NCBI GenBank assembly: GCA_944376195.1
Contig: CALWBW010000001.1
Span: 17,043 to 81,042, forward strand
Length of the DNA: 64,000 nt
Source: an uncultured Clostridia bacterium
GTDB lineage: Bacteria > Bacillota > Clostridia > Oscillospirales > QAMX01
Direction: 5' to 3'
Of this stretch, positions 1 to 64,000 are shown one piece after another. Positions within the stretch are counted from its first letter, which is position 1; each line of letters starts with the position of its first letter. The notes under the pieces are model-generated. The model saw only the letters and a program-made list of their open reading frames with translations. It was not told where the DNA came from and made no database searches. The translations under genes were made by a program, and so were the position numbers.

Positions 1-37
1 GTAAAGCGATAAAGTCTTTGTTGCCGTAAAACAAAAG

Positions 38-62
38 GCCGCCCGGTTAGGGCGGCATTTTG
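38..62 (+). terminator. Rho-independent terminator of the gene lying upstream of the window
   Basis: GCCGCCC (38-44) pairs with GGGCGGC (50-56) around a 5-nt loop, followed by ATTTTGTGTG. An A-run precedes it, so it could work in both directions. Confidence 0.6.
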
Positions 63-161
63 TGTGTCTATTACCGGATACAGATTTTTGCCTGCGTGCA
101 TCGGTCAAGTGAAAAAACAAGCGGATTGCATTAAAAAACAAAACTTTTGGGAGAAAGCATC

Positions 162-1976
162 ATGGGGAAAAAATCTAGCAAAACGAAATTGATTACGCGT
201 TTTATGCCCGGAGCGTTACCATGGTTTCTCATTACGATTCTGGGAAGCGCTATGCTGACATTGTGCGAGACCATCATGCCGCAGATTGTCAGTGTGACAG
301 TAGACTCTGTTATTGGGGACAAGCCCTTTTCTCTGCCGGATTGGGTAGTCGGTCTTTTGGGAGGCTCGCAAGCATTGGAGGGATTGCGCGGAAAACTTGG
401 TCTGATGGCGGCGGCGGTGTTAATTGTCGCGGGTTTATCCTTTATTTTCCGGTACGTGCAACGTGTAGCAAGCGCGCGCGGATCGGAACGGTATGTAAAA
501 AATATGCGCGATGCTTTATTTGCGCATATCCAGCGTCTGCCGTTTTCCTGGCATTCCGCCAACCGTACCGGTGATATCATTCAACGCTGCACTTCCGATG
601 TGGAGACCGTACGTACCTTTGTTACGGGTCAGCTTTTGGAAGTGTTCAGCGTGCTGTTTCATATCATCATTTCCCTGTCTTTTATGTACTCTATGCATGT
701 TAAGATTGCCCTTGCGGCGACGCTTTTCATGCCCGTTGTGTTCCTGTACTCGATGTACTTCCACAAAAAAATTTCCAGCCGTTTTACGGAAGCGGATGAG
801 GCGGAAGGCGTCATGTCTACGGTTGCTCAGGAAAATCTGACGGGTGTTCGTGTAGTGCGTGCCTTTGGCCGGGAACGCTATGAAAAAGACAAATTTGAAG
901 AAAAGAACAGTTTGTTTTCCAAACTCTGGATTAAGTTGGGATATCTGCTCAGTTGGTATTGGGCATTGGGCGACGCCGTTTCCAGTTTCCAGGTGCTGAC
1001 GGTTATTGTAATGGGTGCGGCAGAAGCGGTGAATGGCGGAATTACAGCAGGACAGTTTATTGCATTTGTCTCTTATAACTCCATGCTCGCCTGGCGCGTT
1101 CGTTATCTGGGCCGTATGGTCAGCGAGATGAGCAAAGCGGGTGTCTCACTGGGTCGTTTGGACTATATCCTGAGTTCGAAAGAAGAACAGGACCGCCCTG
1201 TTACGAAAAGCGGCAACCTGTCCGGCGACATTGTGTTTGACCACGTTTCCTTTGGTTATACGCCGGATAGCGAGACACTGCATGATGTCAGTTTTACCAT
1301 TCCTGGCGGTTCCACATTTGCTATTTTGGGCGGCACGGGATCCGGAAAGTCTACCATCATGCATCTGTTGAACCGTCTGTATGAAATCCCGGAGGGATGT
1401 GGACGGATTACCATTGGCGGCGTGGATATTGCCGATATGAAGGCTGACGAACTGCGAGAGGGAATCGGCATGGTACTTCAGGAGCCGTTCCTATTTTCTC
1501 GTACGATTCGGGAAAATATTGCGATTGCACGCCCCGACGCGACATTGGAGGATGTCCGTGCGGCGGCGGCGGATGCCTGCTTGGATGAAAGCGTCAATGA
1601 ATTTTCCCTGGGATATGATACCATGGTTGGTGAGCGCGGCGTTACCTTGTCCGGCGGACAGAAGCAGCGCGCTGCCATTGCTCGGATGTTAGTGAAAAAA
1701 ACGCCGGTAATGGTATTTGACGATTCCCTTTCTGCTGTGGATACGGAAACGGACGCCAAAATCCGTGAGGCACTTTCCCGGCATATGTCCGGTGCAACGG
1801 TCATTTTGATCGCGCACCGCGTAACGACGTTAATGAGTGCGGATTGCATTTTGGTGATGGATAACGGTCGTGTGGCGGAAATCGGTACACATGAGGAATT
1901 GATGAAAAAAGACGGGATTTACCGTCACGTTTACGAGATACAGATGGCCGGAGCCAGGGAGGCAATGGATGAATAA
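162..1976 (+). CDS. ABC exporter, fused permease-ATPase, heterodimer subunit carrying the degenerate Walker B
   Basis: The track ORF starts at a TTG at 147. The ATG at 162 sits 7 nt after GGGAGA. It has an N-terminal multi-TM exporter domain, then Walker A GGTGSGKST, signature LSGGQKQR and Walker B VMVFDDSLS, with Asp where the catalytic Glu normally sits. Confidence 0.9.
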   Translation: MGKKSSKTKLITRFMPGALPWFLITILGSAMLTLCETIMPQIVSVTVDSVIGDKPFSLPDWVVGLLGGSQALEGLRGKLGLMAAAVLIVAGLSFIFRYVQRVASARGSERYVKNMRDALFAHIQRLPFSWHSANRTGDIIQRCTSDVETVRTFVTGQLLEVFSVLFHIIISLSFMYSMHVKIALAATLFMPVVFLYSMYFHKKISSRFTEADEAEGVMSTVAQENLTGVRVVRAFGRERYEKDKFEEKNSLFSKLWIKLGYLLSWYWALGDAVSSFQVLTVIVMGAAEAVNGGITAGQFIAFVSYNSMLAWRVRYLGRMVSEMSKAGVSLGRLDYILSSKEEQDRPVTKSGNLSGDIVFDHVSFGYTPDSETLHDVSFTIPGGSTFAILGGTGSGKSTIMHLLNRLYEIPEGCGRITIGGVDIADMKADELREGIGMVLQEPFLFSRTIRENIAIARPDATLEDVRAAAADACLDESVNEFSLGYDTMVGERGVTLSGGQKQRAAIARMLVKKTPVMVFDDSLSAVDTETDAKIREALSRHMSGATVILIAHRVTTLMSADCILVMDNGRVAEIGTHEELMKKDGIYRHVYEIQMAGAREAMDE

Positions 1977-3801
1977 TTGGAAACAGGATGAGGCCACGGT
2001 TAAACTGAAATTTTTTGGCCTTGGGAAAATTTTGCCCTATATTAAACCACACAAACGGCTGGTGCTTTTTATGTTCCTGTCCGTAATCGGGGAGAGTGGA
2101 CTTGCAATGTGTATCCCGCTGTTTCAGCGGTATGCCATTAATAACTTTATTGAAGCGGGAACGCTGGACGGCTTGGGCATTTACATTGTGGTATATGTCT
2201 GTGCCATTCTGGTTCAGGTGACCTGCGGTGCGCTTTGGACGTTGAATTCCATGAAAACGGAGATGTATGTGGGACGTGATCTGCGTCGCGCGGCGTTTAA
2301 TCATTTGCAGACCCTTTCTTTTACATACTTTAACCAAAACGCAGTGGGTTATATCCACGCCCGTGTTGTGTCTGACACCAACCGTATTGCCGGTACGGCC
2401 TCCTGGGGAATTATGGATCTCTGCTGGTCGGTCATTTACTTAATCGGAATCTGTATCGTCATGATCTGCCTGGACTGGAAGCTTGGTCTTATCATTGTGG
2501 CAATTACGCCGGTCGTTATGGTATTGGGCGGTCTGATCCGTCGGAAGGTTGTGGCTTCCAACCGGATTGTACGGGAAATCAATTCCCGTATCACGGGAAA
2601 TTTCAATGAAGGCATTACCGGCGCCAAAACGACGAAGACTCTGGTCATCGAAAAGAAAATGGAGGGGGAATTTAACCGCACGACGGAGGAAATGCGGCGT
2701 ACGGCCGTGCGTACGGCGCGGTATAACGCGCTCTTTATTTCCACCACTACGTTTATCTGCTCCTTTGCCATTGCCATCACGCTCTATTATGGTGGTCAGC
2801 TTTCCATGGAAGGTGCGATGATGATCGGAACACTTTCCGCTTTTACCACTTATGCAATCAGCCTGATTGATCCGGTGCAGAACATCGCTCGTATTGTGAC
2901 GGATCTTGTAACGGTGCAGGTAAACATTGAACGGTTTACGCGTTTGATCGCGACAAAACCGGACGTGACGGATACGCCGGAGGTTATCGCCAAATATGGC
3001 GATGTATTTGAACCGAAGCGTGAAAATTGGGAGCCAATCCACGGAGATATTGAATTCCGCGACGTCAGTTTCATGTACCCAGACGGGACGGAGTATGTTT
3101 TGGAACATTTCAACTTGAAAATTCCTGCCGGTACTTGTGTGGCAATCGTTGGGGAAACGGGCGCGGGAAAGAGTACGCTGGTGAATTTGGTCTGCCGTTT
3201 TTATGAGCCTACTTCCGGCCAAATCCTGATAGATGGCCGTGATTACCGGGAGCGCTCTCAGCTTTGGCTGCATTCCAACATTGGTTATGTGTTGCAGTCG
3301 CCGCATCTGTTTTCCGGTTCCGTGTTGGAAAATCTTAAATATGGAAATCCGGATGCGACCATGGAGCAGATTCAAGCGGCTGTGGAGGCTGTTTCGGCAA
3401 CTGGTATTATTGAAAAGCTGGAAAATGGTTATGACAGTGACGTCGGGGAGAGCGGCGACCTCCTTTCCACTGGCGAAAAACAGCTGCTCTCCTTTGCACG
3501 CGCCATTTTAGCGGATCCGCATATTTTTGTGCTGGATGAGGCCACTTCCTCGGTGGATACGCTGACGGAGCAGTTGATTCAAAACGCAATTGAAAAGCTT
3601 CTGGAGGGCAGAACATCTTTCCTGATCGCACACCGACTGTCGACCATTCGCCACGCGGATTTGATTCTCGTAGTACGTGCGGGGAAAATTATCGAGCAGG
3701 GTACGCATGAAGAACTTTTAAAGAAACACGGGTACTATTATTCGCTCTATACGCGTCAATATCAGGAAGAGGCGACAGAACGCATACTGGACAAAAATTG
3801 A
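1969..3801 (+). CDS. ABC exporter, fused permease-ATPase, heterodimer partner subunit
   Basis: The start overlaps the upstream stop by 8 nt, with GGGAGG 7 nt upstream. Walker A is GETGAGKST, Walker B is the canonical IFVLDEATS, and the signature is altered to LSTGEKQL. Confidence 0.9.
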   Translation: MNNWKQDEATVKLKFFGLGKILPYIKPHKRLVLFMFLSVIGESGLAMCIPLFQRYAINNFIEAGTLDGLGIYIVVYVCAILVQVTCGALWTLNSMKTEMYVGRDLRRAAFNHLQTLSFTYFNQNAVGYIHARVVSDTNRIAGTASWGIMDLCWSVIYLIGICIVMICLDWKLGLIIVAITPVVMVLGGLIRRKVVASNRIVREINSRITGNFNEGITGAKTTKTLVIEKKMEGEFNRTTEEMRRTAVRTARYNALFISTTTFICSFAIAITLYYGGQLSMEGAMMIGTLSAFTTYAISLIDPVQNIARIVTDLVTVQVNIERFTRLIATKPDVTDTPEVIAKYGDVFEPKRENWEPIHGDIEFRDVSFMYPDGTEYVLEHFNLKIPAGTCVAIVGETGAGKSTLVNLVCRFYEPTSGQILIDGRDYRERSQLWLHSNIGYVLQSPHLFSGSVLENLKYGNPDATMEQIQAAVEAVSATGIIEKLENGYDSDVGESGDLLSTGEKQLLSFARAILADPHIFVLDEATSSVDTLTEQLIQNAIEKLLEGRTSFLIAHRLSTIRHADLILVVRAGKIIEQGTHEELLKKHGYYYSLYTRQYQEEATERILDKN

Positions 3802-3824
3802 GTATATTTTCACGCTTCTTTTGT

Positions 3825-3853
3825 TTGACATGACCGAAATTACAAGGTATAAT
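3825..3853 (+). promoter_or_regulatory. Consensus sigma-A type promoter for the beta-helix gene
   Basis: TTGACA (3825-3830), exactly 17 nt of spacer, then TATAAT (3848-3853). Confidence 0.7.
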
Positions 3854-3881
3854 GTGGGTAACACATTATACCTTATTTTTT
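3844..3881 (+). terminator. Terminator-like hairpin after the ABC pair, overlapping the -10 box
   Basis: Perfect 13-bp inverted repeat AAGGTATAATGTG (3844-3856) / CACATTATACCTT (3862-3874) with a 5-nt loop, followed by ATTTTTT. Confidence 0.6.
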
Positions 3882-3903
3882 GGGGAGAAAGGATGAAAAG
3901 AAT

Positions 3904-5868
3904 ATGGCGGCATTAAAAGAGGCAAGCGCGATCCTTCCAAATGGGCAGTATTTTGATAATTGGGAAGTAGCGCAGACTTATGACCGGGAACTGCATGTTG
4001 CCTGCAATCACCCGGCGGCGAGCGATAGCAACGACGGTTCGGCAGACCATCCGTTTTTGACGATTCAGGCGGCGGCAGCCCTTGCGGAGCCCGGCACAAG
4101 GGTACGTATTCATGCGGGTACCTACCGGGAAACTGTTCGTCCGCAGAAAGGCGGCGAAAGTCCCTCTCGTATGATCTCCTATGAGGCTGCGGGAGATGGC
4201 GAGGTGATTATCAAAGCTTCTACCGTTGCAACTGCATTTGAACGCAGTACGGACTGGAACCTGTATCGTTTCGGTACGCCAGTCAAGGGCGATGCGGAGC
4301 CTGTTGTATGGCTGACCAAGCTGGATCCGGATGAGTATCGCGGCTATAATCCTTTCTGCGCGGTGAATATTTTGCATGACCGCCTTTTCATTGAATATGA
4401 CAAGACGGATATGACGCCATATTTAAACCGCCGCGGCATGGTATTTGTCGATGGAAAGCCGCTTACGCAGGTTGCGCTCTATAATCAAATGGCGCAAATT
4501 CCCGGCTCTTATTGGGTAGAGGCAAATGGTCAGATTGTACACTTCCGTTTGGAAGATGATGGCGATCCTGCGGATCATGTGATCGAGCTTTCTTGCCGTG
4601 AGCAGTGCTTTGCGCCGGATATTCCTTTCCTCGGATATATTAAAGTGTCGGGACTGACCTGCGCGCACGCGTCCATGGGCGCTCCTGTACCGCAGCGCGG
4701 TGCGATATCTTGTTTCCGCGGCCATCACTGGATTATTGAGGATTGTACGATTGACTGGGCCAATGCCGTTGGTATCGACTGTGGTGTAGAATGCTGGCAT
4801 CGTCCGCATTATGAGGATCAGATTTCGGGTTATACGATCATTCGACGCAATCAGATTTATGATTGCGGTGTCTGCGGCATTGCAGGTATGTTTGCGATCA
4901 ATCTGCTGATTGAGGACAACCTGATTCAGGGAACCGGATGGCAGAAGATGGAACTTTCCTGGGAAGCTGGCGGAATCAAAGTGCATAATTGCCGCAATAG
5001 CCTTTATCGCCGGAATATTTTCACCAAAACCATTCGCTGCGATGCCTTATGGATGGACTGCGGCAATGAAAACAACCGCGTGACACAGAATTTGTTCTTA
5101 GACGGAATTGAAGCTCGTGAAGCCATTTTCATGGAATGCACGCGCGATGATGTCAATCTCTTTGATAACAATATTATTTGGAATGTGGAAGGCCGCTTCA
5201 ATGAAGATGATGTACCGCACGTTGCAGGCTCTGCGCCATGGTATGCCATGAGTGAAGATGGCAGCATTGTCAACGGTTATGGTATTTACGGAGAAGGCAC
5301 CGACTATCTGTGGATCTCCAATAACCTGATAGGTAAATGCCGCAGCGCGGGATATTTCCAAAAGCCGGTCGCATTCCGTCTTGCAGGACGTGGTGGAACG
5401 GCTCGCGACGCGAAGTTCTTCAATAATATTTTCTACGAATGCGGGGAAGCTGCGATCAAAATGCCGACGGAGAAAAATGAGTCTGAGGGCAATCTCTTCA
5501 TGAAGATGCCGTCCGGTTTCCTGCGGATTTTGTATCCGGCGCCGACTGAATGTCTGGATCTCAAAGCATGGCGTGAGTTCCATGGATTTGATTTGACGGG
5601 GGCAGAGGCCGAGTTTGAGATTGATATCGATACCGATCATTATACGCTGGAAATTCGTCCGTCTACTGCGCCGGCGCGCCGTCCCTTTGGCCGCCGTTGG
5701 GGCGAGCTGATCCGTGACCCCGCGGCTCTCCCGAAAGTAAAGGCAGACGCGAAGGCGACGATTGATTTCTTTGGAAATGAAATGACAGGCGAAGATCGAA
5801 TCGCCGGACCGTTTACGGAGCTTCCCGAGCATGTGGTGATAAATATCGACCCGCGTAAGTTAAAATAA
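3904..5868 (+). CDS. Right-handed parallel beta-helix repeat protein (DUF1565 / pectate-lyase-fold like), no signal peptide seen
   Basis: ATG at 3904 follows GGAGAAAGG; the track start at 3880 was rejected. The N-terminal motif DGSADHPFLTIQAAAALAEPGTRVRIHAGTYRE is typical of beta-helix proteins, and the body shows repetitive I/V-x-N/D-N turns. Confidence 0.7.
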   Translation: MAALKEASAILPNGQYFDNWEVAQTYDRELHVACNHPAASDSNDGSADHPFLTIQAAAALAEPGTRVRIHAGTYRETVRPQKGGESPSRMISYEAAGDGEVIIKASTVATAFERSTDWNLYRFGTPVKGDAEPVVWLTKLDPDEYRGYNPFCAVNILHDRLFIEYDKTDMTPYLNRRGMVFVDGKPLTQVALYNQMAQIPGSYWVEANGQIVHFRLEDDGDPADHVIELSCREQCFAPDIPFLGYIKVSGLTCAHASMGAPVPQRGAISCFRGHHWIIEDCTIDWANAVGIDCGVECWHRPHYEDQISGYTIIRRNQIYDCGVCGIAGMFAINLLIEDNLIQGTGWQKMELSWEAGGIKVHNCRNSLYRRNIFTKTIRCDALWMDCGNENNRVTQNLFLDGIEAREAIFMECTRDDVNLFDNNIIWNVEGRFNEDDVPHVAGSAPWYAMSEDGSIVNGYGIYGEGTDYLWISNNLIGKCRSAGYFQKPVAFRLAGRGGTARDAKFFNNIFYECGEAAIKMPTEKNESEGNLFMKMPSGFLRILYPAPTECLDLKAWREFHGFDLTGAEAEFEIDIDTDHYTLEIRPSTAPARRPFGRRWGELIRDPAALPKVKADAKATIDFFGNEMTGEDRIAGPFTELPEHVVINIDPRKLK

Positions 5869-5965
5869 CGCGACTGGAGCTGCGTCATGTGAATCCGGTG
5901 CAATGTGATTGCTGGACACTTTTTAGATGAAGTAAGACGCATACTGTTTTGGTGTGAATGAGTCA

Positions 5966-5998
5966 AAAGCACGGTGTCTTTTCGACACCGTGCTTTTC
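5966..5998 (+). terminator. Rho-independent terminator
   Basis: AAAGCACGGTGTC / GACACCGTGCTTT 13-bp stem with a 5-nt loop, followed by TCTC. Confidence 0.7.
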
Positions 5999-6035
5999 TC
6001 GTATGGCATATACGTAAGAAAGGAAAATTTACAGC

Positions 6036-6578
6036 ATGAAAAACGAAGAGCAGATCAGCCGCGAATTTGCAGTCAGTGAAGTGCGAAATATGGCGTTTCA
6101 GTTTTCCGACCTCTATTTTACATTTGTATCAGAATTGCGGGAACGCTTGGGGGAGGAAGAAGCAATTACGATTGCCACGCGCGTTCTCTTTCGGCGTGCG
6201 GCGGAACGTGCGCTTGACATGGTTCGACGTGCGGAAGCGGAAGGCGTTGCGCGTATTCCCGAAAATATCAACCGGATGACGGATGTACCGTTTTTGGGGT
6301 GGGATGCGTCTTTTGGCCGTGACTTATGCCCCTATGGTGCCGCCTGGAACCGCAGAATTGCAGAAAACCCCTGGTTTCAGCGTTTTGCGCGATTATATTG
6401 TGATGTTACGGATACGACCATTGCGGAGATTTTTACTGGCTGTTATTCTCACCGGCTCTATCACAATGTCGTCCTGGGCGACGATGCGTGTGAGCGTGAG
6501 TATTTTTTATCCGATTCCGTTCGGGAGGGAAAATGGACTTATGGGGCGTTGCCGGATGGAATGTACGCAAACAAGTAA
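6036..6578 (+). CDS. Small Cys-containing protein, possibly the L-2-amino-thiazoline-4-carboxylic acid hydrolase-like family
   Basis: 180-aa ORF with AAGAAAGGAAAA upstream. The family call rests only on my recollection of similar short Cys-rich clostridial proteins (LCPYG..., YCDVTD...), so it is weak. Confidence 0.35.
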   Translation: MKNEEQISREFAVSEVRNMAFQFSDLYFTFVSELRERLGEEEAITIATRVLFRRAAERALDMVRRAEAEGVARIPENINRMTDVPFLGWDASFGRDLCPYGAAWNRRIAENPWFQRFARLYCDVTDTTIAEIFTGCYSHRLYHNVVLGDDACEREYFLSDSVREGKWTYGALPDGMYANK

Positions 6579-6601
6579 CCTGTACAATGAAATTAATAAA
6601 A

Positions 6602-6628
6602 GCCGCACAGGGATTTCCCCTGTGCGGC
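6602..6628. terminator. Bidirectional terminator between convergent genes
   Basis: GCCGCACAGGG / CCCTGTGCGGC 11-bp stem with a 5-nt loop. There is a T-rich run downstream and an A-rich run upstream. Confidence 0.65.
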
Positions 6629-6644
6629 CTTTCTGCGTTTTTTC

Positions 6645-7274
6645 TTATTCCTGCAAAGGCGCGCCGTTTAGTTCTTCAACGCGGACTACGCCGCATCTCA
6701 CAGCGTAATCCAGCAATTCACAATAGTATCCGACTGTGGTCAGCTGCATATAGGGTCCGACATACAGAATCATCAAGATGCCACAAGTGAGAGAGGAAAG
6801 AAGCGCCCAGCCGATAAAGCTCAGCTGCAAAATAAAGAGCTCTGCCTTGTGGCCGCGCATGATGCGCATGGAAAGCTTCAATGCGTCTTGCGCGCTTACA
6901 TCCGGATAGGCGGCTAGGATGTAGGGGGTCATGGCATAGGAATATGCTTTTATTATGCCTGGAATGAAGAAAAGTAAGGACCACAAAAAAGTCCAGAGCA
7001 TCATCCAGAGATAACCGCCGACCTTGCGGGCATAGTTGATGGAAAAACCGGTTGCAAAAACAGTTGAAATTTGCGGGGAAGTGCCTTGAAATACCATCAG
7101 GTAATAACAGATGAGACCGAGCTGTAATGGAACCGCCACCAATAGTACTCCTATAAACGTATAGGATGCTATAGCGGCCAGCAGCACGACAATGAAAAGG
7201 GAACCGACACATCCCCCGTAATTACCGCGCAGCATCATTCTGGCACGCTCTTTGATCTGTGCACGAGTTGGCAT
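6645..7274 (-). CDS. DUF975-family integral membrane protein
   Basis: The N-terminus MPTRAQIKERARMMLRGNYGG followed by several hydrophobic spans is the typical DUF975 layout. An RBS AAGGAGGG lies upstream. Confidence 0.65.
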   Translation of the reverse strand: MPTRAQIKERARMMLRGNYGGCVGSLFIVVLLAAIASYTFIGVLLVAVPLQLGLICYYLMVFQGTSPQISTVFATGFSINYARKVGGYLWMMLWTFLWSLLFFIPGIIKAYSYAMTPYILAAYPDVSAQDALKLSMRIMRGHKAELFILQLSFIGWALLSSLTCGILMILYVGPYMQLTTVGYYCELLDYAVRCGVVRVEELNGAPLQE

Positions 7275-7345
7275 AGAAACCCTCCTTATTGCTTGATTTC
7301 ACAAACTGTTCACAAATATAATTATAAAGAAATTTGGATTTTTCG

Positions 7346-9532
7346 TCAAGTAAAAGATTTCAAATTTCGCAATGTAAAGCGCTCGTCAAGTGATTTCAAA
7401 GGTTTGGGAACGCCGTTTTCACAGAGCAGATATAATTTGTGCAGCGCGCGGGTACAGAGCAGGTAAAGCATACGGGGATCGCTGATATCGGAACAATCGG
7501 CAACTACCGCATCAAATTCCAGTCCTTTTGCCAGAACCGCGGGCAGAAAGACCATACCGGACGGCAATTCCTGCTCCGGATCAGTCAAAAGCGTGGCAGG
7601 AAGGGATACCGCTTCGAAAAGAGACTTCGTGCGCGCGGTGGTAGAGCAGATGATGGCGACCGTTCGGCAGTCTTCCAACACACCGCTATGACAGAGATCA
7701 GTCAGAAGATGCGCGGCTGTCGCACCGGTCAAAACCTCCGGCAGGGGCCCTTTTCGGTCAAAGAAGTCTATTTGATCATCCCCCGACAATCCGGATGCAA
7801 GTGCGCAAATAGGAGCGGTTGAGCGGTAGCTTCTTTCCAGAGAAACGTGGTGACAACCGGGATACAGTGCAAGGAGATCTTCCTCTGTGTTCAATCCAAG
7901 ACCAGGGAAGACAGACTGGCGCGGATCTGCAAGGACAGTAAACGTGGCGTAGGGATAGACTTTTTTCAATATGGCGTGTTGAAATGCCTGATAATCCTGC
8001 GCTTCATCAATTAAAAGTTGCCGTACGGTCAAATTTGGTTCAAAATTGCCAAGTAAAACAGCAAGATAAGAGATACATACGGCATCTTCATAATAAAGCG
8101 AAGTACTTTCCAACGCGGATTTAGTAAGTTGAAGGATTGCTTTTCCATTTTCTAATTTTTTGCAGTAATCCGCAAGAATCTGTTGATAAAGCGGCAGGAG
8201 CGCCAATCCGTTACGCGTATCGATTTCCGCAAGGGTATTCAATACGCTGTCACGGCGGCGGCGAATAAACTCCTCCTCGTATTCATCTTCAAAATAATCG
8301 CCGTCTGAACGCCAGATATCGTTCAAAATTTCTTTTTTATGCAAATCAAAATAATCTTCCAAGAGTGTGCGTGTATAATCTCGCGCATGTTTTAAAACAA
8401 CGTCAAACGGACGTTCCCGCATCATTTCTGCGCAGCGTTTGTCAAAATCTTGTGCGGAGCAGAGTATGGTATCTTCATAGGCAATGGCAGGCATATGGAA
8501 TGTAAAATTTTGAAAATATGCATGCATAAATTCCAGAAAAGAACGAGAGCCTTTAAGCACGATGGATTGCATCCGCAAATCCCCCTGCGGAGCGGAAAGC
8601 ACATATTCCGCCTGTGGGTAGTACTCCTCGAATGTAAATTCCTGCGGCAGAATACGATTGATGATATCGTCAAAAACCGTACAGCGCGCGTCTTCTTCTC
8701 CGAGTTCCGGTAAAATATCTGAAATGTATGAGGAAAACACACCATTGCGAGATATGATTTCAAAATTGTTAGTAGTTAAGCGTCCGCGATTCCGGTAAAG
8801 CAGATAGGCAAAACGATGCAGGCCAACTGATGTTTTCCCGGAACCTGCTGGACCGAAAATGATAAAATCACCCGCTGTTTCATCCCGAATGGCACGGTTT
8901 TGCTCCTGTTGAATGCTTTCAATGATAACTTTAAGTTTTGCTTGTGTATTTTCAGAAAGGGCTTCTCCCAGCGCTTCGTCATGTAAGGAAGCGTCGGCGT
9001 CATACATAAGCACCATTTTTCCGTCGCGGATTTTAAAGCGGCGCTTTAGTGCGACTCTTCCGCGCTCAATACCGTCCGGACTTTGAAACTGCGCGGGACC
9101 GACAGTGCAATCATAAAACATGGATGCAATCGGGGTGCGCCAGTCGTAGATGTAAGGTTCAAATGTTTCTCGATCAAAGAAGGAGTGCGCGCCGACATAG
9201 ACCCGCTCGCGAAAACCGTCGCGGTCGGAAACAAAATCCAAACGGCCGAAGTAGGGAATACGATAAAGAGAAAGCATGTTGCGCAATTCCAAAAGTGCAC
9301 TGCGGTAATCGTCATCTTCCCGGGCAATGTCTGCATCGTAGAGCGTGAGCGAGGCTACATCGTCAAAATCCCGGATGACATGCGTCAATTCATCCCACAT
9401 TTTATAGCCGGATTCTTCGATATTGGATTCGTGCCCGGAAATTTTACGCTCGAGTTCGGCAATCCGTTTTTTTAACTGTGCGCGGACATCCTCTAAATAC
9501 TGATATTCAGCCTTTCGCTCATTTTGATCCAT
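7346..9532 (-). CDS. helD: HelD-like UvrD/Rep superfamily 1 helicase (RNA polymerase-associated helicase IV family)
   Basis: 728 aa with an N-terminal coiled-coil region. Motifs are Walker A FGPAGSGKTSVGLHRFAYLLY, LIDEAQDY, SYRST and a C-terminal KGLEFDAVV. Confidence 0.75.
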   Translation of the reverse strand: MDQNERKAEYQYLEDVRAQLKKRIAELERKISGHESNIEESGYKMWDELTHVIRDFDDVASLTLYDADIAREDDDYRSALLELRNMLSLYRIPYFGRLDFVSDRDGFRERVYVGAHSFFDRETFEPYIYDWRTPIASMFYDCTVGPAQFQSPDGIERGRVALKRRFKIRDGKMVLMYDADASLHDEALGEALSENTQAKLKVIIESIQQEQNRAIRDETAGDFIIFGPAGSGKTSVGLHRFAYLLYRNRGRLTTNNFEIISRNGVFSSYISDILPELGEEDARCTVFDDIINRILPQEFTFEEYYPQAEYVLSAPQGDLRMQSIVLKGSRSFLEFMHAYFQNFTFHMPAIAYEDTILCSAQDFDKRCAEMMRERPFDVVLKHARDYTRTLLEDYFDLHKKEILNDIWRSDGDYFEDEYEEEFIRRRRDSVLNTLAEIDTRNGLALLPLYQQILADYCKKLENGKAILQLTKSALESTSLYYEDAVCISYLAVLLGNFEPNLTVRQLLIDEAQDYQAFQHAILKKVYPYATFTVLADPRQSVFPGLGLNTEEDLLALYPGCHHVSLERSYRSTAPICALASGLSGDDQIDFFDRKGPLPEVLTGATAAHLLTDLCHSGVLEDCRTVAIICSTTARTKSLFEAVSLPATLLTDPEQELPSGMVFLPAVLAKGLEFDAVVADCSDISDPRMLYLLCTRALHKLYLLCENGVPKPLKSLDERFTLRNLKSFT

Positions 9533-9564
9533 AAGTAACTCCTTGCAGATAATTGGTATCTCTT

Positions 9565-9593
9565 ATTATTAAACATCCGACGAAAAATTGCAA
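9565..9593 (-). promoter_or_regulatory. Candidate helD promoter
   Basis: On the minus strand: TTGCAA (9593-9588), 17 nt of spacer, AATAAT (9570-9565), about 30 nt upstream of the helD start. Confidence 0.35.
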
Positions 9594-9596
9594 GTC

Positions 9597-9625
9597 TTGT
9601 AAATAACATACGACTGTGCTATAAT
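9597..9625 (+). promoter_or_regulatory. Strong orphan promoter with extended -10, divergent from helD
   Basis: TTGTAA (9597-9602), 17 nt of spacer ending in TGc, TATAAT (9620-9625). No credible + strand CDS lies downstream. Confidence 0.55.
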
Positions 9626-9631
9626 GAATAT

Positions 9632-9717
9632 GCTTTTTTAGGGAATGTTTTGCTGTCACGCCAAGCAAAGTGATAAAAATCAACGGATTGCACGATGGTA
9701 CAATCCGTTGATTTTTT
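9632..9717 (+). ncRNA. Candidate small RNA of about 85 nt, bounded by the orphan promoter and a terminator
   Basis: The predicted start is about 7 nt after the -10. There is an internal hairpin TTGCT...AGCAA, and the unit ends in the 12-bp terminator stem plus T6. This is a prediction only. Confidence 0.3.
9679..9717. terminator. Bidirectional rho-independent terminator (ends the sigma/anti-sigma operon on the minus strand)
   Basis: ATCAACGGATTG / CAATCCGTTGAT perfect 12-bp stem with a 10-nt loop, T6 on the + strand and an A-run giving T5 on the minus strand. Confidence 0.75.
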
Positions 9718-9761
9718 ATGGCTCTCTAATGACTTGGTAAAACCGAAATGTTATACTACAC

Positions 9762-10520
9762 TTATTCGTGATTACTTCCGTTTCCATGATGTCCATTTTG
9801 TCCATGTGCAGAGTTTTGTCCGTTTGAAGAATTCTGCGTATGGGAATTTTCTTCTTTTTCAATTCCAGACAGGCTTTCAATCAGATCCCGAATTTCCTGC
9901 ATACTCATATTTTCTACAGCTTCCGGCGTAATAGAAGGATCCAACTCTTGCAAGGCCAAGAAAGCTCTATATTTTCCATGAGATAATCCCAATTCCTCTG
10001 CCGCGTCTTTTTCGGCAGCACCGACGGAATAACAATGGGCGTTCTCGTGCTCGGACGTACAGGATTCCACCTCAGAGAGGAGTCTGTCGCACTGCTGTTT
10101 GTTTTCTCCAACAACTCCAATTGAAAAAGCCTCTCCCTGGGACAAATAACGGTCGGCATTTTCAAGAATTCGCGTTACCGCTTCGTCGCAGGTTAAAAAG
10201 CGTACATCTTGAAGCGCGAGAAGTGCTTCCCCCGCTTCATTATAGGCAGATGTGGAAATTACTCGATCGAATCGGTTAATAGATAATTCTAAAGAAGGAT
10301 TTATATCAATACAAATGGCGGCAGTGGGCGTAAAGTAAATTTGATAGCCGCCAAATCCCAGAATCACGAATAAAATACAGGCAAAAACAGGGACGAGACG
10401 TCGAGAACGCCGGGGGCGAGACCGCTTTTGTATGACTTCAGCGAGGACCGCTTTCGTGTGAGTTTTCAGCGCTTCTTCTGCATGAATAGGTTCAAACGCT
10501 TCTTTGATCCGATTACTCAC
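9762..10520 (-). CDS. Single-pass anti-sigma factor with an extracytoplasmic domain and a His/Asn/Gly-rich C-terminal tail
   Basis: It overlaps the sigma gene by 4 nt. It has a short N-terminal cytoplasmic segment, a basic stretch RSRPRRSRR, the TM span LVPVFACILFVILGFGGYQIYF and the motif IDINPSLELSINRFDRVI. The tail is HTQNSSNGQNSAHGQNGHHGNGSNHE. Confidence 0.7.
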   Translation of the reverse strand: MSNRIKEAFEPIHAEEALKTHTKAVLAEVIQKRSRPRRSRRLVPVFACILFVILGFGGYQIYFTPTAAICIDINPSLELSINRFDRVISTSAYNEAGEALLALQDVRFLTCDEAVTRILENADRYLSQGEAFSIGVVGENKQQCDRLLSEVESCTSEHENAHCYSVGAAEKDAAEELGLSHGKYRAFLALQELDPSITPEAVENMSMQEIRDLIESLSGIEKEENSHTQNSSNGQNSAHGQNGHHGNGSNHE

Positions 10521-10996
10521 AGATCCTCACCCCCCAATTTTTCTTTTAGTAGTTGCTTTGCGCGTGAAAGAAGCGTATAGACTGTATTGACATTTTTACC
10601 GAGAATTTGACTGATTTGAGGTGCTGTATATTCCTCATAGTAGTATAAGTATACTACATCTTTGTATTTGGGGGGGAGCGATAACACAGCGTCCAGGACT
10701 TCTCGATTTTCAGGAAAGCTCTGGTCCGGCTGCTCGGCAATTGTTTCAAATGACACTGTATGGCTACGGAAAAAACTTTTGAGCAGATCTTTGCAGGCGT
10801 TTATCGTCACACGAATGATCCAGGCTTTTTCGTGTTCGGCGCTTTCAAAAGGAACGGAACGAAGGACATATTTCAAAAAAACAGTTTGAAATATGTCCTC
10901 GGTATCAGAAAGATTTTTTAAATGTACCATGCAAATACGGCGAACGGTGTCCGCATATCGCTCGATTGCCTGATTAACCTCTTCTTCGTTCCGCAT
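10517..10996 (-). CDS. ECF-type sigma-70 family RNA polymerase sigma factor
   Basis: 159 aa with region 2 (DIFQTVFLKYV...EKAWIIRVTINACKDLL) and region 4 (YKDVVYLYYYEEYTAPQISQILGKNVNTVYTLLSRAKQLLKE). Confidence 0.85.
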   Translation of the reverse strand: MRNEEEVNQAIERYADTVRRICMVHLKNLSDTEDIFQTVFLKYVLRSVPFESAEHEKAWIIRVTINACKDLLKSFFRSHTVSFETIAEQPDQSFPENREVLDAVLSLPPKYKDVVYLYYYEEYTAPQISQILGKNVNTVYTLLSRAKQLLKEKLGGEDL

Positions 10997-11010
10997 AATA
11001 GCTCCATCCG

Positions 11011-11289
11011 TTAATTGTGATGTCCGTGTCCAGAACTATGACCTTTTCCCTGTCCGTGGCCGCTTCCATGATGTAACTGTACACGGGAAGCATCGCAGAC
11101 GCCGTCACCGTCCTGATCAAAGTAGGCGTGGCAGTAAGAAGCGTCGCAGACGCTGTCGCCATTCTGATCAAAGTAGACATAACAATGCGTGGTATCGCAG
11201 GCGCGGCCCCTGGAGCCGGCTGCCAATACACTTGCTGCACCAACCGTTAAAAGAACAGCGGTGATCAGAAATACAATTAGTTTTTTCAT
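11011..11289 (-). CDS. Small secreted protein with two tandem Cys/Asp repeats and a His-Gly-rich tail
   Basis: RBS GGAGGAAC lies upstream. The signal peptide is MKKLIVFLITAVLLTVGAASVLAA. The 17-aa repeats are HCYVYFDQNGDSVCDAS / YCHAYFDQDGDGVCDAS, and the tail is HHGSGHGQGKGHSSGHGHHN. It is the first gene of the sigma operon. Confidence 0.7.
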   Translation of the reverse strand: MKKLIVFLITAVLLTVGAASVLAAGSRGRACDTTHCYVYFDQNGDSVCDASYCHAYFDQDGDGVCDASRVQLHHGSGHGQGKGHSSGHGHHN

Positions 11290-11337
11290 TTTCAGTTCCT
11301 CCTAGTTTGTTGATTCCTCATTTCTGATTTCACTAGG

Positions 11338-11366
11338 AATACGACTGAGAAAGAAGAATCCATTCA
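11338..11366 (-). promoter_or_regulatory. Candidate ECF-type promoter upstream of the small protein / sigma / anti-sigma operon
   Basis: On the minus strand: TGAATG (11366-11361), 17 nt, CGTATT (11343-11338). This loosely resembles Bacillus ECF promoters (TGAAAC-N16-CGTATA), and the match is imperfect. Confidence 0.25.
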
Positions 11367-11570
11367 TCATTGAAAAATAATTTTCATGAAAAGCATTTGA
11401 AAACGCATTGTGTTTTTACGAATGCTTTCACTCATTGTAGCATGTTTTGTGCAAAATTAGAAGGGAAATTTGATTTGGACGTTAAAATGTCGCATGTTTT
11501 GGTGGAAATCTGTCTGTAGTTGTGATAAAATACGGAAAGCTTATTCTGTGGGGAAGAGGAGGTATGATCG

Positions 11571-12137
11571 ATGTGTCCGCTCAAAGTTCAAATGGTGTCC
11601 CCGTCTGACGCTGAAGAGCTACTCGAGATTTATCGTCCTTATGTTGCAAAGACTGCAATTTCTTTTGAATATACGGTTCCATCTGTTTCGGAATTTCAAG
11701 GCCGTATTTGCCATACACTTGAACGATTTCCTTATTTAAAAGCAGTTGACGAAGGAAAGATCCTGGGATATGCGTATGCTTCTCCGTTTAAGGAACGCGC
11801 GGCCTATAGTTGGGCCGTAGAAACTTCGATTTATGTGGCGCAAGAAAAACGAAGAGCGGGAGTTGGTACGGCGCTCTATCGTGTTTTGGAGGAAATCCTG
11901 GCGCGGCAGCATGTGACGAATGTAAATGCCTGTATCGTTTATCCGCACCCGGAGAGCATTGCGTTTCATGAACGGCATGGTTATCGCATGGTGGCGCATT
12001 TTACAAAGTGCGGCTACAAGCTGGGAGCTTGGCATGACATGGTCTGGATGGAAAAATTGCTTGCTCTACACCCGGAAAAACCACAGCCGGTTATCCCGAT
12101 AACCCAATTGGATGTGTCCAACCTGCTGGATGATTGA
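11571..12137 (+). CDS. GNAT N-acetyltransferase, phosphinothricin/methionine-sulfoximine acetyltransferase-like
   Basis: GGAGG lies 8 nt upstream. Motifs include IYRPYVAKTAISFEYTVPSVSEFQGRI, the acetyl-CoA motif RRAGVGTALY and FHERHGYRMVAHF. Confidence 0.7.
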   Translation: MCPLKVQMVSPSDAEELLEIYRPYVAKTAISFEYTVPSVSEFQGRICHTLERFPYLKAVDEGKILGYAYASPFKERAAYSWAVETSIYVAQEKRRAGVGTALYRVLEEILARQHVTNVNACIVYPHPESIAFHERHGYRMVAHFTKCGYKLGAWHDMVWMEKLLALHPEKPQPVIPITQLDVSNLLDD

Positions 12138-12146
12138 AAGGAGTAT

Positions 12147-12725
12147 ATGATGAAGAAAAATTTCTGGATGGGCGAACTTGTACGCTTGCGCGCGTTGGAG
12201 GAATCCGACGCGGAGAGCGAATATTACGCGATCACACCTGATTTTGACTCGGAAAGCGAACGAATGGGAGATTCCATCTCTTTTCCTGTCAGCCCGGAGC
12301 ACATGGCAGGCGTTATTGCGGAGATGTCGCAGCATGAACCGGAAGGGGACGAAATGTGGTTGGTGATTGAAAATATGGACGGCGAAGTGGTTGGCAACTT
12401 GAATACGCATTCCTGTAACCGGCGTATGGGACATTTTCGTTATGGCATTGACATCGGTTATCGGTGGCGGGGAATGGGTTATGGCCGCGACGCTGTACTT
12501 TTAATTCTGAAATATTTTTTTACGGAACTGCGTTATCGCAAATGCACCGTGGGTATATATGAATTCAACGAGGCGTCGATTGCGTTTCATGAGAGCCTGG
12601 GATTTCAATTGGAGGGCCGGCTGCGCGATATGGTATTTACCAACAACCGTTTCTACGATGAGTTCCACTATGGCATGACAAGCGATGAGTTTTGGGAACG
12701 TTACGGCGGGAGTATTTCATTTTGA
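12147..12725 (+). CDS. GNAT N-acetyltransferase, RimJ/RimL-like
   Basis: AAGGAG lies upstream. Motifs are LRALEESDAE, WRGMGYGRDAVLLILKYFF, NEASIAFHESLGFQLEGRLRD. Confidence 0.7.
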   Translation: MMKKNFWMGELVRLRALEESDAESEYYAITPDFDSESERMGDSISFPVSPEHMAGVIAEMSQHEPEGDEMWLVIENMDGEVVGNLNTHSCNRRMGHFRYGIDIGYRWRGMGYGRDAVLLILKYFFTELRYRKCTVGIYEFNEASIAFHESLGFQLEGRLRDMVFTNNRFYDEFHYGMTSDEFWERYGGSISF

Positions 12726-12744
12726 TAACAATTTGAATTTTTTC

Positions 12745-12773
12745 TTGCATTTCATGTTCCATAGAGATATAAT
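12745..12773 (+). promoter_or_regulatory. Near-consensus promoter driving the methyltransferase leader
   Basis: TTGCAT (12745-12750), 17 nt of spacer, TATAAT (12768-12773). Confidence 0.6.
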
Positions 12774-12799
12774 TCCCTTACTCTATGAAGGAGGTATCC

Positions 12800-12832
12800 A
12801 TGCATGGTGCGGCGCAGCGAGTTTTCTTGTGA
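12800..12832 (+). CDS. Candidate 10-codon leader peptide (MHGAAQRVFL)
   Basis: ATG at 12800 lies 7 nt after a strong GAAGGAGG. It runs 10 sense codons to a TGA, about 85 nt upstream of a terminator-like hairpin. It is too short to test by homology. Confidence 0.3.
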   Translation: MHGAAQRVFL

Positions 12833-12916
12833 CATGATGTGGTTCGGTATTGCGTTTTTTGCAATGATCGAGCCTGTTTTGTCGTGCTGACGCCATTCCT
12901 TTACGAGGATCACACG

Positions 12917-12955
12917 CGGTGCAGGCCGGAATTTATTTCCCCTGCACCGTTTTTA
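12917..12955 (+). promoter_or_regulatory. Terminator-like hairpin inside the 5' leader (candidate attenuator)
   Basis: CGGTGCAGG (12917-12925) / CCTGCACCG (12941-12949), a 9-bp stem with a 15-nt loop, followed by TTTTTATAT. It lies between the promoter and the methyltransferase start. Confidence 0.45.
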
Positions 12956-13065
12956 TATCCGACTTTCGGTGCCGGGGAATGGGTCGGACCTGCCGGATGA
13001 CAAACCGGATGCGTGTTCCCCTGGCCAGGGAACCGCTCCCGGATGGAAATTTGGGAGGAAATGTT

Positions 13066-13866
13066 ATGGAGAACAACGAAGCCGTTCGAAACCATTACGA
13101 TGAAAACCCGGCATATGAATGGGAACGCATGTCGCGCCATCCGTTTGAATTTGAGCTGAATTTGCGTTTTTTAAAACGGTACATCCAGCCGGGAGACCGT
13201 GTTTTGGATGTGGGCGGAGGCCCAGGCCGCTACAGCTTTGCCTTGCAGGAGATGGGCTGTGACGTTACGCTGGTAGATCTATCGCCGGGGAACATTGATT
13301 TTGCCAGAGAAAAAGCGCGGGAATTCGGAGTTCCCCTGCGTGCGTTTGTCGCGGATGCACGGGATCTGGCTGTACTTGCAGATGAACAATTTGACCATGT
13401 GCTATGTATGGGGCCGCTTTATCATCTGCTTTCAGAATCTGACCGGGAGCGGGCGGTATGGGAGTGCCTTTCGCATTTGCGAGCGGGCGGCATGTTTGCC
13501 GCAGCCTATATTGCAATGGTGAGCGGCATCATTTATATGGGACGCAAAGCCCCCGAACTCTTGACGAAACCGGAGGAACTGGCACCACTGGAGGCGTTTC
13601 TTTGCCAAAAGAGTTGGAGCGGGCGGAGCTTTACGCAGGCGCATTTTACCGACGCCGAGGAAGTGCTTCCATTTATGGAACGGTTTCCGCTTGAAAAACG
13701 ACATTTTTTGGCAAGCGAGCCGATTGTCTGTGCATTTGAGGATCGGATTTTGTCCTGTGGCCCCGAAGTAACAGCTGCGTGGCTGGATCTTGCGGAGAAA
13801 GTGTGCGAACAGGAGCGTTTCTTCCATTTTACGGAGCATTTTTTGTATCTCGGACGGCGCGTATAA
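13066..13866 (+). CDS. Class I SAM-dependent methyltransferase
   Basis: ATG at 13066 lies 7 nt after GGGAGG; the track start at 12919 falls inside the leader hairpin and was rejected. The SAM motif is VLDVGGGPGRYSFALQEMGCDVTLVDLS. Confidence 0.8.
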   Translation: MENNEAVRNHYDENPAYEWERMSRHPFEFELNLRFLKRYIQPGDRVLDVGGGPGRYSFALQEMGCDVTLVDLSPGNIDFAREKAREFGVPLRAFVADARDLAVLADEQFDHVLCMGPLYHLLSESDRERAVWECLSHLRAGGMFAAAYIAMVSGIIYMGRKAPELLTKPEELAPLEAFLCQKSWSGRSFTQAHFTDAEEVLPFMERFPLEKRHFLASEPIVCAFEDRILSCGPEVTAAWLDLAEKVCEQERFFHFTEHFLYLGRRV

Positions 13867-13894
13867 ATTTCGTGTTTTAGGGAATGCTGTCTTC

Positions 13895-14896
13895 ATGAAA
13901 AAGATTGCATTTTATGACGCGAAACCCTATGATAAAATCTGGTTTGAACGCCTCAATCCGGGCTATACGCTCAAATGGTTTGAAACAAAGCTCGATCAGG
14001 AAACGGCGCCGCTTGCAGATACCTGTGACGTAGTTTGCGCTTTTGTCCATGATACGCTTGACCGCGAGACATTGTCCACGCTGAAACGGTTTGGTGTACG
14101 TGCCGTTGCCCTGCGATGCGCGGGATACAATCATGTGGATATACAAGCCGCGGAAAAATTGGGCATTACAGTGTTGCGTGTACCTTCGTATTCCCCACAC
14201 GCTGTTGCGGAACACGCTTGTGCGCTGCTTCTCACGCTCTGCCGGCGGATCCATCGTGCTTATGAGCGCACGCGTGAATTCAACTTTAGTTTAAACGGTC
14301 TGATGGGCGTTGACCTGTATGGCCGTACGGCGGGTATCGTCGGTATGGGACGGATTGGAAGGGTATTTGCAGAGATTTGCCATGGATTTGGCATGCATGT
14401 GATTGCCTATGATGCCTGTCCGACTCCTGCGGAAGGCGTGGAGTTTGTCTCACTTTCCACGCTTTTGCGTACGGCGGATGTGATTTCCCTGCACTGTCCG
14501 CTGACATCTGAGACCCGAAACATGTTGGATGCGGCTGCCTTTTCTTTGATGAAGGGCGGCGTATATGTGGTGAATACCTCACGCGGAGAACTAATCGACA
14601 GTGAGGCGCTGCTGGATGCTCTGCGCACCGGACGTGTACGCGGTGCGGGCCTTGATGTCTACGAGGAAGAAGAAGATGTATTTTATGAAGACAGGAGCAA
14701 CGAGACGGACCGCGATACGGTTTTGGCGCTCCTTACGACACATCCCAATGTGATCGTCACTTCACACCAGGGATTTTTGACGGAAGAAGCACTTTGCAAC
14801 ATTGCGCGCGTGACGTATGAAAATCTGGCTGATTTTTTCGCAGGTCATCCCTGCCAAAATGCCTTGACGGGTGGGAAACAGCCTGCGGGCGTGTGA
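13895..14896 (+). CDS. ldhA: D-lactate dehydrogenase / D-isomer-specific 2-hydroxyacid dehydrogenase
   Basis: MKKIAFYDAKPYDK...; NAD motif GIVGMGRIGRVFA. The catalytic-region motifs are SRGELID and TSHQGFLTEEAL. The track N-terminal extension (13790) was rejected. Confidence 0.8.
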   Translation: MKKIAFYDAKPYDKIWFERLNPGYTLKWFETKLDQETAPLADTCDVVCAFVHDTLDRETLSTLKRFGVRAVALRCAGYNHVDIQAAEKLGITVLRVPSYSPHAVAEHACALLLTLCRRIHRAYERTREFNFSLNGLMGVDLYGRTAGIVGMGRIGRVFAEICHGFGMHVIAYDACPTPAEGVEFVSLSTLLRTADVISLHCPLTSETRNMLDAAAFSLMKGGVYVVNTSRGELIDSEALLDALRTGRVRGAGLDVYEEEEDVFYEDRSNETDRDTVLALLTTHPNVIVTSHQGFLTEEALCNIARVTYENLADFFAGHPCQNALTGGKQPAGV

Positions 14897-14935
14897 AGCG
14901 TGTTTTAGTTGTAAGCGGACGAGAACGATCTTATG

Positions 14936-14976
14936 AAAAAGCCCGGCACATGGAATTTCCATGTGCCGGGCTTTCA
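14936..14976. terminator. Bidirectional terminator between convergent ldhA and the VOC gene
   Basis: GCCCGGCACATGGAA / TTCCATGTGCCGGGC, a 15-bp near-perfect palindrome flanked by A5 and TTTC. Confidence 0.75.
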
Positions 14977-15008
14977 AAACTTTATGCACAGAACAAATTT
15001 TCGTATGT

Positions 15009-15398
15009 TCACTGAAGCTGCGGTGCGTTTTCCGCATATTGCATCAATTCAATTTTATTTCCATCGGGATCGACCGTCCAGCACTGCCAGTTTCCGTCTA
15101 CGCCAATTTTTGGTGCGGTAGTCAATTCCGCGCCTGCCTCGACAATCCGTTTGGCAATTTCCTGTACGTCGTCTACCTGAAAACACATATGGTTAAAAGA
15201 CCCGGCGTTTGGCTGATTGTTGTTGTAAAACAACTCGATAAACTTGCCGGGGGCGACCTTTACATATTCAATCCAGGGATTTCCCTTCTCATCTGCAAGC
15301 GAAAATGCTTTGGAAAAGCCAAACACTTTTGTGTAAAAGGCGATGGATTTTTCCATATCCCGGACATTCAGCGCAATGTGAGCAAACCCTGATACCAT
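15009..15398 (-). CDS. VOC-family protein (glyoxalase I / lactoylglutathione lyase-like)
   Basis: 129 aa. Motifs are FAHIALNVRDMEKSIAFYTKVFGF, HMCFQVDD and DPDGNKIELMQ. Confidence 0.7.
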   Translation of the reverse strand: MVSGFAHIALNVRDMEKSIAFYTKVFGFSKAFSLADEKGNPWIEYVKVAPGKFIELFYNNNQPNAGSFNHMCFQVDDVQEIAKRIVEAGAELTTAPKIGVDGNWQCWTVDPDGNKIELMQYAENAPQLQ

Positions 15399-15440
15399 AG
15401 AAAAGCCATCCTTTCTCCCAGATAAAAATTTAAAAATATC

Positions 15441-16199
15441 TTACAGCGTTTCGCTTTCTCCAACTTTTAAAATATGGACGTCCACCCCGGCGTCAGCGGC
15501 TGAGTCCCGAATCCAAGATTCCCGACATCCGTTGTATGGATAGTAGACGTCGTGATGAGTCGGAATGTAATACTTGACGCCGACTGCTTTTGCAAGCTTT
15601 GCAGCTTCGATGCAACTGATGTTGCCAATGCAGTGCGACGCAGTGCGGTAATAATCTGCACCATTGACAGGGAGAAGCATAACGTCCGGCGCCATCTGCG
15701 TCAATTTTTCTGTTAAACCGTCGTAAAGTGTCATATCGCCGCCAAAAAAGACCTTTTGCGTTCCGCAGGTGAGCAAATACGAAAGCTCCAGGAAGTGCTC
15801 GTCGTCATCCTGATGCAGCTTCTGGTGTGCGCAGGCAACCGGTGTAACGGAGAGATCCCCCACCGTAAACGTGCGATCCGCATTGGCCGGATGTGCTTGA
15901 AGACCAAATTTGGCCGCGAGCGGGACGACAGGTTCCGGAACATACAGTGCCGCCGTGCCGCCCGCCTCATAATAAGGCTTCAAGGTTTCCCGGTCAAAAT
16001 GATCGCCGTGGGCGTGGGAAATTAAAATGATATCCGGTTTGAGTTCCTGTAAAGTGGTAGGAGCGGGGAAAGCTCTATGCCAAGGGGACCCCTCCGGTTG
16101 ATTGCGGTCAATGGAATCCGTCAGATAGGGGTCGGTGACAATCCGTACACCGCCGGCCTCGATTAGAAATGTACATTGACCAAAAAAAGTAATTTTCAT
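15441..16199 (-). CDS. MBL-fold metallo-hydrolase
   Basis: 252 aa. MKITFFGQCTFLIE..., metal motif ISHAHGDHFD, later HHD. Confidence 0.7.
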   Translation of the reverse strand: MKITFFGQCTFLIEAGGVRIVTDPYLTDSIDRNQPEGSPWHRAFPAPTTLQELKPDIILISHAHGDHFDRETLKPYYEAGGTAALYVPEPVVPLAAKFGLQAHPANADRTFTVGDLSVTPVACAHQKLHQDDDEHFLELSYLLTCGTQKVFFGGDMTLYDGLTEKLTQMAPDVMLLPVNGADYYRTASHCIGNISCIEAAKLAKAVGVKYYIPTHHDVYYPYNGCRESWIRDSAADAGVDVHILKVGESETL

Positions 16200-16299
16200 G
16201 TCTCGTCTCCTTTCGTATCTTTTCTATCTGTTACCGGACGTTTTGTGCGTGACTATCCGGCATAAGATCGAACCTAAAAACCTCCGTTTTGGAAAGCTT

Positions 16300-17067
16300 T
16301 TAAAACCGTGCATCCAGGGGCTCGTTGTCCATCAAAGCGGCAGGATCTATGGAGAAAATCCGTGCGACGGTATCGCGCAGCTTTCGTGCGTCGGAGAGGA
16401 AAATCTTTGCGTCTCCAAAAGTCCCGACTATTGTCGCGCCATCGCGAATGGCAACCGGTTCCACTTTCCAAAAGGTTTCCGAAATCAGTGGCGCACAGTG
16501 CCGGTGCTGTGGCGTGTAATGCCGTTTCCCTTCATAATCGACAACGTATAAATCCTGTGTGCCGGGCGTCAACGTTCCGGGAATGTGTTCCCATTCCTCA
16601 ACGCCGTGGATATAGGTGTTGCGCGTAAAATTCACACCGATCAGCATGATTTGCGCCCCACGGGTATAGAGACGGTGATAGACGCCGCCTTCCGGACAGG
16701 GGGTTACGGCTTTTTCTTCTCCTGCAAGAAATTCTGCCGCACCTGTCCCGATTGCCGCTACAGAGTGTGTCGGATGCAGGGAACGACGCACGCCCTCGCG
16801 TTTCCGAAAGAGCTCCGGCAGAATACCGACACATACAGGTGTATACAGAACGTCCATCACCGGATTTTTCGGGTTGACGTTATCCCAAGTGTGGGTGGGG
16901 AGGACGAGCAGCCCATTTTTCATGTATTCCATCAGCGCGTCAAGTACCGTATCGGCACGGCCTTCTACGTCGCCGATGCTCTTATAGGAAGAATGAACGA
17001 AGAGCGTCCCGTTTGGATTTACGCCAAGACGTTCCAGATCGTGCATCAGACTTTCTTTAGTATGCAT
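16300..17067 (-). CDS. AAC(3)-family aminoglycoside N-acetyltransferase-like protein
   Basis: ATG at 17067 is preceded by GGAGG; the track start at 17205 was rejected. LERLGVNPNGTLFVHSSYKSIG...LVLPTHT...SLHPTHSVAA is typical of the Antibiotic_NAT fold. Confidence 0.7.
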   Translation of the reverse strand: MHTKESLMHDLERLGVNPNGTLFVHSSYKSIGDVEGRADTVLDALMEYMKNGLLVLPTHTWDNVNPKNPVMDVLYTPVCVGILPELFRKREGVRRSLHPTHSVAAIGTGAAEFLAGEEKAVTPCPEGGVYHRLYTRGAQIMLIGVNFTRNTYIHGVEEWEHIPGTLTPGTQDLYVVDYEGKRHYTPQHRHCAPLISETFWKVEPVAIRDGATIVGTFGDAKIFLSDARKLRDTVARIFSIDPAALMDNEPLDARF

Positions 17068-17196
17068 AGGAAACCTCCGCATCATATTGTTTAAGATTAC
17101 CTTACCACATCTGCAGGAATCTGTCCAATGTTTTTGTGTAAAATCGCCCAATTTTTTCGAAGGAAAACAGAATGTGGATCGTAGTTTTAACAGATG

Positions 17197-17232
17197 TCGA
17201 GGCAAGCAAAAAAGATTTTTTGCTTGCCTCGA
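17197..17232. terminator. Bidirectional terminator after the ABC pair
   Basis: TCGAGGCAAGCAAAAAA / TTTTTTGCTTGCCTCGA, a 17-bp perfect palindrome around GAT. Confidence 0.75.
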
Positions 17233-17274
17233 TGGATATGAATTCAGTAAAAAGATGAGATTTTCACGACGGTT

Positions 17275-19101
17275 TCAGTTGACGGAAACGGCGTCGGTCT
17301 CCTGTTCCGGATTCTCCTTGTACCACTGTTCCTGCGCTTCCCAAAGCCGGCGGTATTCGCCCTCTTTTTGTACGAGTTCCTCATGGGTACCGAGCTGGAC
17401 TGCGTGGCCGTCCTGCATGACAAGGATTCGGTCTGCCAGACGAACGGAGCCAATGCGATGCGTGACGATGACGGCGGACTTTTCCCGGGAAAGCTCGGCA
17501 AACCGGTTATAGACACGTGTTTCTTCATAGGGATCGATGGCTGCTGTCGGTTCATCCAGAATAATCAGGTTGTGATTGCGATAGAAACCACGGGCGATGG
17601 CGACCCGTTGCCACTGTCCGCCGGAGAGATCGACGCCATCGAATTCGCGGGAAAGCATGGTGTCATACCCGTTTGTAAAAGATGCATCGGCGGAATCACA
17701 TCCCGCCATTTTGCAGATTTCTTCCAGTTGCGCAGAATCCGCCTGTTTTGCGGTATCTGAAATGGCCAGATTTTCCCGCAGTGTCATTTGGTAACGCTGA
17801 TATTTCTGAAATACAGCGGTGGTCCCTTGATAGAGCGCTTCCGGGTCAATTTCTCGTGTGTCGACGCCGTTATGCAGAACCCGTCCTTCCGTTGGTAAAT
17901 AAAGCCCGGATAAAAGCCGGACAAGTGTAGATTTACCGGAACCGTTTTCTCCGACAATGGCAAGTGTTTCACCGCGACGCAAGGTAAAACTGACGTGCGA
18001 GAGGGCTGGACGTTCCGTATTAGGATAAGAGTACGTGACATCTTGAAAAGTAATATCGCCCCAAGCGGGGGCCTTTTTGATTTCGCCGCTACGTTCTGGA
18101 AGTTCGAGAAAACGAACGTAGTTGATCGTAGCGCCGAAATTTTGAGCAAGTCGCCCGATGTGCATTTGGACAACTTCCGCCATGATACTGTACAGCATCC
18201 CCATATTGGCAAACACAGCCGCAAACGCACCGACGGTGATTTCTCCAGCCATGAGCGCGGTAAAAAGCATATAAAGGATTCCAAAATACCCAAGTATCGT
18301 AATAACGTTCATGGAAAGCTCGAATAAACTTGAGCGGAACTCCGCCCGCATTCGAAGTTTTAAGCAGAGCCGGTAGCTTTCTGAAAATTTTTCCTTAAAG
18401 TAGGCAAAACCACCAAGCAACCTTGTTTCTTTTAAATATTCGCGATCTGCGACTGCCTTTTCATAATATTCATATTCGCGGCGCTTTGGTGCGGATTCGT
18501 CTTCCAGTTTTGAAAATACTTTTGCACGAATCAGCTGCGTAAGTGCCGTGGGGATGAAGATAATCACAATGGTCAGCAAGAACAGCGGTTTCAACGAGAA
18601 AAGGTACCATCCGACGAATAGAAAGTAAGGGAGATAAAAGCAGAGAATAATTTCTATGACGGCGAAAAGCTCTACTGCAGCGCCTGCGCCCATTCCCGCT
18701 TTGTTGATATCGTCAAGCGTTTCCGTATTTTCAAAAACTTCCGGAGAGAGACGCCTGATCCGTGCGTTAATTTCAAACCGAAACATCTGCATTTTGCGCA
18801 TGTTCAAAACATACCACATATAATTGGAGATCCCGTTTAAAAGCTGCGTCATGACGGCGGTAAAAGCCAGCGCGGCAAAAGCAAGAAGTACACTGCGAAA
18901 TTCCGCAGTTTTTCCCACAAAACTTGCTGTTGCGTCAAAAAAATACTGTCGCACAAGAATATCGAATCCCCAGAAAAGACCATGTATGATACTGATTGCT
19001 ACTGCAATCCAAAAATATACCGGAGAAATTCTGATAATTTTCGGCGTAATTGTTTTGAGGAGCAAGAAGAGGTTCAATTTTTCGTTTTCTTTCTTTTTCA
19101 T
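17275..19101 (-). CDS. ABC exporter, fused permease-ATPase, second subunit of pair 2
   Basis: ATG at 19101 forms an ATGA overlap with the upstream stop, with AAGGAG 9 nt upstream. Walker A is GENGSGKST, signature LSGGQWQRVAIARG, Walker B IILDEPTAAID. Confidence 0.9.
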   Translation of the reverse strand: MKKKENEKLNLFLLLKTITPKIIRISPVYFWIAVAISIIHGLFWGFDILVRQYFFDATASFVGKTAEFRSVLLAFAALAFTAVMTQLLNGISNYMWYVLNMRKMQMFRFEINARIRRLSPEVFENTETLDDINKAGMGAGAAVELFAVIEIILCFYLPYFLFVGWYLFSLKPLFLLTIVIIFIPTALTQLIRAKVFSKLEDESAPKRREYEYYEKAVADREYLKETRLLGGFAYFKEKFSESYRLCLKLRMRAEFRSSLFELSMNVITILGYFGILYMLFTALMAGEITVGAFAAVFANMGMLYSIMAEVVQMHIGRLAQNFGATINYVRFLELPERSGEIKKAPAWGDITFQDVTYSYPNTERPALSHVSFTLRRGETLAIVGENGSGKSTLVRLLSGLYLPTEGRVLHNGVDTREIDPEALYQGTTAVFQKYQRYQMTLRENLAISDTAKQADSAQLEEICKMAGCDSADASFTNGYDTMLSREFDGVDLSGGQWQRVAIARGFYRNHNLIILDEPTAAIDPYEETRVYNRFAELSREKSAVIVTHRIGSVRLADRILVMQDGHAVQLGTHEELVQKEGEYRRLWEAQEQWYKENPEQETDAVSVN

Positions 19102-20891
19102 GCGTACCAACTCCTTTGAGCCTCAAACATTTCCGCGTAGATACCGCCCGAAGCGACGAGCATTTCATGGCTGCCCTGTTCGGCAACATGACCGCTATCT
19201 AAAACGATGATTTCATCCGCCAGACGCGCTGCACCCAACCGATGCGTAATAAAAATGGTGGATTTGCCGGCGCTGATCTGCCCGAACATTCGATAAACCT
19301 CGCTTTCTGCCACAGGATCGAGCGCAGCGGTCGGTTCATCGAGAATACGCATGTGCGCCGGATTATAAAGCGCGCGTGCAATGGCAAAACGTTGCCATTG
19401 TCCACCGGAAATGTCTACGCCGCCTTCGTGAATTTTTCCAAGCCAGGTATCGTAGCCCTGCGGCAACTCCCGGATGGCCTCGTCCAGACCAATAAATTTT
19501 GCCACCTCCTGAATTTTTGCGTCGTCATAGGAAAGTACGTTGCCGAGCGCAATATTATCGGCGGCTTTGACGTAATACCTTGCAAAATCCTGGTAGACTA
19601 CGCCGAACATCGCTTTGAGCTGCGCCTGGGAAAATTCTCGAATACTGCGTCCATCGATGAGAATTTCCCCTTCAAAGTTGTCATAAAGGCCGGTGAGGAG
19701 TTTGGTTAAGGTAGTTTTTCCGGCGCCGTTGACCCCGACAATAGCGTAGTGCCGTCCCGCTTTCAGCGTCAGGTTGAGGTTTTGCAGGACGTAGAGCTCT
19801 GTACCGGGATAGCGAAAGCTGACATTTTGAAACGCAATGGTGTCAAAGCAAACCGTCTCTGCGGGGACAGGAGGATCCAGCGCGCCTGCTGATTCTTCCA
19901 GTGCACAGAACTTGATCAGATCGCGGAGATACGCCATGTTTTTTGCCAGTTCATGTGTGACAGAAGAAAGCTGCCAGGACATCATCTGTACCAGGGAGAG
20001 AGTTGCCGTAACGAGAGAGATGAACATACCGGAGGACAAATCTCCCTGTGTGTAGGGAACGAGCAAAATGGCAATGATGGAGAGCGAGAGAAGCGCTGTA
20101 ATGATGGAAGATGTTTTCATACGGATAAATTGCTGCTTCAGCGTCCTCACTTCAATCCGGCGCGCTTGGTCCGCACGTTCCAGCCAGCGGCGGTTGACGT
20201 CTTCTGTGTAGTCGAAAAGAGCACGTTCTTCTGCCGCTTCGCGGGACAGGATCACAGATTTCAGATAATCCGCCCGGCGGCGGTGCTTCTCCGCTTCCTG
20301 CCAGGCCGTATATTCTTTTTCCCCGGCCTTTTTGGAAATTAAGAAAAGTGGTATGGAAATGGCAAGAATCGCAAGCCCGGCCCACCAGATTTGTGCGGTG
20401 ATGAGCAACAGAAGGGAGCCGACCCGTACAATAATGGAGATCAGGTTCAAGATGGTACAGAAAGCGTTTCGAATTTGCAGTTCCGGTTCTTTACAGACTC
20501 TTGCGATAAGATCCCAGGTTTCATTGTTTTCAACATGATAATAGGCCAATTTTGCCCGCTTTTCCAAGATTTCCGTTCGGTAAACGGCGCCTAATTGTTG
20601 GTCAATGCCCAGTGTGGTAAACCGATTGATTGTATTGGAAAGCGTATCGTAGGCCAAAAGGAGCAATAAATAAGTGAGCGGAGGAAAAATCGCAGAATAG
20701 GCGGTATTTCCTGCAAAAATGGCCAGCGCTGTATCGACAAAAAGCGCAGTAGCCATGGCCTGCGCCGTTGTCGTGAGTGAAGACAAGAGCATATGCAGGC
20801 ACTTGCCAATGGAAGGAATAGGCGCGGCTTGAAAAGGAATCAGGATAAAATCCCAAATTTTGTAACGCCGGCTTTGTTCAATATATTTCAA
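19098..20891 (-). CDS. ABC exporter, fused permease-ATPase, first subunit of pair 2
   Basis: TTG start. Walker A is GVNGAGKTT, signature ISGGQWQRFAIARA, Walker B RILDEPTAALD. Both ATP sites in this pair look canonical. Confidence 0.9.
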   Translation of the reverse strand: MKYIEQSRRYKIWDFILIPFQAAPIPSIGKCLHMLLSSLTTTAQAMATALFVDTALAIFAGNTAYSAIFPPLTYLLLLLAYDTLSNTINRFTTLGIDQQLGAVYRTEILEKRAKLAYYHVENNETWDLIARVCKEPELQIRNAFCTILNLISIIVRVGSLLLLITAQIWWAGLAILAISIPLFLISKKAGEKEYTAWQEAEKHRRRADYLKSVILSREAAEERALFDYTEDVNRRWLERADQARRIEVRTLKQQFIRMKTSSIITALLSLSIIAILLVPYTQGDLSSGMFISLVTATLSLVQMMSWQLSSVTHELAKNMAYLRDLIKFCALEESAGALDPPVPAETVCFDTIAFQNVSFRYPGTELYVLQNLNLTLKAGRHYAIVGVNGAGKTTLTKLLTGLYDNFEGEILIDGRSIREFSQAQLKAMFGVVYQDFARYYVKAADNIALGNVLSYDDAKIQEVAKFIGLDEAIRELPQGYDTWLGKIHEGGVDISGGQWQRFAIARALYNPAHMRILDEPTAALDPVAESEVYRMFGQISAGKSTIFITHRLGAARLADEIIVLDSGHVAEQGSHEMLVASGGIYAEMFEAQRSWYA

Positions 20892-20942
20892 GGAAACACC
20901 GCCTTTTCAGAAATACAACTTCCTGCCCTAATTATGAAAAAT

Positions 20943-20971
20943 AGTTTAATATACTAAAAATATTTTGTCAA
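20943..20971 (-). promoter_or_regulatory. Promoter of ABC exporter pair 2
   Basis: On the minus strand: TTGACA (20971-20966), 17 nt, TAAACT (20948-20943). Confidence 0.55.
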
Positions 20972-20995
20972 GGTCTATCAAAAATCTGTCGAATT

Positions 20996-21247
20996 TTATA
21001 GAAAAATCTGTACCTTTTCCCCGTTGGCGCTTTCTACGTCGACCAAAGGTTGCCCTTTTAAATGACGCCGTGCACGACAAAATCCACGCATCAGGGTTCG
21101 TGTTTGCGCATAGGTCATCTCGGACAAGGAATCCACTTGCGGTACGACAAATTTTTGGACAAGCAAAGCTCCCAGAGAGTTAAAAACCAGGTGGGTGGGA
21201 ATAGGAATATAAATATTACGCCCATTGGCGTTGACATGGATCTGCAT
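20996..21247 (-). CDS. Stand-alone small protein paralogous to the C-terminal domain of the adjacent XRE regulator
   Basis: 83 aa, starting 3 nt after the regulator's stop. It shares MQIHVNANG...IPIP..LV...PQV and LVDVESANGEKVQIFL with the regulator's ILHIIVNSSNG...VNLPLVLV...PQV and LVEVESANGDIVEIVVE. Confidence 0.6.
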   Translation of the reverse strand: MQIHVNANGRNIYIPIPTHLVFNSLGALLVQKFVVPQVDSLSEMTYAQTRTLMRGFCRARRHLKGQPLVDVESANGEKVQIFL

Positions 21248-21250
21248 GCG

Positions 21251-21745
21251 TCATTCCACCACAATTTCCACAATATCCCCATTTGCACTTTCGACTTCCA
21301 CCAATTTTCCGATCAGTCCTCGGTCGACCAGAAGAAGTACTTTTTCCAAGTCAATGTTTTGCAAGTTTGGATTCCCCGCAACTTGCGGCAGACTCAGACC
21401 GACTTCCAGTGCCGTTTTCACCAGCACAAGCGGCAGGTTTACGCGAACTTTGTCGCCATTGGAGGAGTTTACAATGATATGTAAAATCATATCGTCTGTA
21501 TTTTTTCGTTTTTCAGCAGGCAAAATGGCCACCTCCGGTTCCGGATTGTTGTTTAACAGCGCATCAATGGTGGTGTTGTATAGTTGGGCAATTTGTGGCA
21601 ACAACATGACGTCAGGACAGGAGGAATCGTTTTCCCATTTGGAAACTGCCTGCGGGGAGACGCCGAGACGCTCGGCAACCGTATCCTGTGTCAATCCATG
21701 TTCACGGCGAAGCGCAAATAATTTTTTTCCAAGACTCTGTTCCAT
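21251..21745 (-). CDS. XRE-family HTH transcriptional regulator with an uncharacterised C-terminal domain
   Basis: ATG at 21745 is preceded by AAAGGAGGTA; the track start at 21790 was rejected. The HTH is LRREHGLTQDTVAERLGVSPQAVSKWEND, followed by DVMLLPQIAQLYNTTIDALL and a C-terminal domain of about 80 aa. Confidence 0.85.
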   Translation of the reverse strand: MEQSLGKKLFALRREHGLTQDTVAERLGVSPQAVSKWENDSSCPDVMLLPQIAQLYNTTIDALLNNNPEPEVAILPAEKRKNTDDMILHIIVNSSNGDKVRVNLPLVLVKTALEVGLSLPQVAGNPNLQNIDLEKVLLLVDRGLIGKLVEVESANGDIVEIVVE

Positions 21746-21955
21746 AAAAATACCTCCTTTAATTGTGGGGGGACGGTTTCCGGCAGGCATGCAACCTGCT
21801 ACGCCATAAATGTTGTATGAAACCGCCTAAAGCGTTTTTCCTGCTTTTATTGTATGGGGATATGTAGGAAAAATCAATCAACTGTTCTGGGAATCGCCCG
21901 CAAAATCACAACTGTAAGTAGAAAAATCACTCTACTATTGGTTGATATCACGTCT

Positions 21956-21993
21956 AAAAAATCTGCGCCCCATTAAAAGGACGCAGATTTTTT
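21956..21993. terminator. Bidirectional terminator downstream of the aldo/keto reductase gene
   Basis: AAAAAATCTGCG...CGCAGATTTTTT hairpin, with A-runs and T-runs on both sides. Confidence 0.65.
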
Positions 21994-22005
21994 AGAAAAA
22001 AGGGA

Positions 22006-22872
22006 TTATACGATGTCCAGCCAGGTTTTACGAGTGGGAGCAGGGTAGTCGCGGGAAAGTTCCGCCAAATCCTCGGCAGTCAACGAAATATCGAGAGCTT
22101 TGGCGTTTTCTTCCGTATGGGTGGGGGAGGAAGATTTCGGAATGGGGATGACATGGCTCCGTTGGAGAGTAAAAGCCAAAAGAATTTGCGCGGTACTGGC
22201 CTGATGACGGCGCGCCACTGCCGTCAATCCACGGTTTCCGATCAAACCGCGTTCGAGGTCTCCATATTGTGCAAGAGGGCAGTAAGCCATTGCGGTCATG
22301 CCATGAGATTCCAACCAGGGCAATAAATCAAATTCAACGCCACGCGACGCCAGATGATAGAGAATCTGGTCGGTGACGCAGTGTGTTCCGTTTGGAACCT
22401 GAATTAGTTCCTGCATATCGGAAGTATCCAAATTGGAAACACCCCAATGGCGGATAAGTCCTCGTGATATCAGTTCCTCCATGCACTCCACGGTTTCGGA
22501 AAAGGGGATATTGCCGCGCCAGTGCAGCAAATAGAGATCCAGATAGTCAGTGCCAAGCCGTTTTAAGGAAGCTTCGCAACTTTTAAGAATATTCGCTCGT
22601 CCGGCATTGTGCGGATAAACCTTGGAGACCAGATAAAGGGAAGCGCGGTCCGTTTCGCGTATGGCCTCGCCAATGAGCGCTTCGCTGCGTCCGCCGCCAT
22701 ACATTTCCGCAGTGTCGATGAGATTCAGGCCGCGTTCGATTCCACAACGGAGTGCAGCAAGTTCTGAGGAACGGCGACTGTGATTTTCTCCCAGATGCCA
22801 GGTGCCCTGTCCAAGACGCACGACAGATGCGCCGGAAGCAGTTTGAAAAGCGGGATGCGAGATGGTTTTCAT
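22006..22872 (-). CDS. Aldo/keto reductase
   Basis: 288 aa. Motifs are LGQGTWHLGE, IDTAEMYGGGRSE, LDLYLLHW and IPIPKSSSPTHTEEN. Confidence 0.85.
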   Translation of the reverse strand: MKTISHPAFQTASGASVVRLGQGTWHLGENHSRRSSELAALRCGIERGLNLIDTAEMYGGGRSEALIGEAIRETDRASLYLVSKVYPHNAGRANILKSCEASLKRLGTDYLDLYLLHWRGNIPFSETVECMEELISRGLIRHWGVSNLDTSDMQELIQVPNGTHCVTDQILYHLASRGVEFDLLPWLESHGMTAMAYCPLAQYGDLERGLIGNRGLTAVARRHQASTAQILLAFTLQRSHVIPIPKSSSPTHTEENAKALDISLTAEDLAELSRDYPAPTRKTWLDIV

Positions 22873-22885
22873 GCAATACTCCTTT

Positions 22886-23989
22886 TTATTTGTTTCGATG
22901 TTTTTGGAAATAGGTTAAAAATTCCAACCAATCGCGCCGGCTGAGGAAATGGTCACCAGCGCGCATATGATAGCCGATGTATCCCTCGTGGAAGGCTTCT
23001 CCTGCAACAGGATAGCGGTCTGGCCCGGTAAAAGAGGGAAACATGCCATAGAAATCCCAAATTCGCGCAGAAGCCCAACATGCGCGGTACTGAGAGGTAG
23101 GGGCCGTCCAGAGATCGGCGTCGGCGGAGGCAATATAGAGCCGGCGCGGCGCGATCAGCGAGAGCAGAAAATGTTGATCGAACGGCAGCTTCGTTTCCTG
23201 TCCCGCGTACGATTGATACCGTTCGCAGAACCAATAAGGGAACGTATTGCAGATATCGCGAAGATGTTCTGCTTCGCGGGCTACGCCGCGCGATAATGCC
23301 GCGCCGCTACAGCCGGATTCATTTGCAAAGCAAAAGGCAAAACGCTCGTCGTTGGCAGCGGTCCAAAGGGCAGTTTTGCCAAGCCGAGAGTGTCCAACAA
23401 TTCCGATATTTTTGGAATCAATGGTTTCCAGGGTTTGGATATAGTCCATTGCCCGCATGGCTGCCCAGGCCCAGATTGAAATTTTTCCCGGATCCGAGGC
23501 CTTGCGTTTTCCGTTGGGAAACAGCAGACCGGCCAAGCCGTCTGTAAAATTGGCGTCATCATGCGTTACATCATGATAGCAGAAGGAAAAACAGGCAAAT
23601 CCATGATCGACAATCTCTTCCGTAGGCATGTAACGATCCGGTACTGCGTCACGAAAATTGATATGTAAAAAAGCGGGGCAGGGTCGGTTTGCTATAGGAA
23701 TCACACAATAGAGAGGAAAGGTATGGCTTCCGTTTGCCGTTGTGATGCAAATATTTACCTGGAAAAATTCTGCGCTGCCACCGCCGAAACTACGAGATGG
23801 TTCTTTTTGATACCGGATATCACAGTCTAACTCCGGTAAAAAACCGTATTCTTCACGTGCAAGCAACGACAAAATGTCCGTGCGGCGTTTTTGAAAAAGC
23901 TCCAATGTCAAATTTTCAGGAGAAACAGGAGCAGGATACGCAAAGATATCGGGAAGGCCGAGTTCCAGGACATCGCGAAAGACACTCAT
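22886..23989 (-). CDS. Alpha/beta hydrolase, CE15 glucuronoyl-esterase-like, no signal peptide
   Basis: The nucleophile context GIVGHSRLGKTALW resembles the CE15 G-x-S-R-x-GK motif. Downstream lies FDQHFLLSLIAPRRLYI. The assignment is from motif memory only. Confidence 0.45.
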   Translation of the reverse strand: MSVFRDVLELGLPDIFAYPAPVSPENLTLELFQKRRTDILSLLAREEYGFLPELDCDIRYQKEPSRSFGGGSAEFFQVNICITTANGSHTFPLYCVIPIANRPCPAFLHINFRDAVPDRYMPTEEIVDHGFACFSFCYHDVTHDDANFTDGLAGLLFPNGKRKASDPGKISIWAWAAMRAMDYIQTLETIDSKNIGIVGHSRLGKTALWTAANDERFAFCFANESGCSGAALSRGVAREAEHLRDICNTFPYWFCERYQSYAGQETKLPFDQHFLLSLIAPRRLYIASADADLWTAPTSQYRACWASARIWDFYGMFPSFTGPDRYPVAGEAFHEGYIGYHMRAGDHFLSRRDWLEFLTYFQKHRNK

Positions 23990-24181
23990 GACAAATACCC
24001 CTTTCTAATGATCTGCTTATTATTTTACAACACTTTTTAAATGGAAACAATGTTTTTTGCTGCAGGGGATTTTCTGAGACGGATAAAATGCATTTTTTCC
24101 TGGAAAGTAAAGTTTTGCGGCAACGTCGCAAAAAAACACCACCTTCTGCTTTTTGAATGGCTAAGGCGGTCTTTTTAATTA

Positions 24182-24616
24182 TTATAAAAATTTTCGGATA
24201 TCCACCGCAAGGCGTTCTTCCAGGTTGATCAGTCGTTTTGTAATGTCTTTGGAAACTTCATCCGCCGCTTCATACTGGTTTAGATACTGATTGAGAGATT
24301 TGACGCCCATATTGCAACCGTCTGTCATCAAATCTGCAATTGTTTGATCTGAATAATCCATTCCCATTTTTACATTGGTTTTGATCCAAGACATGCTTTT
24401 TGCAATCGGATTGGGGTCTTTTCCGTCATCATGGTATTGGTGAAGTAGAGTTTGAATTTCACATTTCAGTTTTTCATGTTCGGTTTTGCAGTCTGACAGA
24501 TATTGTTTCAAGGTGCGACTGTGGACCTGATCTAAAACGTCCTCAAAAGACGCAACCCCCATCTTAACGCCTGCGTCGCATTCCCGCAGCAGTTTTATCG
24601 TATCTTGTTCGATCAT
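24182..24616 (-). CDS. Hypothetical helical protein, family not recognised
   Basis: 144-aa ORF with typical coding composition and predicted all-helical, heptad-like sequence. I recognised no motif. Confidence 0.5.
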   Translation of the reverse strand: MIEQDTIKLLRECDAGVKMGVASFEDVLDQVHSRTLKQYLSDCKTEHEKLKCEIQTLLHQYHDDGKDPNPIAKSMSWIKTNVKMGMDYSDQTIADLMTDGCNMGVKSLNQYLNQYEAADEVSKDITKRLINLEERLAVDIRKFL

Positions 24617-24821
24617 ATATTTTTAGCCCCTTGCATTCAAGATAACTCTAGTCTGTGCCAATTTACGGTTTCATATACCTTTTTAATGTTTTAAGAAAAA
24701 TCAAGGCGCTGCGTCTGGAACTGAAAAAGCTGGAAGATAAACGGTAGCAGCCTTTTTGGAAACGAGAAAAGGCGTAGCATTAAGCTACGCCCCTGCACAG
24801 ATTGCCATATAGATTTGGCAA

Positions 24822-24876
24822 TAAAAAATGCGGAGTGTCCTTTGTAGGATACTCAGATCCTATAAGGACACTCCGC
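24822..24876 (-). terminator. Rho-independent terminator immediately after tRNA-Pro
   Basis: GCGGAGTGTCCTT (24830-24842) / AAGGACACTCCGC (24864-24876), a perfect 13-bp stem followed on the minus strand by ATTTTTTATT. Confidence 0.8.
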
Positions 24877-24877
24877 A

Positions 24878-24954
24878 TGGTCCGAGTGACGAGATTCGAA
24901 CTCATGGCCCCTTGAACCCCATTCAAGTACTCTACCAAACTGAGCTACACCCGG
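24878..24954 (-). tRNA. tRNA-Pro (anticodon GGG)
   Basis: I folded the 77-nt reverse complement CCGGGTGTAGCTCAGTTTGGTAGAGTACTTGAATGGGGTTCAAGGGGCCATGAGTTCGAATCTCGTCACTCGGACCA by hand. All four arms form. The anticodon loop is A-T-GGG-G-T, the T-loop is TTCGAAT, and it shows C1:G72, A73, G37 and an encoded CCA. Confidence 0.85.
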
Positions 24955-24971
24955 ACATTCACAGCTTTTAC

Positions 24972-25000
24972 AGTATACAACGCATCCTTTTGATTGTCAA
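24972..25000 (-). promoter_or_regulatory. Promoter of tRNA-Pro
   Basis: On the minus strand: TTGACA (25000-24995), 17 nt, TATACT (24977-24972), about 18 nt upstream of the tRNA 5' end. Confidence 0.7.
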
Positions 25001-25058
25001 GCGTTTTTTCGTGCAATGTACAAAACTTTATTTAGAGACGCAGAATCACAATCATCCG

Positions 25059-25087
25059 TTGAAACGGCATCCTTCCTATGATATAAT
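25059..25087 (+). promoter_or_regulatory. Promoter with extended -10 for the 412-aa gene
   Basis: TTGAAA (25059-25064), 17 nt of spacer ending in TGa, TATAAT (25082-25087). GGAGG lies 8 nt before the ATG at 25122. Confidence 0.65.
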
Positions 25088-25121
25088 AAAGTAGAATTTT
25101 ATTTGCCCGGAGGTTTTTAAG

Positions 25122-26360
25122 ATGGATCAGGATATAAAACTGCTACGAAAGCTTGCCGCGCAATATGCTGCCTATGCAAACAGTGATGAGAATTACCGTA
25201 AAATGGAACTTCACCGTGCTTCAAACGATATGAAAAAAGGAACGCGCCCGGTGGTGCTGCTTTCCGAAATCCCATGGCATGAATTGCAGCCTGCAGAGGA
25301 ATTGCAGCCGGTGTGCGAGGATCCGGTCCTTCGCATGGTGGAGACACAAATACGCAGGACTCTTTTCCAAAAAAAATACTTTCCCGGCGATATGGTGATA
25401 CCGCCTTTTATTGGTGTGCAAAAACAAGTTTTTACAGAAAATGACGGGTTGCAGCCGGTTTATACGGAAGTTGACAGAAAGAGCGAGAACGAGGTTCAGG
25501 CTCATCAGTATGCTACACAATTCCATACCCTTGAAGATGTTGAGAAGATTCAGTTTGAAAAAATTGTATATGACCGCCATGCGACTATGCGCCGGTATGA
25601 GCGCGTCGCGGACGCAATTGGTGATATTATTCCGGTAAAACTGGTGGGAATGTATGCCGTGATGGGCATCTCTCATACACCATGGGATCTCTTGGCGCGT
25701 TATATGAATATGGATGACCTTCTATATAATATGATCGATGAGCCGGAATTGATGCATGCGCTGGTTTCCCGTTTTACAGATGTGTTTTTGGATCGCATGC
25801 GCCAATATGAGGAATTGGGACTTTTGGAGGGTGATTCTTACGATCTTCACTGTACGCCGGCGTTGACAAATGATTTGCATCCGGAAAGAGAGCATGTAAA
25901 ACTGAATCAGGTATGGGGACGTGGTGCGGCGCAGATTTTGGGCGTTGTTTCTCCGGAAATGCATGATGAATTTGATATTACCTATCAGATACGTGCTATG
26001 GAGCCTTTTGGATTGGTTTACTATGGATGTTGTGAGCCTTTAGATCGAAAAATCCATATTGTAGAGAAAATACCGCATTTAAGAAAAATTGGAGTTACGC
26101 CATGGGCGGATGCCAATATGGCGATTGAGGCGATTAACGGTCGTTTTGTTGTGTCCGCAAAAGCAAATCCCGGCCTTGTGGCTTTGCCGTCTTTGGATCT
26201 TGATGCAATTGAAAAAGAAATCAAAACAATTGTGGATGCCTGTTATCGGTATGATTGCACCTGCGACCTGGTTTTAAAAGATATTACAACTGTTTGCGGA
26301 CGGACGGAGAACCTCATGGAATGGGAACGTCTGGCAATGAAACTTGTCCAGTGTCATTGA
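25122..26360 (+). CDS. Conserved hypothetical protein, possibly a URO-D-like TIM-barrel
   Basis: 412-aa ORF with a strong promoter and RBS. The function guess is weak and rests on general resemblance only. Confidence 0.3.
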   Translation: MDQDIKLLRKLAAQYAAYANSDENYRKMELHRASNDMKKGTRPVVLLSEIPWHELQPAEELQPVCEDPVLRMVETQIRRTLFQKKYFPGDMVIPPFIGVQKQVFTENDGLQPVYTEVDRKSENEVQAHQYATQFHTLEDVEKIQFEKIVYDRHATMRRYERVADAIGDIIPVKLVGMYAVMGISHTPWDLLARYMNMDDLLYNMIDEPELMHALVSRFTDVFLDRMRQYEELGLLEGDSYDLHCTPALTNDLHPEREHVKLNQVWGRGAAQILGVVSPEMHDEFDITYQIRAMEPFGLVYYGCCEPLDRKIHIVEKIPHLRKIGVTPWADANMAIEAINGRFVVSAKANPGLVALPSLDLDAIEKEIKTIVDACYRYDCTCDLVLKDITTVCGRTENLMEWERLAMKLVQCH

Positions 26361-26371
26361 GTAAAAAATGA

Positions 26372-26400
26372 TTGTGTTAGCTGTGATTTTGGTGTATAAT
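26372..26400 (+). promoter_or_regulatory. Candidate promoter for the MinD-like / mgsA / hisS / aspS run
   Basis: TTGTGT (26372-26377), 17 nt, TATAAT (26395-26400). Confidence 0.45.
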
Positions 26401-26435
26401 AATCATCGGAAGATTTTGTGACCGGAGGTGGGCCA

Positions 26436-27185
26436 TTGACACAGACAATCGTTGTGGCCTCCGGAAAAGGCGGAACGGGAAAAACCTCCATAACAGCCGG
26501 AGTGGGATGTGCGTTGGCGGAATTGGGACGTCGATGCCTGTTGATTGACGCCGACGTCGGGATGCAGAGCCTGGATATGGCGCTCGGCGTACATAATTAC
26601 GCGGCGTTTGATTTCTCCGATGCGGCGCGAGGGAATATTGCGCTGGCGGACGCGGCAGTTCCACTGGCGGATTTTCCACAGGCGTCCGTGTTGGCGGCGC
26701 CTCCCGATCTGGAGGAAGTAGGAACGAATGCGCTGCGTACGATCACACATAACATTCGGGAAATGGATCTTTATGATTTTGTGTTGATCGATGCGCCTGC
26801 GGGTCTTGGAGAAGTATTCCGGATGGCAGCTTGTGCCGCAGATGCGGGAGTGATTGTTGCTACGGCCGACCCGATTTGCCTGCGCGGGGCCGAGAGAACT
26901 GCGCAGGAATTGATGTCCTGCGGCGTGGCAAATCTTCGTCTGGTGGTAAATCGTGTCCGTCCGGGCCTTATGGATCGTGGCCTGCCCAATATTGATGACG
27001 CCATTGATTCCTCCGGTGTACAGCTTTTGGGATATGTGCCGGAAGATGAGTCCGTCATTGTATCAGCGGCCTATGGTGTTCCGTCGCTTTTGACGCCGCG
27101 GAGCCGCGCGGCGCGCGCGTACCGCAATATCGCGAAACGGTTAGTAGGGGAACAGGCGCCGGTTTTAAAATTAGGGCGCCGATAG
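26436..27185 (+). CDS. MinD/ParA-family P-loop ATPase
   Basis: Deviant Walker A VASGKGGTGKTS, then LLIDADVGMQSLD and LIDAPAG. The likely start is the TTG at 26436, 6 nt after GGAGGT; the track start is a GTG at 26418. The protein ends at ...RLVGEQAPVLKLGRR. Confidence 0.8.
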   Translation: MTQTIVVASGKGGTGKTSITAGVGCALAELGRRCLLIDADVGMQSLDMALGVHNYAAFDFSDAARGNIALADAAVPLADFPQASVLAAPPDLEEVGTNALRTITHNIREMDLYDFVLIDAPAGLGEVFRMAACAADAGVIVATADPICLRGAERTAQELMSCGVANLRLVVNRVRPGLMDRGLPNIDDAIDSSGVQLLGYVPEDESVIVSAAYGVPSLLTPRSRAARAYRNIAKRLVGEQAPVLKLGRR

Positions 27186-27209
27186 GGAAAAGGAAAGAGA
27201 GAGTGTAAT

Positions 27210-27635
27210 ATGAATATTGCCCTGATTGCACACGATAAAAAGAAAGAATTAATGGTTCAGTTTTGCATGGCTTATTGCGGTATACTCTCCAAACACAACC
27301 TGTGCGCGACGGGAACAACGGGTAAGTTGATTGCCAAGGAGACCGGACTGGATGTTGATTTGTTCCTTTCCGGAAAGCAAGGCGGCGACCAGCAGATTGG
27401 TGCGCGTGTGGCTTATAATGAAATTGATATGGTCATTTTTTTAAGGGACCCCATGACCGAGTTACAGATTGAACCGGACGTGGCGGCTATGCTTCGTCTT
27501 TGCGATCTCCATAATATTCCGATTGCCACGAATATCGCAACTGCTGAACTTTTAATCCTTGGCTTAGACAACGGTTATTTGAGTTGGCGCGATGTGGTGA
27601 ATCCGAAAAATAGTAAAAAAGGCAGAATTATTTGA
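27210..27635 (+). CDS. mgsA: Methylglyoxal synthase
   Basis: [15 protein letters not shown]..., ATGTTG, and the overall length are typical of MgsA. Confidence 0.85.
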
Positions 27636-27660
27636 CCTGCTTTTTGTATGAGGTAAAAAT

Positions 27661-28926
27661 ATGGCAGAAATTATAAAAGCGCCGAAGGGAACACATGATG
27701 TGCTCCCTTCGGAATCATATCGGTGGCATTATCTTGAAAAAACGCTGCGTGATGTCGCCGCGGCGTTTAATTTCCGCGAGATTCGTTTTCCCGCGTTTGA
27801 GCATACAGAGTTGTTTATCCGTGGCGTTGGGGATACGACGGATGTTGTCCAAAAGGAAATGTATACCTTTGAGGATAAAGGCGGGCGGTCTATCACGCTG
27901 CGGCCGGAAGGAACGGCGTCTGTGGTGCGTGCGTTGATTGAAAGCGGTGCGATTACCGGTGCGCTGCCTGTAAAATGTTATTATATCGCGCCGAATTTCC
28001 GTTATGAAAAGCCGCAGGCGGGGCGTCTTCGCCAGCACCATCAGTTTGGCGTGGAGTGTTTTGGCAGTCCCTATCCGGAGGCGGACGCGGAAGTGATCAG
28101 TCTGGCGGATACTTACCTGCATAAGTTGGGAATTCATGATATTACGGTACACATCAACTCTATCGGTTGCCCAAATTGCCGGCCGAATTATCATGAGGCG
28201 TTGCGGGAGTATTTCCGTCCTCATCTTGCGGAATTGTGTGAGACATGTCAGGAGCGTTTTGAACGAAACCCCATGCGCTTGTTGGACTGCAAGAGTCCCA
28301 TATGCCGGGAAATTGCTAAAAATGCACCCACTACGTTAGATTATCTCTGTGATGACTGCCGGACGCATTTTAACAGAGTCTTGGAGTTGCTCGAGATAAT
28401 GGGCGTTGGCTATGAAATTGATCCGGGGATTGTACGCGGTCTTGATTATTACACCGGCCCGGTTTTTGAATTTGTATCGAATGATATTGGCGCGCAGGGA
28501 ACGGTGTGCGGCGGCGGCCGGTATAATGGACTGGTTGAGCAGTTGGGCGGGAAACCAACGCCTGCATTGGGGTTTGGCTCAGGTCTGGAACGGCTTTTGC
28601 TGGTGATGGAGGCCTTGGGCGTGGACATACCCTGTGAAGATGTTTGTGATGTGTATCTGGCTCCTGTTGGAGAAAAAGCTTCCAATGCGGCGCAGAAATT
28701 GACTTTGCAGCTTCGCCGCGCAGGGATTGCTGCCGAACGTGATCTTTGTGCCCGGTCTGTGAAAGCACAGATGAAATATGCGGATAAGCTGGGCGCGCGC
28801 TATACGGCTGTGATTGGCGACGATGAAATTTCCAGCGGTATGATCCGCCTTCGCGATATGAAGACGGGCGAACAGCGGGATTGTCTGCTTTCCGCAGATT
28901 CGATTGCCGCGGCAATCGGCAAATGA
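27661..28926 (+). CDS. hisS: Histidine--tRNA ligase
   Basis: 421 aa. PKGTHDVLP, LRPEGTASVVR, FRYEKPQAGRLRQHHQFGVE and GGGRYNGL. Confidence 0.95.
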   Translation: MAEIIKAPKGTHDVLPSESYRWHYLEKTLRDVAAAFNFREIRFPAFEHTELFIRGVGDTTDVVQKEMYTFEDKGGRSITLRPEGTASVVRALIESGAITGALPVKCYYIAPNFRYEKPQAGRLRQHHQFGVECFGSPYPEADAEVISLADTYLHKLGIHDITVHINSIGCPNCRPNYHEALREYFRPHLAELCETCQERFERNPMRLLDCKSPICREIAKNAPTTLDYLCDDCRTHFNRVLELLEIMGVGYEIDPGIVRGLDYYTGPVFEFVSNDIGAQGTVCGGGRYNGLVEQLGGKPTPALGFGSGLERLLLVMEALGVDIPCEDVCDVYLAPVGEKASNAAQKLTLQLRRAGIAAERDLCARSVKAQMKYADKLGARYTAVIGDDEISSGMIRLRDMKTGEQRDCLLSADSIAAAIGK

Positions 28927-28965
28927 GTGAAGAATAAAATACACAGAAAGAAGGATTACCGGGAT

Positions 28966-30747
28966 ATGTTCCAGTCACGTACCAATACCTGTGGAGAATT
29001 GCGCCTTGCCGACGTCGGAAAAAGGGTGACGCTTGTCGGATGGTTGGATAGTATCCGCGAAGTTTCCGCGAATTTAATCTTTGTTGTGCTCCGTGATTTT
29101 TATGGGACAACACAGATTGTGGCGGATTGTGAAGAAATGATCCGGCAATTGAAGGAAATCACGCGGGAATCGACTATCCAGGTAACCGGCGTGGTGCGGG
29201 AGAGATCCAGCCGCAATCCGAAGCAGGATACCGGTGATATAGAATTGGTGCCGGAGCGGGTCAGCGTACTGGGCCGCTGCCGTTATCATGAGTTGCCGTT
29301 TCAGGTGAACCGCAGCCGGGAGGCTGATGAGGCGGTTCGCTTAAAATATCGTTTTTTGGATTTGCGCAACCCGGAGGTAAAGCGCAATATGGTTTTGCGC
29401 AGTAATGTCGTTGCTGCGCTGCGGGCCAGCATGATCGAGCATGGATTTTTGGAAATTACAACGCCGATCCTGACTGCCTCTTCGCCGGAGGGTGCGCGCG
29501 ACTATCTTGTCCCGGCGCGAAACCATCCGGGAAAGTTTTATGCGCTGCCGCAGGCTCCGCAACAGTTTAAACAGCTTCTGATGACGGCGGGTTTTGACCG
29601 CTATTTCCAGATTGCGCCCTGTTTCCGGGATGAGGACGCCCGTGCCGACCGTTCGCCCGGCGAGTTTTATCAGCTTGATATGGAAATGGCGTTTGCCACA
29701 CAGGAAGATGTTTTTGCTGTGATTGAGGATGTCCTTCCGCCTGTTTTTGAAAAATACGGCGCATATCATCGCGCTTCTTCCGCGCCTTTTGTACGCATTC
29801 CCTATCGGGAAGCCATGGACAAGTATGGCTCTGATAAACCGGATTTGCGTATTGACTTGACTGTTTCCGATGCAACGGACTTGCTTGCCGGCTGCGGGTT
29901 TGAACCATTTGCCGAGGGAAATCGGATAAAGGCTGTGGTGGTTTCTGGTTTTAAAGAAACCAGAAAATTTATTGATAAAGTCTGTGCCGACGTGGAAGTG
30001 CAGGCAGGAAGCAAAATGTACTGGTTCCGCATGGACGAAAACGGCGAGTTTGTCGGTGGAATTTCCAAATTCCTCTCGGACCGTCATGACGCGGTAATTA
30101 CTGCATTGCAGCTGACGCCGGGCTGTTTTGTCGGGCTTTCTGCCGGTACGCTGGATGCTGCCAGAAAAACGGCTGGCGTAATGGTTAAAACGCTTGGCGC
30201 ACGTGTACCGGGTCATATGGATCCGGAGCAGTATGCGTTCTGCTGGATTGTGGATTTCCCGATGTATGAGGTGGGTGAGGAATCCGGGGAATTGGAATTC
30301 TGCCATAATCCGTTCTCCATGCCTTCCGGAGGTTTGGCAGTCCTGGAAGCGGCCGAACGCGGAGAAGTGGATCCTTTGACGATTACTGCCGATCAGTATG
30401 ATCTTGTCTGCAATGGTGTGGAACTCTCCTCCGGTGCGGTTCGAAATCATGATCCGGACATCATGGTGAAGGCATTTGAATTGGTGCGTCTGGGTGAAGC
30501 GGATGTCAAGGCGAAATTCCCGGCCATGTATAATGCCTTCTGTTATGGCGCGCCGCCTCACGCTGGGATCGCGCCGGGTGTCGACCGTATGGTCATGCTT
30601 CTGGCAGGGGAAGAATCAATTCGTGAAATTATTCCGTTCCCGATGAATAAGAACGCGCAGGATCTGATGATGGATGCACCGAGTGAAGTAACGCAGCGTC
30701 AGCTTGATGAACTGCATATTCAATTGCATCTTCCCAAAAAGGAATGA
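28966..30747 (+). CDS. aspS: Aspartate--tRNA ligase (bacterial type)
   Basis: The OB-fold N-terminus is RTNTCGELRLADVGKRVTLVGW. Class II motifs are FYQLDMEMAF and GAPPHAGIAPGVDR. The start at 28966 (ATG) is preferred over the GTG at 28927, but the choice is uncertain. Confidence 0.9.
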   Translation: MFQSRTNTCGELRLADVGKRVTLVGWLDSIREVSANLIFVVLRDFYGTTQIVADCEEMIRQLKEITRESTIQVTGVVRERSSRNPKQDTGDIELVPERVSVLGRCRYHELPFQVNRSREADEAVRLKYRFLDLRNPEVKRNMVLRSNVVAALRASMIEHGFLEITTPILTASSPEGARDYLVPARNHPGKFYALPQAPQQFKQLLMTAGFDRYFQIAPCFRDEDARADRSPGEFYQLDMEMAFATQEDVFAVIEDVLPPVFEKYGAYHRASSAPFVRIPYREAMDKYGSDKPDLRIDLTVSDATDLLAGCGFEPFAEGNRIKAVVVSGFKETRKFIDKVCADVEVQAGSKMYWFRMDENGEFVGGISKFLSDRHDAVITALQLTPGCFVGLSAGTLDAARKTAGVMVKTLGARVPGHMDPEQYAFCWIVDFPMYEVGEESGELEFCHNPFSMPSGGLAVLEAAERGEVDPLTITADQYDLVCNGVELSSGAVRNHDPDIMVKAFELVRLGEADVKAKFPAMYNAFCYGAPPHAGIAPGVDRMVMLLAGEESIREIIPFPMNKNAQDLMMDAPSEVTQRQLDELHIQLHLPKKE

Positions 30748-30750
30748 TTT

Positions 30751-31596
30751 ATGAAAAAGGGATTCAAAGAGATCCTTCCGGCGGTATTTGTTGTTTTTGC
30801 AGGAATTGCCGGCGGTGTCCTGCGGGGGATGGAATTAACGGGATGTTACGATGACAGCACCGGATTATACACGGTTGCTCCGGTCACATATGTCCTGGTG
30901 GGCATGTCTGTACTTGTTATTGCATTTTGCCTGTTTGTGGCACTGTGGAAAGGGCCGGACAGCCGCGGTTATTTGGAAATTTACCGCTGTGGGGTGCCGG
31001 GCGCGATGCTCTGCATGCTTTCCGGCGTTGTCATGTTGGCGGCTGGACTGATGCGTACGATTTCGTTTCAGACGGATGGGAAGTATTCCAGTCTATTGTT
31101 TGGTGTACTGACACTGCTTTGCGGTGTTTCTCTTATTGCGCTTGCGGCGGCGAGAAAACAGGAGAAATTGCCGGACATGACGGGGTTGGGCGCGGTTGTG
31201 ACCGTGTTCTGGGGCTGTTTTATGCTTGTTCAGGTTTTTATGGAACATCCTGTGGAACCTGTTGTCCTGTTGTATGCTTATGACTTGCTTGCCATGTGTT
31301 TTTCCCTGCTGTCCATTTATAGCGCGGCAGGACAGATATTCGGACGTACGCATGTGCGTGTGGCCTTGTTTTCTTCGCTTGGGGCAGTGTTTTTATTGTT
31401 GGTAAGCGGACTTGGACGCTTGATGACGTTTTATATTACTGGAAGCACGCACTTTATCATGCAGGCGGACTTTCGTCTGATCGTATATGCTGCGTTATGT
31501 CTCTATTGCCTCTCCAACGCTGCCTCTGTATTGTGGAACGGGGGAACAGCACAGAAAAAGGATGGATTACAGCAAGATGATATTTCAAAATTGTAA
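30751..31596 (+). CDS. Multi-pass integral membrane protein, unknown function
   Basis: 281 aa with about 7-8 hydrophobic spans. It starts 3 nt after aspS. Confidence 0.55.
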   Translation: MKKGFKEILPAVFVVFAGIAGGVLRGMELTGCYDDSTGLYTVAPVTYVLVGMSVLVIAFCLFVALWKGPDSRGYLEIYRCGVPGAMLCMLSGVVMLAAGLMRTISFQTDGKYSSLLFGVLTLLCGVSLIALAAARKQEKLPDMTGLGAVVTVFWGCFMLVQVFMEHPVEPVVLLYAYDLLAMCFSLLSIYSAAGQIFGRTHVRVALFSSLGAVFLLLVSGLGRLMTFYITGSTHFIMQADFRLIVYAALCLYCLSNAASVLWNGGTAQKKDGLQQDDISKL

Positions 31597-32281
31597 GGCC
31601 GTTCTTTTTGATCTGGATAACACGTTGATCGTGCGCCGGTTGGCACTCCAAAAGCTTTCTTATTATGTAAACCGCTTTTATTTTTCAGATCGTACCGCGG
31701 AAGAACAGCAATCGATTGCCAATATTTTTGGGGAATGCTTTGAAAGCGGATACGCAGATTTACGCGAGTGCTTTGCGGTATTCCAGCAACGTACCGGATG
31801 GACCCATCAGGCAGGTTACCGGGATTTTAAGACAATGTGGGATTTTTATTATCCCTATTGTACCTGCCGAGAGCCTGATGCCGCCTGTGTTTTGGAACTT
31901 CCTCGGAAGGGATACCGGATTGCTGTTTTAACGAACGGAACGCCGGTATTACAACAGGGAAAAGTAGACGTGGCAGGTTTTCGGGATTGGTTTGAGTTCG
32001 TGATTGCGACCGGAGAAATCGGTCCGGATAAGCCGGATCCCTTTCCGTTTCGGTATGTAGCAGATAAAATGGGGCTTGTGCCGGAAGAGATCGTTTATGT
32101 GGGGGATTATCCGCCAAACGATATTGAGGCGCCGCGCCGTGTGGGGATGCATACAGTCTGGTTTTCTGCCTATGCTACCTGGGACGATCGGTTTGCAAGG
32201 GCGGATGCGGAAATTGCTTCGTTGAAGGAACTTCCACTCCTTTTTCCGGATTTGCATGCGGATGTTTTTGCCAATAGATAG
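31562..32281 (+). CDS. HAD-superfamily hydrolase (subfamily IA-like)
   Basis: The motifs are AVLFDLDNTLI, LTNGT and YVGDYPPNDI. The start at 31562 or 31577 is uncertain; the track start at 31487 was rejected because it overlaps heavily. Confidence 0.75.
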   Translation: MDYSKMIFQNCKAVLFDLDNTLIVRRLALQKLSYYVNRFYFSDRTAEEQQSIANIFGECFESGYADLRECFAVFQQRTGWTHQAGYRDFKTMWDFYYPYCTCREPDAACVLELPRKGYRIAVLTNGTPVLQQGKVDVAGFRDWFEFVIATGEIGPDKPDPFPFRYVADKMGLVPEEIVYVGDYPPNDIEAPRRVGMHTVWFSAYATWDDRFARADAEIASLKELPLLFPDLHADVFANR

Positions 32282-32301
32282 GGTTTTGTGAGGAATCAGT
32301 A

Positions 32302-32332
32302 AGCGCCTGTGCGAAAAGCACAGGCGCTTTTG
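32302..32332 (+). terminator. Rho-independent terminator
   Basis: AGCGCCTGTGC / GCACAGGCGCT 11-bp stem with a GAAA loop, followed by TTTTG. Confidence 0.8.
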
Positions 32333-32833
32333 CGTTGTGATTCAATATTTTTGATCATGTGCTTAAAACCATTTTCTGCGCCAAAAAACTCTCTATTCCG
32401 CCTAAATATCCCCTGTCGTCCCTGAGGAGGGCCTGATCACCGTATTGAAAAGAACGTTAATTTGAACCAGTCAAAGGAAATCTATTTTTCTATAATTATT
32501 CCAAGTTGACAGGCTTTTTGTTTCCCACAATCCAAAAAAGTAAAGAGCGTGAAACTGTAATTGCAAATTTTTTGTAAAAACAAGTATTTTAGTAAAAGAG
32601 AATAATTTTTTTGAAATCCAAATTCGTCTAATAGATAAAAATGAGATGTGTTTTCTTTCTGCTCACTCAATATGGAAGAGTATGTTCTTTTTTGCGTAAA
32701 ATTTTGCTTCCGTTTACTTCACAGCAAATCCGCCATTTTTCCCAGAAATACAGCTGCGCCAAGGTCTTCCTTTTTGCCAATTGATGAAAATTGCACAGGC
32801 ATGCAGAAGGCAGTTTCTTTTTTCAAGGGTTCG

Positions 32834-32842
32834 TGCTATACT
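32834..32842 (+). promoter_or_regulatory. Candidate extended -10 promoter element for lrgAB-like genes
   Basis: TGcTATACT at 32834-32842, about 45 nt before the lrgA-like ATG. The -35 (TTTCTT) is weak. Confidence 0.35.
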
Positions 32843-32886
32843 GTGCCCTGAATAATAGAGATGGTGATTAGGAAAGGGAGAAATTT

Positions 32887-33249
32887 ATGGAGTACGTATT
32901 CCAATTTGGTGTGATCTTGTTGGTGACTTTTGCCGGTGAGATTTTTCACGCGTTGATTCCGTTACCGATTCCGGCGGGAATCTACGGCTTGGTGCTCATG
33001 TTTGTATGCTTGAAAACAGGGCTGATTCCGTTAGAAAAAATACGGAAATCCGCAAACTTTTTGTTGGACGCGATGCCGGTAATGTTCATTGGCCCCTGCG
33101 TTGGTTTTATGGATATTTATCGAGAGCAGGGGTTTGCGATTTTATATATCGCTTTGATTTCGATTGTCACGACGGTGCTTGTTCTGGCGGTGACCGGATG
33201 GTCTGCGCAGTTGATGATTTGGCGGAAGAGAGGCGGAAAACGTGGCTGA
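32887..33249 (+). CDS. lrgA: CidA/LrgA-family holin-like membrane protein
   Basis: 120 aa with four hydrophobic spans. The motifs are FAGEIFHALIPLPIPAGIYGLVLMF and a basic C-terminus. GGAAAGGGAG lies upstream. Confidence 0.8.
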   Translation: MEYVFQFGVILLVTFAGEIFHALIPLPIPAGIYGLVLMFVCLKTGLIPLEKIRKSANFLLDAMPVMFIGPCVGFMDIYREQGFAILYIALISIVTTVLVLAVTGWSAQLMIWRKRGGKRG

Positions 33250-33934
33250 GTTTTTTGAAGAAAGCGTTTTTTTCGGCGCGGTAATCAGTGTCTTGGCCTA
33301 TTGGCTTGGTACGGTGATCCAGAAAAAGTGGAAATATGCAATTTTTAACCCTATGCTGATTGCCATTGTTGTTATTATCCTCGTCCTGACTGTTATGGGG
33401 ATCGATTATGAGGTATATAATAAAGGCGCGGATTACATTACATATTTTTTAACACCGGCAACGGTCTGTTTCGCAATTCCACTCTATGAACAGTATGAAC
33501 GTTTGAAGAAAAACTGGAAGGCCATTTTTGTGGGTGCTTTTTGCGGTGTGTTGGCAAGTCTCTCTTCTATTCTCTTGCTCTCCATGCTCTTTGGCTTGAC
33601 GCAGGAACAGTATATTTCCATGCTGCCGAAATCTATAACGACAGCAATTGGCATTGCACTTTCAGGAGAGTTGGGAGGTATCCCAACTTTGACAGTTGCT
33701 GCAATCATGGTGACAGGCATTTTTGGAAATATTTGCGCACGTTCACTTTGCCGGTTGTTCCGTCTAAAAGAACCTGCGGCGGTAGGATTGGCAATCGGTG
33801 CGGCGGCTCATGCGATTGGAACTGTAAGAGCGCGGGAAATCGGCGAGGAAGAAGGCGCAATCAGCAGCCTGGCAATTGTAGTTTGCGGGTTGTTCACCGT
33901 GTTGGCCGCCTCCATTTTTGCAGGGCTGTATTAA
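33242..33934 (+). CDS. lrgB: CidB/LrgB-family membrane protein
   Basis: GTG start overlapping lrgA by 8 nt. 230 aa. The motifs are LPKSITTAIGIALSGELGG and AIGAAAHAIGT. Confidence 0.8.
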   Translation: MAEFFEESVFFGAVISVLAYWLGTVIQKKWKYAIFNPMLIAIVVIILVLTVMGIDYEVYNKGADYITYFLTPATVCFAIPLYEQYERLKKNWKAIFVGAFCGVLASLSSILLLSMLFGLTQEQYISMLPKSITTAIGIALSGELGGIPTLTVAAIMVTGIFGNICARSLCRLFRLKEPAAVGLAIGAAAHAIGTVRAREIGEEEGAISSLAIVVCGLFTVLAASIFAGLY

Positions 33935-34028
33935 AATTGGAAAATCCAAATAATACAAAAAATGGATTTTTTACGGCGACTTTTTTCGCCACCCGGGTGC
34001 GTGTCAAAAGTCGTCAAAATCTTGATTT

Positions 34029-34058
34029 TTGACTTGCAAATTTGTTGGATTCTAATAT
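34029..34058 (+). promoter_or_regulatory. Candidate promoter for the SGNH hydrolase / DUF4358 pair
   Basis: TTGACT (34029-34034), 18 nt, TAATAT (34053-34058). Confidence 0.45.
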
Positions 34059-34139
34059 AATAAATAATGTACTATGTAAACTAGTGTTTTGTAAACACGA
34101 AGACGAAACGCGCGCGATGAGAAACGGAGATTTGACCTG

Positions 34140-35117
34140 ATGCGGAGGTTTTTTTGCAGATTGCCGGTGCGTCTGCTTGCATTGATAGAGTTGTTGGCAT
34201 GTATGTGGATGCTTACGATGTCTGCTCATGTGATACAGATCAAGGAAGATGTTTCGGGAAAAATTATAGATGATGGTTTTGCTCACGTACTCGGAGGGTT
34301 GTCCTTGCCGCATACGGTAGAAGAAAAAGAGGATCCGCCAGTTATCGTTGAAGACGATTTGGAAAACGCGGATTCTGACGGGGAGATTGATTCAGGTGGG
34401 GAGGAGCCCGGTGAAACGGACGCCGAAGGAAATGAGACGGAAACACCAGTTGAAATTGTACCGGGAGGAATTCCGGAATCGGAGAGAGTAGATACCTCAT
34501 ATTTTGATGATGTGGTGTTCATTGGAGATTCTGTAAGTTTGAAATTACAGTACTATGTCCGCGACCAACGGCAAATTGATGAGACTTTTTTGGGGAAAGC
34601 GCAATTTTTAACGGCGGGGAGTTTTAGTTATATTAATGCATTGAAACCTGTGAGCGAAGAATCAGTACATCCTTCTTATCAGGGAACGAAGATGCTTTTG
34701 GAAGACTCTATCGCGGCCTGCGGCGCCAAAAAGCTTTACATTATGCTTGGCATGAATGATATTGCAGGTGGCCGGTATGATGCGACGCTTGAGAATCTGA
34801 CAACGGTGATTTCGCGAATTCTCGAAAAGAGTCCGGATGTTGTATTTTATTTCCAATCGGTTACCCCCCGTACGGCGGATTCTCAAACGACGAAGTTGAA
34901 TAATGAAATTATTCGCGGCTATAATGAACGGTTGCTGCAATATTGTGAGGATAATGGTTATTATTTTATTGATGTTTATGCGGCGCTTTGTGACGAGAAT
35001 GGAGACCTTCCGCCAGAGTATTGCAGCGATCCCAAGTCGTCGGGTGGAATGGGAATCCATTTTACCAATGCGGCTTGTGAGGCATGGTTGGATTATCTTT
35101 ATACGCATACTGCATAA
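34140..35117 (+). CDS. SGNH/GDSL-family hydrolase with N-terminal membrane anchor and acidic linker
   Basis: Block I is VVFIGDSVS, and GMNDI follows. The N-terminal hydrophobic segment is LPVRLLALIELLACMWML. The linker is rich in D and E. Confidence 0.75.
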   Translation: MRRFFCRLPVRLLALIELLACMWMLTMSAHVIQIKEDVSGKIIDDGFAHVLGGLSLPHTVEEKEDPPVIVEDDLENADSDGEIDSGGEEPGETDAEGNETETPVEIVPGGIPESERVDTSYFDDVVFIGDSVSLKLQYYVRDQRQIDETFLGKAQFLTAGSFSYINALKPVSEESVHPSYQGTKMLLEDSIAACGAKKLYIMLGMNDIAGGRYDATLENLTTVISRILEKSPDVVFYFQSVTPRTADSQTTKLNNEIIRGYNERLLQYCEDNGYYFIDVYAALCDENGDLPPEYCSDPKSSGGMGIHFTNAACEAWLDYLYTHTA

Positions 35118-35136
35118 AAAAAGGAGGGAAAATTTT

Positions 35137-35607
35137 GTGAAAAAAATAATTGCGTTTTCATTTTCATTTCTCGTTTTATTGACGATCGGATTGACAGGTT
35201 GCAGCGGCGCTTCCGAGCCGGATGTTTCTCTGTCTGAGATATTGGTAGAATTGGAAACGGCGGTTTCCATTGACGGCGCGTCGCAGATGACGGAGACAGA
35301 CCTTCTTGATTTTTACGGAATCCAGGCTTCAGATATTGCGGAACAGGCTTCCCTGATATCCATGAGTGGCATTTTCCCGGATGAAGTTATCATGATTAAA
35401 GCGCAAAACGAGGAAGCATTGAACCGGATTTGTGAAAAGTTGGATAATAGGCTTCAGGAAGTTTTAAATCAAAGTAAGAGTTATGACGCAGAGAGTTATG
35501 CCATTGCGCAAAAGTGTGCGGTCGATGTCCGGGGACTCTATATTGCACTGTTTATTTCCCCTACGCACGAGACGATGACGCAACTGTATGCTGCGCATTT
35601 TGAATAA
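35137..35607 (+). CDS. DUF4358-like lipoprotein
   Basis: GTG at 35137 lies 8 nt after AAGGAGGG. The lipobox is LLTIGLTGC. The body ...TETDLLDFYGIQASDIAEQASLISMSGIFPDEVIMIKAQNEE... matches the DUF4358 pattern from memory. Confidence 0.6.
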   Translation: MKKIIAFSFSFLVLLTIGLTGCSGASEPDVSLSEILVELETAVSIDGASQMTETDLLDFYGIQASDIAEQASLISMSGIFPDEVIMIKAQNEEALNRICEKLDNRLQEVLNQSKSYDAESYAIAQKCAVDVRGLYIALFISPTHETMTQLYAAHFE

Positions 35608-35628
35608 TTTTATCCAAAAGGAAAATGG

Positions 35629-35673
35629 AAAACCCTGCCGACTAGCCTTTTTTTGCGTGCGGCAGGGTTTTTA
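35629..35673 (+). terminator. Rho-independent terminator
   Basis: AAAACCCTGCCG / CGGCAGGGTTTT stem with a 19-nt loop, followed by T5. Confidence 0.65.
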
Positions 35674-35866
35674 CCGTATAGCAAATGGAATTGTCCATCT
35701 TGAAGAATAATTTGACTTTTACGCGGAATGGTCTGTGTGAAAGCCCGGTTATTCGTAAAATTTTATGAAAGGTGTTCACATCGTACCGGGTTTGTGGTAT
35801 CATGAACATAGGTTAGAGTGGGGAAATTAGCAGGGTTTCTAGTTGATATAGTCGGGGTATTTGCGT

Positions 35867-36724
35867 ATGGAAAATATTTTTAGTACGGCTTATAATTATC
35901 TGCGAACATTTGCCTGGGTGGATGTTCTGGATATTTTAATAGCGGCTTTTTTGATTTATCAGGTATTGAAGTTTGTTCGTGGAACCAGTGTTGAAAGTGT
36001 TTTAAGAGGTATCATCGTCTTAATTTTGGTCTATTTCCTGGCAGATTTTCTTCAGCTGAATGTGATTCATTATATCCTGGCCAATACCATGCAGATTGGG
36101 TTAGTTGCTGTATTGATTATGTTTCAACCAGAACTTCGAAAAATGTTGGAATCGCTTGGCCGCAGTAAACTTTCCACGCTTCTTCGTCGCGATGAGGATG
36201 AGACAGATATTCGTATTATGATTCGGGAAGTTGTGGATGCCTGTAGTTCCATGTCTTGGTCGCGAACTGGTGCGTTGATTGTATTTGAACGGAATAAGCC
36301 GTTGGATGAAATTTTGACGGCGGCAACAGAATTGGACGCCAAAACGACAAGTGAACTGGTGAAGAATATTTTCTTTGTAAAGGCACCACTTCACGATGGC
36401 GCAATGGTGATTCGTCAGGCCCGCATCAAAGCGGCGGGATGTGTTCTGCCTTTGACGGAAAATGAAGCGCTTCCGAAGGAACTGGGTACCAGACATCGTG
36501 CCGGCATTGGAATTACGGAGAGCTCGGACGCTGTTTCGGTGATTGTTTCAGAGGAGACCGGCGTAATTTCTGCTGCGCAGGGCGGTGCGATTCGTCGGAA
36601 TCTTTCTCCGGAAACGTTGGAAAACCTGTTAATTCATGAATTGATTGAGGAGCAGGAAAATAAGAACGAGGTCGTGGAGAAAACTCGGAACCTCTTCAAC
36701 ATTCGAAAGGGGAAGAGTAAATGA
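35867..36724 (+). CDS. cdaA: Diadenylate cyclase CdaA
   Basis: Three N-terminal TM spans, IMFQPELRKMLESLGR, and DAC-domain motifs HDGAMVI and GTRHRAGIGITE. Confidence 0.9.
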   Translation: MENIFSTAYNYLRTFAWVDVLDILIAAFLIYQVLKFVRGTSVESVLRGIIVLILVYFLADFLQLNVIHYILANTMQIGLVAVLIMFQPELRKMLESLGRSKLSTLLRRDEDETDIRIMIREVVDACSSMSWSRTGALIVFERNKPLDEILTAATELDAKTTSELVKNIFFVKAPLHDGAMVIRQARIKAAGCVLPLTENEALPKELGTRHRAGIGITESSDAVSVIVSEETGVISAAQGGAIRRNLSPETLENLLIHELIEEQENKNEVVEKTRNLFNIRKGKSK

Positions 36725-37953
36725 GAGAGTTTATCAAAAAGCATCATGTCTGGATGAAACTTTTGGCGTTTCTGCTTGCAGTCATTTTGTGGGGCATTGT
36801 TATTTATAATGAAAATCCAGAACGTACGTTGGATGTTGCCGATATACCGGTCGAAATTCTGGGTGAGTCTACATTGTTGCAGAATAGCGGACTTGTAGTT
36901 TCAGAAATTGGAAACGAGACGGTCTCCATCACGCTAAAGGGAACATTTAGTGCGTTGAGCAAGGTGGATACAAGTGATATCACAGTGCGTATGGACGTCT
37001 CCCAATATACAGAACCGGGAGAAGATTCGATTTCCTATGAAGTCAGCTTTCCGGATGGTGTGACAATTGAAGACCGTAGGCCGCGCCTGATCCCGATTGT
37101 GGTGGAGGAAATTGTGGAAAAGGAACTTCCGGTTCGCGTGGTGTATGAAAATCAACTCCCCGATGGTATTTCTGTGGATGAAGCAACCGTAGAGCCTTCG
37201 GTTGTAAGAGTTTCCGGTACGTCCAGCATGATGGAAAAGGCTGCCTACGCGTTGGTGACGCTGGACGCTTCGGAGCTGACATCGGATTATTCCGGCGAAT
37301 GTGAGTATAGCGTAATTGATGAAGAAGGAAATGTACTGACTTCTGAGTTCACACGTTATGTTGACAGAACCGTTCAAGTGGATGTTCCGGTATATTTAAC
37401 GAAAACTATTCCGGTAGAAGTTAGCATTGTAGCGAGTGCTGGCGTGCCGAAGACCAGTGTTGTAACCACATACGAACCGCAGGAAATTACAGTATATGGA
37501 CATGCAGAGGATGTTTCTGCGTTAAAATCCATAAAATTAGGTGAAGTGAATGTGCGAGACTTTGTGCTTACCTATGACGATGAGTTTGCACTTACGCTTC
37601 CGGAAGGTGTGAGTTTTGTTGGAGATCCGGTTGAGACGGTGAATGTGCATATCTCTCTTCGAGGGATTGATACCACCCAGGTGACAGTGACAAGCATCTC
37701 CTTAGAAAATGTGCCGGAAACGGCGGAAATCGATTTGGAGACGACCAACCTGGAGATTATGGTACGTAGCCAGACAGACAAGTTGAAATCGGTTGATCCA
37801 AGCACATTCCGTGCAACGGTAGACTTTACCGATCTGGATTTGGTAGAAGGGCGCCAAATGGTGCCGGTAACAGTACGGTCCAGTATAGGTGGATATGATG
37901 TGTGTGGAACGTATAGTGTAATTATCAATGTTATCAGCACGGGAGAGAGGTAA
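36721..37953 (+). CDS. cdaR: CdaA regulatory protein CdaR (YbbR-domain repeats)
   Basis: 4-nt overlap with cdaA, an N-terminal TM span, and repeated beta-rich YbbR-like modules (...VEILGE..., ...VRVSGTSS..., ...ITVYGHAEDV...). Confidence 0.8.
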   Translation: MREFIKKHHVWMKLLAFLLAVILWGIVIYNENPERTLDVADIPVEILGESTLLQNSGLVVSEIGNETVSITLKGTFSALSKVDTSDITVRMDVSQYTEPGEDSISYEVSFPDGVTIEDRRPRLIPIVVEEIVEKELPVRVVYENQLPDGISVDEATVEPSVVRVSGTSSMMEKAAYALVTLDASELTSDYSGECEYSVIDEEGNVLTSEFTRYVDRTVQVDVPVYLTKTIPVEVSIVASAGVPKTSVVTTYEPQEITVYGHAEDVSALKSIKLGEVNVRDFVLTYDDEFALTLPEGVSFVGDPVETVNVHISLRGIDTTQVTVTSISLENVPETAEIDLETTNLEIMVRSQTDKLKSVDPSTFRATVDFTDLDLVEGRQMVPVTVRSSIGGYDVCGTYSVIINVISTGER

Positions 37954-37962
37954 GACAGCTTT

Positions 37963-38376
37963 TTGAAACAGGAAGCAAAAGTGGTGCGCGGCGGTACGAT
38001 TGCCCGCGTGATGGTGCTGCGTAGCTCCGCCTGTACGGGCGATTGTGAGGGCTGCGGGTTTTGTGAGGCAGGGCAGCCGCTTTATGTGGATGCTTATAAT
38101 CCATCCGGTGCGCAGGGTGGACAGACTGTAGTCGTGGAAACCGAGACAAATACGGTTATGTTATCTGCGGTGCTGGTGTACCTTTTGCCGCTGATTGTCT
38201 TTCTGGTGGTGTATTTTGCTGTTCAAGCAATCAGCACGGGAGAATATGTGCCGATTGCTTGTGCGTCCGGTAGTTTTGTACTCTCTTTTCTTGTTGCAAG
38301 GGGGTATAACAAGAAAAAAGCAGGCAGGCCAGCCTGTACGGTTGTGGAAATTCGGGATAACGGCGAACAGGGGTGA
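37963..38376 (+). CDS. RseC/MucC-family (SoxR-reducing system) membrane protein
   Basis: The N-terminal Cys cluster is SSACTGDCEGCGFCEAG, followed by two TM spans (VMLSAVLVYLLPLIVFLVVYF and ACASGSFVLSFLVA). The TTG start is uncertain. Confidence 0.6.
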   Translation: MKQEAKVVRGGTIARVMVLRSSACTGDCEGCGFCEAGQPLYVDAYNPSGAQGGQTVVVETETNTVMLSAVLVYLLPLIVFLVVYFAVQAISTGEYVPIACASGSFVLSFLVARGYNKKKAGRPACTVVEIRDNGEQG

Positions 38377-38383
38377 CAAGAGC

Positions 38384-39268
38384 GTGTTTGGATATGTTCG
38401 GCCATATAAACCGGAAATGAAAGTCCGGGATTTTGAGAGTTTTCGCGCGATGTATTGCGGCCTTTGCCACACGCTGAAGCTTCGTTATGGCGTGGGAAGC
38501 AGGATGCTTTTGAGCTATGACATGTGCTTTTTGGCAATTTTAATGGCTGGTGTGACAGGCTGTGGTATTAAAACGTGTCAAAAACGTTGTGCGGCGGCAT
38601 TGTTTCAAAAACGGGCGTGTGTTCGAGAAGATTTGGCGCTTGATTTTGCTGCAGATTGCTCTGTGATACTAACCTATTGGAAGTTATGCGACAGTGTGCA
38701 AGACGAACACGGGATGCGGGTATTGGGCGCCAAATGGGGCGCTTGGTTTCTGCGCCGAAAATACCGAAAGGCTTCCGACCGGCTCCCGGATTTTGCAAAA
38801 GCAGTGGAACAAGGAATTCACAGGCTCGATGCGCTGGAACGGGAAAATGTCCCTTCGCTGGATCGGGCAGCCGACGCTTTTGCCTCTATCATGCGGGAGG
38901 CAGCTGCTGGTCTTCCGGAAGAAAAAATTCGTCGTCCGGTGGAACAGATTTTATATCATATCGGCAGATGGGTTTATATCACCGATGCCTGGGATGATTT
39001 AGAGGATGATTTGAAAAGCGGAAGTTATAATGCGATTGTTGCCCGCTTTGCGGTCACAACCGCCGATGGCCTTGCCGAGGCGAAAGAGGCGGTACGCTTG
39101 ACACTTTTGCAGTCCGCGCAGACGGCTGCGGCGGCTTCGGAGCTTCTGGATTTGGGCAGGAGTGACCCGGTAGTTAAGAATATTTTATACATGGGGCTTC
39201 CGGCTATGGCGGAGTCCGTGATGGAAGGTACAACAAAACAAAGGAGTTCAAGGCATGGATCCATATAA
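38384..39268 (+). CDS. DUF5685-like protein
   Basis: GTG at 38384, 8 nt after the RseC-like stop. The N-terminus [35 protein letters not shown] matches the DUF5685 signature as I recall it. The track start at 38195 lies inside the upstream gene. Confidence 0.6.
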
Positions 39269-39860
39269 AGTGTTGGGTATTTCACCGAATGCCAGCGATG
39301 ATGAAGTAAAAAAAGCGTATCGGGAACTGGCACGAAAATACCACCCGGACAATTATGTCAATAATCCGCTTGCTGATTTGGCGCAAGAGAAGATGAAGGA
39401 AATTAATGAGGCGTATGATATGATTACCAAGCAGCGGTCTTCCGGATCTTCAGCCGGCAGGTCGCAGGGGACATATTCCTCATCTTATACACAAAATACG
39501 GGAAGCCCGGCCTTTGCGCGAGTCCGTCAATTGATTATGTCGGGAAATTTAGATGCGGCGGAGCAAGAGCTTTCATCGTCGTCGGACCACGGAGCGGAAT
39601 GGCATTTTTTGATGGGCAGTATTTATTTGCGGCGCGGCTGGTATGATGAGGCACGCCGGTATTTCCAAAACGCTTGCAGCATGGATCCAAACAACATGGA
39701 ATATCGTATGGCTCTTCAGAATATGAACAATACAACTGCCTATTACAATCAAAACCGTGGCGTGACAAACGGAGCCGGATTTTGTGATGTCTGTTCCTCT
39801 TTGCTCGTCGCTGATTGTTGCTGTGAATGCATGGGCGGCGACCTGATTCCCTGTTGCTGA
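39255..39860 (+). CDS. J-domain protein with TPR-like middle region and C-terminal cysteine string
   Basis: The J domain is [32 protein letters not shown]. The middle is TPR-like, [32 protein letters not shown]. The C-terminus is [27 protein letters not shown]. It overlaps the upstream gene by 14 nt. Confidence 0.85.
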
Positions 39861-39864
39861 GCCT

Positions 39865-40377
39865 ATGAATCAAAAAACGAGAAAGATAACAGCCGCTGCT
39901 TTTATGACGGCTGTTACTGTAGTGTTGGTATATTTGGCACAAATTGTGCCGACAATGAAACTTTCCCTTGTAGCAATAGCCGGCGTTGCGGCTGCGTTGA
40001 TTGTTGCGGAACATGGCCCGGTTTATGGAATGCTGTGTTATGCGGCGTCTTCGGTCTTGGTCATGCTGTTGTCGCCGGCATCCGGTTGGCTGTATGTCGC
40101 TTTTTTTGGCTGGTATCCAACTGTAAAATGTTTGGTGGAGCGGATTAACCGCTTGGCGATCGAATGGATTTGCAAGCTGGCGGCCTTTAATGCGGCGTTT
40201 TTGTTGCTCTGGTTTTTGCTGCCTGCTATTTTTGCGGAAATAGTGCCCAAGTTGGCAAATGTTTTTGGGATCCTTTTTTTAGCGGGGAATGTGGCATTTG
40301 TGGTGTTTGATATTGGCTTATCCAGGCTTTTAACGTATTATATTCGCGTGATACTTCCCAAAATACAAAAGAAGTAA
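39865..40377 (+). CDS. Small multi-pass membrane protein, unknown function
   Basis: 170 aa with about 5 hydrophobic spans. It starts 4 nt after the J-protein stop. Confidence 0.55.
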   Translation: MNQKTRKITAAAFMTAVTVVLVYLAQIVPTMKLSLVAIAGVAAALIVAEHGPVYGMLCYAASSVLVMLLSPASGWLYVAFFGWYPTVKCLVERINRLAIEWICKLAAFNAAFLLLWFLLPAIFAEIVPKLANVFGILFLAGNVAFVVFDIGLSRLLTYYIRVILPKIQKK

Positions 40378-40388
40378 GAGGTTCTGAC

Positions 40389-41267
40389 ATGATAAAAAGC
40401 ATGACGGGGTATGGAAGGGCCGTGAAAGAGCTCCACGGCAGAACAATTACCGTAGAGGTTAAAAGTGTGAATCATCGCTACTTTGACTGCACGGTGAAAA
40501 CGGCACGGGTATATTCTTTTCTTGAAGATGCAGTAAAAAAAACAGCACAAAATTATGTTTCACGCGGGAAATTAGACGTTTATGTTTCCTTGGATGATAC
40601 GGCCTCGGATGATGTGGAAGTGGTGTTTCATCAGAATGTTTTTGAGGCTTATTATAACGCAATGAAGGAAATGGCGGAACGTTATTCTCTGCGGGATGAT
40701 ATTTCCGTGACGGCTCTGGGCAGATATCCCGAAGTGTTTTCGGTTGGGAAAAAGGAAGCCGACGCTGAGGAACTGCGCGAGGATGTACTTGCTGTAACAC
40801 GGGAAGCGTTGCTGGAATTTGGCGCGATGCGTGAGCGTGAAGGCCTTCGTATGTATGAGGATGTTTCCGCACGTGGTGCGGAAATCGGGCGCATGGTGGA
40901 TGAAATTGCCGCTCGCTCTCCGCAGTTGGTTGTGGAATATCGCGAGCGGATAACCCAGCGCATACGGGAGATCCTGGATGGTGTTCAGCCGGATGAAAGC
41001 CGGTTGTTAACGGAAGCTGCTCTGTTTGCGGATCGTACGGCGATTGATGAAGAACTTGTGCGTTTGAAGAGCCATCTTTCGCAATTGGAGGAAATGCTGC
41101 AGGCAGAGATTCCGGTTGGCCGAAAATTGGATTTTTTGGTTCAGGAAATGAATCGGGAGGCCAACACGATTGGTTCCAAGGCCAATGACCTTGCAATCAC
41201 CCGCATGGTTGTGGATATGAAAGCAGAAATTGAAAAAATTCGGGAGCAGATTCAAAACGTTGAATGA
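40389..41267 (+). CDS. yicC: YicC/YloC-family stress-induced protein
   Basis: The N-terminus is MIKSMTGYGR, and the C-terminal motif is LVQEMNREANTIGSKAND. Confidence 0.9.
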   Translation: MIKSMTGYGRAVKELHGRTITVEVKSVNHRYFDCTVKTARVYSFLEDAVKKTAQNYVSRGKLDVYVSLDDTASDDVEVVFHQNVFEAYYNAMKEMAERYSLRDDISVTALGRYPEVFSVGKKEADAEELREDVLAVTREALLEFGAMREREGLRMYEDVSARGAEIGRMVDEIAARSPQLVVEYRERITQRIREILDGVQPDESRLLTEAALFADRTAIDEELVRLKSHLSQLEEMLQAEIPVGRKLDFLVQEMNREANTIGSKANDLAITRMVVDMKAEIEKIREQIQNVE

Positions 41268-41276
41268 GGTGGAAAG

Positions 41277-41555
41277 ATGAAGCTAATCAATATTGGATTT
41301 GGCAATATGGTATCGGCTAACAGACTGGTGGCGATTGTCAGCCCGGAATCCGCTCCGATCAAACGAATTGTACAGGAAGCCAAGGACCGGGGTGTATGTA
41401 TTGATGCGACTTATGGGCGCAGAACGCGTGCGGTCATCATTACAGATTCGGGGCATGTTGTGCTCTCGGCGATTCAGCCGGAAACAGTTGCCAATCGACT
41501 GTATGATCGTGCGGATGCGCAAGACGATGATCCGGAAGAACTCGAAGAGGAATAA
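41277..41555 (+). CDS. remA: RemA/YlzA (DUF370) family regulator
   Basis: [39 protein letters not shown] is a near-canonical RemA N-terminus. Confidence 0.9.
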
Positions 41556-41630
41556 GCGGCGTTTTTGAACACAAAAATTTTGAAAAACGGCTTGACGCCA
41601 GGGAATATTGTAGTAAGGAGCAGATAGAGA

Positions 41631-41954
41631 ATGAAACATAATGGCAGTATGTTGGACCCTTCTATGGGGGAATTAAAGGCACATATTAATAACCGGTATT
41701 TGTTGGTGAATGTAACCGCGCAGCTGGCTCGAGAGATTTCTCAGAAGGCGGAAGAAGAGGAACTAACGCTGGATAATAAACCTGTTACGATTGCACTGCA
41801 TGAAATTGCCGATGGGGAAGTGGTTTTAGTAAAAGATACCCCAAAAGAGTCTAATGAGGAAGAAACCAAGGAAACTTCAGAAGATCTTGAGCGTGCAGAA
41901 AGCGTTGCAGTTCCTGAAGAAGAAACGGACAGCGCGGAGCAGGAGCAGTTGTAA
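41631..41954 (+). CDS. rpoZ: DNA-directed RNA polymerase subunit omega with an acidic C-terminal extension
   Basis: NNRYLLVNVTAQLAREISQ is omega-like and sits directly upstream of priA. The tail is rich in E, D and S. The start could be 41631 or 41649. Confidence 0.75.
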   Translation: MKHNGSMLDPSMGELKAHINNRYLLVNVTAQLAREISQKAEEEELTLDNKPVTIALHEIADGEVVLVKDTPKESNEEETKETSEDLERAESVAVPEEETDSAEQEQL

Positions 41955-41956
41955 TT

Positions 41957-44395
41957 TTGTCTGAGAATGTGGTGGTTCGCGTCGCGGTTGACGTCGCGCT
42001 TCCGTCGATAGACCGGCTATATGACTACCGGGTTCCGGTAAAATTGCAGGGGAAAATTTGCCGCGGTGTTCGTGTCGTTATACCGTTTGGTAGGGGAAAT
42101 CGCCGGAAGGAAGGCATGATTTTAGCTGTAACAGATCAGTCGGATTATCAGAAACTGAAATATCTGGACGATGTACTCGACGAGACGCCTGTGCTTGATG
42201 AGAGTCTATTAAAGCTTGCCGTTCACCTTCGTGAGCGGCTCAACTGTACTTTTTACGCGATTGTGCGTTCCATGCTTCCGGCGGGACTATGGTTCCGCCG
42301 CGAAATTCTTTATGTACCCGTGGAGGGCGCGTTTTCAAACGGTGCGGATGATCCGGTTTTGCAAAAACTGTCTGATCACTTTTCTGCACATCCGGGAGCT
42401 TTGACGGAGCGAAAACTTCGCGCTCTTTTGGGAACGGAAGAAAAAGCAGAAACCTTAGTGGCACGCGGAATCCTCAACCGTGTGGAACATTTTCAACCGG
42501 CGGCATCGGAAAAAACTGATTTTGTTTATTTTTTAACTGAAAAGGGTTTTGCTACTGTGGCGGATGGCGCCTGTACGCTGAAAGGACCGGTGCGCTGCGA
42601 AGTGATTTCCTTTCTTGCGCATACGGAGCGTGCCGGCTTGCATGAAATTTCGTATTATACCGGAGCTTCTCGTACAACGGTTGCTGCGTTATATAAAGAG
42701 GGGTATTTGGATCGGGAAGAACGGCGTGTGTTGCGCCGTCCGGAAACAGATGTGTATCTCGGTACTCCAGTGCAGCTGAATGCGGAACAGGAACGCGCGG
42801 TTGCTGGTATATCAGATCTTCTTACAGCAGGAAAGTTTGCAGCAGCACTCCTTTTTGGCGTAACAGGCAGCGGTAAGACAGAGGTGTATATTAAGCTGAT
42901 TGCCGCAGTGCTTGCAAAGGGGAGCGGTGTCATTGTTCTGGTGCCGGAGATTGCGTTGACCCCTCAGATGACCTCCCGATTTTATCATGAGTTCGGTGAT
43001 GAAGTTGCCGTGATACACAGCGGACTTTCTGTTGGCGAACGGCTTGACGAGTGGGAGCGGATTCGAGAAGGTGCCGTGCATATCGTGGTTGGCACACGCA
43101 GTGCGGTTTTTGCGCCTGTTGTGAATCTGGGCCTGATCATCATAGATGAGGAACATGAACATACGTTTCATTCAGAAAACGATCCGCGTTACCATGCACG
43201 CGAAGTGGCAAAATATCGTTGCCGTGCAGCGAATGCAGTGTTGCTTCTGGGATCTGCAACGCCCTCCATTGATACTGCGTATGCTGCCAAAATGGGGGAG
43301 TATGCATATTTTGCGTTGACACAGCGGGCTGTTTCTACAGGATTGCCCCAAGTGATTGTTTCTGACCGGCGTGAATCGTATCGAGCCGGGTATCGTGGCT
43401 GTCTGGGATTGGAATTGACGGAGATGCTTGCATGTACGTTGGAAAACCAGGAGCAGGCTATTTTGTTTTTAAATCGGCGTGGCGCTTCTCGCAGCCTCTC
43501 CTGTATGGCTTGCGGCTATGTGCCGCAGTGCGTCAATTGTTCCACTGCCCTGGCCTATCATCGTGAAAACAGCAGGTTGATTTGCCACCAATGCGGATAT
43601 TCTACAAAACTGCCCCAGTCCTGTCCTGCATGCGGAAGCCCTTATTTGGAACCAATCGGCTTTGGAACGCAGGCGTTGGAAGAAGAATTGCATATCCATT
43701 TTCCAAAAGCGCGTGTGATCCGAATGGATTCCGACACCGTTTCCGGTCGGGGCGCGCACTTGGAACTGCTCGGACGTTTTGCCGCCGGGGAAGCGGATAT
43801 TCTGATTGGGACGCAAATGGTTGCAAAAGGCTTGAATTTTCCCAATGTCACGCTTTCCGCTGTGGTGGACGCGGATATGAGTTTATATACGGGGGATTTT
43901 CGCAGTGCCGAACGAACATTTTCGCTGATTACCCAGGTGGCGGGACGTGCGGGACGTGCAGAGAAACCCGGGTTTGCCGTAATTCAGACCCTGTCGCCGC
44001 AAAATGATGTCATTGAAACGGCGGCACATCAGGATTATTGGGCATTTTATGAAAAGGAATTGGCTCTGCGGCAGGCGTTGCGGCAGCCGCCGTTTTACCG
44101 GATGGTACAGCTTACACTCTCATCACCGGTAGAAAACGACGTGTGGCATGGCGCGCGCCGTCTTGCTGCGCGAATTCGGGCCTTGCTGGAAGGTCCCTAT
44201 GCAGATCTGGAAGCGGATTTGCTGGGACCAGCCGAAGCACCGATTTTTAAATTAAACAACCGCTACCGGTATACTCTGACGCTCCGTTGTAAAGATTCAC
44301 GCCGGCAACGCACCTTTTTGACCGGCATTTTGTTGGAGTTTTCCAGAGATGGGGCCAATCGAACTATATCAATTTATTCAGATATCTATTTGTAG
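41957..44395 (+). CDS. priA: Primosomal protein N' (replication restart helicase PriA)
   Basis: Walker A GVTGSGKTE, DEEH box IIDEEHE, and Cys-rich zinc motifs CMACGYVPQCVNCS...CHQCGY...CPACGS. TTG start. Confidence 0.95.
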   Translation: MSENVVVRVAVDVALPSIDRLYDYRVPVKLQGKICRGVRVVIPFGRGNRRKEGMILAVTDQSDYQKLKYLDDVLDETPVLDESLLKLAVHLRERLNCTFYAIVRSMLPAGLWFRREILYVPVEGAFSNGADDPVLQKLSDHFSAHPGALTERKLRALLGTEEKAETLVARGILNRVEHFQPAASEKTDFVYFLTEKGFATVADGACTLKGPVRCEVISFLAHTERAGLHEISYYTGASRTTVAALYKEGYLDREERRVLRRPETDVYLGTPVQLNAEQERAVAGISDLLTAGKFAAALLFGVTGSGKTEVYIKLIAAVLAKGSGVIVLVPEIALTPQMTSRFYHEFGDEVAVIHSGLSVGERLDEWERIREGAVHIVVGTRSAVFAPVVNLGLIIIDEEHEHTFHSENDPRYHAREVAKYRCRAANAVLLLGSATPSIDTAYAAKMGEYAYFALTQRAVSTGLPQVIVSDRRESYRAGYRGCLGLELTEMLACTLENQEQAILFLNRRGASRSLSCMACGYVPQCVNCSTALAYHRENSRLICHQCGYSTKLPQSCPACGSPYLEPIGFGTQALEEELHIHFPKARVIRMDSDTVSGRGAHLELLGRFAAGEADILIGTQMVAKGLNFPNVTLSAVVDADMSLYTGDFRSAERTFSLITQVAGRAGRAEKPGFAVIQTLSPQNDVIETAAHQDYWAFYEKELALRQALRQPPFYRMVQLTLSSPVENDVWHGARRLAARIRALLEGPYADLEADLLGPAEAPIFKLNNRYRYTLTLRCKDSRRQRTFLTGILLEFSRDGANRTISIYSDIYL

Positions 44396-44408
44396 AGGAA
44401 GGGATAAA

Positions 44409-44882
44409 ATGGCAATTCGAAATGTTGTAATTCGCGGCGATGCGCTTTTGACGAAAAAGTCCCGCATTGTGGAGCGGTTTGATGAACGGCTTCACACGTT
44501 AATCGACGACATGATTGAAACGATGCATAAAAAGGAAGGCGTAGGGATTGCGGCGCCGCAGGTCGGTGTTCTGCGTCGCGTAGTGATTGTGGAGCCGAAC
44601 CCGGAAACGACCATGACGCTTGTGAATCCGGAAATCTTAGAACGTTCCGGCGCGGTTGAGGGAATGGAAGGTTGTCTCAGCGTGCCGGATGTGTGGGGAA
44701 TTGTCGTGCGTCCGGATCATGTCGTGGTAAGGGCGCAGGATCGAGACGGTCGGGAATTTCAATTCAGTGCGGACGGCTATGCCGCTCGGATCGTTTGCCA
44801 TGAAGTCGATCATCTAGACGGCGTCCTGTTTACAGAAAAGGCTATTCGTTTTGTCAATCCTGATGGAGAGGACGAAGAGTAA
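44409..44882 (+). CDS. def: Peptide deformylase
   Basis: The motifs are GIAAPQVG, EGCLSVP and HEVDHLDG. ATG at 44409 follows GAGGAAGGG. Confidence 0.95.
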   Translation: MAIRNVVIRGDALLTKKSRIVERFDERLHTLIDDMIETMHKKEGVGIAAPQVGVLRRVVIVEPNPETTMTLVNPEILERSGAVEGMEGCLSVPDVWGIVVRPDHVVVRAQDRDGREFQFSADGYAARIVCHEVDHLDGVLFTEKAIRFVNPDGEDEE

Positions 44883-45824
44883 ATGATGCGAGTGTTGTAT
44901 ATGGGAACGCCGGATTTTGCGGTACCCCCGCTGCAGGCTCTGCTGCAGGCTGGACATGAGGTCCTTGGTGTGGTGACGCAGCCGGACCGGCCCAAGGGAC
45001 GCGGCATGAAATTGCTGGCACCTCCTGTCAAGGAGACGGCGCAGGCGTTGGGCATTCCGGTTTATCAACCCGAAACGCTGCGTGGTTATGCGGTGAAACC
45101 CCTTTTGGAAGAACTTAGGCCGGATGTCATTGTGGTTGCTGCATATGGAAAGCTTTTGCCTCCCTATGTGTTGAAAGCGGCAAAGTATGGCTGTATCAAT
45201 GTCCATGCCTCGCTGTTGCCGAAATATCGGGGTGCGGCGCCGATTCAGCGTGCCATTATGGCTGGAGAACAGGAAACGGGCGTTACCATTATGTATATGG
45301 CAAAAGAACTGGATGCGGGCGATGTGATCCTGGCGGATTCGACTCCCATTGGGGCAGCGGAGACTGCTGGAGAGTTAACCATGCGGCTTTCTCATTTGGG
45401 TGCGTCGCTTCTAGTGCGCGCGCTTTCCGCTTTAGAGGATGGAACTGCAACACGTGCACCGCAGGATGCAAGCCAATCCACGTATGCGCATTTGATCACC
45501 CGGGAAGACGCTCGTATTGACTGGATGCGTACGGCGCGCGAAGTGGCGGATTGTATTCGCGCCATGCTGCCTGCTCCCGGCGCGTTTGCAAGCAGCGGGG
45601 AAGCGGTTTACAAGTTTGCCGATGCGGTTGTATCGGAAAAGACAGGCGAACCGGGAATGGTCCTGGGGGTAGAAAACGGTCGTATGCTGGTGGCTTGCGG
45701 TTCCGGTTCCGTGGCGATTGGTCAAATTCAGGCGCCGGGTAGCCGCAGAATGTCGGTGTCGGATTACGCCAGGGGACATGCCTTGCCGGAAAAATTTGAC
45801 GGGATTGGTGTACAACATGCGTGA
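44883..45824 (+). CDS. fmt: Methionyl-tRNA formyltransferase
   Basis: The motifs are YMGTPDFAVPPL and NVHASLLPKYRGAAPIQRAI. It starts directly after the def stop. Confidence 0.95.
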   Translation: MMRVLYMGTPDFAVPPLQALLQAGHEVLGVVTQPDRPKGRGMKLLAPPVKETAQALGIPVYQPETLRGYAVKPLLEELRPDVIVVAAYGKLLPPYVLKAAKYGCINVHASLLPKYRGAAPIQRAIMAGEQETGVTIMYMAKELDAGDVILADSTPIGAAETAGELTMRLSHLGASLLVRALSALEDGTATRAPQDASQSTYAHLITREDARIDWMRTAREVADCIRAMLPAPGAFASSGEAVYKFADAVVSEKTGEPGMVLGVENGRMLVACGSGSVAIGQIQAPGSRRMSVSDYARGHALPEKFDGIGVQHA

Positions 45825-47163
45825 TGCGCGGGAAGTCGCGGTACGGGCGCTTTTGGCGGTAGACGGAGGCGCCTGGAGCGATTTGACATTGGCCGCTGCG
45901 ATGCGGAAAGAAGGATTAGACGCGCGGGATGCTGCGTTTTGTACGGCGCTTTGCGCAGGCGTGCTGCAAAACCGCGCGTTGTTGGATTATCAAATTGCGG
46001 CATATTCCTCCTTGCGACTGAATAAAATATCTCCTTTTGTGCTCAATACGCTGCGTGTGGCGGCTTATCAAATTCTTTGTATGGATCGGGTGCCGCCTTC
46101 CGCTGCCGTGAATACGGCGGTGGGATTGATTCGAAAATCAGCAAATCCCAGAGCTGCAGGTTTTGCAAACGCCGTTTTGCGGCGGATTGGCGAACAGGGA
46201 AAAGCGGTCCGTCTGCCGGATGCGGACGACTGTGTCTCGTATCTTTCCGTAAAATACAGCCATCCTGCATGGTTGGTGGATCATTTTTTAAAACGGCTGG
46301 GGGAAGAAGCGGAACTTGCTCTGGCGGCAAATAATGCTGCGCCGCCGGTTACTGCACGTGTGAATACGCTGAAAGCTTCTCGGGATGAGGCGATACAGGC
46401 TCTTGAGAAGGAAGGCGTGGAGGTTTGCGCGCATGAATGGCTGCCGGATGCATTGATTTTATCACACAGCGGGAATATAGAGACATTGACGGCATTTCAA
46501 CAGGGACTTATTGCCATACAGGACGCGGCTTCTCAGCTGGACGTACTGGCGCTGGATCCACAGCCCGGCGAACGGGTGCTGGATCTCTGTGCGGCTCCCG
46601 GCGGCAAGACCTTTGCGGCGGCTGCACGGATGAAAAATTGCGGGGAAATTCAGGCGTGTGATTTGTACGAGCAGAGATTGGGTTTGGTGAAAAAAGATGC
46701 CGAGCGGCTTGGCGTTCGGATTGTAACCACGAAATGTTCCGATGCGACGCAGCCGGAACCGGCATTTTGGGAGCGGTTTGACCGTGTGTTGGTAGATGCG
46801 CCGTGTTCCGGTATGGGAGTTATACGCAGGAAGCCGGAAATTCGGTATAAAGATCCGAATACAATCTTGCAGCTTCCCGAAGTCCAGAAGAAGATTCTGT
46901 CAAACGCGGCGGATACTTTAAAAACCGGGGGAATTATGATATACTCGACTTGCAGTGTGATGGAAGAGGAGAATGAGGCGGTAGTGCGTGCGTTCCTTGC
47001 TAGTCATACACAGTTTTCTTTGGAACCGTTTTCACTTCCCGGCGGAATTGAGGCGCCGGATGGTATGGTCACACTCTGGCCGCATAGAAATGGTACGGAT
47101 GGATTTTTCCTATCAAAACTGATAAAGAAGGTTTCCTATGCTGAATCTGCGCGATTTCACTGA
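45817..47163 (+). CDS. rsmB: 16S rRNA (cytosine967-C5)-methyltransferase RsmB
   Basis: NusB-like N-terminal domain, then DLCAAPGGKT, DAPCSGMG and YSTCS. ATG at 45817 overlaps the fmt end. Confidence 0.9.
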   Translation: MRDAREVAVRALLAVDGGAWSDLTLAAAMRKEGLDARDAAFCTALCAGVLQNRALLDYQIAAYSSLRLNKISPFVLNTLRVAAYQILCMDRVPPSAAVNTAVGLIRKSANPRAAGFANAVLRRIGEQGKAVRLPDADDCVSYLSVKYSHPAWLVDHFLKRLGEEAELALAANNAAPPVTARVNTLKASRDEAIQALEKEGVEVCAHEWLPDALILSHSGNIETLTAFQQGLIAIQDAASQLDVLALDPQPGERVLDLCAAPGGKTFAAAARMKNCGEIQACDLYEQRLGLVKKDAERLGVRIVTTKCSDATQPEPAFWERFDRVLVDAPCSGMGVIRRKPEIRYKDPNTILQLPEVQKKILSNAADTLKTGGIMIYSTCSVMEEENEAVVRAFLASHTQFSLEPFSLPGGIEAPDGMVTLWPHRNGTDGFFLSKLIKKVSYAESARFH

Positions 47164-48169
47164 AACAGAATTAGAAGCACTGGTACGGGAGGCAGGTCAG
47201 CCTGCCTATCGAGCGGGCCAGCTTTTTAAATGGGCGCAATCCGGTGCGCGGAGTTTTGATAGCATGACCGATATTCCCAAAAATCTGCGTGCATTTCTGT
47301 CCGAGCGATATACGGTAACGCCGCCCGTGGAATTAAAAAAACAAGTGGCGCGCGATGGAACGCGAAAGTATCTCTGGGGTCTTTCCGATGGAAACTGTAT
47401 AGAAACGGTTTTGATGGAATATAAGCACGGATACAGCGTTTGCGTGTCGACGCAGGCTGGCTGCCGGATGGGCTGTGTCTTTTGCGCATCGACCAAAGGC
47501 GGATTTGTGCGAAACCTAACACCCGGTGAAATTTTAGAGCAGGTGCTGTATGCTGGTCTTGACGCCGGTGTACGTGTGTCCAATATTGTCCTGATGGGGA
47601 CGGGCGAACCGCTTGACAATCTGGATGCAGTATTAAAATTTATCCAGCTGGTTCATAATGAAAAAGGATTGGGAATTGGTGAACGGCACATATCCCTTTC
47701 CACAAGCGGCTTGGTAGACCGAATTTACGAATTGGAAAAACAGGCATTGCAAATTACGCTTTCTATTTCTCTCCATGCACCGAACAATACGCTTCGGTCG
47801 CAAATTATGCCGGTAAACCGGCGCTGGCCGGTGGAAGAATTGTTGGCGGCCTGCCGCTCTTACACGGAAAAAACGCATCGACGTATTTCCTATGAGTATG
47901 CGCTGATTCGCGGATTTAATGATACGGACGCCTGTGCGAGAGAATTGGTCTCCTTGTTGCGTGGTCAGCTGGCACATGTGAATCTGATTCGGTTGAATGA
48001 AATCGCAGAAAGCCCGTTAAGACCGTCTACGACGGAGACGACGCAGCGTTTTTGCAATATTTTGAATAAAAGCGGAGTGACGGCGACCGTTCGCCGTCGA
48101 CTTGGGTTTGATATAGATGCCTCCTGCGGCCAACTTCGCAGGAAATTTGAGCTTAACGGAGGGATGTGA
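47138..48169 (+). CDS. rlmN: 23S rRNA/tRNA (adenine-C2)-methyltransferase RlmN (radical SAM)
   Basis: AGQLFKW, the radical SAM cluster motif GCRMGCVFCAS, and the C-terminal DASCGQL. Confidence 0.95.
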   Translation: MLNLRDFTETELEALVREAGQPAYRAGQLFKWAQSGARSFDSMTDIPKNLRAFLSERYTVTPPVELKKQVARDGTRKYLWGLSDGNCIETVLMEYKHGYSVCVSTQAGCRMGCVFCASTKGGFVRNLTPGEILEQVLYAGLDAGVRVSNIVLMGTGEPLDNLDAVLKFIQLVHNEKGLGIGERHISLSTSGLVDRIYELEKQALQITLSISLHAPNNTLRSQIMPVNRRWPVEELLAACRSYTEKTHRRISYEYALIRGFNDTDACARELVSLLRGQLAHVNLIRLNEIAESPLRPSTTETTQRFCNILNKSGVTATVRRRLGFDIDASCGQLRRKFELNGGM

Positions 48170-48173
48170 CCCG

Positions 48174-48905
48174 ATGAATATCTTTGGGTTGAGCGATGTG
48201 GGCCTCGCCCGTGAGAATAATGAAGATACCTGCCTTTATGAGATGCGGGACGAGGGTGCCCAGTCGATTTTCGTCGTCTGCGACGGCATGGGCGGCGCAC
48301 GTGCCGGGAATGTGGCAAGCGATATTGCCGCAAATGTTTTTGTGGAGCAGATTGAGCGGCAGATTCGCCCCAGCATGAGCGCGAAGTATATGGAATCGAT
48401 ACTCCGAAATGCGGTGGATTTTGCAAATTATGATACATATCGCACGGCGCAGTCGTCTCATGAATATCAAGGTATGGGTACGACGCTGGTTGGCGGTTTT
48501 GCAAATGGGACGCAGGTGATGATAGCTAATGTAGGAGACAGCCGGGCGTACCTCTATTCGCCGGAAGGAATCCAGCGCGTTACGCGGGATCATTCGCTGG
48601 TGGAGGAGCTGGTACAGCGCGGCGAAATTACGGAGGAACAGGCCAGAGAGCATCCTCGCCGGAATCTGATTACCCGTGCGTTGGGAACCAGCCGGAAAGT
48701 GGGGGCGGACTACTACCCATTGACACTGGAACCGGATCAAAAGTTGTTGTTATGCTCGGATGGACTCTCTACAATGGTGAGGGATGAAGAGTTATTTGAA
48801 ATTTTGCATGAGGATGACATAAAACTTTGTTGCGAACGTCTAATTGATACCGCAAATATGCACGGTGGGCATGATAATATTACCGTGTTGATTCTCACTG
48901 TTTGA
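48174..48905 (+). CDS. stp: PP2C-family Ser/Thr phosphatase (Stp/PrpC)
   Basis: The motifs are SDVGLARENNEDT, VCDGMGG and GGHDNITV. ATG at 48174 follows GGAGGG. Confidence 0.9.
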   Translation: MNIFGLSDVGLARENNEDTCLYEMRDEGAQSIFVVCDGMGGARAGNVASDIAANVFVEQIERQIRPSMSAKYMESILRNAVDFANYDTYRTAQSSHEYQGMGTTLVGGFANGTQVMIANVGDSRAYLYSPEGIQRVTRDHSLVEELVQRGEITEEQAREHPRRNLITRALGTSRKVGADYYPLTLEPDQKLLLCSDGLSTMVRDEELFEILHEDDIKLCCERLIDTANMHGGHDNITVLILTV

Positions 48906-48919
48906 AAGGAGGCGAAACC

Positions 48920-51025
48920 ATGGATAGATATTTGGGAAAACTGCTGGATAACCGGTATGAAATTCTTGAAATTATCGGAACCGGCGGTATGGCTGTGGTT
49001 TATCGTGCAAGAGACCGCCTTTTAAACCGCTTCGTTGCTGTTAAAATCTTAAAAGATGAGTTCGCTCGTGATCTGGATTTTCGCCGTCGCTTCCATATGG
49101 AAAGCCAAGCGGTTGCCATGTTATCCCATCCCAACATTGTTTCGGTTTACGATGTGAACCGCTCCGACAATATTGAATATATCGTGATGGAGCTGGTTGA
49201 GGGTGTAACTTTAAAAGAATATATGGAGCGTAAAGGTGCGTTGAGTGCCGCGGAAACGTTGCATTTTGTGCCGCAGATCGCTTCGGCTCTGGAGCATGCG
49301 CATTCGCGTGGGATTATTCATCGGGATATTAAACCGCAGAATATCATCATTTTACGCGATGGAAGTTTGAAGGTTACGGATTTTGGCATAGCCCGTATGG
49401 CAGAATCACAGCAGGAAACTATGACGGGAGACGCGCTCGGCTCCGTTCATTATGTCTCGCCCGAACAGGCGCGAGGCAGTAATATCGATGCGCGTTCGGA
49501 TATTTATTCCCTCGGTGTTGTCATGTATGAAATGCTGACGGGGCGGCTTCCGTTTGAAGGTGATACGCCCGTTGCGGTTGTACTACAGCATATCAACTCC
49601 ATACCGCTTTTGCCTTCTGAGATCAAGCCGGACATTCCAACAGGACTTGAGGAAATCACGATGAAGGCCATGAGTCCTGCGCCGGAGGATCGTTACGCTT
49701 CGGCGACAGAAATGCTGATTGATTTGGACTTGTGCAAAAATGATCCCAATATTGTGTTTGATTACGGTGTGGTAAAGCCCGGCCCTTATGTGACGGATGA
49801 ACCGGAGCCAGAGCCGGAACCGGTGGTAGAACCGAATGCGGAGGAGACCGTCTTATTTGACCCGGTTCAGGAAAAACGGTTGCCGTCAAAGCGGCCCCGG
49901 CAAGAAATGGATTCCCATAGGCCGTCCAGGGCGCAGGTTCGCCAGGATCAGCGCAGGAGGGGATATCGGGATTACTCGGATTATGACGATGATTATGATG
50001 ATTTTCGTCCGCGTGCCAGGACGCCTGTCTTTGTGTTTTTAATTACAGGCATCTTGACTGCTGCGATATTCTTTGGTGGTGCGGCTTTTATCATTTCCAC
50101 AATTTTCGGAGCCGAAAATACGGCGGAGATGGATGACATCACAGCGCCGGATTTGGTTGGCAAAAATTATTCCGATGTAGTTTCCAGCATTCAGTATGCG
50201 GAGTACAATATTGTAGAGGATGAAAGCGTCTATTCGGATTCCATTGAAGAAGGCGTGATTATTTCTCAGGAACCGCCGGCCGGCCGTACGATTAAGGCTA
50301 CAACGGAGATTTATGTCACGGTCAGTTTGGGGCCAAAGAAAATTCCTCTGGTTGATTTGATCGGCGTGGAAGCGCGCGCGGCAAAACTCCGTTTGGAATC
50401 GTTGAATTTGTTGGTTTCCATGGAGTATGAAGTTTCTGATACGGTTGCGGAAGGGTATGTAATTCGGATGGATCCGGAACCGTACACGGAACTTGTCGAG
50501 GATGAGATTGTCACGCTGGTTGTAAGCCTTGGCCCGGAGGAGCGCTTTACAACGGTCCCGAATTTGATTGATATGACGGAGAGCGAAGCGGAGCGAGCCC
50601 TCGAAATCAAGAATTTGGTGTTGGGCAGTGTTATCCCGAAAGAAACGGATATAGAAGAGGAAGACGGTCTGGTGTATGACCAGAGCGTTGCGGCGGATAC
50701 GGAAGTTTCGGAAAAAACGGCGGTTGATATTTACGTATACGAATATGTGGAGCCGGATGTTCCGGACAATGATCCGGATATTCCAGGTGAAAACAATTCG
50801 TCTGACGGGGAAACAACCGGGACTGCAATTATTTGGGTGCCGCTTGACACCAGCGAAGAATATTCCATCGTGGTAATCATGTCGATGGGTGAGGTATTGT
50901 TTGAGCAGACCTATCTCTCCGAGTATGAGACGGTCCCTGTCACATTGGAAGGCAGTGGTTCTGCGATGGTCAGCGTTTACGTCAATGGTACGCTGGTCGA
51001 GGAAGAAATTGCCGTGTATGACTGA
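48920..51025 (+). CDS. pknB: PASTA-domain Ser/Thr protein kinase (PknB/PrkC)
   Basis: Kinase motifs GTGGMAVVY, VAVK, HRDIKPQN, DFG and SPE. The TM span is VFVFLITGILTAAIFFGGAAFII. Three PASTA repeats precede a C-terminal beta-rich domain. Confidence 0.95.
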   Translation: MDRYLGKLLDNRYEILEIIGTGGMAVVYRARDRLLNRFVAVKILKDEFARDLDFRRRFHMESQAVAMLSHPNIVSVYDVNRSDNIEYIVMELVEGVTLKEYMERKGALSAAETLHFVPQIASALEHAHSRGIIHRDIKPQNIIILRDGSLKVTDFGIARMAESQQETMTGDALGSVHYVSPEQARGSNIDARSDIYSLGVVMYEMLTGRLPFEGDTPVAVVLQHINSIPLLPSEIKPDIPTGLEEITMKAMSPAPEDRYASATEMLIDLDLCKNDPNIVFDYGVVKPGPYVTDEPEPEPEPVVEPNAEETVLFDPVQEKRLPSKRPRQEMDSHRPSRAQVRQDQRRRGYRDYSDYDDDYDDFRPRARTPVFVFLITGILTAAIFFGGAAFIISTIFGAENTAEMDDITAPDLVGKNYSDVVSSIQYAEYNIVEDESVYSDSIEEGVIISQEPPAGRTIKATTEIYVTVSLGPKKIPLVDLIGVEARAAKLRLESLNLLVSMEYEVSDTVAEGYVIRMDPEPYTELVEDEIVTLVVSLGPEERFTTVPNLIDMTESEAERALEIKNLVLGSVIPKETDIEEEDGLVYDQSVAADTEVSEKTAVDIYVYEYVEPDVPDNDPDIPGENNSSDGETTGTAIIWVPLDTSEEYSIVVIMSMGEVLFEQTYLSEYETVPVTLEGSGSAMVSVYVNGTLVEEEIAVYD

Positions 51026-51929
51026 TACGCTGTACGAGGGATTAATTATCCGCAGTGTGGGTGGATTGTATACGGTGGAGTGTGAGGGAGAATCGGTAGA
51101 TTGCCGCGCCAGGGGGAAGTTTCGATTGTCTGAGCTAAAACCTATGGTGGGCGACCGTGTGCTGATTGTGCGCCCCGGTATCGGAGAAGCGGTTATTCGA
51201 GAAGTTTGTGTGCGTACCAATAGCCTGATCCGTCCTGCGGTGGCCAATATTCGGACGTTGGTTGTCATTGCATCGGAGGCCCCGCCGGTTACGCAGCCAT
51301 TCCTGATTGACCGTGTAAGTGCAATTGCCGGGCATAAGGACATTGATATGATCCTCTGCGTCAATAAGTGCGACCAAAAGCGCGGAGAGAGTTTGATCGA
51401 TGTGTATACAAAGGCTGGCTTTCGCGTAATTCCTATGAGTGCGGAAACCGGAGAGGGAATAGACGAGCTGCGTTCGGTCATGACAGAAGGAATTTTTGTC
51501 CTGACCGGTAACTCCGGTGTTGGGAAGTCCAGTATTCTCAACCGGATTGATCCCACGCGAAAGGCCGTTGTGGGTGCGCTAAGCGAACGGATTGGACGTG
51601 GGCGTCAAACAACACGCCATGTGGAACTTTACAAATTGCCTTCTGGTGCCTATGTGGCAGATACGCCGGGGTTTCAATCGTTTGATGTGGAGCGGATGGA
51701 CCTGGTCTTAAAGGATGATCTGGCGCATGCGTTTCGGGAATTTGCCGACTTTATACCAAACTGCCGATATGCAGATTGCCACCATGTAAAAGAGCAGGGA
51801 TGTGCAGTGAGGCAGGCAGTTGAGGCGGGGGAAATTCCGGAAAGTCGGTATGAAAGCTATCTGATGCTTTATGAAAGTATGAAGGACATCCACGAATGGG
51901 ATTTAAAAAAAATGGGAAACCGTGGCTGA
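51018..51929 (+). CDS. rsgA: Ribosome small-subunit-dependent GTPase A
   Basis: ATG at 51018 overlaps the pknB end. The motifs are NKCD, GNSGVGKSS and DTPGF, with the zinc motif CRYADCHHVKEQGC. Confidence 0.9.
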   Translation: MTDTLYEGLIIRSVGGLYTVECEGESVDCRARGKFRLSELKPMVGDRVLIVRPGIGEAVIREVCVRTNSLIRPAVANIRTLVVIASEAPPVTQPFLIDRVSAIAGHKDIDMILCVNKCDQKRGESLIDVYTKAGFRVIPMSAETGEGIDELRSVMTEGIFVLTGNSGVGKSSILNRIDPTRKAVVGALSERIGRGRQTTRHVELYKLPSGAYVADTPGFQSFDVERMDLVLKDDLAHAFREFADFIPNCRYADCHHVKEQGCAVRQAVEAGEIPESRYESYLMLYESMKDIHEWDLKKMGNRG

Positions 51930-51938
51930 TGCGGTAGC

Positions 51939-52000
51939 AAAAACCGGGCTGCGCGCTATGATGATGTTGTATAGACATGATCGGGCGCAGCCCGGTTTTT
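51939..52000. terminator. Long-loop terminator-like inverted repeat after rsgA
   Basis: Perfect 16-bp arms AAAAACCGGGCTGCGC (51939-51954) / GCGCAGCCCGGTTTTT (51985-52000) separated by 30 nt. Confidence 0.5.
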
Positions 52001-52020
52001 ATCGTCAGGAGGTTGGTGCT

Positions 52021-52167
52021 GTGTGCAGACGTTATAAATGTATTGGTTCTATCCTGCTGGCGCTTGCCGCCGGCGCAGTAGCCGCGTTGCTTTTCCCTGT
52101 CTGGCTCATTGCTTCCTTATTGGCTGTGGTAGTGATTGTGCTTGGAATTTTGCTGGTGTTGGGTTGA
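52021..52167 (+). CDS. Possible 48-aa hydrophobic mini-protein
   Basis: GTG at 52021 lies 7 nt after AGGAGGT. The sequence is VCRRYKCIGSILLALAAGAVAALLFPVWLIASLLAVVVIVLGILLVLG, with two hydrophobic spans. I recognised no homology, and the longer track ORF (51922) spans the terminator. Confidence 0.35.
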   Translation: MCRRYKCIGSILLALAAGAVAALLFPVWLIASLLAVVVIVLGILLVLG

Positions 52168-52188
52168 ATGAAAAAGGAGGGTTTTGGA

Positions 52189-52260
52189 GTGCGTATCATC
52201 GTTTGGAAATCTCCCGCTTTTCTGCGGGGTATTTGGAGACTTTTCCTCCGAACAAAGTAA
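52189..52260 (+). CDS. spoVM: SpoVM-like 23-aa amphipathic sporulation peptide (absent from the ORF track)
   Basis: GTG at 52189 lies 7 nt after AAAGGAGGG. It translates to (M)RIIVWKSPAFLRGIWRLFLRTK. This aligns with Bacillus subtilis SpoVM MKFYTIKLPKFLGGIVRAMLGSFRKD at K-x-P-x-F-L-x-G-I-x-R. A terminator follows, and the next genes are sipL-like and spoIVA. Confidence 0.65.
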   Translation: MRIIVWKSPAFLRGIWRLFLRTK

Positions 52261-52294
52261 ATTTGTTTTAAAAATCAACGCGAATACCGACTTG

Positions 52295-52338
52295 ATCGGC
52301 ACCCTATTATGTTGTAGCAGGGATGCCGATCTTTTTTT
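52295..52338 (+). terminator. Rho-independent terminator after the spoVM-like ORF
   Basis: ATCGGCACCCT / AGGGATGCCGAT stem with one bulge and a 13-nt loop, followed by CTTTTTTTG. Confidence 0.65.
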
Positions 52339-52418
52339 GTTCTGAATTGAAAACTCCTTACATATAAATGAACCATCATTGGCGGGCTGCGGCCGGCTGA
52401 AACAGGGAGGATTGCTCG

Positions 52419-53936
52419 GTGGAGTTACTGAAAAACACAATACGCTATCAGCGTCAGGTCGCGCGGCAGACCGCATATTGTGAAGAAAGCGCGGAAAGCA
52501 TCGTGCCGGACACGCTGCCGGATATTGCGCGAATTGTAGACGCGACGGGTACCGCTTATATTCGGGATTGGGAGTTGGGTACGGACGAAATACTTGTCAA
52601 ATGTACCGTACGGACGTCTGTCCTATATATGGCGGAAGAGGACCAAAAACTCTATAAAGTGGAGACGCCGATCTCTTTTACACAAAGGATTGAATTGCGC
52701 GGCGCCGAACCGGACTGCGATGTGCTGTGTTCCTGCTCACTGGTCTGTACGGATGCACGCGCTATGAATCCACGTAAAATTTCCGTGCGTGTCAATGTGG
52801 CGATCACGCCCCGGCTTTATGCGAAGACAGAGGAATCGTTTTCCACTGGTGTGAACGATACTCGCGAGTGCTGTATTAAAACGGAGACGGTGACCTATGC
52901 CGCTGTATCTGCGGTTTCCTACAAAAATTTCACCTTAGTTGAGGATATTGATATTCCGGAGAACAACGGAAGCATCAGAGCGGTTTTGCGTTCGGAGTTG
53001 CGTATCAAACCGGTTGACGTAAAATTGATGGCCAATCGTATTGTCGTGAAAGCGGAAGCAGAGGTAATCGCATTATGTGAAAATTCAGAAGGCGAATATC
53101 TCCGGGTGGAACGGACGTTTGGTTTCACGCAAATGGCAGATGTCCCGGGTGCGGATGAATCACTGACTGCAAATGTGGACTTTGGACTTCGCAGTTTTGA
53201 ATTGGATCCTGCGCTGGATATGTCCGGTGATTCCCGATATCTCTCGCTGAGCGCCGGGGTTATCATGAATATGGAAGTGTCGCAGAACACGCAGATTGAA
53301 ATTGTCACGGATCTCTATGGAACCCGGCGGCGCTCTTCACTTGTCATGCGGGACGTTGTATTAACGGGAATTTCAGAGTCACGGTCTTGTAAAGCATACG
53401 CTTCGGAGCATATTGATGCCGCTATACCTATTAAGCAAATGATCGATCAGCGAATTCAGGTAGAAGAAGCGGCGGAGCATGTGCCGGGAGAAACCAGCGC
53501 TACCATAGGTGCGATGATTTCGGTGCTGTGCGTGGGAGACGACGGCGCTTATTATAATCTCGTCCGACGGATTCCGCTTTCTTTTGAAGCTGGGGCGGAA
53601 GTCCCCACTCGTGTCAAAACGGAAATTCAGCTTTTCGATGTGACGGCTCCGCCATCCGGCGGACTGGATGTGGAAATCAGCGCAACAGTATCTGCGGGAG
53701 AAGAAAAAGCCCGGCGTGTTGCCATGGTAGACGCTGTGGAGTGGGGAGAAGAGTATCCCGTAAATGAATACAGCCGTATGACGGCGTTAATACGCCGGGT
53801 GACGGGCGAAGAAACTTTATGGGATATCGCGCGAGAATATCATACGACTGTGGACGCAATTGCGCTTGCCAATCAGATGAACGCGAACGGGATGCCTACA
53901 AAGGGCGAACTTTTGCTGATCCCCATGAAAAAGTGA
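52419..53936 (+). CDS. SipL/SpoVID-like spore morphogenesis protein (DUF3794/SPOCS domains plus C-terminal LysM)
   Basis: GTG start 6 nt after GGAGGA. The N-terminus ...ESIVPDTLPDIARIVDATG...ILVKCTVRTSVLY is typical of DUF3794. The C-terminal LysM is ETLWDIAREYHTTVDAIALANQM...GELLLIP. It lies 10 nt upstream of spoIVA. Confidence 0.7.
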   Translation: MELLKNTIRYQRQVARQTAYCEESAESIVPDTLPDIARIVDATGTAYIRDWELGTDEILVKCTVRTSVLYMAEEDQKLYKVETPISFTQRIELRGAEPDCDVLCSCSLVCTDARAMNPRKISVRVNVAITPRLYAKTEESFSTGVNDTRECCIKTETVTYAAVSAVSYKNFTLVEDIDIPENNGSIRAVLRSELRIKPVDVKLMANRIVVKAEAEVIALCENSEGEYLRVERTFGFTQMADVPGADESLTANVDFGLRSFELDPALDMSGDSRYLSLSAGVIMNMEVSQNTQIEIVTDLYGTRRRSSLVMRDVVLTGISESRSCKAYASEHIDAAIPIKQMIDQRIQVEEAAEHVPGETSATIGAMISVLCVGDDGAYYNLVRRIPLSFEAGAEVPTRVKTEIQLFDVTAPPSGGLDVEISATVSAGEEKARRVAMVDAVEWGEEYPVNEYSRMTALIRRVTGEETLWDIAREYHTTVDAIALANQMNANGMPTKGELLLIPMKK

Positions 53937-53946
53937 GGTGTGACAT

Positions 53947-55419
53947 ATGGAACATATTTATGAACAAATTGCGGAGCGTACCGGCGGTGATATTTATATT
54001 GGTGTTGTCGGACCGGTCAGAACGGGAAAATCCACGTTTATCAAACGTTTTATGGACTGTATTGTCCTGCCGAAAATCGAAAATGTCTACATGCGGGAAC
54101 GCGCCCGTGATGAATTGCCGCAGTCCGGCTCCGGGCGTACCATTATGACGGCAGAGCCGAAGTTTGTGCCGGAGGAAGCGGTGGAAATCAAATTTGACGA
54201 CAGCGCGACGATGCGGGTACGTTTGATAGACTGTGTGGGGTACATGGTGGACGGCGCGTTGGGGCAATTTGAAGATGATGTACCGCGTATGGTCATGACG
54301 CCCTGGTCCGATACGGAATTGCCGATGGCGGAAGCAGCAGAAATTGGAACACGTAAGGTGATTACCGAACACTCTACCATCGGACTTGTGATCACAACGG
54401 ATGGAACTATTACAGAAATTGACCGTCACGATTATCTGGAAGCGGAAGATCGTGTTATCTCAGAGTTAAAGGCAATCGGAAAGCCGTTTCTGGTCGTAGT
54501 AAATTCGCGTGACCCGGATGGCGAAGCGGCTCGCCAGGTGTGTGAGGAGATTACAGAAAAACACAAGGTTACGTGCTGCGCGGTCAACTGTTTGACATTG
54601 GAAGAGCGAGGAATCACAGAACTGCTAAAATCTGTGTTATACGAATTCCCCATGAAGGAATTGGGTTTGATCCTTCCTTCCTGGGCTTCCGGACTGGAAG
54701 AAGGCCATGCGGTAAAGGCGGCGATTTACGAGAGTTTGCTTTCCGCTGCACGGAATGTCAGTTGCCTCCGCAGCATTTATCCTATGACTGCATCGTTATG
54801 TTCTTGTCCGTATATCAGCGGAGCGAGAGTGGAATCCATTGACTTGGGGCGTGGTGCGGCAATTGCGACGTTGGACATTCCGCAAGAAGTCTATTATGGT
54901 ATCATTGAGGAAGAAGCCGGTTTGGAAATTCACGACGAGAGCGAAATTATTCCACTTTTTCGGGAACTTGCTGAAGCAAAACGGAAATATGACCGGATTG
55001 CACCCGCACTGGAACGGGTCCGTAATGTTGGATACGGAATTGTTATGCCAGAGCAGGAAGAATTGACGTTGGAAGAACCGGAACTGGTGCGGCAAGGGGG
55101 ACGGTTTGGCGTGCGGTTGCGTGCCAGCGCACCGAGCATTCATTTGATTCGCGCGGATATTGAAACGGAGGTTTCGCCGGCTGTTGGATCCGAACGGCAG
55201 AGTGAGGAACTGGTGCAGTATATCATGCAAGAATTTGAAGGGGATGCAGGACGAATTTGGCAATCCAACATTTTTGGAAAATCGCTGCATGAACTCGTGA
55301 CGGAAGGTTTGAACGCCAAATTGAATCATATGCCCGACGAAGCCCGCAACAAGCTTCGTGAGACGATCCAGCGGATCATTAATGAGGGAAGCGGAGGTTT
55401 GATTTGCATCATCCTTTGA
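53947..55419 (+). CDS. spoIVA: Stage IV sporulation protein A
   Basis: MEHIYEQIAERTGGDIYIGVVGPVRTGKSTFIKRFMD carries the Walker A. The 490-aa length and the C-terminus ...RIINEGSGGLICIIL are characteristic. Confidence 0.95.
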   Translation: MEHIYEQIAERTGGDIYIGVVGPVRTGKSTFIKRFMDCIVLPKIENVYMRERARDELPQSGSGRTIMTAEPKFVPEEAVEIKFDDSATMRVRLIDCVGYMVDGALGQFEDDVPRMVMTPWSDTELPMAEAAEIGTRKVITEHSTIGLVITTDGTITEIDRHDYLEAEDRVISELKAIGKPFLVVVNSRDPDGEAARQVCEEITEKHKVTCCAVNCLTLEERGITELLKSVLYEFPMKELGLILPSWASGLEEGHAVKAAIYESLLSAARNVSCLRSIYPMTASLCSCPYISGARVESIDLGRGAAIATLDIPQEVYYGIIEEEAGLEIHDESEIIPLFRELAEAKRKYDRIAPALERVRNVGYGIVMPEQEELTLEEPELVRQGGRFGVRLRASAPSIHLIRADIETEVSPAVGSERQSEELVQYIMQEFEGDAGRIWQSNIFGKSLHELVTEGLNAKLNHMPDEARNKLRETIQRIINEGSGGLICIIL

Positions 55420-55433
55420 AAAAAAATTAGAGA

Positions 55434-55482
55434 AAGAACCGCTCTGCTGTCATGCGCGTGACAGCAGGGCGGTTCTTTGTTC
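55434..55482. terminator. Bidirectional terminator between convergent spoIVA and ytvI-like genes
   Basis: AAAGAACCGCTCTGCTGTCA / TGACAGCAGGGCGGTTCTTT, a 20-bp stem with one mismatch and a 6-nt loop. Confidence 0.8.
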
Positions 55483-55491
55483 GTACAATTT

Positions 55492-56628
55492 TTATTGTTT
55501 CTTTTCAGAAGAACGTCGCTTTTTTTTAACCGGTACGACCTCTTCCGGGAGAGGTTCCGGCGTATGCCAAAGGTGAATGTAGCCCCATTCCTGTAATTTA
55601 TCCAGACATACCAGCAGGACCGGTAAAACAAACATACCTATCAATCCCAGCGTCATATATCCAAGATAGAAGCAGATTAGCATGACGAGGGGATTGAGTC
55701 CAATATGGTCCCCCAAAATTCGAGGTTCTATAATATTGCGTATTATAGTTATGATACCGTATAGCGCTGCAAGGTATAAGCCGCGGGAAATCTCGCCTGT
55801 TAACAAAATGTAAATGGCCCAAGGAATCAATACGGTACCGGTTCCAAAAACCGGAAGCGCGTCAATAAGGGCGACGAGGACGGCAAGCAAAACGGCATAA
55901 TCCAGGTCAATAATGAGAAATCCAACGGTTAATTCCGTAAAAGTGACCAGAATAATAATTCCCATGGCCCGAAACCAACGACCCAGAGTTGTAACCATGT
56001 GATTTTTCAAACGAGTGGTACTTTCCCGGATTCGTTTGGGTATTTGTGCCGCAATAAAAGCCATAATACGATCGAAATCCTTTAAAACATAAAACGTGGA
56101 GATGATCATGGCGATGGTAAATATCAAAATGGTGGGGATGGAAAATGCCACCGTTTTCACTGTACCAAACAGAGAGCCAAAATTCACTGTCGTCAGGGGC
56201 GCTTCGGTAATCAAAGATTCCATGGAATTTAAAATTGGCTCACTTATAGATTCTGGCAGTCGTTGTACCAGCGCAGTTAAATCTTCCCAGAGTGCGGTAA
56301 GCACTTCCGGCAGGGCGGAGAGATAGTTTGGCAGATCTGCGGAGAATGCACGAAACTGCCCAATCAAAAAGGAGATAAAAAGGCCGACGCCGGTTCCTAC
56401 AATACCGTAGACAAAAATGACAAGTAAAATAGAAGTCAAACTTCGGGATAAATGCAGTTTTCGCGTAATAAAGGCAGTAGGTTTTTTCAAAATCCCCGCA
56501 ATGGCAAACGCAATGACAAAAGGAAGAAGCCACTTCAAAAGATATTGCACGATAAAATAGGTGCCGAGAATGCCAAGGATAAAATAAAACAAAATCAGCA
56601 AAAATCGAAGATGACGGTTTTCAGGCAT
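55492..56628 (-). CDS. ytvI: AI-2E (PerM) family transporter, YtvI-like sporulation membrane protein
   Basis: 378 aa from the ATG at 56628 (AGGGGG upstream). The track start at 56742 lies upstream of the predicted promoter. It has a multi-pass topology and the motif ALIDALPVFGTGTVLIPWAIY. Confidence 0.75.
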   Translation of the reverse strand: MPENRHLRFLLILFYFILGILGTYFIVQYLLKWLLPFVIAFAIAGILKKPTAFITRKLHLSRSLTSILLVIFVYGIVGTGVGLFISFLIGQFRAFSADLPNYLSALPEVLTALWEDLTALVQRLPESISEPILNSMESLITEAPLTTVNFGSLFGTVKTVAFSIPTILIFTIAMIISTFYVLKDFDRIMAFIAAQIPKRIRESTTRLKNHMVTTLGRWFRAMGIIILVTFTELTVGFLIIDLDYAVLLAVLVALIDALPVFGTGTVLIPWAIYILLTGEISRGLYLAALYGIITIIRNIIEPRILGDHIGLNPLVMLICFYLGYMTLGLIGMFVLPVLLVCLDKLQEWGYIHLWHTPEPLPEEVVPVKKKRRSSEKKQ

Positions 56629-56670
56629 GGTACAAGCCCCCTTGCTGCCGGGAAAAATCAAAGCATTATT

Positions 56671-56699
56671 AGTATAGCCTTTTTTTTCATATAATTCAA
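56671..56699 (-). promoter_or_regulatory. Candidate promoter of the ytvI-like gene
   Basis: On the minus strand: TTGAAT (56699-56694), 17 nt, TATACT (56676-56671). Confidence 0.45.
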
Positions 56700-56769
56700 T
56701 CATCTGACCTGGAATAAAGGTGATTCTATGCTTTTTTTGCATAAAATTAATATTTGAGAAAAGTGACTA

Positions 56770-56798
56770 TTGCGTATTGCGCTTTAATATGCTATCAT
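56770..56798 (+). promoter_or_regulatory. Candidate promoter of hom-glyA
   Basis: TTGCGT (56770-56775), 17 nt, TATCAT (56793-56798). Confidence 0.45.
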
Positions 56799-56876
56799 AA
56801 GTAAGTATATCGGACAAAATTTGCCGTACTCCGACAATTGTCGTAATAAGTATCAACTGGATAGGAGAGGGATTGC

Positions 56877-58097
56877 GTGGTCAAACTTGCCATACTGGGA
56901 TTCGGTACCGTTGGCACGGGTGTTGCTGAAGTGTTGAGTCAGAACGCCGAAACAATCCGTGCACATGCCGACGGGGATATCGAGCTGAAATATATTTTGG
57001 ATATTCGTGATTTCCCGGAAAGCCCTTTTGCAGATAAAGTGATCCATGATTTTGAAATCATTGAAAAGGATCCGGAAATAAAGATTGTGGTTGAAACAAT
57101 TGGCGGTCTTCGTGTTGCGTATGAGTATACGCGTCGGGCTATTCTTGCCGGGAAAAGCGTTGTGACGTCTAACAAGGAATTGGTTGCCGAACGAGGCGCG
57201 GAATTGATTCGGCTGGCTCGCGAACACAATGTCAATTATTTGTTTGAAGCGTCGGTTGGTGGAGGAATTCCGATTATTCGTCCGTTAACGCAGTGCCTTT
57301 CCGCAAATGATATTCATGAAATTACCGGTGTGTTAAATGGCACGACCAATTATATCTTGACCCGTATGCAAAAAGACGGCGTCGCGCTGGAAACGGCTTT
57401 ACGGGAAGCTCAGGAAAATGGGTATGCCGAGGCGGATCCTTCCGCCGACATCAATGGCCAGGATGCTTGCCGGAAGATTTGTATTTTGGCAGATCTTGCC
57501 TTTGGACACCATATCGCCCCTTCCTCTGTCACAACGGAGGGTATATCTGGAATTACGCAGTTGGACATGCGTTTTGCAGAGAAAGAGGGATATGTTATCA
57601 AGCTTTTAGGCCGTGTCGTTCGTCGGGAAGACGGTCGTGTCAATATTCTCGTTGCGCCCCATCTCATCTCTGTAAACCGTCCTTTGGCTGGCGTCAGCGG
57701 TGTGTTTAATGGGATTATTGTCATCGGAAATGCGATTGACGAAGTGATGTTTTATGGACGGGGCGCGGGGAAACTCCCAACGGCTAGTGCCGTTGCAGCG
57801 GATATTATTGACGCTGCAAAGCACCTGGCTTCCAGAAAAATGATTGACTGGGCAGATGACGCTCCGGACTTTGTTGCGGATTCCGGCGAAATGGTGTATC
57901 GTCATTATGTACGGATGGGGCATTGTACGGCCGCAATGGTGCTGGCACTTTTCCTGCATGCGAGGATTGTGACAGAAACAGCGGAGTTTACTTCTTTTGT
58001 TACGGTTCCGGTTCCTACACGCGATGTGGATCGAAAGGTTGGGTTGCTTTGTAATGACGGCGCTGTGCTGCAATCTCGACTGCGTTTCTTTGATTGA
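56877..58097 (+). CDS. hom: Homoserine dehydrogenase
   Basis: GTG start after GGAGAGGG. The NAD motif is LGFGTVGTGV, with NKELVA and GILNGTTNYIL-like VLNGTTNYILT, and a C-terminal ACT-like region. Confidence 0.9.
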   Translation: MVKLAILGFGTVGTGVAEVLSQNAETIRAHADGDIELKYILDIRDFPESPFADKVIHDFEIIEKDPEIKIVVETIGGLRVAYEYTRRAILAGKSVVTSNKELVAERGAELIRLAREHNVNYLFEASVGGGIPIIRPLTQCLSANDIHEITGVLNGTTNYILTRMQKDGVALETALREAQENGYAEADPSADINGQDACRKICILADLAFGHHIAPSSVTTEGISGITQLDMRFAEKEGYVIKLLGRVVRREDGRVNILVAPHLISVNRPLAGVSGVFNGIIVIGNAIDEVMFYGRGAGKLPTASAVAADIIDAAKHLASRKMIDWADDAPDFVADSGEMVYRHYVRMGHCTAAMVLALFLHARIVTETAEFTSFVTVPVPTRDVDRKVGLLCNDGAVLQSRLRFFD

Positions 58098-58121
58098 TAA
58101 TTTGTAAGGAGAGTGTTTCGT

Positions 58122-59366
58122 ATGATTCAGGATATGATGAAGTTAATTAGCGCGGCTGATCCGGAGGTAGGAGCCGCTGTAAAAAGCGAGTATGACCGGC
58201 AGGTGCGCAATGTAGAGCTGATTGCTTCAGAAAATTTCGTAAGTCCTGCCGTGATGGCGGCAATGGCGACAGTTCTTACCAATAAATATGCAGAAGGCTA
58301 TCCGGGACGGCGGTACTACGGCGGCTGTGAGGAAGTGGATAAGGTGGAGCGGATTGCAATTGCGCGCGCAAAGGAAATTTTCGGCGCGGATCATGCAAAC
58401 GTTCAGCCGCATTCCGGCGCACAGGCAAATGCTGCGGTTTATTTTGCGCTCGTGAAGCCCGGTGATACTGTGATGGGCATGAGTTTGGCGCATGGCGGTC
58501 ATTTGACGCATGGGAGCCCTGTGAATTTTTCCGGCGCGCAGTACAATATTGTGCCTTATAGCGTGGATGATGAGACGGAAGAAATAAATTACGATAAAGT
58601 GTATGATTTGGCGCAGCAGACAAAGCCGAAGATGATCATTGCTGGTGCTTCTGCCTACCCGCGTGAGATTCGATTTGATAAATTCGCGGAAATTGCCAAG
58701 TCGGTCGGTGCTTATTTGTTTGTAGATATGGCGCATATCGCGGGACTGGTTGCGGCTGGATTGCATCAGAGCCCGATTCCCTATGCGGATGTCGTAACGA
58801 CGACGACGCACAAGACTTTGCGCGGTCCCCGTGGCGGCATGATCCTCTGCAAAGAGGAACTGGCCAAGGCAATTGATAAGGCCGTGTTCCCCGGCACGCA
58901 GGGCGGTCCGTTGATGCATGTCATTGCGGCGAAGGCTGTCTGTTTTGGCGAGGCGCTGAAACCGGAATTCAAGGCATACCAGCAGCAGATTGTCAAAAAT
59001 GCGGCATTTTTGGCGGATAAGCTGATGGAAAAGGGATTCCGTTTGGTATCCGGCGGTACGGATAACCATTTGATGCTGGTGGATTTGCGGAATTTCCATG
59101 TGACCGGAAAAGAAATGCAGCGCCGGTTGGATGAGGTGTATATCACCGTAAATAAGAATGCAATCCCCAATGATCCCCAGAAACCTGCCTATACCTCCGG
59201 CATTCGTGTTGGTACCCCTGCTGTTACAACGCGTGGCTTCCGTGAGCCGGAAATGGAACTCTTGGCAGACCTGATCTACCGTGCTGCATCGGATTTTGAA
59301 GGAAACGCTGATTTTATTCGAAATGCGGTAACAGAACTTTGTGCTCGTTTCCCGGTTATGGATTAA
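58122..59366 (+). CDS. glyA: Serine hydroxymethyltransferase
   Basis: ATG at 58122 follows AAGGAGAG. The motifs are LIASENFVS and the PLP site [14 protein letters not shown]. Confidence 0.95.
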
Positions 59367-59384
59367 GCTGAGTTTTAAAGTGTG

Positions 59385-59432
59385 TTCCCCATGCTGCCCT
59401 TTGCGGTGCGGCATGGGGAAATTTCCTTTTTT
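59385..59432 (+). terminator. Rho-independent terminator after glyA
   Basis: TTCCCCATGCTGC / GCGGCATGGGGAA stem with one mismatch, followed by ATTTCCTTTTTT. Confidence 0.75.
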
Positions 59433-59435
59433 CGA

Positions 59436-59464
59436 TTGACGAATATCGCGGCACGTTGTAAAAT
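59436..59464 (+). promoter_or_regulatory. Promoter of uppP
   Basis: TTGACG (59436-59441), 17 nt, TAAAAT (59459-59464). Confidence 0.55.
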
Positions 59465-59521
59465 GAATAAGTAAACTTGTCTGCCGCATAAGATAAAGTA
59501 AAAAGATACCGGAGGGAATAT

Positions 59522-60346
59522 ATGACTATCTGGGAAGCTGCAATCCTGGGTCTGGTACAGGGATTGACAGAATTTTTGCCGGTTTCCAGTTCGGGCCATT
59601 TGACCCTGTTGCAGGCCATGTTCGGGATTGAGGAACAGGGGCTGCTTTTTAGTGTCCTGCTGCATTTCGGCACGTTAATTTCCGTTTTTATTTGTTTTTG
59701 GCGTGATATTGTGGAAATGATACGCGAGTTTTTCTATTTGCTGCGGGATATTGCTCGAGGTAAAGCAAACCCCAATAAAACACCAATGCGTCGCCAGATG
59801 TTGATGGTCGTGATTGCAACTGTGCCGATGATTGCCGCTGTTTTTGTAAATGATGTGATAGAAAATTTGTTTACCTCTCCGCTTTTGGTAGGGTTTATGC
59901 TGCTTATTACGGCAACTTTATTAACTGTCACGGATTTACACGGGTTTGGAAGAAAGGATGCTTCCACGGCTTCTTGGCGCGATGCGCTTATAATTGGCGT
60001 TATGCAGCTTGTAGCTATTGTCCCGGGCATTTCCCGCTCTGGAACGGTACTGACCGGTGGTGCGTTGCGGGGATTCTCCCGTGGATTTGCTGTCAAGTTT
60101 GCTTTTATCATGTCAATCCCGGTCATTCTGGGCGCGAATATTTTTTCTGTAGCAGACGCAATTCGCGAAGGCTTGGATCCTGCGCTGATAATGCCGTGCA
60201 TTGTGGGCGTTTTAGTTGCGACTCTGGCCGGTATTGCCGCAATCAAATTCATGAACATGTTGGTAAAGCGGCGTAATTTCCGCCCGTTTGTGGTATATTG
60301 CGCTTTGGCCGGCGTTATTACGATTGGCGCCAGCCTGTTATTTTAA
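59522..60346 (+). CDS. uppP: Undecaprenyl-diphosphate phosphatase
   Basis: GLVQGLTEFLPVSSSGHL, PGISRSG. GGAGGG lies upstream. Confidence 0.95.
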   Translation: MTIWEAAILGLVQGLTEFLPVSSSGHLTLLQAMFGIEEQGLLFSVLLHFGTLISVFICFWRDIVEMIREFFYLLRDIARGKANPNKTPMRRQMLMVVIATVPMIAAVFVNDVIENLFTSPLLVGFMLLITATLLTVTDLHGFGRKDASTASWRDALIIGVMQLVAIVPGISRSGTVLTGGALRGFSRGFAVKFAFIMSIPVILGANIFSVADAIREGLDPALIMPCIVGVLVATLAGIAAIKFMNMLVKRRNFRPFVVYCALAGVITIGASLLF

Positions 60347-60364
60347 TCACAAAGGATCGATACT

Positions 60365-63058
60365 ATGGCTTCACAAACCAAGTCAAAACCAAAATCGACT
60401 GCTAAAAAGACGCCTGCAAAGAGTGGGCAGACGAAACGGCCGGTTTCTCGAAATGCGTCGTCTGCAAAGAAGTCAGGACGTGGGAAGACAGCAGCGGGAA
60501 AATCTGTGGAAAAACAGCATCGCGAAATCTGGGTGGTGGTGACCTTTTTCCTTTCCTTGGTGCTGTCATTGGCCGTCTTCAATGTAAAGGGCTTTCTTTT
60601 GGAAGCTTTGTCGTCATTCTGCAAGGGTATTCTTGGATTTGGCGCATACATATTGCCTTTTTCACTGCTTGTTATCTGTGGGACGATTTTGTTTGCCAGA
60701 GGGAAACCGATTGCTTCGCGTGTTATCACAGTTTTGCTTATTCCAATTATGACCGGTGTATTGTCGCATCTTCTGTTTTCCGATGTGACGCTTGATCAAC
60801 ATGTGATTTCTACACTTTATAAGACGGGTAGAACCTGGGAATCCGGCGGCGTGATTGCGGGAGGTCTTGGCGCGTTGTTATCGGCTGCACTTTCTAATGT
60901 CGGCGCTTTGATTATTTCCTTTATCCTGTTTACGTATTTACTGCTTCGCTTAATCAATATTAAGTTAAAAACTATTTTAGAGTTTTTTATTGGAATCCAC
61001 GAGAAGGCAGAGCTGCGCCGTGAACCGGTTGATTTCTATGATGAAGCGTTTGAGGAAGAGGAGGAAGCCCCGGTTCGGGAAGCGGTTGCGCCGCTCCCTG
61101 CCAAACGTCCGAAATCTGCGCATACAGAAGTGCGTCCGGCACAGGAAAAATCCCCGTCACGTCGGCGCAGTGAAATTGACCTTCCTCTCGAGGCAGTTGC
61201 GCCCGTGGTGAAGGCACCGCCCGAGCCGCAGGAACCGGAACGTTCTGTTTCCGGGAAAGAGGAAGTAAAGACGCCTGATTTGGAGCTGGATGGACAAAAA
61301 TCGGGACGGAAATATCCTATTCCCGACGTTTTTCCTGAAAAGGAGCAGGAACCATACGAACCGCCTCGTCCTTTGGACGATGCTGATGATGGAGAAGAAC
61401 CTCCGTTTGATTTAGACCTGGAGCAGGAAAAAGAGCCCTTGGATCCGGCAGATATCCATGTTCCTCCTGTGGTGGAAGAAGTGCCGACGGAAACCATCCC
61501 GCTCAAACCGCTGGAGCCCGGCGCCGAACCGGTCGTTGTGGATACGCATCAATTCTCTGAAGATGCTTCGCCGGGTGAGGATGCCCTGACGCGGGCCCAG
61601 GCAACAGCAAAACGTGAATATGATTTTCCGCCGATTTCTATTTTGCATGAGGATAATTTTGTTCCGGCGGATGACGTGACGGAAGAACTCCGTGTGCGTT
61701 CGCACAAGCTTTCCGATACGCTTTCCAGCTTTGGCGTGGAGGCGCAAATTATCAATGTCATTCGCGGCCCGTCTATCACACGCTATGAAATTCTGCTGGA
61801 TCGGGGTGTTAAATTTTCCCGACTGACGGCTTTACAGGACGACATTGCCTTGGCGCTTGGCGCATCCGGCGTTCGTATCGCGGCGATACCGGATAAGTCG
61901 GCGGTAGGGATTGAGGTTCCGAACAAAGTGGTGCAAACCGTCTTTTTGCGGGATGTTTTGACGTCACGTCCCATGGCGGAAAATAAATCAAAGCTTGCGT
62001 TTGCATTGGGAAAAGACATTACAGGTACCAGTATTGTGGGTGATATTGGGAAAATGCCCCACATGCTGATTGCCGGAACAACCGGTTCCGGAAAATCGGT
62101 TTGTATCAACTCCATTATTATCAGCTTGCTCTACCGTGCCTCGCCCGATGAAGTTAAGTTGATTATGATTGATCCCAAGATGGTGGAACTGGGGAATTAT
62201 AATGGAATTCCACATTTGCTGGTGCCGGTTGTAACGGATTATAAGAAAGCGGCAGGCGCATTGAATTGGGCAGTTGTAGAAATGGAGCGTCGTTACAAAC
62301 TGATGTTTGAATATGGCGCCCGGGATCTGGACTCCTTTAATCATACTGCGGTAGGCAAGGGGGAGAATCCACTCCCTCGTATCGTCATCATCATTGATGA
62401 GTTGGCAGACCTTATGATGATGGCGGCGAAGGAAATTGAAGAGAGCATCTGCCGCATTGCGCAGAAGGCGCGTGCAGCCGGTATGCATTTAATTATCGCA
62501 ACGCAGCGTCCATCTGCCGATGTCTTAACCGGTTTGATGAAATCCAATATTCCTTCCCGAATCGCTTTTGCGGTGGCGTCGCAGATGGAGTCCCGGATCA
62601 TTTTGGATACCGGCGGTGCGGAAAAACTAATTGGAAAGGGCGATATGCTGTTTAATCCGCTGGGTATGCCCAAACCTATGCGCGTCCAGGGATGTTATCT
62701 CTCCTCGGAGGAAGTGGAGGCTGTAACGGAATACATTAAGCGCTCCGGTACGGCCGAGTATTCCAGCGAAATTTTGGAGCATATGGAGCGCAGTGCCAAT
62801 GATGAACGCGGCGGTTTCTCGGACGATGAGGATGCAGATGAGATGTTGGATGAAGCCATTGACGTGGTAATGCAGACAGGACAGGCTTCTGCATCGATGC
62901 TGCAGCGTAAGCTGAAACTGGGCTATGCACGTGCGGCGCGTATCATTGATCAGATGGAAAGCCGTGGCATTATCGGACCTTTTGACGGCGCGAAGCCGCG
63001 ACAGCTTTTAATTTCAAAGTCCGATTGGCAAGAAATCAAGGCGCGCAGGTCATATTAA
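60365..63058 (+). CDS. ftsK: FtsK/SpoIIIE-family DNA translocase
   Basis: Basic N-terminus, four TM spans and a long Pro/Glu-rich linker. Walker A is AGTTGSGKSV and Walker B is IVIIIDELADL. The gamma domain is ASASMLQRKLKLGYARAARIIDQME. Confidence 0.95.
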   Translation: MASQTKSKPKSTAKKTPAKSGQTKRPVSRNASSAKKSGRGKTAAGKSVEKQHREIWVVVTFFLSLVLSLAVFNVKGFLLEALSSFCKGILGFGAYILPFSLLVICGTILFARGKPIASRVITVLLIPIMTGVLSHLLFSDVTLDQHVISTLYKTGRTWESGGVIAGGLGALLSAALSNVGALIISFILFTYLLLRLINIKLKTILEFFIGIHEKAELRREPVDFYDEAFEEEEEAPVREAVAPLPAKRPKSAHTEVRPAQEKSPSRRRSEIDLPLEAVAPVVKAPPEPQEPERSVSGKEEVKTPDLELDGQKSGRKYPIPDVFPEKEQEPYEPPRPLDDADDGEEPPFDLDLEQEKEPLDPADIHVPPVVEEVPTETIPLKPLEPGAEPVVVDTHQFSEDASPGEDALTRAQATAKREYDFPPISILHEDNFVPADDVTEELRVRSHKLSDTLSSFGVEAQIINVIRGPSITRYEILLDRGVKFSRLTALQDDIALALGASGVRIAAIPDKSAVGIEVPNKVVQTVFLRDVLTSRPMAENKSKLAFALGKDITGTSIVGDIGKMPHMLIAGTTGSGKSVCINSIIISLLYRASPDEVKLIMIDPKMVELGNYNGIPHLLVPVVTDYKKAAGALNWAVVEMERRYKLMFEYGARDLDSFNHTAVGKGENPLPRIVIIIDELADLMMMAAKEIEESICRIAQKARAAGMHLIIATQRPSADVLTGLMKSNIPSRIAFAVASQMESRIILDTGGAEKLIGKGDMLFNPLGMPKPMRVQGCYLSSEEVEAVTEYIKRSGTAEYSSEILEHMERSANDERGGFSDDEDADEMLDEAIDVVMQTGQASASMLQRKLKLGYARAARIIDQMESRGIIGPFDGAKPRQLLISKSDWQEIKARRSY

Positions 63059-63092
63059 AGTGCGGCGCAGAGTTTGAAAAGGGTACAATAAT

Positions 63093-63131
63093 AAACAGCA
63101 GCCTCGTAGTTTAAAACGAGGCTGCTGTTTT
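63093..63131. terminator. Bidirectional terminator between convergent ftsK and prmA
   Basis: AAACAGCAGCCTCG / CGAGGCTGCTGTTT, a perfect 14-bp stem with a 10-nt loop and A/T runs on both sides. Confidence 0.8.
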
Positions 63132-63139
63132 GCGTACAT

Positions 63140-64000
63140 TTATAGCGTAACGCGATAAAGAACCCAATCGTTCAATTCAAATCTCTCACAAATTGTAAAA
63201 CCGGCTTCCTCCAGCTGCTCTGCAACTTCTGCGGCTCTGGGGCCGATAATGCCGGATGTAATCAGCGTTCCACCCGGCCTTAAGCAGCGGTGAAACAGCG
63301 GCCGCATGGCAATGATGACGTCTGCGACAATATTGGCCGCGATGAAATCATATGGTTTTGCAGCGATAGCGTCAGCCAAACGGGAGTCGGAAATCGCGTT
63401 TCCGCAAAACGTACGGAATGACGAGTCCGAGAAGCCATTACGTGCAAGATTTTCGCGGGTGGTGGTGATACAATGCTCGTCAATATCGACGCAGGTGACG
63501 TGCGCTGCACCGAGAAGGAGGGCAGCAGCGGAAAGAATTCCGCTCCCACAACCCATATCCAACACGTGATCGCCCGGTTTGACCAACTTTTCAATGCAGG
63601 ACAAGCAAAGCTTTGTGGTCTCATGGGAGCCGGTACCAAAAGAGGATGAAGGATCAATTTCCAACACAACGCGGTGTTCCTGATTTTCACAAGTTTCCCA
63701 CGATGGTTTAATGAGTAATTTATCACCTACCGGGAATGGCTTAAAATATTTTTTATACTCGTTTACCCAGTCTTCGTCATGCACGTTTTGAAAATCTACG
63801 GTCAAGTCGCCCAGTTTTTTTGAAACATCGTGTATGCGTAATTCGTCTAATTTCCGAAGGATGTTTTGAAGAGTTGTACGTCCTTGCTCGTTGTTGACAA
63901 GATAAATTTTAATAATCGTCGGTGCGTCGAGCAGCTTCATAAGAGATTCATCTACGTAATCCCAATGAGGCGTAACGGTTTCCAGAAATTCAGTAAAATC
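63140..64000 (-). CDS. prmA: Ribosomal protein L11 methyltransferase, N-terminus cut by the window edge
   Basis: The motifs are VLDMGCGSGILS and ANIVADVI. The reading frame stays open upstream of the track Met (63940) to the window end, so the true start lies outside the window. Confidence 0.85.
   Translation of the reverse strand, partial: DFTEFLETVTPHWDYVDESLMKLLDAPTIIKIYLVNNEQGRTTLQNILRKLDELRIHDVSKKLGDLTVDFQNVHDEDWVNEYKKYFKPFPVGDKLLIKPSWETCENQEHRVVLEIDPSSSFGTGSHETTKLCLSCIEKLVKPGDHVLDMGCGSGILSAAALLLGAAHVTCVDIDEHCITTTRENLARNGFSDSSFRTFCGNAISDSRLADAIAAKPYDFIAANIVADVIIAMRPLFHRCLRPGGTLITSGIIGPRAAEVAEQLEEAGFTICERFELNDWVLYRVTL

What the first reader, a model, noticed from the sequence alone, without database searches (positions are those of the whole stretch)
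9762..11366. ECF sigma/anti-sigma operon led by a secreted His-rich protein, with matching His-rich tails on two extracytoplasmic partners
Three tightly linked minus-strand genes form one unit: a 92-aa secreted protein, then after 14 nt an ECF sigma, then with a 4-nt overlap a single-pass anti-sigma. The unit ends at the terminator at 9679-9717. A loosely ECF-like promoter (TGAATG-N17-CGTATT) precedes it.

The small protein and the extracytoplasmic C-terminus of the anti-sigma both end in His/Gly/Asn-rich tails (HHGSGHGQGKGHSSGHGHHN and HTQNSSNGQNSAHGQNGHHGNGSNHE). That points to shared metal binding outside the cell. The layout recalls periplasmic-sensor ECF systems such as CnrYXH, but the small protein's sequence is unlike CnrX. 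I infer a metal-responsive or envelope-responsive three-component ECF switch in which the secreted protein acts as co-sensor or as the main regulon product. I know of no characterised equivalent.
Basis: partly seen in the sequence, partly recalled or inferred. Interest (0 to 1): 0.62.

Follow-up and report, generated by a model that had tools for sequence, protein, structure and literature searches.

The report
ECF sigma operon with self-cleaving sensor
This is a real three-gene switch, common in gut Clostridia, in which a sigma factor is held at the membrane by an RsgI-type self-cleaving sensor protein and appears mainly to switch on a small, uncharacterised secreted protein that probably binds calcium or another metal.

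Summary

- **Anti-sigma.** It is not CnrY/CnrX-like. Its ectodomain is an RsgI-type SEAL domain (Pfam RsgI_M; PDB profile E 2e-16; AF2 fold match). It carries the invariant Asn74-Pro75 self-cleavage motif, followed by a ~35-residue disordered tail. Its partner is an ECF sigma, not SigI.
- **Gly/His/Asn/Gln tail.** This is a trait of the whole anti-sigma family.
- **Small protein.** It belongs to an unannotated family of more than 4,000 small secreted proteins.
- **Conservation.** The triad is present in 59 of 62 related genome loci. It sits behind a nearly invariant promoter, TGAATGGATT-N12-TCGTATTA, which alone retrieves such operons from metagenomes. No other neighbouring gene is conserved.
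- **Tail matching.** His content covaries between partner tails (rho 0.53), and cognate tails share slightly more k-mers than shuffled pairs.

Likely mechanism: constitutive autocleavage, signal-dependent loss of the ectodomain through the tail, site-2 proteolysis, release of sigma, and auto-induction of the secreted protein. Metal sensing is plausible but untested. I rate it a new variant of a known kind.

The parts
11373..11384 (-). A/T-rich UP-like tract (AAAATTATTTTT) just upstream of the -35 element
   Evidence: The same position carries the consensus AAAAATTTTT (about 1 bit per position) in 64 related loci. Sequence read.
11337..11366 (-). Family-specific ECF-type promoter: -35 TGAATGGATT (11366-11357), a 12-nt spacer, and -10 TCGTATT (11344-11338)
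   Evidence: The consensus TGAATGGATT-N12-TCGTATTA has invariant spacing in 64 of 64 loci. It occurs once in the window. Used alone as a probe, it retrieves small-gene/sigma/anti-sigma operons from metagenomes.
11328..11332 (-). Conserved TGAA(G/A) box 6 nt after the -10 element, probably the transcription start or leader region
   Evidence: 1.6-1.9 bits per position across 64 loci. Its function is unknown.
11011..11289 (-). Gene 1: 92-aa secreted protein with an AGGAGG Shine-Dalgarno sequence at 11303-11298
   Evidence: ORF found. 101 distant relatives by exhaustive HMMER and 4,019 by profile search. No Pfam or NCBIfam family. Lies directly upstream of sigma in 59 of 62 related loci.
11221..11289 (-). 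Signal peptide, residues 1-23 (MKKLIVFLITAVLLTVGAASVLA|AG)
   Evidence: This is the only confident helix in the AF2 model, pLDDT 85-93. The family consensus is ...AFA|AG.
11137..11187 (-). Repeat unit 1, residues 35-51: HCYVYFDQNGDSVCDAS (C-x4-D-x-N-x-D-S-x-C-D)
   Evidence: D41, C48 and D49 are invariant in a 40-sequence alignment.
11086..11136 (-). Repeat unit 2, residues 52-68: YCHAYFDQDGDGVCDAS (C-x4-D-x-D-x-D-G-x-C-D)
   Evidence: D58, D62, C65 and D66 are invariant. There is a weak EF-hand hit at residues 56-69. A strain variant carries one extra 51-nt unit at this point.
11014..11085 (-). His/Gly-rich C-terminal tail of the small protein, residues 69-92
   Evidence: pLDDT is about 50. 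It has the highest His fraction among 47 family tails. It shares HHG, GHH and HGQ tripeptides with the anti-sigma tail.
10517..10996 (-). Gene 2: ECF (group IV) sigma factor, 159 aa
   Evidence: Sigma70_r2 E 1.7e-8 and Sigma70_r4_2 E 5.8e-15. TIGR02937 scores above its cut-off. The closest solved structure is B. subtilis SigW at E 2.8e-10, and no chain named SigI appears among the 13 hits at E <= 1e-3.
9762..10520 (-). Gene 3: single-pass anti-sigma factor, 252 aa, GTG start overlapping the sigma stop codon
   Evidence: There are 245 homologues at E <= 1e-3, of which the 120 listed are 237-322 aa.
10398..10520 (-). Cytoplasmic N-terminal region, residues 1-41: two short helices and a basic stretch, presumed to bind sigma
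   Evidence: AF2 predicts helices at residues 3-9 and 16-33. The consensus is MxxRIKEAFDxIHAEExLK. There is no RsgI_N or zf-HC2 Pfam hit at E <= 1. Sigma binding is inferred.
10332..10397 (-). Transmembrane helix, residues 42-63
   Evidence: The AF2 helix spans residues 38-63 with pLDDT above 90. The hydrophobic segment is visible.
9870..10322 (-). SEAL (RsgI juxtamembrane/periplasmic) domain, residues 67-217
   Evidence: Pfam RsgI_M E 2.5e-21. The profile hits PDB entries 8hep, 8u9o, 8her, 8t9n, 8heq and 8hdj at E 2e-16 to 4e-8. The AF2 model has pLDDT mostly 84-97, with one 10-residue block at 74, and its ten best PDB fold matches are all RsgI SEAL domains, target-normalised TM-score 0.62-0.79.
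10293..10301 (-). Asn74-Pro75-Ser76: predicted autoproteolysis site, cleaving between N74 and P75
   Evidence: Invariant in 31 of 31 aligned homologues. Chain B of the solved, cleaved RsgI domains begins exactly at this Pro. Cleavage was mapped at the N|P bond, N97|P98 in the numbering of Brogan et al. (PMC10556640). Cleavage in this protein is inferred.
9765..9869 (-). Disordered Gly/His/Asn/Gln-rich extracellular tail, residues 218-252
   Evidence: pLDDT is 46-53. Comparable tails occur in nearly all of 120 homologues, often with a GHHGxG motif.
9675..9716 (-). Intrinsic terminator: a 19-bp stem with flanking A- and U-tracts, so potentially bidirectional
   Evidence: -26.2 kcal/mol, z = -8.69, and 0 of 200 shuffles fold as well.

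Best explanation
The region is a self-contained, self-inducing three-gene envelope-signalling module. A promoter recognised by the operon's own ECF sigma drives, in order, a small secreted protein, the sigma factor and a single-pass anti-sigma factor.

**Resting state.** The anti-sigma holds sigma at the membrane through its short cytoplasmic N-terminus. Outside the cell it carries an RsgI-type SEAL domain that cuts itself constitutively between Asn74 and Pro75. The two pieces stay joined through a shared beta-sheet.

**Regulated step.** The signal causes loss of the outer piece, acting through its roughly 35-residue disordered Gly/His/Asn/Gln tail. The remaining stub is then cut by a site-2 protease (RasP/RseP type). 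Sigma is released and transcribes its own operon.

**Output.** The only non-regulatory product is the small secreted protein. Its mature part consists of two Cys-stapled DxDxDG-type acidic loops and a His/Gly tail. It most likely binds divalent cations (Ca2+-type loops, with Cys and His allowing softer metals) in the wall zone. Through a tail that resembles the sensor's tail, it may feed back on the sensor.

**Shown by sequence, homology or comparison:**
- gene organisation;
- ECF identity of the sigma factor;
- SEAL fold and the NPS motif;
- disordered tail;
- conservation of the triad and of the promoter;
- absence of other conserved neighbours.

**Inferred:**
- autocleavage in this protein;
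- site-2 proteolysis;
- autoregulation;
- cation binding;
- any feedback.

The identity of the signal (metal or ionic state, or wall state) is open.
For: **Architecture.**

**SEAL domain.**
- Pfam E 2.5e-21.
- PDB profile hits with the cleaved chain starting at the invariant Pro.
- AF2 model plus Foldseek: the top 10 matches are all RsgI SEAL domains.
- Published mechanism: PMC10556640 and PMC10328401.
- The tail is disordered and is present across the family. In B. subtilis RsgI the disordered region is required for signalling and tolerates scrambling (PMC9732909).

**Autoregulation.**
- The -35/-10 pair has fixed spacing in 64 of 64 loci, about 45-50 nt before the small gene.
- Its form resembles ECF promoters such as the SigW type, TGAAAC-N16-CGTA. 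That consensus is from general knowledge, not a tool result.

**The small protein as the dedicated output.**
- Triad present in 59 of 62 loci.
- The promoter occurs once in 64 kb.
- No conserved neighbour: the best cluster is a generic ABC ATPase in 8 of 77 loci.
- A promoter-only metagenome probe finds a small repeat-protein gene within 130 nt in 58 of 70 usable hits.
- Orphan small genes carry the same promoter (L098, L122).

**Cation binding.**
- The invariant positions are the Asp and Cys residues of the loop.
- There are sub-threshold hits to EF-hand, TSP3_bac, Excalibur and MtsD.
- The Excalibur motif DxDxDGxxCE, with its Cys pair, is unfolded without Ca2+ and folds on binding (PMC5137146 and PMC8391695). 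This matches the low-confidence AF2 model of the mature part.

**Tail relation.**
Against: - No experiment exists for any member of this family.
- The tail is only about 35 residues, far shorter than the long disordered region described for B. subtilis RsgI. It may be unable to sense the wall in the same way.
- The cytoplasmic domain matches no known anti-sigma domain family, so sigma binding is inferred from gene order alone.
- All calcium-motif hits fall below the curated thresholds. Repeat 1 deviates from the motif (DxNxDS).
- The regulon outside the 64-kb window and outside the +/-5 kb flanks was not examined. The small protein may therefore not be the only output.
- The tail-covariation statistics are not corrected for phylogeny.
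- No site-2 protease gene was looked for.
Confidence: 0.7

Rival explanations
1. One reading: a metal-responsive, CnrYXH-like three-component switch. The His-rich tails of the secreted protein and of the anti-sigma bind the same metal (Zn, Ni, Cu or Co). The small protein acts as co-sensor, and metal binding directly switches the anti-sigma.
For: - The small protein is rich in His, Cys and Asp. A GHHGxG motif recurs in anti-sigma tails.
- His fraction covaries between cognate tails: rho 0.53, p 1e-4, against 0.13 with the sigma control.
- Cognate tails share k-mers above shuffled partners.
- The anti-sigma ectodomain has a conserved Cys154/Cys163 pair that the solved RsgI domains lack.
Against: - There is no sequence or predicted-fold similarity to CnrX or CnrY.
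- The ectodomain is a self-cleaving SEAL domain, and its known logic is dissociation rather than allostery.
- Most family members have Gly/Arg/Cys tails with little His. Mean His is 6%, and the window is the extreme case.
- No efflux pump, transporter or metalloregulator is co-conserved.
- His content of the anti-sigma tail also correlates with its own folded body (rho 0.55), so lineage composition contributes.
Confidence: 0.2
2. A cell-wall integrity sensor working exactly like B. subtilis RsgI. The disordered tail probes gaps or changes in the peptidoglycan or teichoic-acid matrix. The small cationic-tailed, Ca-binding protein is a wall-associated repair or stabilising factor. The similarity between tails reflects binding to the same wall polymers.
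For: - SEAL domain followed by a disordered tail, as in RsgI.
- RsgI disordered regions work by composition rather than sequence (PMC9732909).
- Small-protein tails are basic (18% Arg/Lys against 3.5% Asp/Glu) and Gly-rich, like the sensor tails.
- The module is self-contained.
Against: - The tail is short, at about 35 residues.
- It has a semi-conserved motif (GHHGxG), which suggests a specific ligand.
- No peptidoglycan-synthesis or hydrolase genes are linked.
- The sigma is ECF, not SigI.
Confidence: 0.2
3. The secreted protein is an extracellular ligand or autoinducer for its own sensor. It binds the anti-sigma tail or SEAL domain, possibly through a bridging metal, and pulls or strips the ectodomain. 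This gives positive feedback or cell-to-cell signalling.
For: - The small gene is first in the auto-induced operon, and the triad is tightly co-inherited.
- Cognate tails match weakly but significantly.
- Repeat number varies between strains.
Against: - There is no direct evidence of interaction, and no multimer modelling was possible.
- Orphan small genes sit behind the same promoter without a sensor. That fits an output better than a dedicated ligand.
- The repeats are highly similar across distant taxa, so they offer little specificity.
Confidence: 0.1
4. The small Cys-rich cationic protein is an antimicrobial peptide, bacteriocin or RiPP precursor expressed under ECF control.
For: - It is small, secreted and Cys-rich, with a Gly/Arg tail in many relatives.
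- One relative gives a weak hit to a BLB8/JUQZ-1 'ocin' family, E 0.003.
Against: - No immunity, transporter, radical-SAM or other modification gene is co-conserved.
- It has an ordinary Sec signal peptide rather than a leader peptide.
- There are no PADLOC hits.
- The core is acidic.
Confidence: 0.04

Closest known systems
SigI-RsgI signalling (Bacillus subtilis RsgI; Clostridium thermocellum RsgI1-9)
   Same: - A single-pass anti-sigma with a juxtamembrane SEAL domain homologous to the solved RsgI domains (E 2e-16; target-normalised TM-score up to 0.79).
- An invariant Asn-Pro-Ser hairpin at the mapped autocleavage site.
- A disordered extracellular tail after the domain.
- The expected logic is constitutive site-1 autocleavage, regulated dissociation, then site-2 proteolysis.
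   Different: - The partner sigma is ECF-type (r2 plus r4_2, closest to SigW), not SigI.
- The cytoplasmic domain does not match RsgI_N.
- The tail is very short and has no appended carbohydrate-binding or other domain.
- A conserved Cys pair lies in the SEAL domain.
- A small secreted repeat protein is an obligatory first gene, which the RsgI papers read here do not describe for SigI-RsgI loci.
- NCBI names relatives 'anti-sigma-I factor RsgI family protein', which is imprecise.
Classical ECF sigma/anti-sigma pairs controlled by regulated intramembrane proteolysis (e.g. B. subtilis SigW-RsiW)
   Same: - A group IV sigma co-transcribed with a membrane anti-sigma.
- An auto-regulated promoter of the TGAAxx-N16/17-CGTA kind.
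- The closest solved sigma structure is SigW.
   Different: - No zf-HC2 or other known anti-sigma domain.
- Site-1 cleavage is predicted to be autocatalytic through a SEAL domain rather than by a dedicated protease.
- The leading small secreted gene.
   Same: A three-gene ECF unit with a short anti-sigma and a small extracytoplasmic protein. His-rich features hint at metals.
   Different: - No homology of the small protein to CnrX. The mature part is predicted to lack helices and contains DxDxDG repeats.
- The anti-sigma here carries a large SEAL ectodomain.
- The gene order differs.
- The host is a Gram-positive anaerobe.
- No efflux genes are linked.
Extracellular DxDxDG calcium loops: Excalibur (DxDxDGxxCE), thrombospondin type-3 repeats, EF-hand
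   Same: - The repeat core D-x-D-x-D-G-x-C-D has a second Cys five residues upstream, echoing the Excalibur loop and its disulfide pair.
- DADGDG strings of relatives also occur in COMP, a thrombospondin-family protein. That these lie in its type-3 repeats is from general knowledge.
- Weak Pfam and NCBIfam hits.
- An apparently unstructured apo form (PMC5137146).
   Different: - The loop is one residue shorter than Excalibur and ends in Asp, not Glu.
- All hits are below the curated cut-offs.
- No solved relative: best PDB E 0.28.
- Tandem units in an 80-160-aa stand-alone protein with a Gly-rich basic or His tail.
- Genetically tied to an ECF operon.

Membership tests
ECF (group IV) sigma factors | Only sigma regions 2 and 4 are present | tested here: met
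   Sigma70_r2 (residues 11-73) and Sigma70_r4_2 (residues 98-150) in a 159-aa protein.
ECF (group IV) sigma factors | Passes the curated ECF superfamily model | tested here: met
   TIGR02937 scores 77 bits against a cut-off of 42.9. No equivalog-level model is passed. The nearest solved structure is SigW.
ECF (group IV) sigma factors | Co-transcribed cognate anti-sigma and a self-recognised promoter | tested here: inconclusive
   The 4-nt overlap with the membrane protein and the conserved -35/-10 motif upstream fit. Binding and autoregulation are not demonstrable in silico.
SigI/RsgI system | Sigma factor of the SigI type, with a SigI-specific C-terminal domain | tested here: not met
   The sigma has a canonical r4_2 domain and passes the ECF model. 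No chain named SigI is among the 13 PDB hits at E <= 1e-3.
SigI/RsgI system | RsgI_N cytoplasmic anti-sigma domain | tested here: not met
   The only Pfam hits for the 252-aa protein at E <= 1 are RsgI_M and a weak EF-hand_Zip.
SigI/RsgI system / bacterial SEAL domains | Juxtamembrane SEAL (RsgI_M) fold | tested here: met
   PF23750 E 2.5e-21. PDB profile E 2e-16. The ten best Foldseek matches are all RsgI SEAL domains.
SigI/RsgI system / bacterial SEAL domains | Conserved Asn-Pro scissile hairpin | tested here: met
   N74-P75-S76 is invariant in 31 of 31 homologues. It aligns to the first residue of the cleaved chain B in 8hep, 8her, 8heq and 8u9o.
SigI/RsgI system / bacterial SEAL domains | Actual autoproteolysis with the fragments remaining associated | not testable with these tools
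   This needs protein biochemistry: Edman sequencing or mass spectrometry of the purified ectodomain.
SigI/RsgI system / bacterial SEAL domains | Extracytoplasmic disordered region required for signalling | tested here: inconclusive
   A disordered tail exists (pLDDT 46-53) and is family-wide. It is only about 35 residues, and whether it is required is unknown.
SigI/RsgI system / bacterial SEAL domains | Site-2 cleavage by a RasP/RseP protease | not tested
   No search for a site-2 protease gene was made. The genome beyond the 64-kb window is not available.
CnrYXH-type metal sensor | CnrX-like helical periplasmic metal-sensor protein | tested here: not met
   The small protein has no Pfam, NCBIfam or PDB relative of that kind. 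Its mature part is predicted to lack helices.
CnrYXH-type metal sensor | Metal-dependent activation and a linked metal-efflux regulon | tested here: inconclusive
   No efflux or transport gene is conserved next to the triad. Induction cannot be tested in silico.
Excalibur / EF-hand / thrombospondin type-3 calcium-binding motifs | DxDxDG loop with acidic ligands at positions 1, 3 and 5 and a distal acidic ligand | tested here: met
   Repeat 2 reads D58-Q-D60-G-D62-G-V-C65-D66. Repeat 1 deviates (D41-Q-N43-G-D45-S-V-C48-D49). The Asp and Cys positions are invariant in 40 relatives.
Excalibur / EF-hand / thrombospondin type-3 calcium-binding motifs | Passes the curated family model | tested here: not met
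   For the window protein, EF-hand_6 gives E 0.2 and EF-hand_1 gives E 0.56, both far below gathering scores. Among 40 relatives only 2-3 hit EF-hand_1, TSP3_bac or Excalibur, at E 1e-4 to 3e-4.
Excalibur / EF-hand / thrombospondin type-3 calcium-binding motifs | Measured Ca2+ or other metal binding | not testable with these tools
   This needs ITC, NMR or ICP-MS on the mature protein.

The most novel reading that the evidence does not exclude
Tail mimicry closes a homeostatic loop. The disordered Gly/His tail of the SEAL-domain anti-sigma engages an extracellular ligand, either a wall polymer or a bound metal ion. Through that engagement it is pulled off the self-cleaved sensor. The induced small protein is anchored or folded by Ca2+-type loops and carries a look-alike tail. 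That tail competes for the same ligand and shuts the signal off.

This would be a new three-part logic for bacterial mechanosensing or ion sensing. It would extend SEAL-domain signalling from SigI to ECF sigma factors, and it would assign a function to a family of more than 4,000 small secreted proteins in gut Clostridia.
Probability: 0.15. Interest if true: 0.75.

Novelty: new variant of a known kind. Interest (0 to 1): 0.55.

Why it matters
SEAL-domain autoproteolytic signalling has so far been worked out only for SigI-RsgI pairs, in B. subtilis wall stress and C. thermocellum polysaccharide sensing. This locus shows the same sensor module wired to an ordinary ECF sigma. It has a minimal tail and a dedicated small secreted partner.

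The arrangement recurs in hundreds of gut Clostridia (Lachnospiraceae, Oscillospiraceae and relatives), behind an almost invariant promoter. That makes it a compact, genetically tractable system for three questions:
- what force or ligand dissociates a cleaved SEAL domain;
- whether low-complexity tails can act as specific sensors;
- what the large, unannotated family of DxDxDG/Cys repeat proteins does in the Gram-positive wall zone.

If the tails or loops bind metals, the module would also be a new kind of extracellular ion-responsive circuit in abundant gut anaerobes.

Tried and rejected
1. **Word-indexed homologue search of the small protein.** It gave only three near-identical proteins, which suggested an orphan. 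Exhaustive HMMER, synteny and a profile search overturned that.
2. **Tandem Repeats Finder.** It saw no DNA tandem repeat in the small gene. The two units are diverged at the DNA level. A repeat finder failed on strand syntax.
3. **First DNA search pattern for the promoter.** I used the wrong spacer length and it found nothing. A script with the correct spacing found the single site.
4. **PADLOC.** None of the three proteins belongs to a known defence system.
5. **Bacteriocin or RiPP reading.** Rejected because no modification, immunity or export gene is conserved nearby.
6. **CnrX-like sensor.** Rejected for lack of any similarity.
7. **AF2 on the small protein.** The model was low-confidence (mean pLDDT 64, and only the signal peptide is confident), so I ran no fold search on it.
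8. **Literature searches.** Searches for the repeat motif and for 'ECF sigma' plus 'SEAL domain' found nothing relevant.
9. **Asn/Gln covariation between tails.** Discounted, because it is equally strong against the folded body of the anti-sigma.
10. **Pfam PF27309 (MJ0753_N).** It appears as faint precomputed hits on many relatives but is absent from the local Pfam copy, so I could not evaluate it.


Full report
**1. Observation**

The three minus-strand ORFs are exactly as described: 11289-11011 (92 aa), 10996-10517 (159 aa) and 10520-9762 (252 aa, GTG start). A 14-nt gap separates the first two, and the last two overlap by 4 nt in GTGA.

An AGGAGG Shine-Dalgarno sequence lies 8 nt before the first ATG. 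Both quoted His-rich strings are correct.

The terminator is real. A 19-bp hairpin at 9716-9675 with a U-tract folds at -26.2 kcal/mol, z = -8.7. The simple consensus scanner did not list it on this strand.

**2. Sigma and anti-sigma**

Gene 2 is an ECF sigma.
- It has Sigma70_r2 and Sigma70_r4_2.
- TIGR02937 scores above its cut-off, though no equivalog-level model is passed.
- The closest solved structure is B. subtilis SigW. No chain named SigI is among the PDB hits.

Gene 3 has a short cytoplasmic N-terminus, a basic stretch and one transmembrane helix. Its ectodomain matches Pfam RsgI_M at E 2.5e-21.

A profile of 31 homologues hits the solved periplasmic (SEAL) domains of C. thermocellum RsgI1, 2, 6 and 9 and of B. 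subtilis RsgI at E 2e-16 to 4e-8. The cleaved chain B of those entries begins exactly at the Pro of an Asn-Pro-Ser triplet. That triplet is invariant in the family, as N74-P75-S76.

Published work maps RsgI self-cleavage to this Asn|Pro bond. It shows that the fragments stay together until a signal separates them, after which RasP cuts within the membrane (PMC10556640 and PMC10328401).

An AF2 model has mean pLDDT 82, with the SEAL region mostly 84-97. Its ten best PDB fold matches are all RsgI SEAL domains. Residues from about 223 to 252 are disordered, at pLDDT 46-53.

The pairing is therefore a hybrid: an RsgI-type sensor module joined to an ECF sigma. There is no RsgI_N domain. NCBI labels relatives 'anti-sigma-I factor RsgI family protein', which overstates the relationship.

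**3. The tails**

The Gly/His/Asn/Gln-rich C-terminal tail is not special to this locus. Nearly all of 120 homologues at 40-58% identity end in such a low-complexity stretch, often with GHHGxG.

**4. The small protein**

A word-indexed search found only three near-identical proteins. One of them carries an extra 17-residue unit, an exact 51-nt in-frame insertion. The remaining three nucleotide differences are all synonymous.

It consists of two tandem units, HCYVYFDQNGDSVCDAS and YCHAYFDQDGDGVCDAS, of the form C-x4-D-x-D-x-D-G-x-C-D.

An exhaustive HMMER search of 1.84 billion representatives found 101 relatives at E <= 1e-3. Most are 80-160-aa proteins with three parts:
- a signal peptide;
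- two to six [FY]xDxDGDG[IV]CD units;
- a Gly-rich tail carrying Arg, His and Cys.

A profile search found 4,019 relatives among only 8,000 candidates scored. In a 40-sequence alignment the invariant positions are the loop Asp and Cys residues.

No Pfam or NCBIfam model covers the family. There are only sub-threshold hits to EF-hand, TSP3_bac, Excalibur and MtsD, and NCBI calls members hypothetical. A newer Pfam entry, PF27309 MJ0753_N, gives faint precomputed hits that I could not evaluate. No solved relative exists.

The motif is one residue shorter than the Excalibur loop DxDxDGxxCE. That domain also has a Cys pair, and it is unfolded until Ca2+ binds (PMC5137146 and PMC8391695). The AF2 model of the mature small protein is correspondingly unstructured.

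**5. Conservation of the unit**

Of these, 545 were confirmed and 80 were fetched. They come from Lachnospiraceae, Oscillospiraceae, Ruminococcaceae, Christensenellales-like MAGs, a Peptococcaceae MAG and even an Atopobiaceae MAG.

Among 62 loci with enough upstream sequence (the window included), 59 have a secreted DGDG-repeat gene immediately upstream of sigma. One more has a degenerate version. Nothing else is conserved around the triad: the best neighbour cluster is a generic ABC ATPase in 8 of 77 loci, on either side and either strand.

**6. Promoter**

The consensus TGAATGGATT-N12-TCGTATTA lies about 45-50 nt upstream of the small gene, with identical spacing in 64 of 64 genome loci where it was found. 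It is flanked by an A/T UP-like tract and followed by a conserved TGAAG box. The window copy is at 11366-11337 and is the only one in 64 kb.

Used alone as an 18-base probe against metagenome contigs, it returned at least 120 stretches, of which 80 were fetched.
- Of 70 with more than 500 nt downstream, 58 have a DGDG-repeat ORF within 130 nt.
- Of 43 with more than 1.8 kb downstream, 28 show the full triad.
- A few carry the small gene alone (L098, L122).

The promoter resembles ECF consensus promoters (general knowledge). Its tight link to the operon argues for auto-regulation, with the small protein as the dedicated output.

**7. Do the tails match?**

Across 47 loci the His fraction of the small-protein tail correlates with that of the cognate anti-sigma tail: rho 0.53, p 1e-4. 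The controls are 0.26 for the anti-sigma body and 0.13 for sigma. Asn/Gln covariation is not specific.

Cognate tails share slightly more 2- to 4-mers than shuffled partners: z 2.6, 2.2 and 1.7. These tests are not corrected for phylogeny, so matching is suggestive at best.

The window's small tail is the most His-rich of the set. Typical tails are Gly/Arg/Cys-rich.

**8. Mechanism and rivals**

The best-supported model is an auto-induced ECF module gated by a self-cleaving SEAL sensor. Loss of the ectodomain, mediated by the short disordered tail, would license site-2 proteolysis. The output would be a probably cation-binding secreted protein that may feed back on the sensor.

The nature of the signal is open. 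A ligand or autoinducer role gets about 0.1 and an antimicrobial role about 0.04.

**9. Novelty**

SEAL-domain signalling and ECF operons are both known. What I did not find described is their combination with a conserved small DxDxDG/Cys repeat protein and a family-specific promoter. I rate this a new variant of a known kind, of moderate to good interest.

Noticed in passing
window 11086-11136 versus L001:6001-6330: Strain polymorphism in repeat number. A metagenome variant of the small gene carries exactly one extra 51-nt (17-aa) repeat unit. The only three other nucleotide differences are synonymous.
   Followed up: yes
L085, L086, L087, L209: In some contigs of the same or related strains, the anti-sigma gene is called N-terminally shortened (216, 163 or 220 aa) or the sigma gene is split into two ORFs. 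These are either natural frameshift or loss-of-function variants or assembly errors.
   Followed up: no
L098, L122, L115 (promoter-probe metagenome loci): Small DGDG-repeat genes carry the same promoter but have no sigma/anti-sigma downstream. In L115 the repeat protein is fused to a Lys-rich C-terminal region containing KGYKFKGWY. This suggests extra regulon members acting in trans.
   Followed up: partly
window 11328-11332 and 11373-11384: Beyond the -35 and -10 elements, two further boxes are conserved across 64 loci: an upstream A/T tract (AAAAATTTTT) and a TGAAG box 6 nt after the -10, followed by AAA. Their role (UP element, start site or leader) is unknown.
   Followed up: partly
window 10032-10061 (anti-sigma residues C154 to C163): This SEAL subfamily has a conserved Cys pair in ESCTxxHxNxxCYS. 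C163 is invariant and C154 is at least 90% conserved. The three solved RsgI SEAL sequences shown in the alignment have no Cys at these positions. It may be a disulfide, redox or metal site.
   Followed up: no
window 7346-9532 (-): The gene downstream of the terminator encodes a 728-aa UvrD-like helicase with an N-terminal coiled-coil. It gives only weak GajB-like PADLOC hits (best E 2e-9) and is probably a HelD-type helicase rather than a defence gene.
   Followed up: no
P0127, P0139, P0158, P0163: Larger proteins with a twin-arginine-like signal repeat a CPxGxxNDPYPGxCxxYVDxDGDGICD unit. The DGDG/Cys loop therefore also occurs in a different, possibly redox-related, context.
   Followed up: no
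L079 (Atopobiaceae MAG); P0314 (Actinomycetia MAG), P0326 (Slackia): The triad and the small-protein family also appear in Coriobacteriia and Actinomycetia assemblies. This suggests horizontal spread beyond Clostridia, or binning errors.
   Followed up: no
P0257, P0357 and many relatives: Precomputed annotation lists faint hits to a recent Pfam entry, PF27309 (MJ0753_N). That entry is not in the local Pfam library, so its relation to the repeat could not be assessed.
   Followed up: partly

Follow-up and report, generated by a model that had tools for sequence, protein, structure and literature searches.

A widespread two-gene cassette pairs an XRE-family regulator with a stand-alone basic paralogue of its C-terminal domain behind operator-like sites

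We analysed a 64,000-nucleotide stretch of DNA from an uncultured Clostridia bacterium (hereafter the window), in which an XRE-family regulator gene is followed by a small gene and a pair of ABC exporter genes on the same strand (Table 1). The small protein is conserved and truly paralogous to the C-terminal domain of the regulator, with a similarity beyond what chance would produce, and the conserved unit is best read as a self-contained two-gene operon consisting of the regulator and its small partner. The ABC exporter pair is a lineage-specific neighbour which lies outside this conserved module.

Table 1 Features of the cassette and the neighbouring exporter genes, with positions numbered from the start of the window.
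Feature	Position	Strand	Details
ABC exporter half-transporter 2	17275..19110	minus	611 aa; Pfam ABC_tran 108 bits
ABC exporter half-transporter 1	19098..20891	minus	597 aa, membrane and ATPase domains; Pfam ABC_tran 104 bits
Predicted ABC-pair promoter, sigma-70-like	20943..20971	minus	TTGACA-17-TAAACT; 10/12 consensus positions (promoter scan)
Stand-alone basic protein, paralogue of the regulator C-terminal domain	20996..21247	minus	83 aa; ORF
XRE-family regulator	21251..21745	minus	164 aa; ORF; AGGAGG ribosome-binding site 8 nt 5' of ATG
Predicted regulator-operon promoter	21849..21888	minus	-35 TTGATT 21877..21872, -10 TACAAT 21854..21849
Predicted operator O2	21908..21922	minus	TCTACTTACAGTTGT; exactly 23 bp downstream of O1
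Predicted operator O1	21931..21945	minus	TCAACCAATAGTAGA; 2 mismatches to TCAACC-N3-GGTTGA

The regulator and the free copy of its C-terminal domain

The regulator is a member of the XRE/Cro-C1 HTH family by both domain score and fold: residues 11–62 match HTH_3 (PF01381) with 55.6 bits against a Pfam cut-off of 23, and residues 5–64 form five helices with a lambda-repressor-like fold in the AlphaFold model. Sequence and structure matches show that this HTH resembles those of the dimeric repressors ImmR, P22 c2, 434 and SinR. Foldseek aligned it to ImmR and P22 c2 with TM 0.88–0.92 and rmsd 1.0–1.4 Å (39% identity and TM 0.88 for ImmR), and NCBIfam gave weak matches to HipB and PezA that were confined to the HTH. 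The Cro/C1-type HTH (~5–64) is followed by a linker and an acidic C-terminal domain (~85–164), which is modelled by AlphaFold (pLDDT 87) as strand-strand, three helices, strand-strand. Residues 85–164 had no match in Pfam, and the matches of the regulator model in the PDB (Foldseek) were confined to the HTH; HppE and cupin matches of the same model were rejected, as their rmsd exceeded 11 Å and the HTH alone was responsible for them.

The small gene starts 3 nt past the regulator stop (junction TGA-CGC-ATG), and its product shares 30% identity with the regulator across 86 columns (BLASTP, E 3e-5). A profile of 63 small proteins aligned to the profile of the regulator C-domain with a probability of 96.8% (hhalign, E 2.2e-10, 73 columns), against a probability of 0.2% for the HTH half of the regulator. 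At many other loci the small-family HMM matched the regulator C-domain over its full length, and AlphaFold models of the small protein and the C-domain have an identical strand-strand, helices, strand-strand order. A sequence-only reading of this DNA had already described a 164-aa regulator with an XRE HTH, an 83-aa gene 3 nt after its stop and a paralogy between the 83-aa protein and an uncharacterised C-terminal domain, all of which held up: the regulator on its open-reading frame, ribosome-binding site and HTH_3 score, the gene on the junction as read, the paralogy on the BLASTP and hhalign results above, and the last point on a Pfam check of residues 85–164 and the 83-aa protein, which found nothing. 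Among the shared sequence blocks it had listed, the one given as I-x-V-N-x-x-NG needs a small correction, as the small protein has one residue fewer there (IHVNANG vs. IIVNSSNG).

The elements kept in both proteins are two beta-hairpins, I-x-V-N...(L/I)P and LVEVES-x-DGD-x-V-x-I, and beta-hairpins are typical association surfaces. The helices of the small protein are K/R-rich and have diverged strongly from those of the regulator in charge and sequence. Across 74 pairs the regulator C-domain was always acidic (mean net charge −6, pI 4.5) and the small protein basic (mean net charge +8.3, pI 10.1). The small protein also evolves much faster than the HTH, with a mean pairwise identity of 28% vs. 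60%, and its divergence follows that of the C-domain (partial r 0.48) better than that of the HTH (0.30), in a correlation that is confounded by phylogeny. Its basic helices could equally mean nucleic-acid binding of its own.

Neither the regulator C-domain nor the 83-aa protein had a match in Pfam, NCBIfam, PADLOC, PHROGs or PDB folds. The motif "...V-x-(I/L)-P-x-x-L..." had suggested the AbrB/MazE/SpoVT swapped hairpin, which was rejected for the small protein with no Pfam match at E up to 10 across 63 members and no Foldseek match in the PDB (best E 0.43, TM <0.3). Pfam SinI (PF08671) was likewise rejected as the identity of the shared domain, having matched one of 63 small proteins (E 0.074) and none of the window proteins. 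The CBO2463/CBO2479 domain of NCBIfam (E 0.16 over 22 residues) was taken as noise because it was seen in one of the 63 members only.

Pairing and spread of the two genes

A small-gene homologue adjoins the regulator gene in 87 of the 87 related loci that have enough downstream sequence, which settles positively the question of whether the 83-aa frame is conserved, raised in the sequence-only reading. The gap between the two genes is mostly −4 to +6 nt and they are usually translationally coupled. The regulator family comprises at least 4,700 clusters at 90% identity (4,733 relatives were found), mostly of ~164 aa, and is highly conserved, with ~45–60% identity across orders. The small family numbers at least 1,266 clusters at a 50% identity threshold, with lengths almost always between 77 and 99 aa; a word-index search with the 83-aa protein alone returned a single match (96% identical), and the family surfaced through the genes beside regulator homologues and through profile searches. 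The cassette is widespread in gut and rumen Clostridia, Erysipelotrichia and reduced-genome Bacilli, and its cultured hosts include Herbinix hemicellulosilytica, Provencibacterium massiliense and Luoshenia tenuis.

Clustering of 602 flanking proteins from 81 loci revealed no conserved neighbour, as no family was present in more than 14 loci. The neighbours are varied ordinary or core chromosomal genes, with no linked protease gene among them. A co-directional gene follows within 150 nt of the cassette in only 21 of 61 loci, and on reading their ORF translations these genes are mutually unrelated, including relatives of Tex, ClpB, ribosomal protein L19, a second XRE regulator and ABC exporters. 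The small gene is the only one that always lies under the predicted autoregulated promoter.

Operator-like sites upstream of the regulator

The palindrome TCAACC-N3-GGTTGA is found upstream of the regulator in 74 of 80 distinct promoters, at a median of 128 nt 5' of the ATG, and in 40 of these 74 anchored promoters a further GTTG half-site follows at +23 bp. The 7-mer TGGTTGA was present in 42 of 78 upstream regions, vs. 7 of ~750 background windows, and the density of operator-like sites was 5.1 per kb upstream, 0.04 inside genes and 0.25 downstream, with only four near-perfect sites elsewhere in the 834 kb of loci. The copies in the window are degenerate (O2 has four mismatches to the O1 consensus, and for O1 see Table 1), O1 is the same in an 85%-identical relative (L001) except at one N position, and the O2 element is also visible in an alignment of six promoters. 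A third CAAC/GTTG-type element, conserved in the alignment, abuts the −35 of the putative regulator promoter, which agrees with the consensus at 9 of 12 positions in a promoter scan. This conserved array points to autoregulation of the regulator operon. A further match with two mismatches, at 21039–21053 inside the small gene, was dismissed because it is explained as a by-product of the conserved L-V-(D/E) codons; the equivalent match at the same position in locus L020 stems from CTG-GTT-GAA.

Proposed mechanism

We propose an autoregulated regulator-plus-partner module which follows a SinR/SinI-like logic with an unrelated, uncharacterised fold, a reading that we think has about an even chance of being correct, with DNA binding, hetero-association and regulatory effect all presumptive. 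The product of the first gene would be an XRE repressor whose HTH most likely binds its own promoter as dimers, the probable targets being two TCAACC-N3-GGTTGA palindromes 23 bp apart and the half-site against the −35, so that the operon would be autoregulated. The second, translationally coupled gene would supply a fast-evolving, strongly basic free copy of the repressor's acidic C-domain, the two proteins most likely associating via the shared beta-hairpin elements, and the resulting hetero-oligomers would alter repressor valency or DNA affinity. Since both proteins come from one transcript, any signal would have to be post-translational, with stability, sequestration or a ligand as conceivable routes; a pure antagonist whose synthesis is in a fixed ratio to that of its target would depend on such a further input. 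The best reading is a pairing of the free domain with the regulator domain, or a competition between the two; we infer both the interaction and its direction, and the 87/87 co-occurrence, the translational coupling and the opposite charges fit this reading.

In the literature we found SinR/SinI as a precedent and nothing on the cassette family or its operator. In SinR/SinI (and SlrR/SlrA) of Bacillus subtilis the C-terminal region of an XRE repressor likewise exists as a small stand-alone neighbour, and the HTH of the regulator here matches that of SinR in sequence and fold. The two systems differ in that sinI is controlled separately from sinR, whereas the small gene here is without evident independent transcriptional control, judged by the −4 to +6 nt gaps, and in gene order, which is reversed here with the regulator first. 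SinI is a short helical hook, in contrast to the shared domain of the cassette, which spans ~80 aa and combines four strands with two or three helices, and here, unlike in SinR/SinI, a strongly basic partner stands opposite an acidic regulator domain. The SinR-SinI heterodimer is reported to form via residues conserved between both proteins and to abolish DNA binding (PMC3163267).

Alternatively, the small basic protein may be a co-repressor which joins the regulator on DNA and strengthens repression, either by bridging dimers 23 bp apart or by adding contacts via its basic helices. Co-transcription at a fixed ratio would suit such an obligate partner, as would its strong basicity and K/R-rich helices, and a two-site operator with a fixed 23-bp spacing, as predicted, implies a higher-order assembly. 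We consider this doubtful, however, as neither the operator nor the HTH (60% identity) changes nearly as fast as the small protein (28%), and a component in contact with conserved DNA would not usually evolve so quickly.

The neighbouring ABC exporter

The two ABC genes overlap by 13 nt, and the first half-transporter has MsbA-like NCBIfam matches below the cut-off. Both proteins possess an intact (L/I)SGGQ followed by WQR, with canonical Walker A, Walker B-Glu and H-loop, and the GGQWQR that had been taken for a variant ABC signature in the sequence-only reading is thus no variant. The TTGACA-17-TAAACT promoter described there before the exporter pair was found again (20971..20943), but the coupling of the cassette to the exporter does not extend to the family: only 14 of 81 non-redundant loci have an ABC ATPase within ~4.5 kb, counting both flanks. 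A co-directional exporter of this kind directly after the cassette was found only in the window, in its close relatives L001–L004 and L010, and in L040, and in Herbinix the cassette lies 468 nt from an ABC-2-type system that is unrelated.

The regulator might sense a substrate or stress and control the adjacent ABC promoter, with the free domain as a decoy or partner switch. In the window, as in relatives of 71–85% identity, cassette and exporter are adjacent and co-directional, the window has no predicted terminator separating the small gene from the first ABC gene, and in L004 and L010 these two genes are separated by only 26 nt, so the four genes there are probably on one transcript. We nonetheless judge such control unlikely, as the cassette is kept across Firmicutes without the exporter, the few co-directional genes close behind it (21 of 61 loci) are unrelated to one another, and the ABC promoter region (20892–20995) has no operator-like site by either the family consensus or the lineage-specific O1, bearing instead its own unrelated AT-rich inverted repeats. 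Dedication of the regulator to the adjacent exporter is thus contradicted both by co-occurrence and by the lack of an operator in the exporter promoter. The ABC pair would rather be a neighbour acquired in this lineage with its own promoter, receiving at most read-through from the autoregulated one, and an exporter that is incidental here is a warning against reading gene adjacency as function.

Other interpretations and known systems

The small protein could also be an independent effector, associated with nucleic acid, ribosome or membrane and carried as regulated cargo, its paralogy being the trace of an old duplication without present interaction. The strong divergence of its helices from those of the regulator in charge and sequence, and the absence of any other gene that invariably lies under the predicted autoregulated promoter, are compatible with this, yet we find it very unlikely, given that two beta-hairpins are retained in both proteins and that strict linkage over an estimated class-level divergence, together with the opposite charges, favours a physical pair.

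In both sequence and structure, the HTH is matched best by phage/ICE-type XRE repressors (ImmR, P22 c2, 434 cI and DdrO). Repressors of this type are dimeric and autoregulated, bind palindromic operators and are controlled by proteolysis (ImmA, IrrE, RecA). Their C-terminal domains differ from the one described here and have no paralogous free copy, and the cassette has no linked protease gene. Type II toxin-antitoxin operons (HipB, HigA, PezA) are likewise two-gene, tightly coupled, HTH-led and autoregulated (here by prediction), but in the cassette the second gene is a paralogue of a domain of the first and matches no toxin family, and the setting is core chromosomal with a highly conserved regulator rather than mobile or patchy. 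A toxin-antitoxin-like or phage-derived immunity module, with an XRE antitoxin or repressor and a small toxin or anti-repressor, is highly improbable: gene order, tight coupling and autoregulation recall type II operons, but the small protein has no PADLOC or PHROGs match, viral contigs gave HTH-level matches and no full-length regulator, the cassette is flanked by ordinary chromosomal genes, and regulators from different orders are ~45–60% identical, unlike typical antitoxins.

Implications

Both domains are widespread, and we found no name, structure or publication for either. We suggest tentatively, at somewhat less than an even chance, that the regulator and its partner constitute an ancient, Firmicutes-wide and previously undescribed switch, which may govern a regulon elsewhere in the genome via TCAACC-N3-GGTTGA. 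In this switch a transcription factor would be under the control of a "microprotein" that is encoded with it and duplicates its oligomerisation or sensor domain, a domain whose fold has no PDB or Pfam relative. The conserved operator-like motif offers an immediate handle on that regulon in cultured hosts. If the small protein titrates or assists its parent regulator, the cassette would represent a second, structurally independent occurrence of the SinR/SinI principle, and a far more widespread one.

Architecture of the cassette and paralogy of the small protein

All four genes, the regulator, the small gene and the two ABC half-transporter genes downstream (ABC1 and ABC2), lie on the minus strand. 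The layout is as the sequence-only reading described it: a 164-aa regulator with an XRE helix-turn-helix (HTH; Pfam HTH_3, residues 11–62) is followed 3 nt past its stop (CGC) by an 83-aa ORF, and the 104-nt spacer between this small gene and ABC1 holds the TTGACA-17-TAAACT promoter ahead of the ABC pair, matching 10 of 12 consensus positions. The 164-aa frame with its AGGAGG suffices as the regulator ORF, the start of a longer 179-aa ORF being unneeded. ABC1 and ABC2 overlap by 13 nt, both products carry ABC_tran (Pfam), and their NCBIfam matches (MsbA-like, type I secretion-like) all fall below cut-offs. Each ATPase domain has a canonical Walker A, Walker B-Glu and H-loop, and an intact (L/I)SGGQ after which WQR merely follows, therefore the ‘GGQWQR’ first read as a variant ABC signature is no such variant.

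Coordinates of genes and predicted regulatory elements in the window
Feature	Coordinates	Strand	Remarks
XRE regulator gene	21251..21745	-	164 aa; AGGAGG site 8 nt before ATG
Small gene	20996..21247	-	83-aa ORF; ATG preceded by CGC after regulator stop
ABC1 half-transporter	19098..20891	-	597 aa
ABC2 half-transporter	17275..19110	-	611 aa
Predicted operator O1	21945..21931	-	operator-like array
Predicted operator O2	21922..21908	-	operator-like array
Regulator promoter -35	21877..21872	-	TTGATT
Regulator promoter -10	21854..21849	-	TACAAT

The paralogy between the small protein and the regulator C-terminal domain is real. Regulator residues 86–163 align with the entire small protein at 30% identity (BLASTP, E 3e-5), and a profile of 63 small proteins aligned with a 90-member regulator C-terminal profile at 96.8% probability over 73 columns (hhalign, E 2.2e-10), against 0.2% for the HTH half. 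The small-family HMM likewise matches regulator C-domains end to end at many other loci. In both AlphaFold models (pLDDT 87 for the regulator, 79 for the small protein) two to three helices stand between a first and a second pair of strands, and the best-conserved shared parts are an N-terminal hairpin ending (L/I)P and a C-terminal hairpin, LVEVES-x-DGD-x-V-x-I.

The domain is uncharacterised, as first supposed. Regulator residues 85–164 and the small protein have no Pfam match, and none of Pfam, NCBIfam, PADLOC and PHROGs contains a model for the small family. Sequence searches of the PDB gave matches to the HTH only, Foldseek placed the regulator model on HTH structures alone (ImmR, P22 c2, 434, DdrO, SinR) and found nothing in the PDB for the small-protein model (best E 0.43). 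The small proteins are unnamed in their source databases, and our literature searches found no paper on the family. Homologues in four small-protein clusters from NCBI assemblies (P0133, P0139, P0141, P0169) have neither accession nor product name in the collection; the small gene may often be unannotated or labelled only ‘hypothetical’. The scan of viral contigs returned HTH-level matches only and no full-length regulator; separately, phrog_38149 (function not assigned) gives a weak alignment over almost the full regulator (residues 3–160, E 8e-4), and a rare phage-borne full-length relative may exist.

Spread and conservation of the pair

Regulator relatives number at least 4,733 in a 90%-clustered database, most of them ~164 aa and 56–85% identical over their full length, and genomic look-ups found the same small ORF directly downstream, including in Herbinix hemicellulosilytica (Lachnospiraceae), where an 85-aa ORF lies downstream of the regulator WP_103201680.1. 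A scan of one genome per species gave at least 600 pattern matches, 583 of those listed encoding a regulator relative; the 80 loci kept come from Oscillospiraceae, Lachnospiraceae, Christensenellales, Erysipelotrichaceae, uncultured Bacilli and one ‘Mollicutes’ genome. All 87 loci that offer 280 nt or more of downstream sequence have a small-family ORF next to the regulator. With a gap that in most cases is -4 to +6 nt, the two genes appear to be translationally coupled. An exhaustive profile search (E up to 0.001) recovered at least 1,266 small-family clusters at 50% identity, nearly all stand-alone proteins of 77–99 aa. Given this adjacency, the tight gaps and the number of clusters, the small ORF is a real gene under selection.

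The small protein is the fast-evolving member of the pair, with a mean pairwise identity of 28%, compared with 48% for the regulator C-domain and 60% for the HTH. Its divergence tracks the C-domain more than the HTH (partial correlations 0.48 vs 0.30), although this co-variation is suggestive only, as shared phylogeny inflates such correlations. Across 74 pairs the last 80 residues of the regulator have a mean net charge of -6 (pI 4.5), the small protein one of +8.3 (pI 10.1).

Two local details concern the small gene. At the regulator 3′ end (21251–21262) the conserved C-terminal I-V-V-E is encoded by ATT GTG GTG GAA, which supplies a Shine-Dalgarno-like GGTGGA for the small gene, so translational coupling may constrain the regulator's protein sequence and vice versa. 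At a related locus, L013 (about 6534–6800), an in-frame stop falls within the conserved C-terminal hairpin (…LVEV*ERATGDKVIISIN); possible explanations are an error in sequencing, loss of the gene's function as a pseudogene, and read-through.

Operator-like array upstream of the regulator

A motif whose enrichment exceeds that of the ribosome-binding site is common to the upstream regions of the regulator genes: the 7-mer TGGTTGA occurs in 42 of 78 such regions, compared with 7 of ~750 control windows. The palindrome TCAACC-N3-GGTTGA (up to 2 mismatches) anchors 74 of the 80 distinct promoters, its median distance upstream of the ATG being 128 nt; in 40 of the 74 another half-site, GTTG, follows exactly 23 bp further downstream, and a CAAC element adjoins the -35. 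In the window the O1-O2 array spans 38 bp. Sites number 5.1 per kb upstream, 0.04 per kb in genes and 0.25 per kb over the 300 nt downstream, with only four near-perfect ones elsewhere in 834 kb of loci. Such an array fits an autoregulated XRE repressor that would bind as cooperating dimers.

Other features of these regions were observed alongside. Ahead of the regulator gene (21746–21848, minus strand), the window and the 85%-identical locus L001 have ~60 nt more from the -10 to the ribosome-binding site than other family members; this insert contains a hairpin, GCAGG-N7-CCTGC (21799..21783). Between the aldo-keto reductase gene and the array, a strong hairpin at 21959–21990 (AAATCTGCGCCC / GGACGCAGATTT), with runs of A and T on its flanks, probably terminates transcription in both directions and so insulates the cassette. 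At locus L037 a second XRE protein (474 aa, 6795–8219) begins 11 nt past the small gene, with an HTH like the regulator's (HQAVSKWENG) and a repetitive-looking C-terminal region; 36–75 nt beyond the small gene's stop there are three operator-like sites (TCAACCGCCGGTTGC and two others), and the protein may be a paralogous regulator using the same operator.

The ABC exporter as a neighbour

The cassette had been read as coupled to the ABC exporter, which the wider survey does not bear out as a feature of the family. Only the window, its close relatives (L001–L004, L010) and L040 have an exporter of this kind after the cassette; the ABC-2-type system that Herbinix carries 468 nt away is unrelated. 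When 602 neighbouring proteins from 81 loci were clustered, no family occurred at more than 14 of the loci, and the sole family reaching 14 comprises generic ABC ATPases on either side of the cassette. Among the 61 loci whose downstream sequence reaches 1.2 kb or more, only 21 have a co-directional gene within 150 nt; by reading of translations these genes encode unrelated proteins (for example, a glycosyltransferase, another XRE regulator and relatives of Tex, ClpB and ribosomal protein L19), and at many loci the following gene is convergent. The coupling to the exporter is accidental and local.

It is improbable that the regulator acts directly on the ABC promoter: neither the operator of the family nor the O1 sequence specific to this lineage occurs in the promoter region (20892–20995). 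The one 2-mismatch match nearby, at 21039–21053, was rejected: it lies inside the small gene and is a by-product of conserved L-V-(D/E) codons, since an equivalent match occurs in locus L020. With no terminator predicted from the small gene to ABC1, and with a gap of only 26 nt there in L004, read-through co-transcription of the ABC pair is possible in this lineage.

In the ABC promoter region, AT-rich inverted repeats occur twice within 20904–20966, as TTTTCAGAAATA / TAATTATGAAAA and as AAAATAGTTT / AAAATATTTT, of which the latter overlaps the -10 and the spacer of the promoter; neither is related to the cassette operator, and another regulator may bind there. Next after the ABC pair comes a gene (16300–17205, minus strand) that is the positional counterpart of one in syntenic L001 that carries an Antibiotic_NAT (aminoglycoside 3-N-acetyltransferase) domain. 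Upstream of the cassette, an aldo-keto reductase (22006–22872) and a GCE_fung-type esterase (22886–23989) keep the same order in L001 and L004.

Proposed mode of action

We propose that the module is a self-contained autoregulated pair, in which the repressor would bind its own promoter and the co-translated, basic paralogue would associate with the repressor's acidic C-domain via the shared hairpins, altering its oligomeric state or DNA affinity. We lean somewhat towards hetero-association of the two proteins. As both are made from one transcript, the partner may antagonise or assist the repressor, and action specifically as an antagonist we rate as less likely than not. The closest precedent is SinR/SinI, where residues conserved between both proteins form a heterodimer unable to bind DNA (PMC3163267). 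The module would work alike yet is not a member: its shared domain is not the SinI helical hook, its gene order is reversed and its small gene has no evident separate transcriptional control. An origin as a toxin-antitoxin or phage element is unlikely, because the contexts are chromosomal, no full-length copies occur on the viral contigs scanned and the regulator is highly conserved.

The decoy or partner role first suggested for the free domain is still the best hypothesis, now with family-wide support. The module would represent a known regulatory principle on an undescribed domain, and is widespread enough to merit experiments.

Follow-up and report, generated by a model that had tools for sequence, protein, structure and literature searches.

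A probable, divergent spoVM gene of 23 codons between a small membrane-protein gene and sipL in an uncultured gut Oscillospirales bacterium

The 64-kb stretch of DNA analysed here (the window) is from an uncultured gut bacterium of the Oscillospirales that is Butyricicoccaceae-like. Its SpoIVA and that of Candidatus Allobutyricicoccus pentlandensis share 92% identity. The genes and signals around the frame under study are as follows, in window coordinates.

47138–48169: rlmN (Pfam).
Upstream of spoVM, in an array with prkC and rsgA: PP2C phosphatase gene (Pfam).
48902–51025: prkC (Pfam).
50889–51929: rsgA (Pfam).
51939–52000, plus strand: long hairpin of about 28 pairs with A5/T5 flanks, between the rsgA stop codon and the ribosome-binding site of TM48.
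52021–52167, plus strand: TM48, 48 codons starting with GTG behind the ribosome-binding site CAGGAGG at 52006–52012, encoding a very hydrophobic two-helix membrane protein.
52173–52181, plus strand: ribosome-binding site AAAGGAGGG, with a 7-nt spacer to the GTG, read directly.
52189–52260, plus strand: spoVM ortholog, 23 codons and a stop codon, product MRIIVWKSPAFLRGIWRLFLRTK.
52294–52338, plus strand: intrinsic terminator, made of a hairpin (52294–52331) and a T7 tract (52332–52338).
52419–53936, plus strand: sipL, SpoIVA-interacting coat morphogenetic gene (Pfam PF12673 (SPOCS), 1.6e-21, and PF01476 (LysM)).
53947–55419, plus strand: spoIVA, coat basement-layer ATPase and presumed SpoVM binding partner (Pfam PF09547, PF20438 and PF20439).

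The frame at 52189–52260 consists of a GTG codon (52189–52191), 22 further sense codons and a TAA stop codon (52258–52260), and its product is (M)RIIVWKSPAFLRGIWRLFLRTK. The original prediction had placed here a GTG codon 7 nt past a strong ribosome-binding site, opening 23 codons, and both the position and the frame are as claimed. The terminator described after the frame is real; it folds with −23.3 kcal/mol (z = −2.9 relative to dinucleotide-shuffled sequences) and begins 34 nt past the stop codon, where 35 nt had been given. Pfam also agreed with the sipL-like gene and the spoIVA gene announced just downstream (SPOCS and LysM in the first, SpoIVA domains in the second). The statement that the frame lies at the end of a prkC-rsgA array as in Bacillus was right in part: the frame follows PP2C-prkC-rsgA, but rpe, thiN and rpmB are absent. 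Neither rpe nor thiN is present between rsgA and the frame, and a search of the 64-kb window with an rpmB query gave no match. In addition, rsgA and spoVM are separated by the 48-codon TM48 gene, of which the earlier description made no mention.

An ATG codon at 52168, in frame with spoVM, would yield 30 residues. This longer version was rejected: it has no ribosome-binding site, and most relatives have an ATG at the position of the window's GTG. The 23-codon reading is correct, since in one relative (L085) there is no in-frame start codon between the upstream stop codon and the ATG. Three ENA contigs carry an identical locus. Their gene callers did not call the 23-codon frame and called TM48 as an over-extended ORF of 81 residues. 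The spoVM gene is missed by automatic annotation because it is very short and because its scores against the family models are too low.

Relatives at a useful distance were gathered via TM48 homologs and via SipL; the loci are designated by L numbers. Ten related metagenome contigs (within L085–L091 and L095–L098) gave eight distinct DNA versions of the 23-codon frame, and an eleventh contig (L092) ends inside it. The peptide of L086, the closest of these relatives, is identical to that of the window and also has a GTG start, the start codon being ATG in all other versions. The peptide is MRVIVWKSPAFLRGILKLLFRAK in L087 and MRIIVWKSPAFLRGLLKLLFRAG in L089 and L095, with other variants in L091 and L096. 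L085 and L097 share the peptide MRVIVWKSPVFLRGILKLLFRAK despite at least 12 synonymous differences. A GGAGG-type ribosome-binding site is located 7–9 nt 5' of the start codon in all relatives. Among the eight distinct sequences, the variable sites at codon positions 1, 2 and 3 number 9, 6 and 18, respectively. Pairwise dN ranged from 0.02 to 0.26, and dS from about 0.6 to saturation. The dN/dS ratio was approximately 0.01–0.2 in most comparisons and at most 0.37 for the closest pairs, which have only 2–4 differing sites. Alignability among relatives ends at the spoVM stop codon, the spacer and the terminator beyond it not being conserved. Judged from these alignments, the 23-codon frame is a translated gene under purifying selection and not a chance ORF. 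Loss of the frame in close relatives, which had been named beforehand as a refutation, was not seen: the frame is intact in eight distinct relatives. A minus-strand ORF (52117–52476) and an ORF in the +2 frame (52038–52271) were discarded as candidates, the variable sites being third positions of spoVM and the flanks not being conserved.

A chance, untranslated ORF in an intergenic spacer could be very short, as this one is. It could likewise go uncalled in the three identical ENA contigs and leave its exact peptide absent from a collection of 15 billion predicted proteins (none of the window-clade and Oscillibacter-type peptides was found in that collection). It would not explain, however, the maintenance of frame, length, start codon and ribosome-binding site in eight distinct relatives, the dominance of third-position variation, dN/dS values well below 1, the end of similarity at the stop codon, or a homology to SpoVM far above that of shuffled controls (see below). 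This reading is extremely improbable and is effectively refuted.

The closest named relative, Candidatus Allobutyricicoccus pentlandensis (L004), has DNA unrelated to the window 5' of the sipL promoter, and its homology to the window picks up again just past the spoVM terminator. The synteny break between L004 and the window falls exactly at this terminator. Positions 1–2140 of L004 are without a clear long ORF and the contig ends after 2.2 kb, so it is uninformative on spoVM. L005 and L084 have too little sequence upstream of sipL for a spoVM check. In L085, a 2.6-kb insertion (280–2940) with genes for a MarR-like regulator and a MATE-type efflux protein, the latter frameshifted, is located between an intact spoVM and sipL. 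The SipL of L085 is 66% identical to that of the window. L084, with 99.8% identity to L085 where the two overlap, belongs to the same species.

The sole CATA-type −10-like element in 51400–52420 is found at 52361–52369 (plus strand, CATATAAAT). It is the conserved CATATAAA element of sipL, lies within a stretch conserved with L004, L084 and L085, and is probably the sipL-spoIVA promoter. The place of the frame directly 5' of sipL, with a hairpin and U-tract between the two, could also suit a leader peptide or upstream ORF that regulates sipL-spoIVA by its translation, for example through the following hairpin. Three observations speak against such a function. The amino-acid sequence of the frame is conserved, whereas the downstream spacer and terminator are not; the 2.6-kb, two-gene insertion of L085 parts the ORF from sipL and the ORF is still intact; and at 52361 sipL is preceded by a conserved CATATAAA element of its own. 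We therefore give very little credit to regulation by a leader peptide.

The window peptide matched the NCBIfam model NF033436 (SpoVM_broad) with 15.4 bits (E = 0.014), residues 1–23 aligning on positions 1–23 of the 26 of the model. This was its sole NCBIfam family match and it is below the curated cutoff. The curated cutoffs (31 bits for NF033436 and 20.6 bits for Pfam PF08183) are operational annotation thresholds and not a biological property. A Pfam search of the window peptide, PF08183 included, gave no match; four relatives accepted by NF033436 were also missed by Pfam. A profile of the window clade (A4) was compared by hhalign with a canonical profile (A5) built from accepted SpoVMs, including that of B. 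subtilis. They matched with 96.6% probability and a score of 36.5, without gaps over positions 1–22. The best score among 200 column-shuffled SpoVM-profile controls was 14.1, so the profile match is not compositional. Alignment to the SpoVM family models, proposed beforehand as a check, thus indicates homology by profile comparison, though the window peptide itself stays below the NF033436 cutoff. The register K-x-P-x-F-L-x-G-I-x-R with B. subtilis SpoVM, also proposed beforehand, is correct and ungapped. The B. subtilis SpoVM sequence used as a query is validated by its full-length matches to PF08183 and NF011327. A phmmer search with the 30-residue version against 1.84 billion representatives was set aside, since it returned only two matches, both spurious. 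The eukaryote-like proteins P0005 (724 aa) and P0006 (604 aa) have tandem repeats with ...YQSPAYCRGLWESLLL... or ...VSPVFLRGLW..., a chance resemblance. No second SpoVM-like ORF was found within the 64-kb window.

The NF033436 scores of small ORFs at this locus position, the window peptide (15.4 bits) included, form a graded series. Five values pass the cutoff (40.7, 38.0, 36.8, 35.7 and 33.1 bits) and four fall below it (21.3, 16.9, 16.4 and 15.4 bits). The passing ORFs are those of L014 (40.7 bits), L031 (38.0 bits), L010 (36.8 bits), L101 (35.7 bits) and L011 (33.1 bits). L103 (MNIVVWRSPKALRGILKKLFGIKEET, 21.3 bits) and L099 (MNIVVWRSPKALRGLLRRLFGMKKA, 16.4 bits) are intermediates. NCBI lists the L101-type and L031-type peptides as SpoVM (MCI9036421.1 and MGN0528132.1, respectively). 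These annotated Oscillospiraceae/Eubacterium proteins (MCI9036421.1 is MKIVVIKSPKILNGILRRIFGIKG) are encoded at the same TM48-spoVM position as the window peptide, with sipL next where it is recognizable. They align with it over the full length without gaps in the profile comparison and have the S8-P9 and G14-I15-L16 regions in common. Unlike the window peptide, they pass NF033436 (35.7 and 38.0 bits), carry I or V at position 6 and end in a G-I-K-type C-terminus.

The residues R2, W6, K7, P9, F11, L12, G14, I15 and R17 are present in the window peptide, and the eight close relatives all have Pro at position 9 as well. Across SpoVMs no residue but Pro9 is invariant, and it is needed for the recognition of convex membranes (PMC5607322). 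K2 and I15 of SpoVM are needed for cortex and checkpoint function, and I6 for SpoIVA binding, its partner residue being G486 in B. subtilis SpoIVA (PMC5607322). At the functionally important positions K2, I6, I15 and R17, the window peptide has a conservative R2 and a still hydrophobic W6, and it keeps I15 and R17. W6 is also found in the Oscillibacter-type intermediates L099 and L103, both of which have R13 too. The window SpoIVA ends in ...EGSGGLICIIL, with a Gly at the seventh position from the end. Counted from the C-terminus, we take this Gly to be at the position of B. subtilis G486. No covariation between W6 and SpoIVA is visible, as the SpoIVA C-terminus is identical in W6 and V6 lineages. 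In C. difficile, SpoIVA has an Asn at the position of B. subtilis G486 (PMC5607322). The description of the product as a basic, amphipathic peptide is borne out: it has 23 residues, a net charge of +6 and a hydrophobic moment of 0.45, against 0.32 in B. subtilis SpoVM. When each peptide is compared with shuffled versions of itself, neither moment is significant (P = 0.09 for the window peptide).

With SpoIVA, 80 species-level loci were fetched, and a small ORF was found at the spoVM position in four of them (L010, L011, L014 and L031). In all four a TM48 homolog directly precedes it and spoIVA comes further on. A recognizable sipL lies between the small ORF and spoIVA in L010, L011 and L014; no sipL match was found between them in L031. 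Further lineages were sampled via TM48 (L099, an Oscillibacter, and L101, L103 and L105). These show TM48, a gap of 12–16 nt, a SpoVM-like ORF and then sipL. The order TM48-spoVM-sipL was thus seen in the window, L097, L010, L011, L014, L099, L101, L103 and L105. It is independent of the upstream gene, which is rsgA, carD or an aspartate kinase. spoIVA comes next after sipL in most of these lineages but not in L101, and three transporter genes are located between sipL and spoIVA in L099 and L103. In L044 (Heritagella-like), the ORF between TM48 and sipL (3014–3103) is MKVVVVRGKGLVGFLLRRVFGIRREAVQP, with 10.6 bits; its second half is SpoVM-like, and it is without the otherwise invariant Pro9. 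L039 has a TM48 homolog of the L044 kind at 3922–4056, probably with a Pro9-less ORF downstream. Linkage of TM48, spoVM and sipL, usually with spoIVA, extends over several Oscillospirales genera, and it is not described in the SpoVM literature considered.

The TM48 protein (MCRRYKCIGSILLALAAGAVAALLFPVWLIASLLAVVVIVLGILLVLG, 48 residues) gave only noise-level matches to membrane proteins in Pfam and NCBIfam, and no family. A search with a profile of the TM48 family returned 717 proteins at E ≤ 10. The best 120 of these are mostly of 46–52 residues, with a minority reaching about 90, and those that bear a name are, with one exception, called hypothetical. The consensus is ..CR.LG.CALALG.GILIAAIFPVG.LLFLVAFLLI.CGC.C.RR, with invariant G18, P26, A35 and I39. 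AlphaFold predicts a helical hairpin for the 48-residue protein (helices 4–22 and 29–47, pLDDT 73). Wherever a contig extends far enough past TM48, a spoVM ORF follows; the gap between the two is 21 nt in the window and 12–21 nt across the lineages inspected. spoVM is very probably co-transcribed with TM48, the transcript ending at the terminator 52294–52338.

The original prediction had found no SigE-type promoter upstream of the frame, and we agree: the window clade shows no recognizable one. A search of 51400–52189 for SigE/SigK-type promoters (xATAnnnT plus an ATA or AC −35 element) gave none, and no site passed a sigma-70 scan. Of nine more distant lineages, eight have an AC-N16-17-(C/T/G)ATAnnnT motif 31–41 nt 5' of the TM48 start. 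The carriers are L010, L011, L014, L031, L044, L099, L103 and L105; the exception, L101, has only a −10-like TATATAAT. AC-N16-17-xATAnnnT is expected anywhere in about 5% of random 130-mers. SigE and SigK share their −10 element, and AC is a SigK-type −35 element (PMC3789822). The motif before TM48 is promoter-like and would correspond to a mother-cell-type promoter with a SigK-like −35 element. It is found in most of the lineages that pass NF033436 (not in the MCI9036421.1-type L101), in contrast to the window clade.

The TM48-spoVM unit of the window is set apart from the rsgA operon by the strong hairpin at 51939–52000. The 101 nt that contain it (51925–52025) fold with −47.6 kcal/mol (z = −5.9). 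An Rfam search of 51700–52500 gave only a sub-threshold microRNA hairpin match, on this same hairpin. It hardly varies among seven distinct sequences, while synonymous sites of the spoVM frame, a few hundred nucleotides further on, are saturated; one of the 30 predicted pairs of the hairpin shows a compensatory change. The hairpin is probably the rsgA terminator. Its degree of sequence conservation suggests more than a plain terminator, and it may also hold signals that drive TM48-spoVM. A weak GTAGCA-N17-TATGAT in its 5' half might, speculatively, be a promoter.

The frame at 52189–52260 is a real gene, evolves under purifying selection and is both homologous and syntenic to annotated SpoVMs. 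The initial assignment as a spoVM-like gene holds in view of the sub-threshold NF033436 match, the profile–profile homology, and the passing orthologs at the same position. The peptide alone gives a sub-threshold match, and its identity as SpoVM follows from transitive homology and synteny. We consider it highly probable that this is the spoVM gene of this Oscillospirales bacterium. Its product is a new divergent ortholog of a known family, with 23 residues, W6, R13 and an R-x-K/G C-terminus.

Like B. subtilis SpoVM (26 aa; PF08183, NF011327/NF033436), with which it aligns without gaps, the window product is very small, basic and amphipathic. Of its 23 residues, nine are shared with B. subtilis SpoVM (M1, K7, P9, F11, L12, G14, I15, R17 and L20). 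As in B. subtilis, spoVM is downstream of prkC-rsgA and the SpoIVA partner has a Gly seventh from the C-terminus. The window peptide differs by having 23 residues instead of 26, with R2 for K2, W6 for I6 and R13 for G13. It is below the cutoffs of both family models, and its gene has no recognizable SigE promoter. This gene is not beside rpe, thiN and rpmB; a co-oriented TM48 precedes it and sipL-spoIVA follow. The TM48-spoVM pairing has no counterpart in B. subtilis. In C. difficile, spoVM is likewise the second of two genes, the first (CD25622) encoding about 50 residues (PMC5607322), and SipL, not SpoVID, is the partner of SpoIVA as in the window. Unlike in the window, the C. difficile spoVM is near rpmB and away from spoIVA-sipL, which there come in the order spoIVA then sipL. 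TM48 is likened to CD25622 by description, that is by protein size and by its place before spoVM, and may be its counterpart. CD25622 has been reported as restricted to the Peptostreptococcaceae (Ribis et al. 2017, PMC5607322).

By analogy with its B. subtilis and C. difficile homologs, the window SpoVM would be made in the mother cell. Its helix, kinked at Pro9, would be embedded in the outer forespore membrane, which is convex, and would help to tether SpoIVA there, and SipL via SpoIVA, allowing the basement layer of the coat to form on the forespore. Mother-cell expression, sensing of membrane curvature and SpoIVA binding by this peptide are inferred, as is any role of TM48; the SpoVM mechanism is the most likely one, given the homology and the adjacency to sipL-spoIVA. 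The C. difficile SpoVM binds SpoIVA and is largely dispensable, including for SpoIVA encasement (PMC5607322), so a modest contribution of the window SpoVM would be unsurprising.

The same dispensability in C. difficile (PMC5607322) could also be read in favour of a real small protein with a function other than that of SpoVM, the resemblance being due to common ancestry or amphipathicity only. Such a protein might, for example, form a two-peptide membrane module with TM48 (in cortex synthesis, membrane integrity or as a toxin-like peptide). The tight and universal pairing with TM48, which B. subtilis lacks, would fit this, as would the score below the curated family cutoff, residues 6 and 13 unlike those of canonical SpoVM and the failure to find a sporulation promoter in the window. 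Unbroken intermediates nevertheless lead from the window peptide to NCBI-named SpoVMs at the same locus position, and Pro9, I15 and R17 are retained. spoVM moreover adjoins sipL-spoIVA in many lineages, and eight of the nine more distant ones carry the mother-cell-type promoter motif. We regard a function other than that of SpoVM as unlikely.

Under the preferred SpoVM reading, a further proposal is tentative and, in our judgement, probably goes too far. SpoVM would be the second product of an obligate TM48-spoVM unit in the Oscillospirales, perhaps in Clostridia generally; TM48 could be the counterpart of CD25622; and W6 and R13 would represent a lineage-specific re-tuning of the interface between SpoVM and SpoIVA/SipL. 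In most lineages inspected, the TM48-spoVM unit is joined to sipL, and usually to spoIVA too, in a compact coat-basement-layer locus.

The distribution of SpoVM in Clostridia has been described as patchy ("found in some clostridia"; bioRxiv 10.1101/2022.02.25.481979). In the gut Oscillospirales clade described here, spoVM is missed by gene callers because of its shortness and by the curated model because of its divergence, which suggests that part of this patchiness is an annotation artefact. The clade also provides natural variants at functionally mapped SpoVM positions (I6W, G13R and a shorter C-terminus). TM48, a small and very conserved membrane protein whose gene accompanies spoVM and sipL, is a candidate coat or cortex morphogenetic factor in Clostridia. 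The interest of the locus lies mainly in a spoVM gene that is under-counted in Clostridia and in the lead that it gives to its partner gene TM48.
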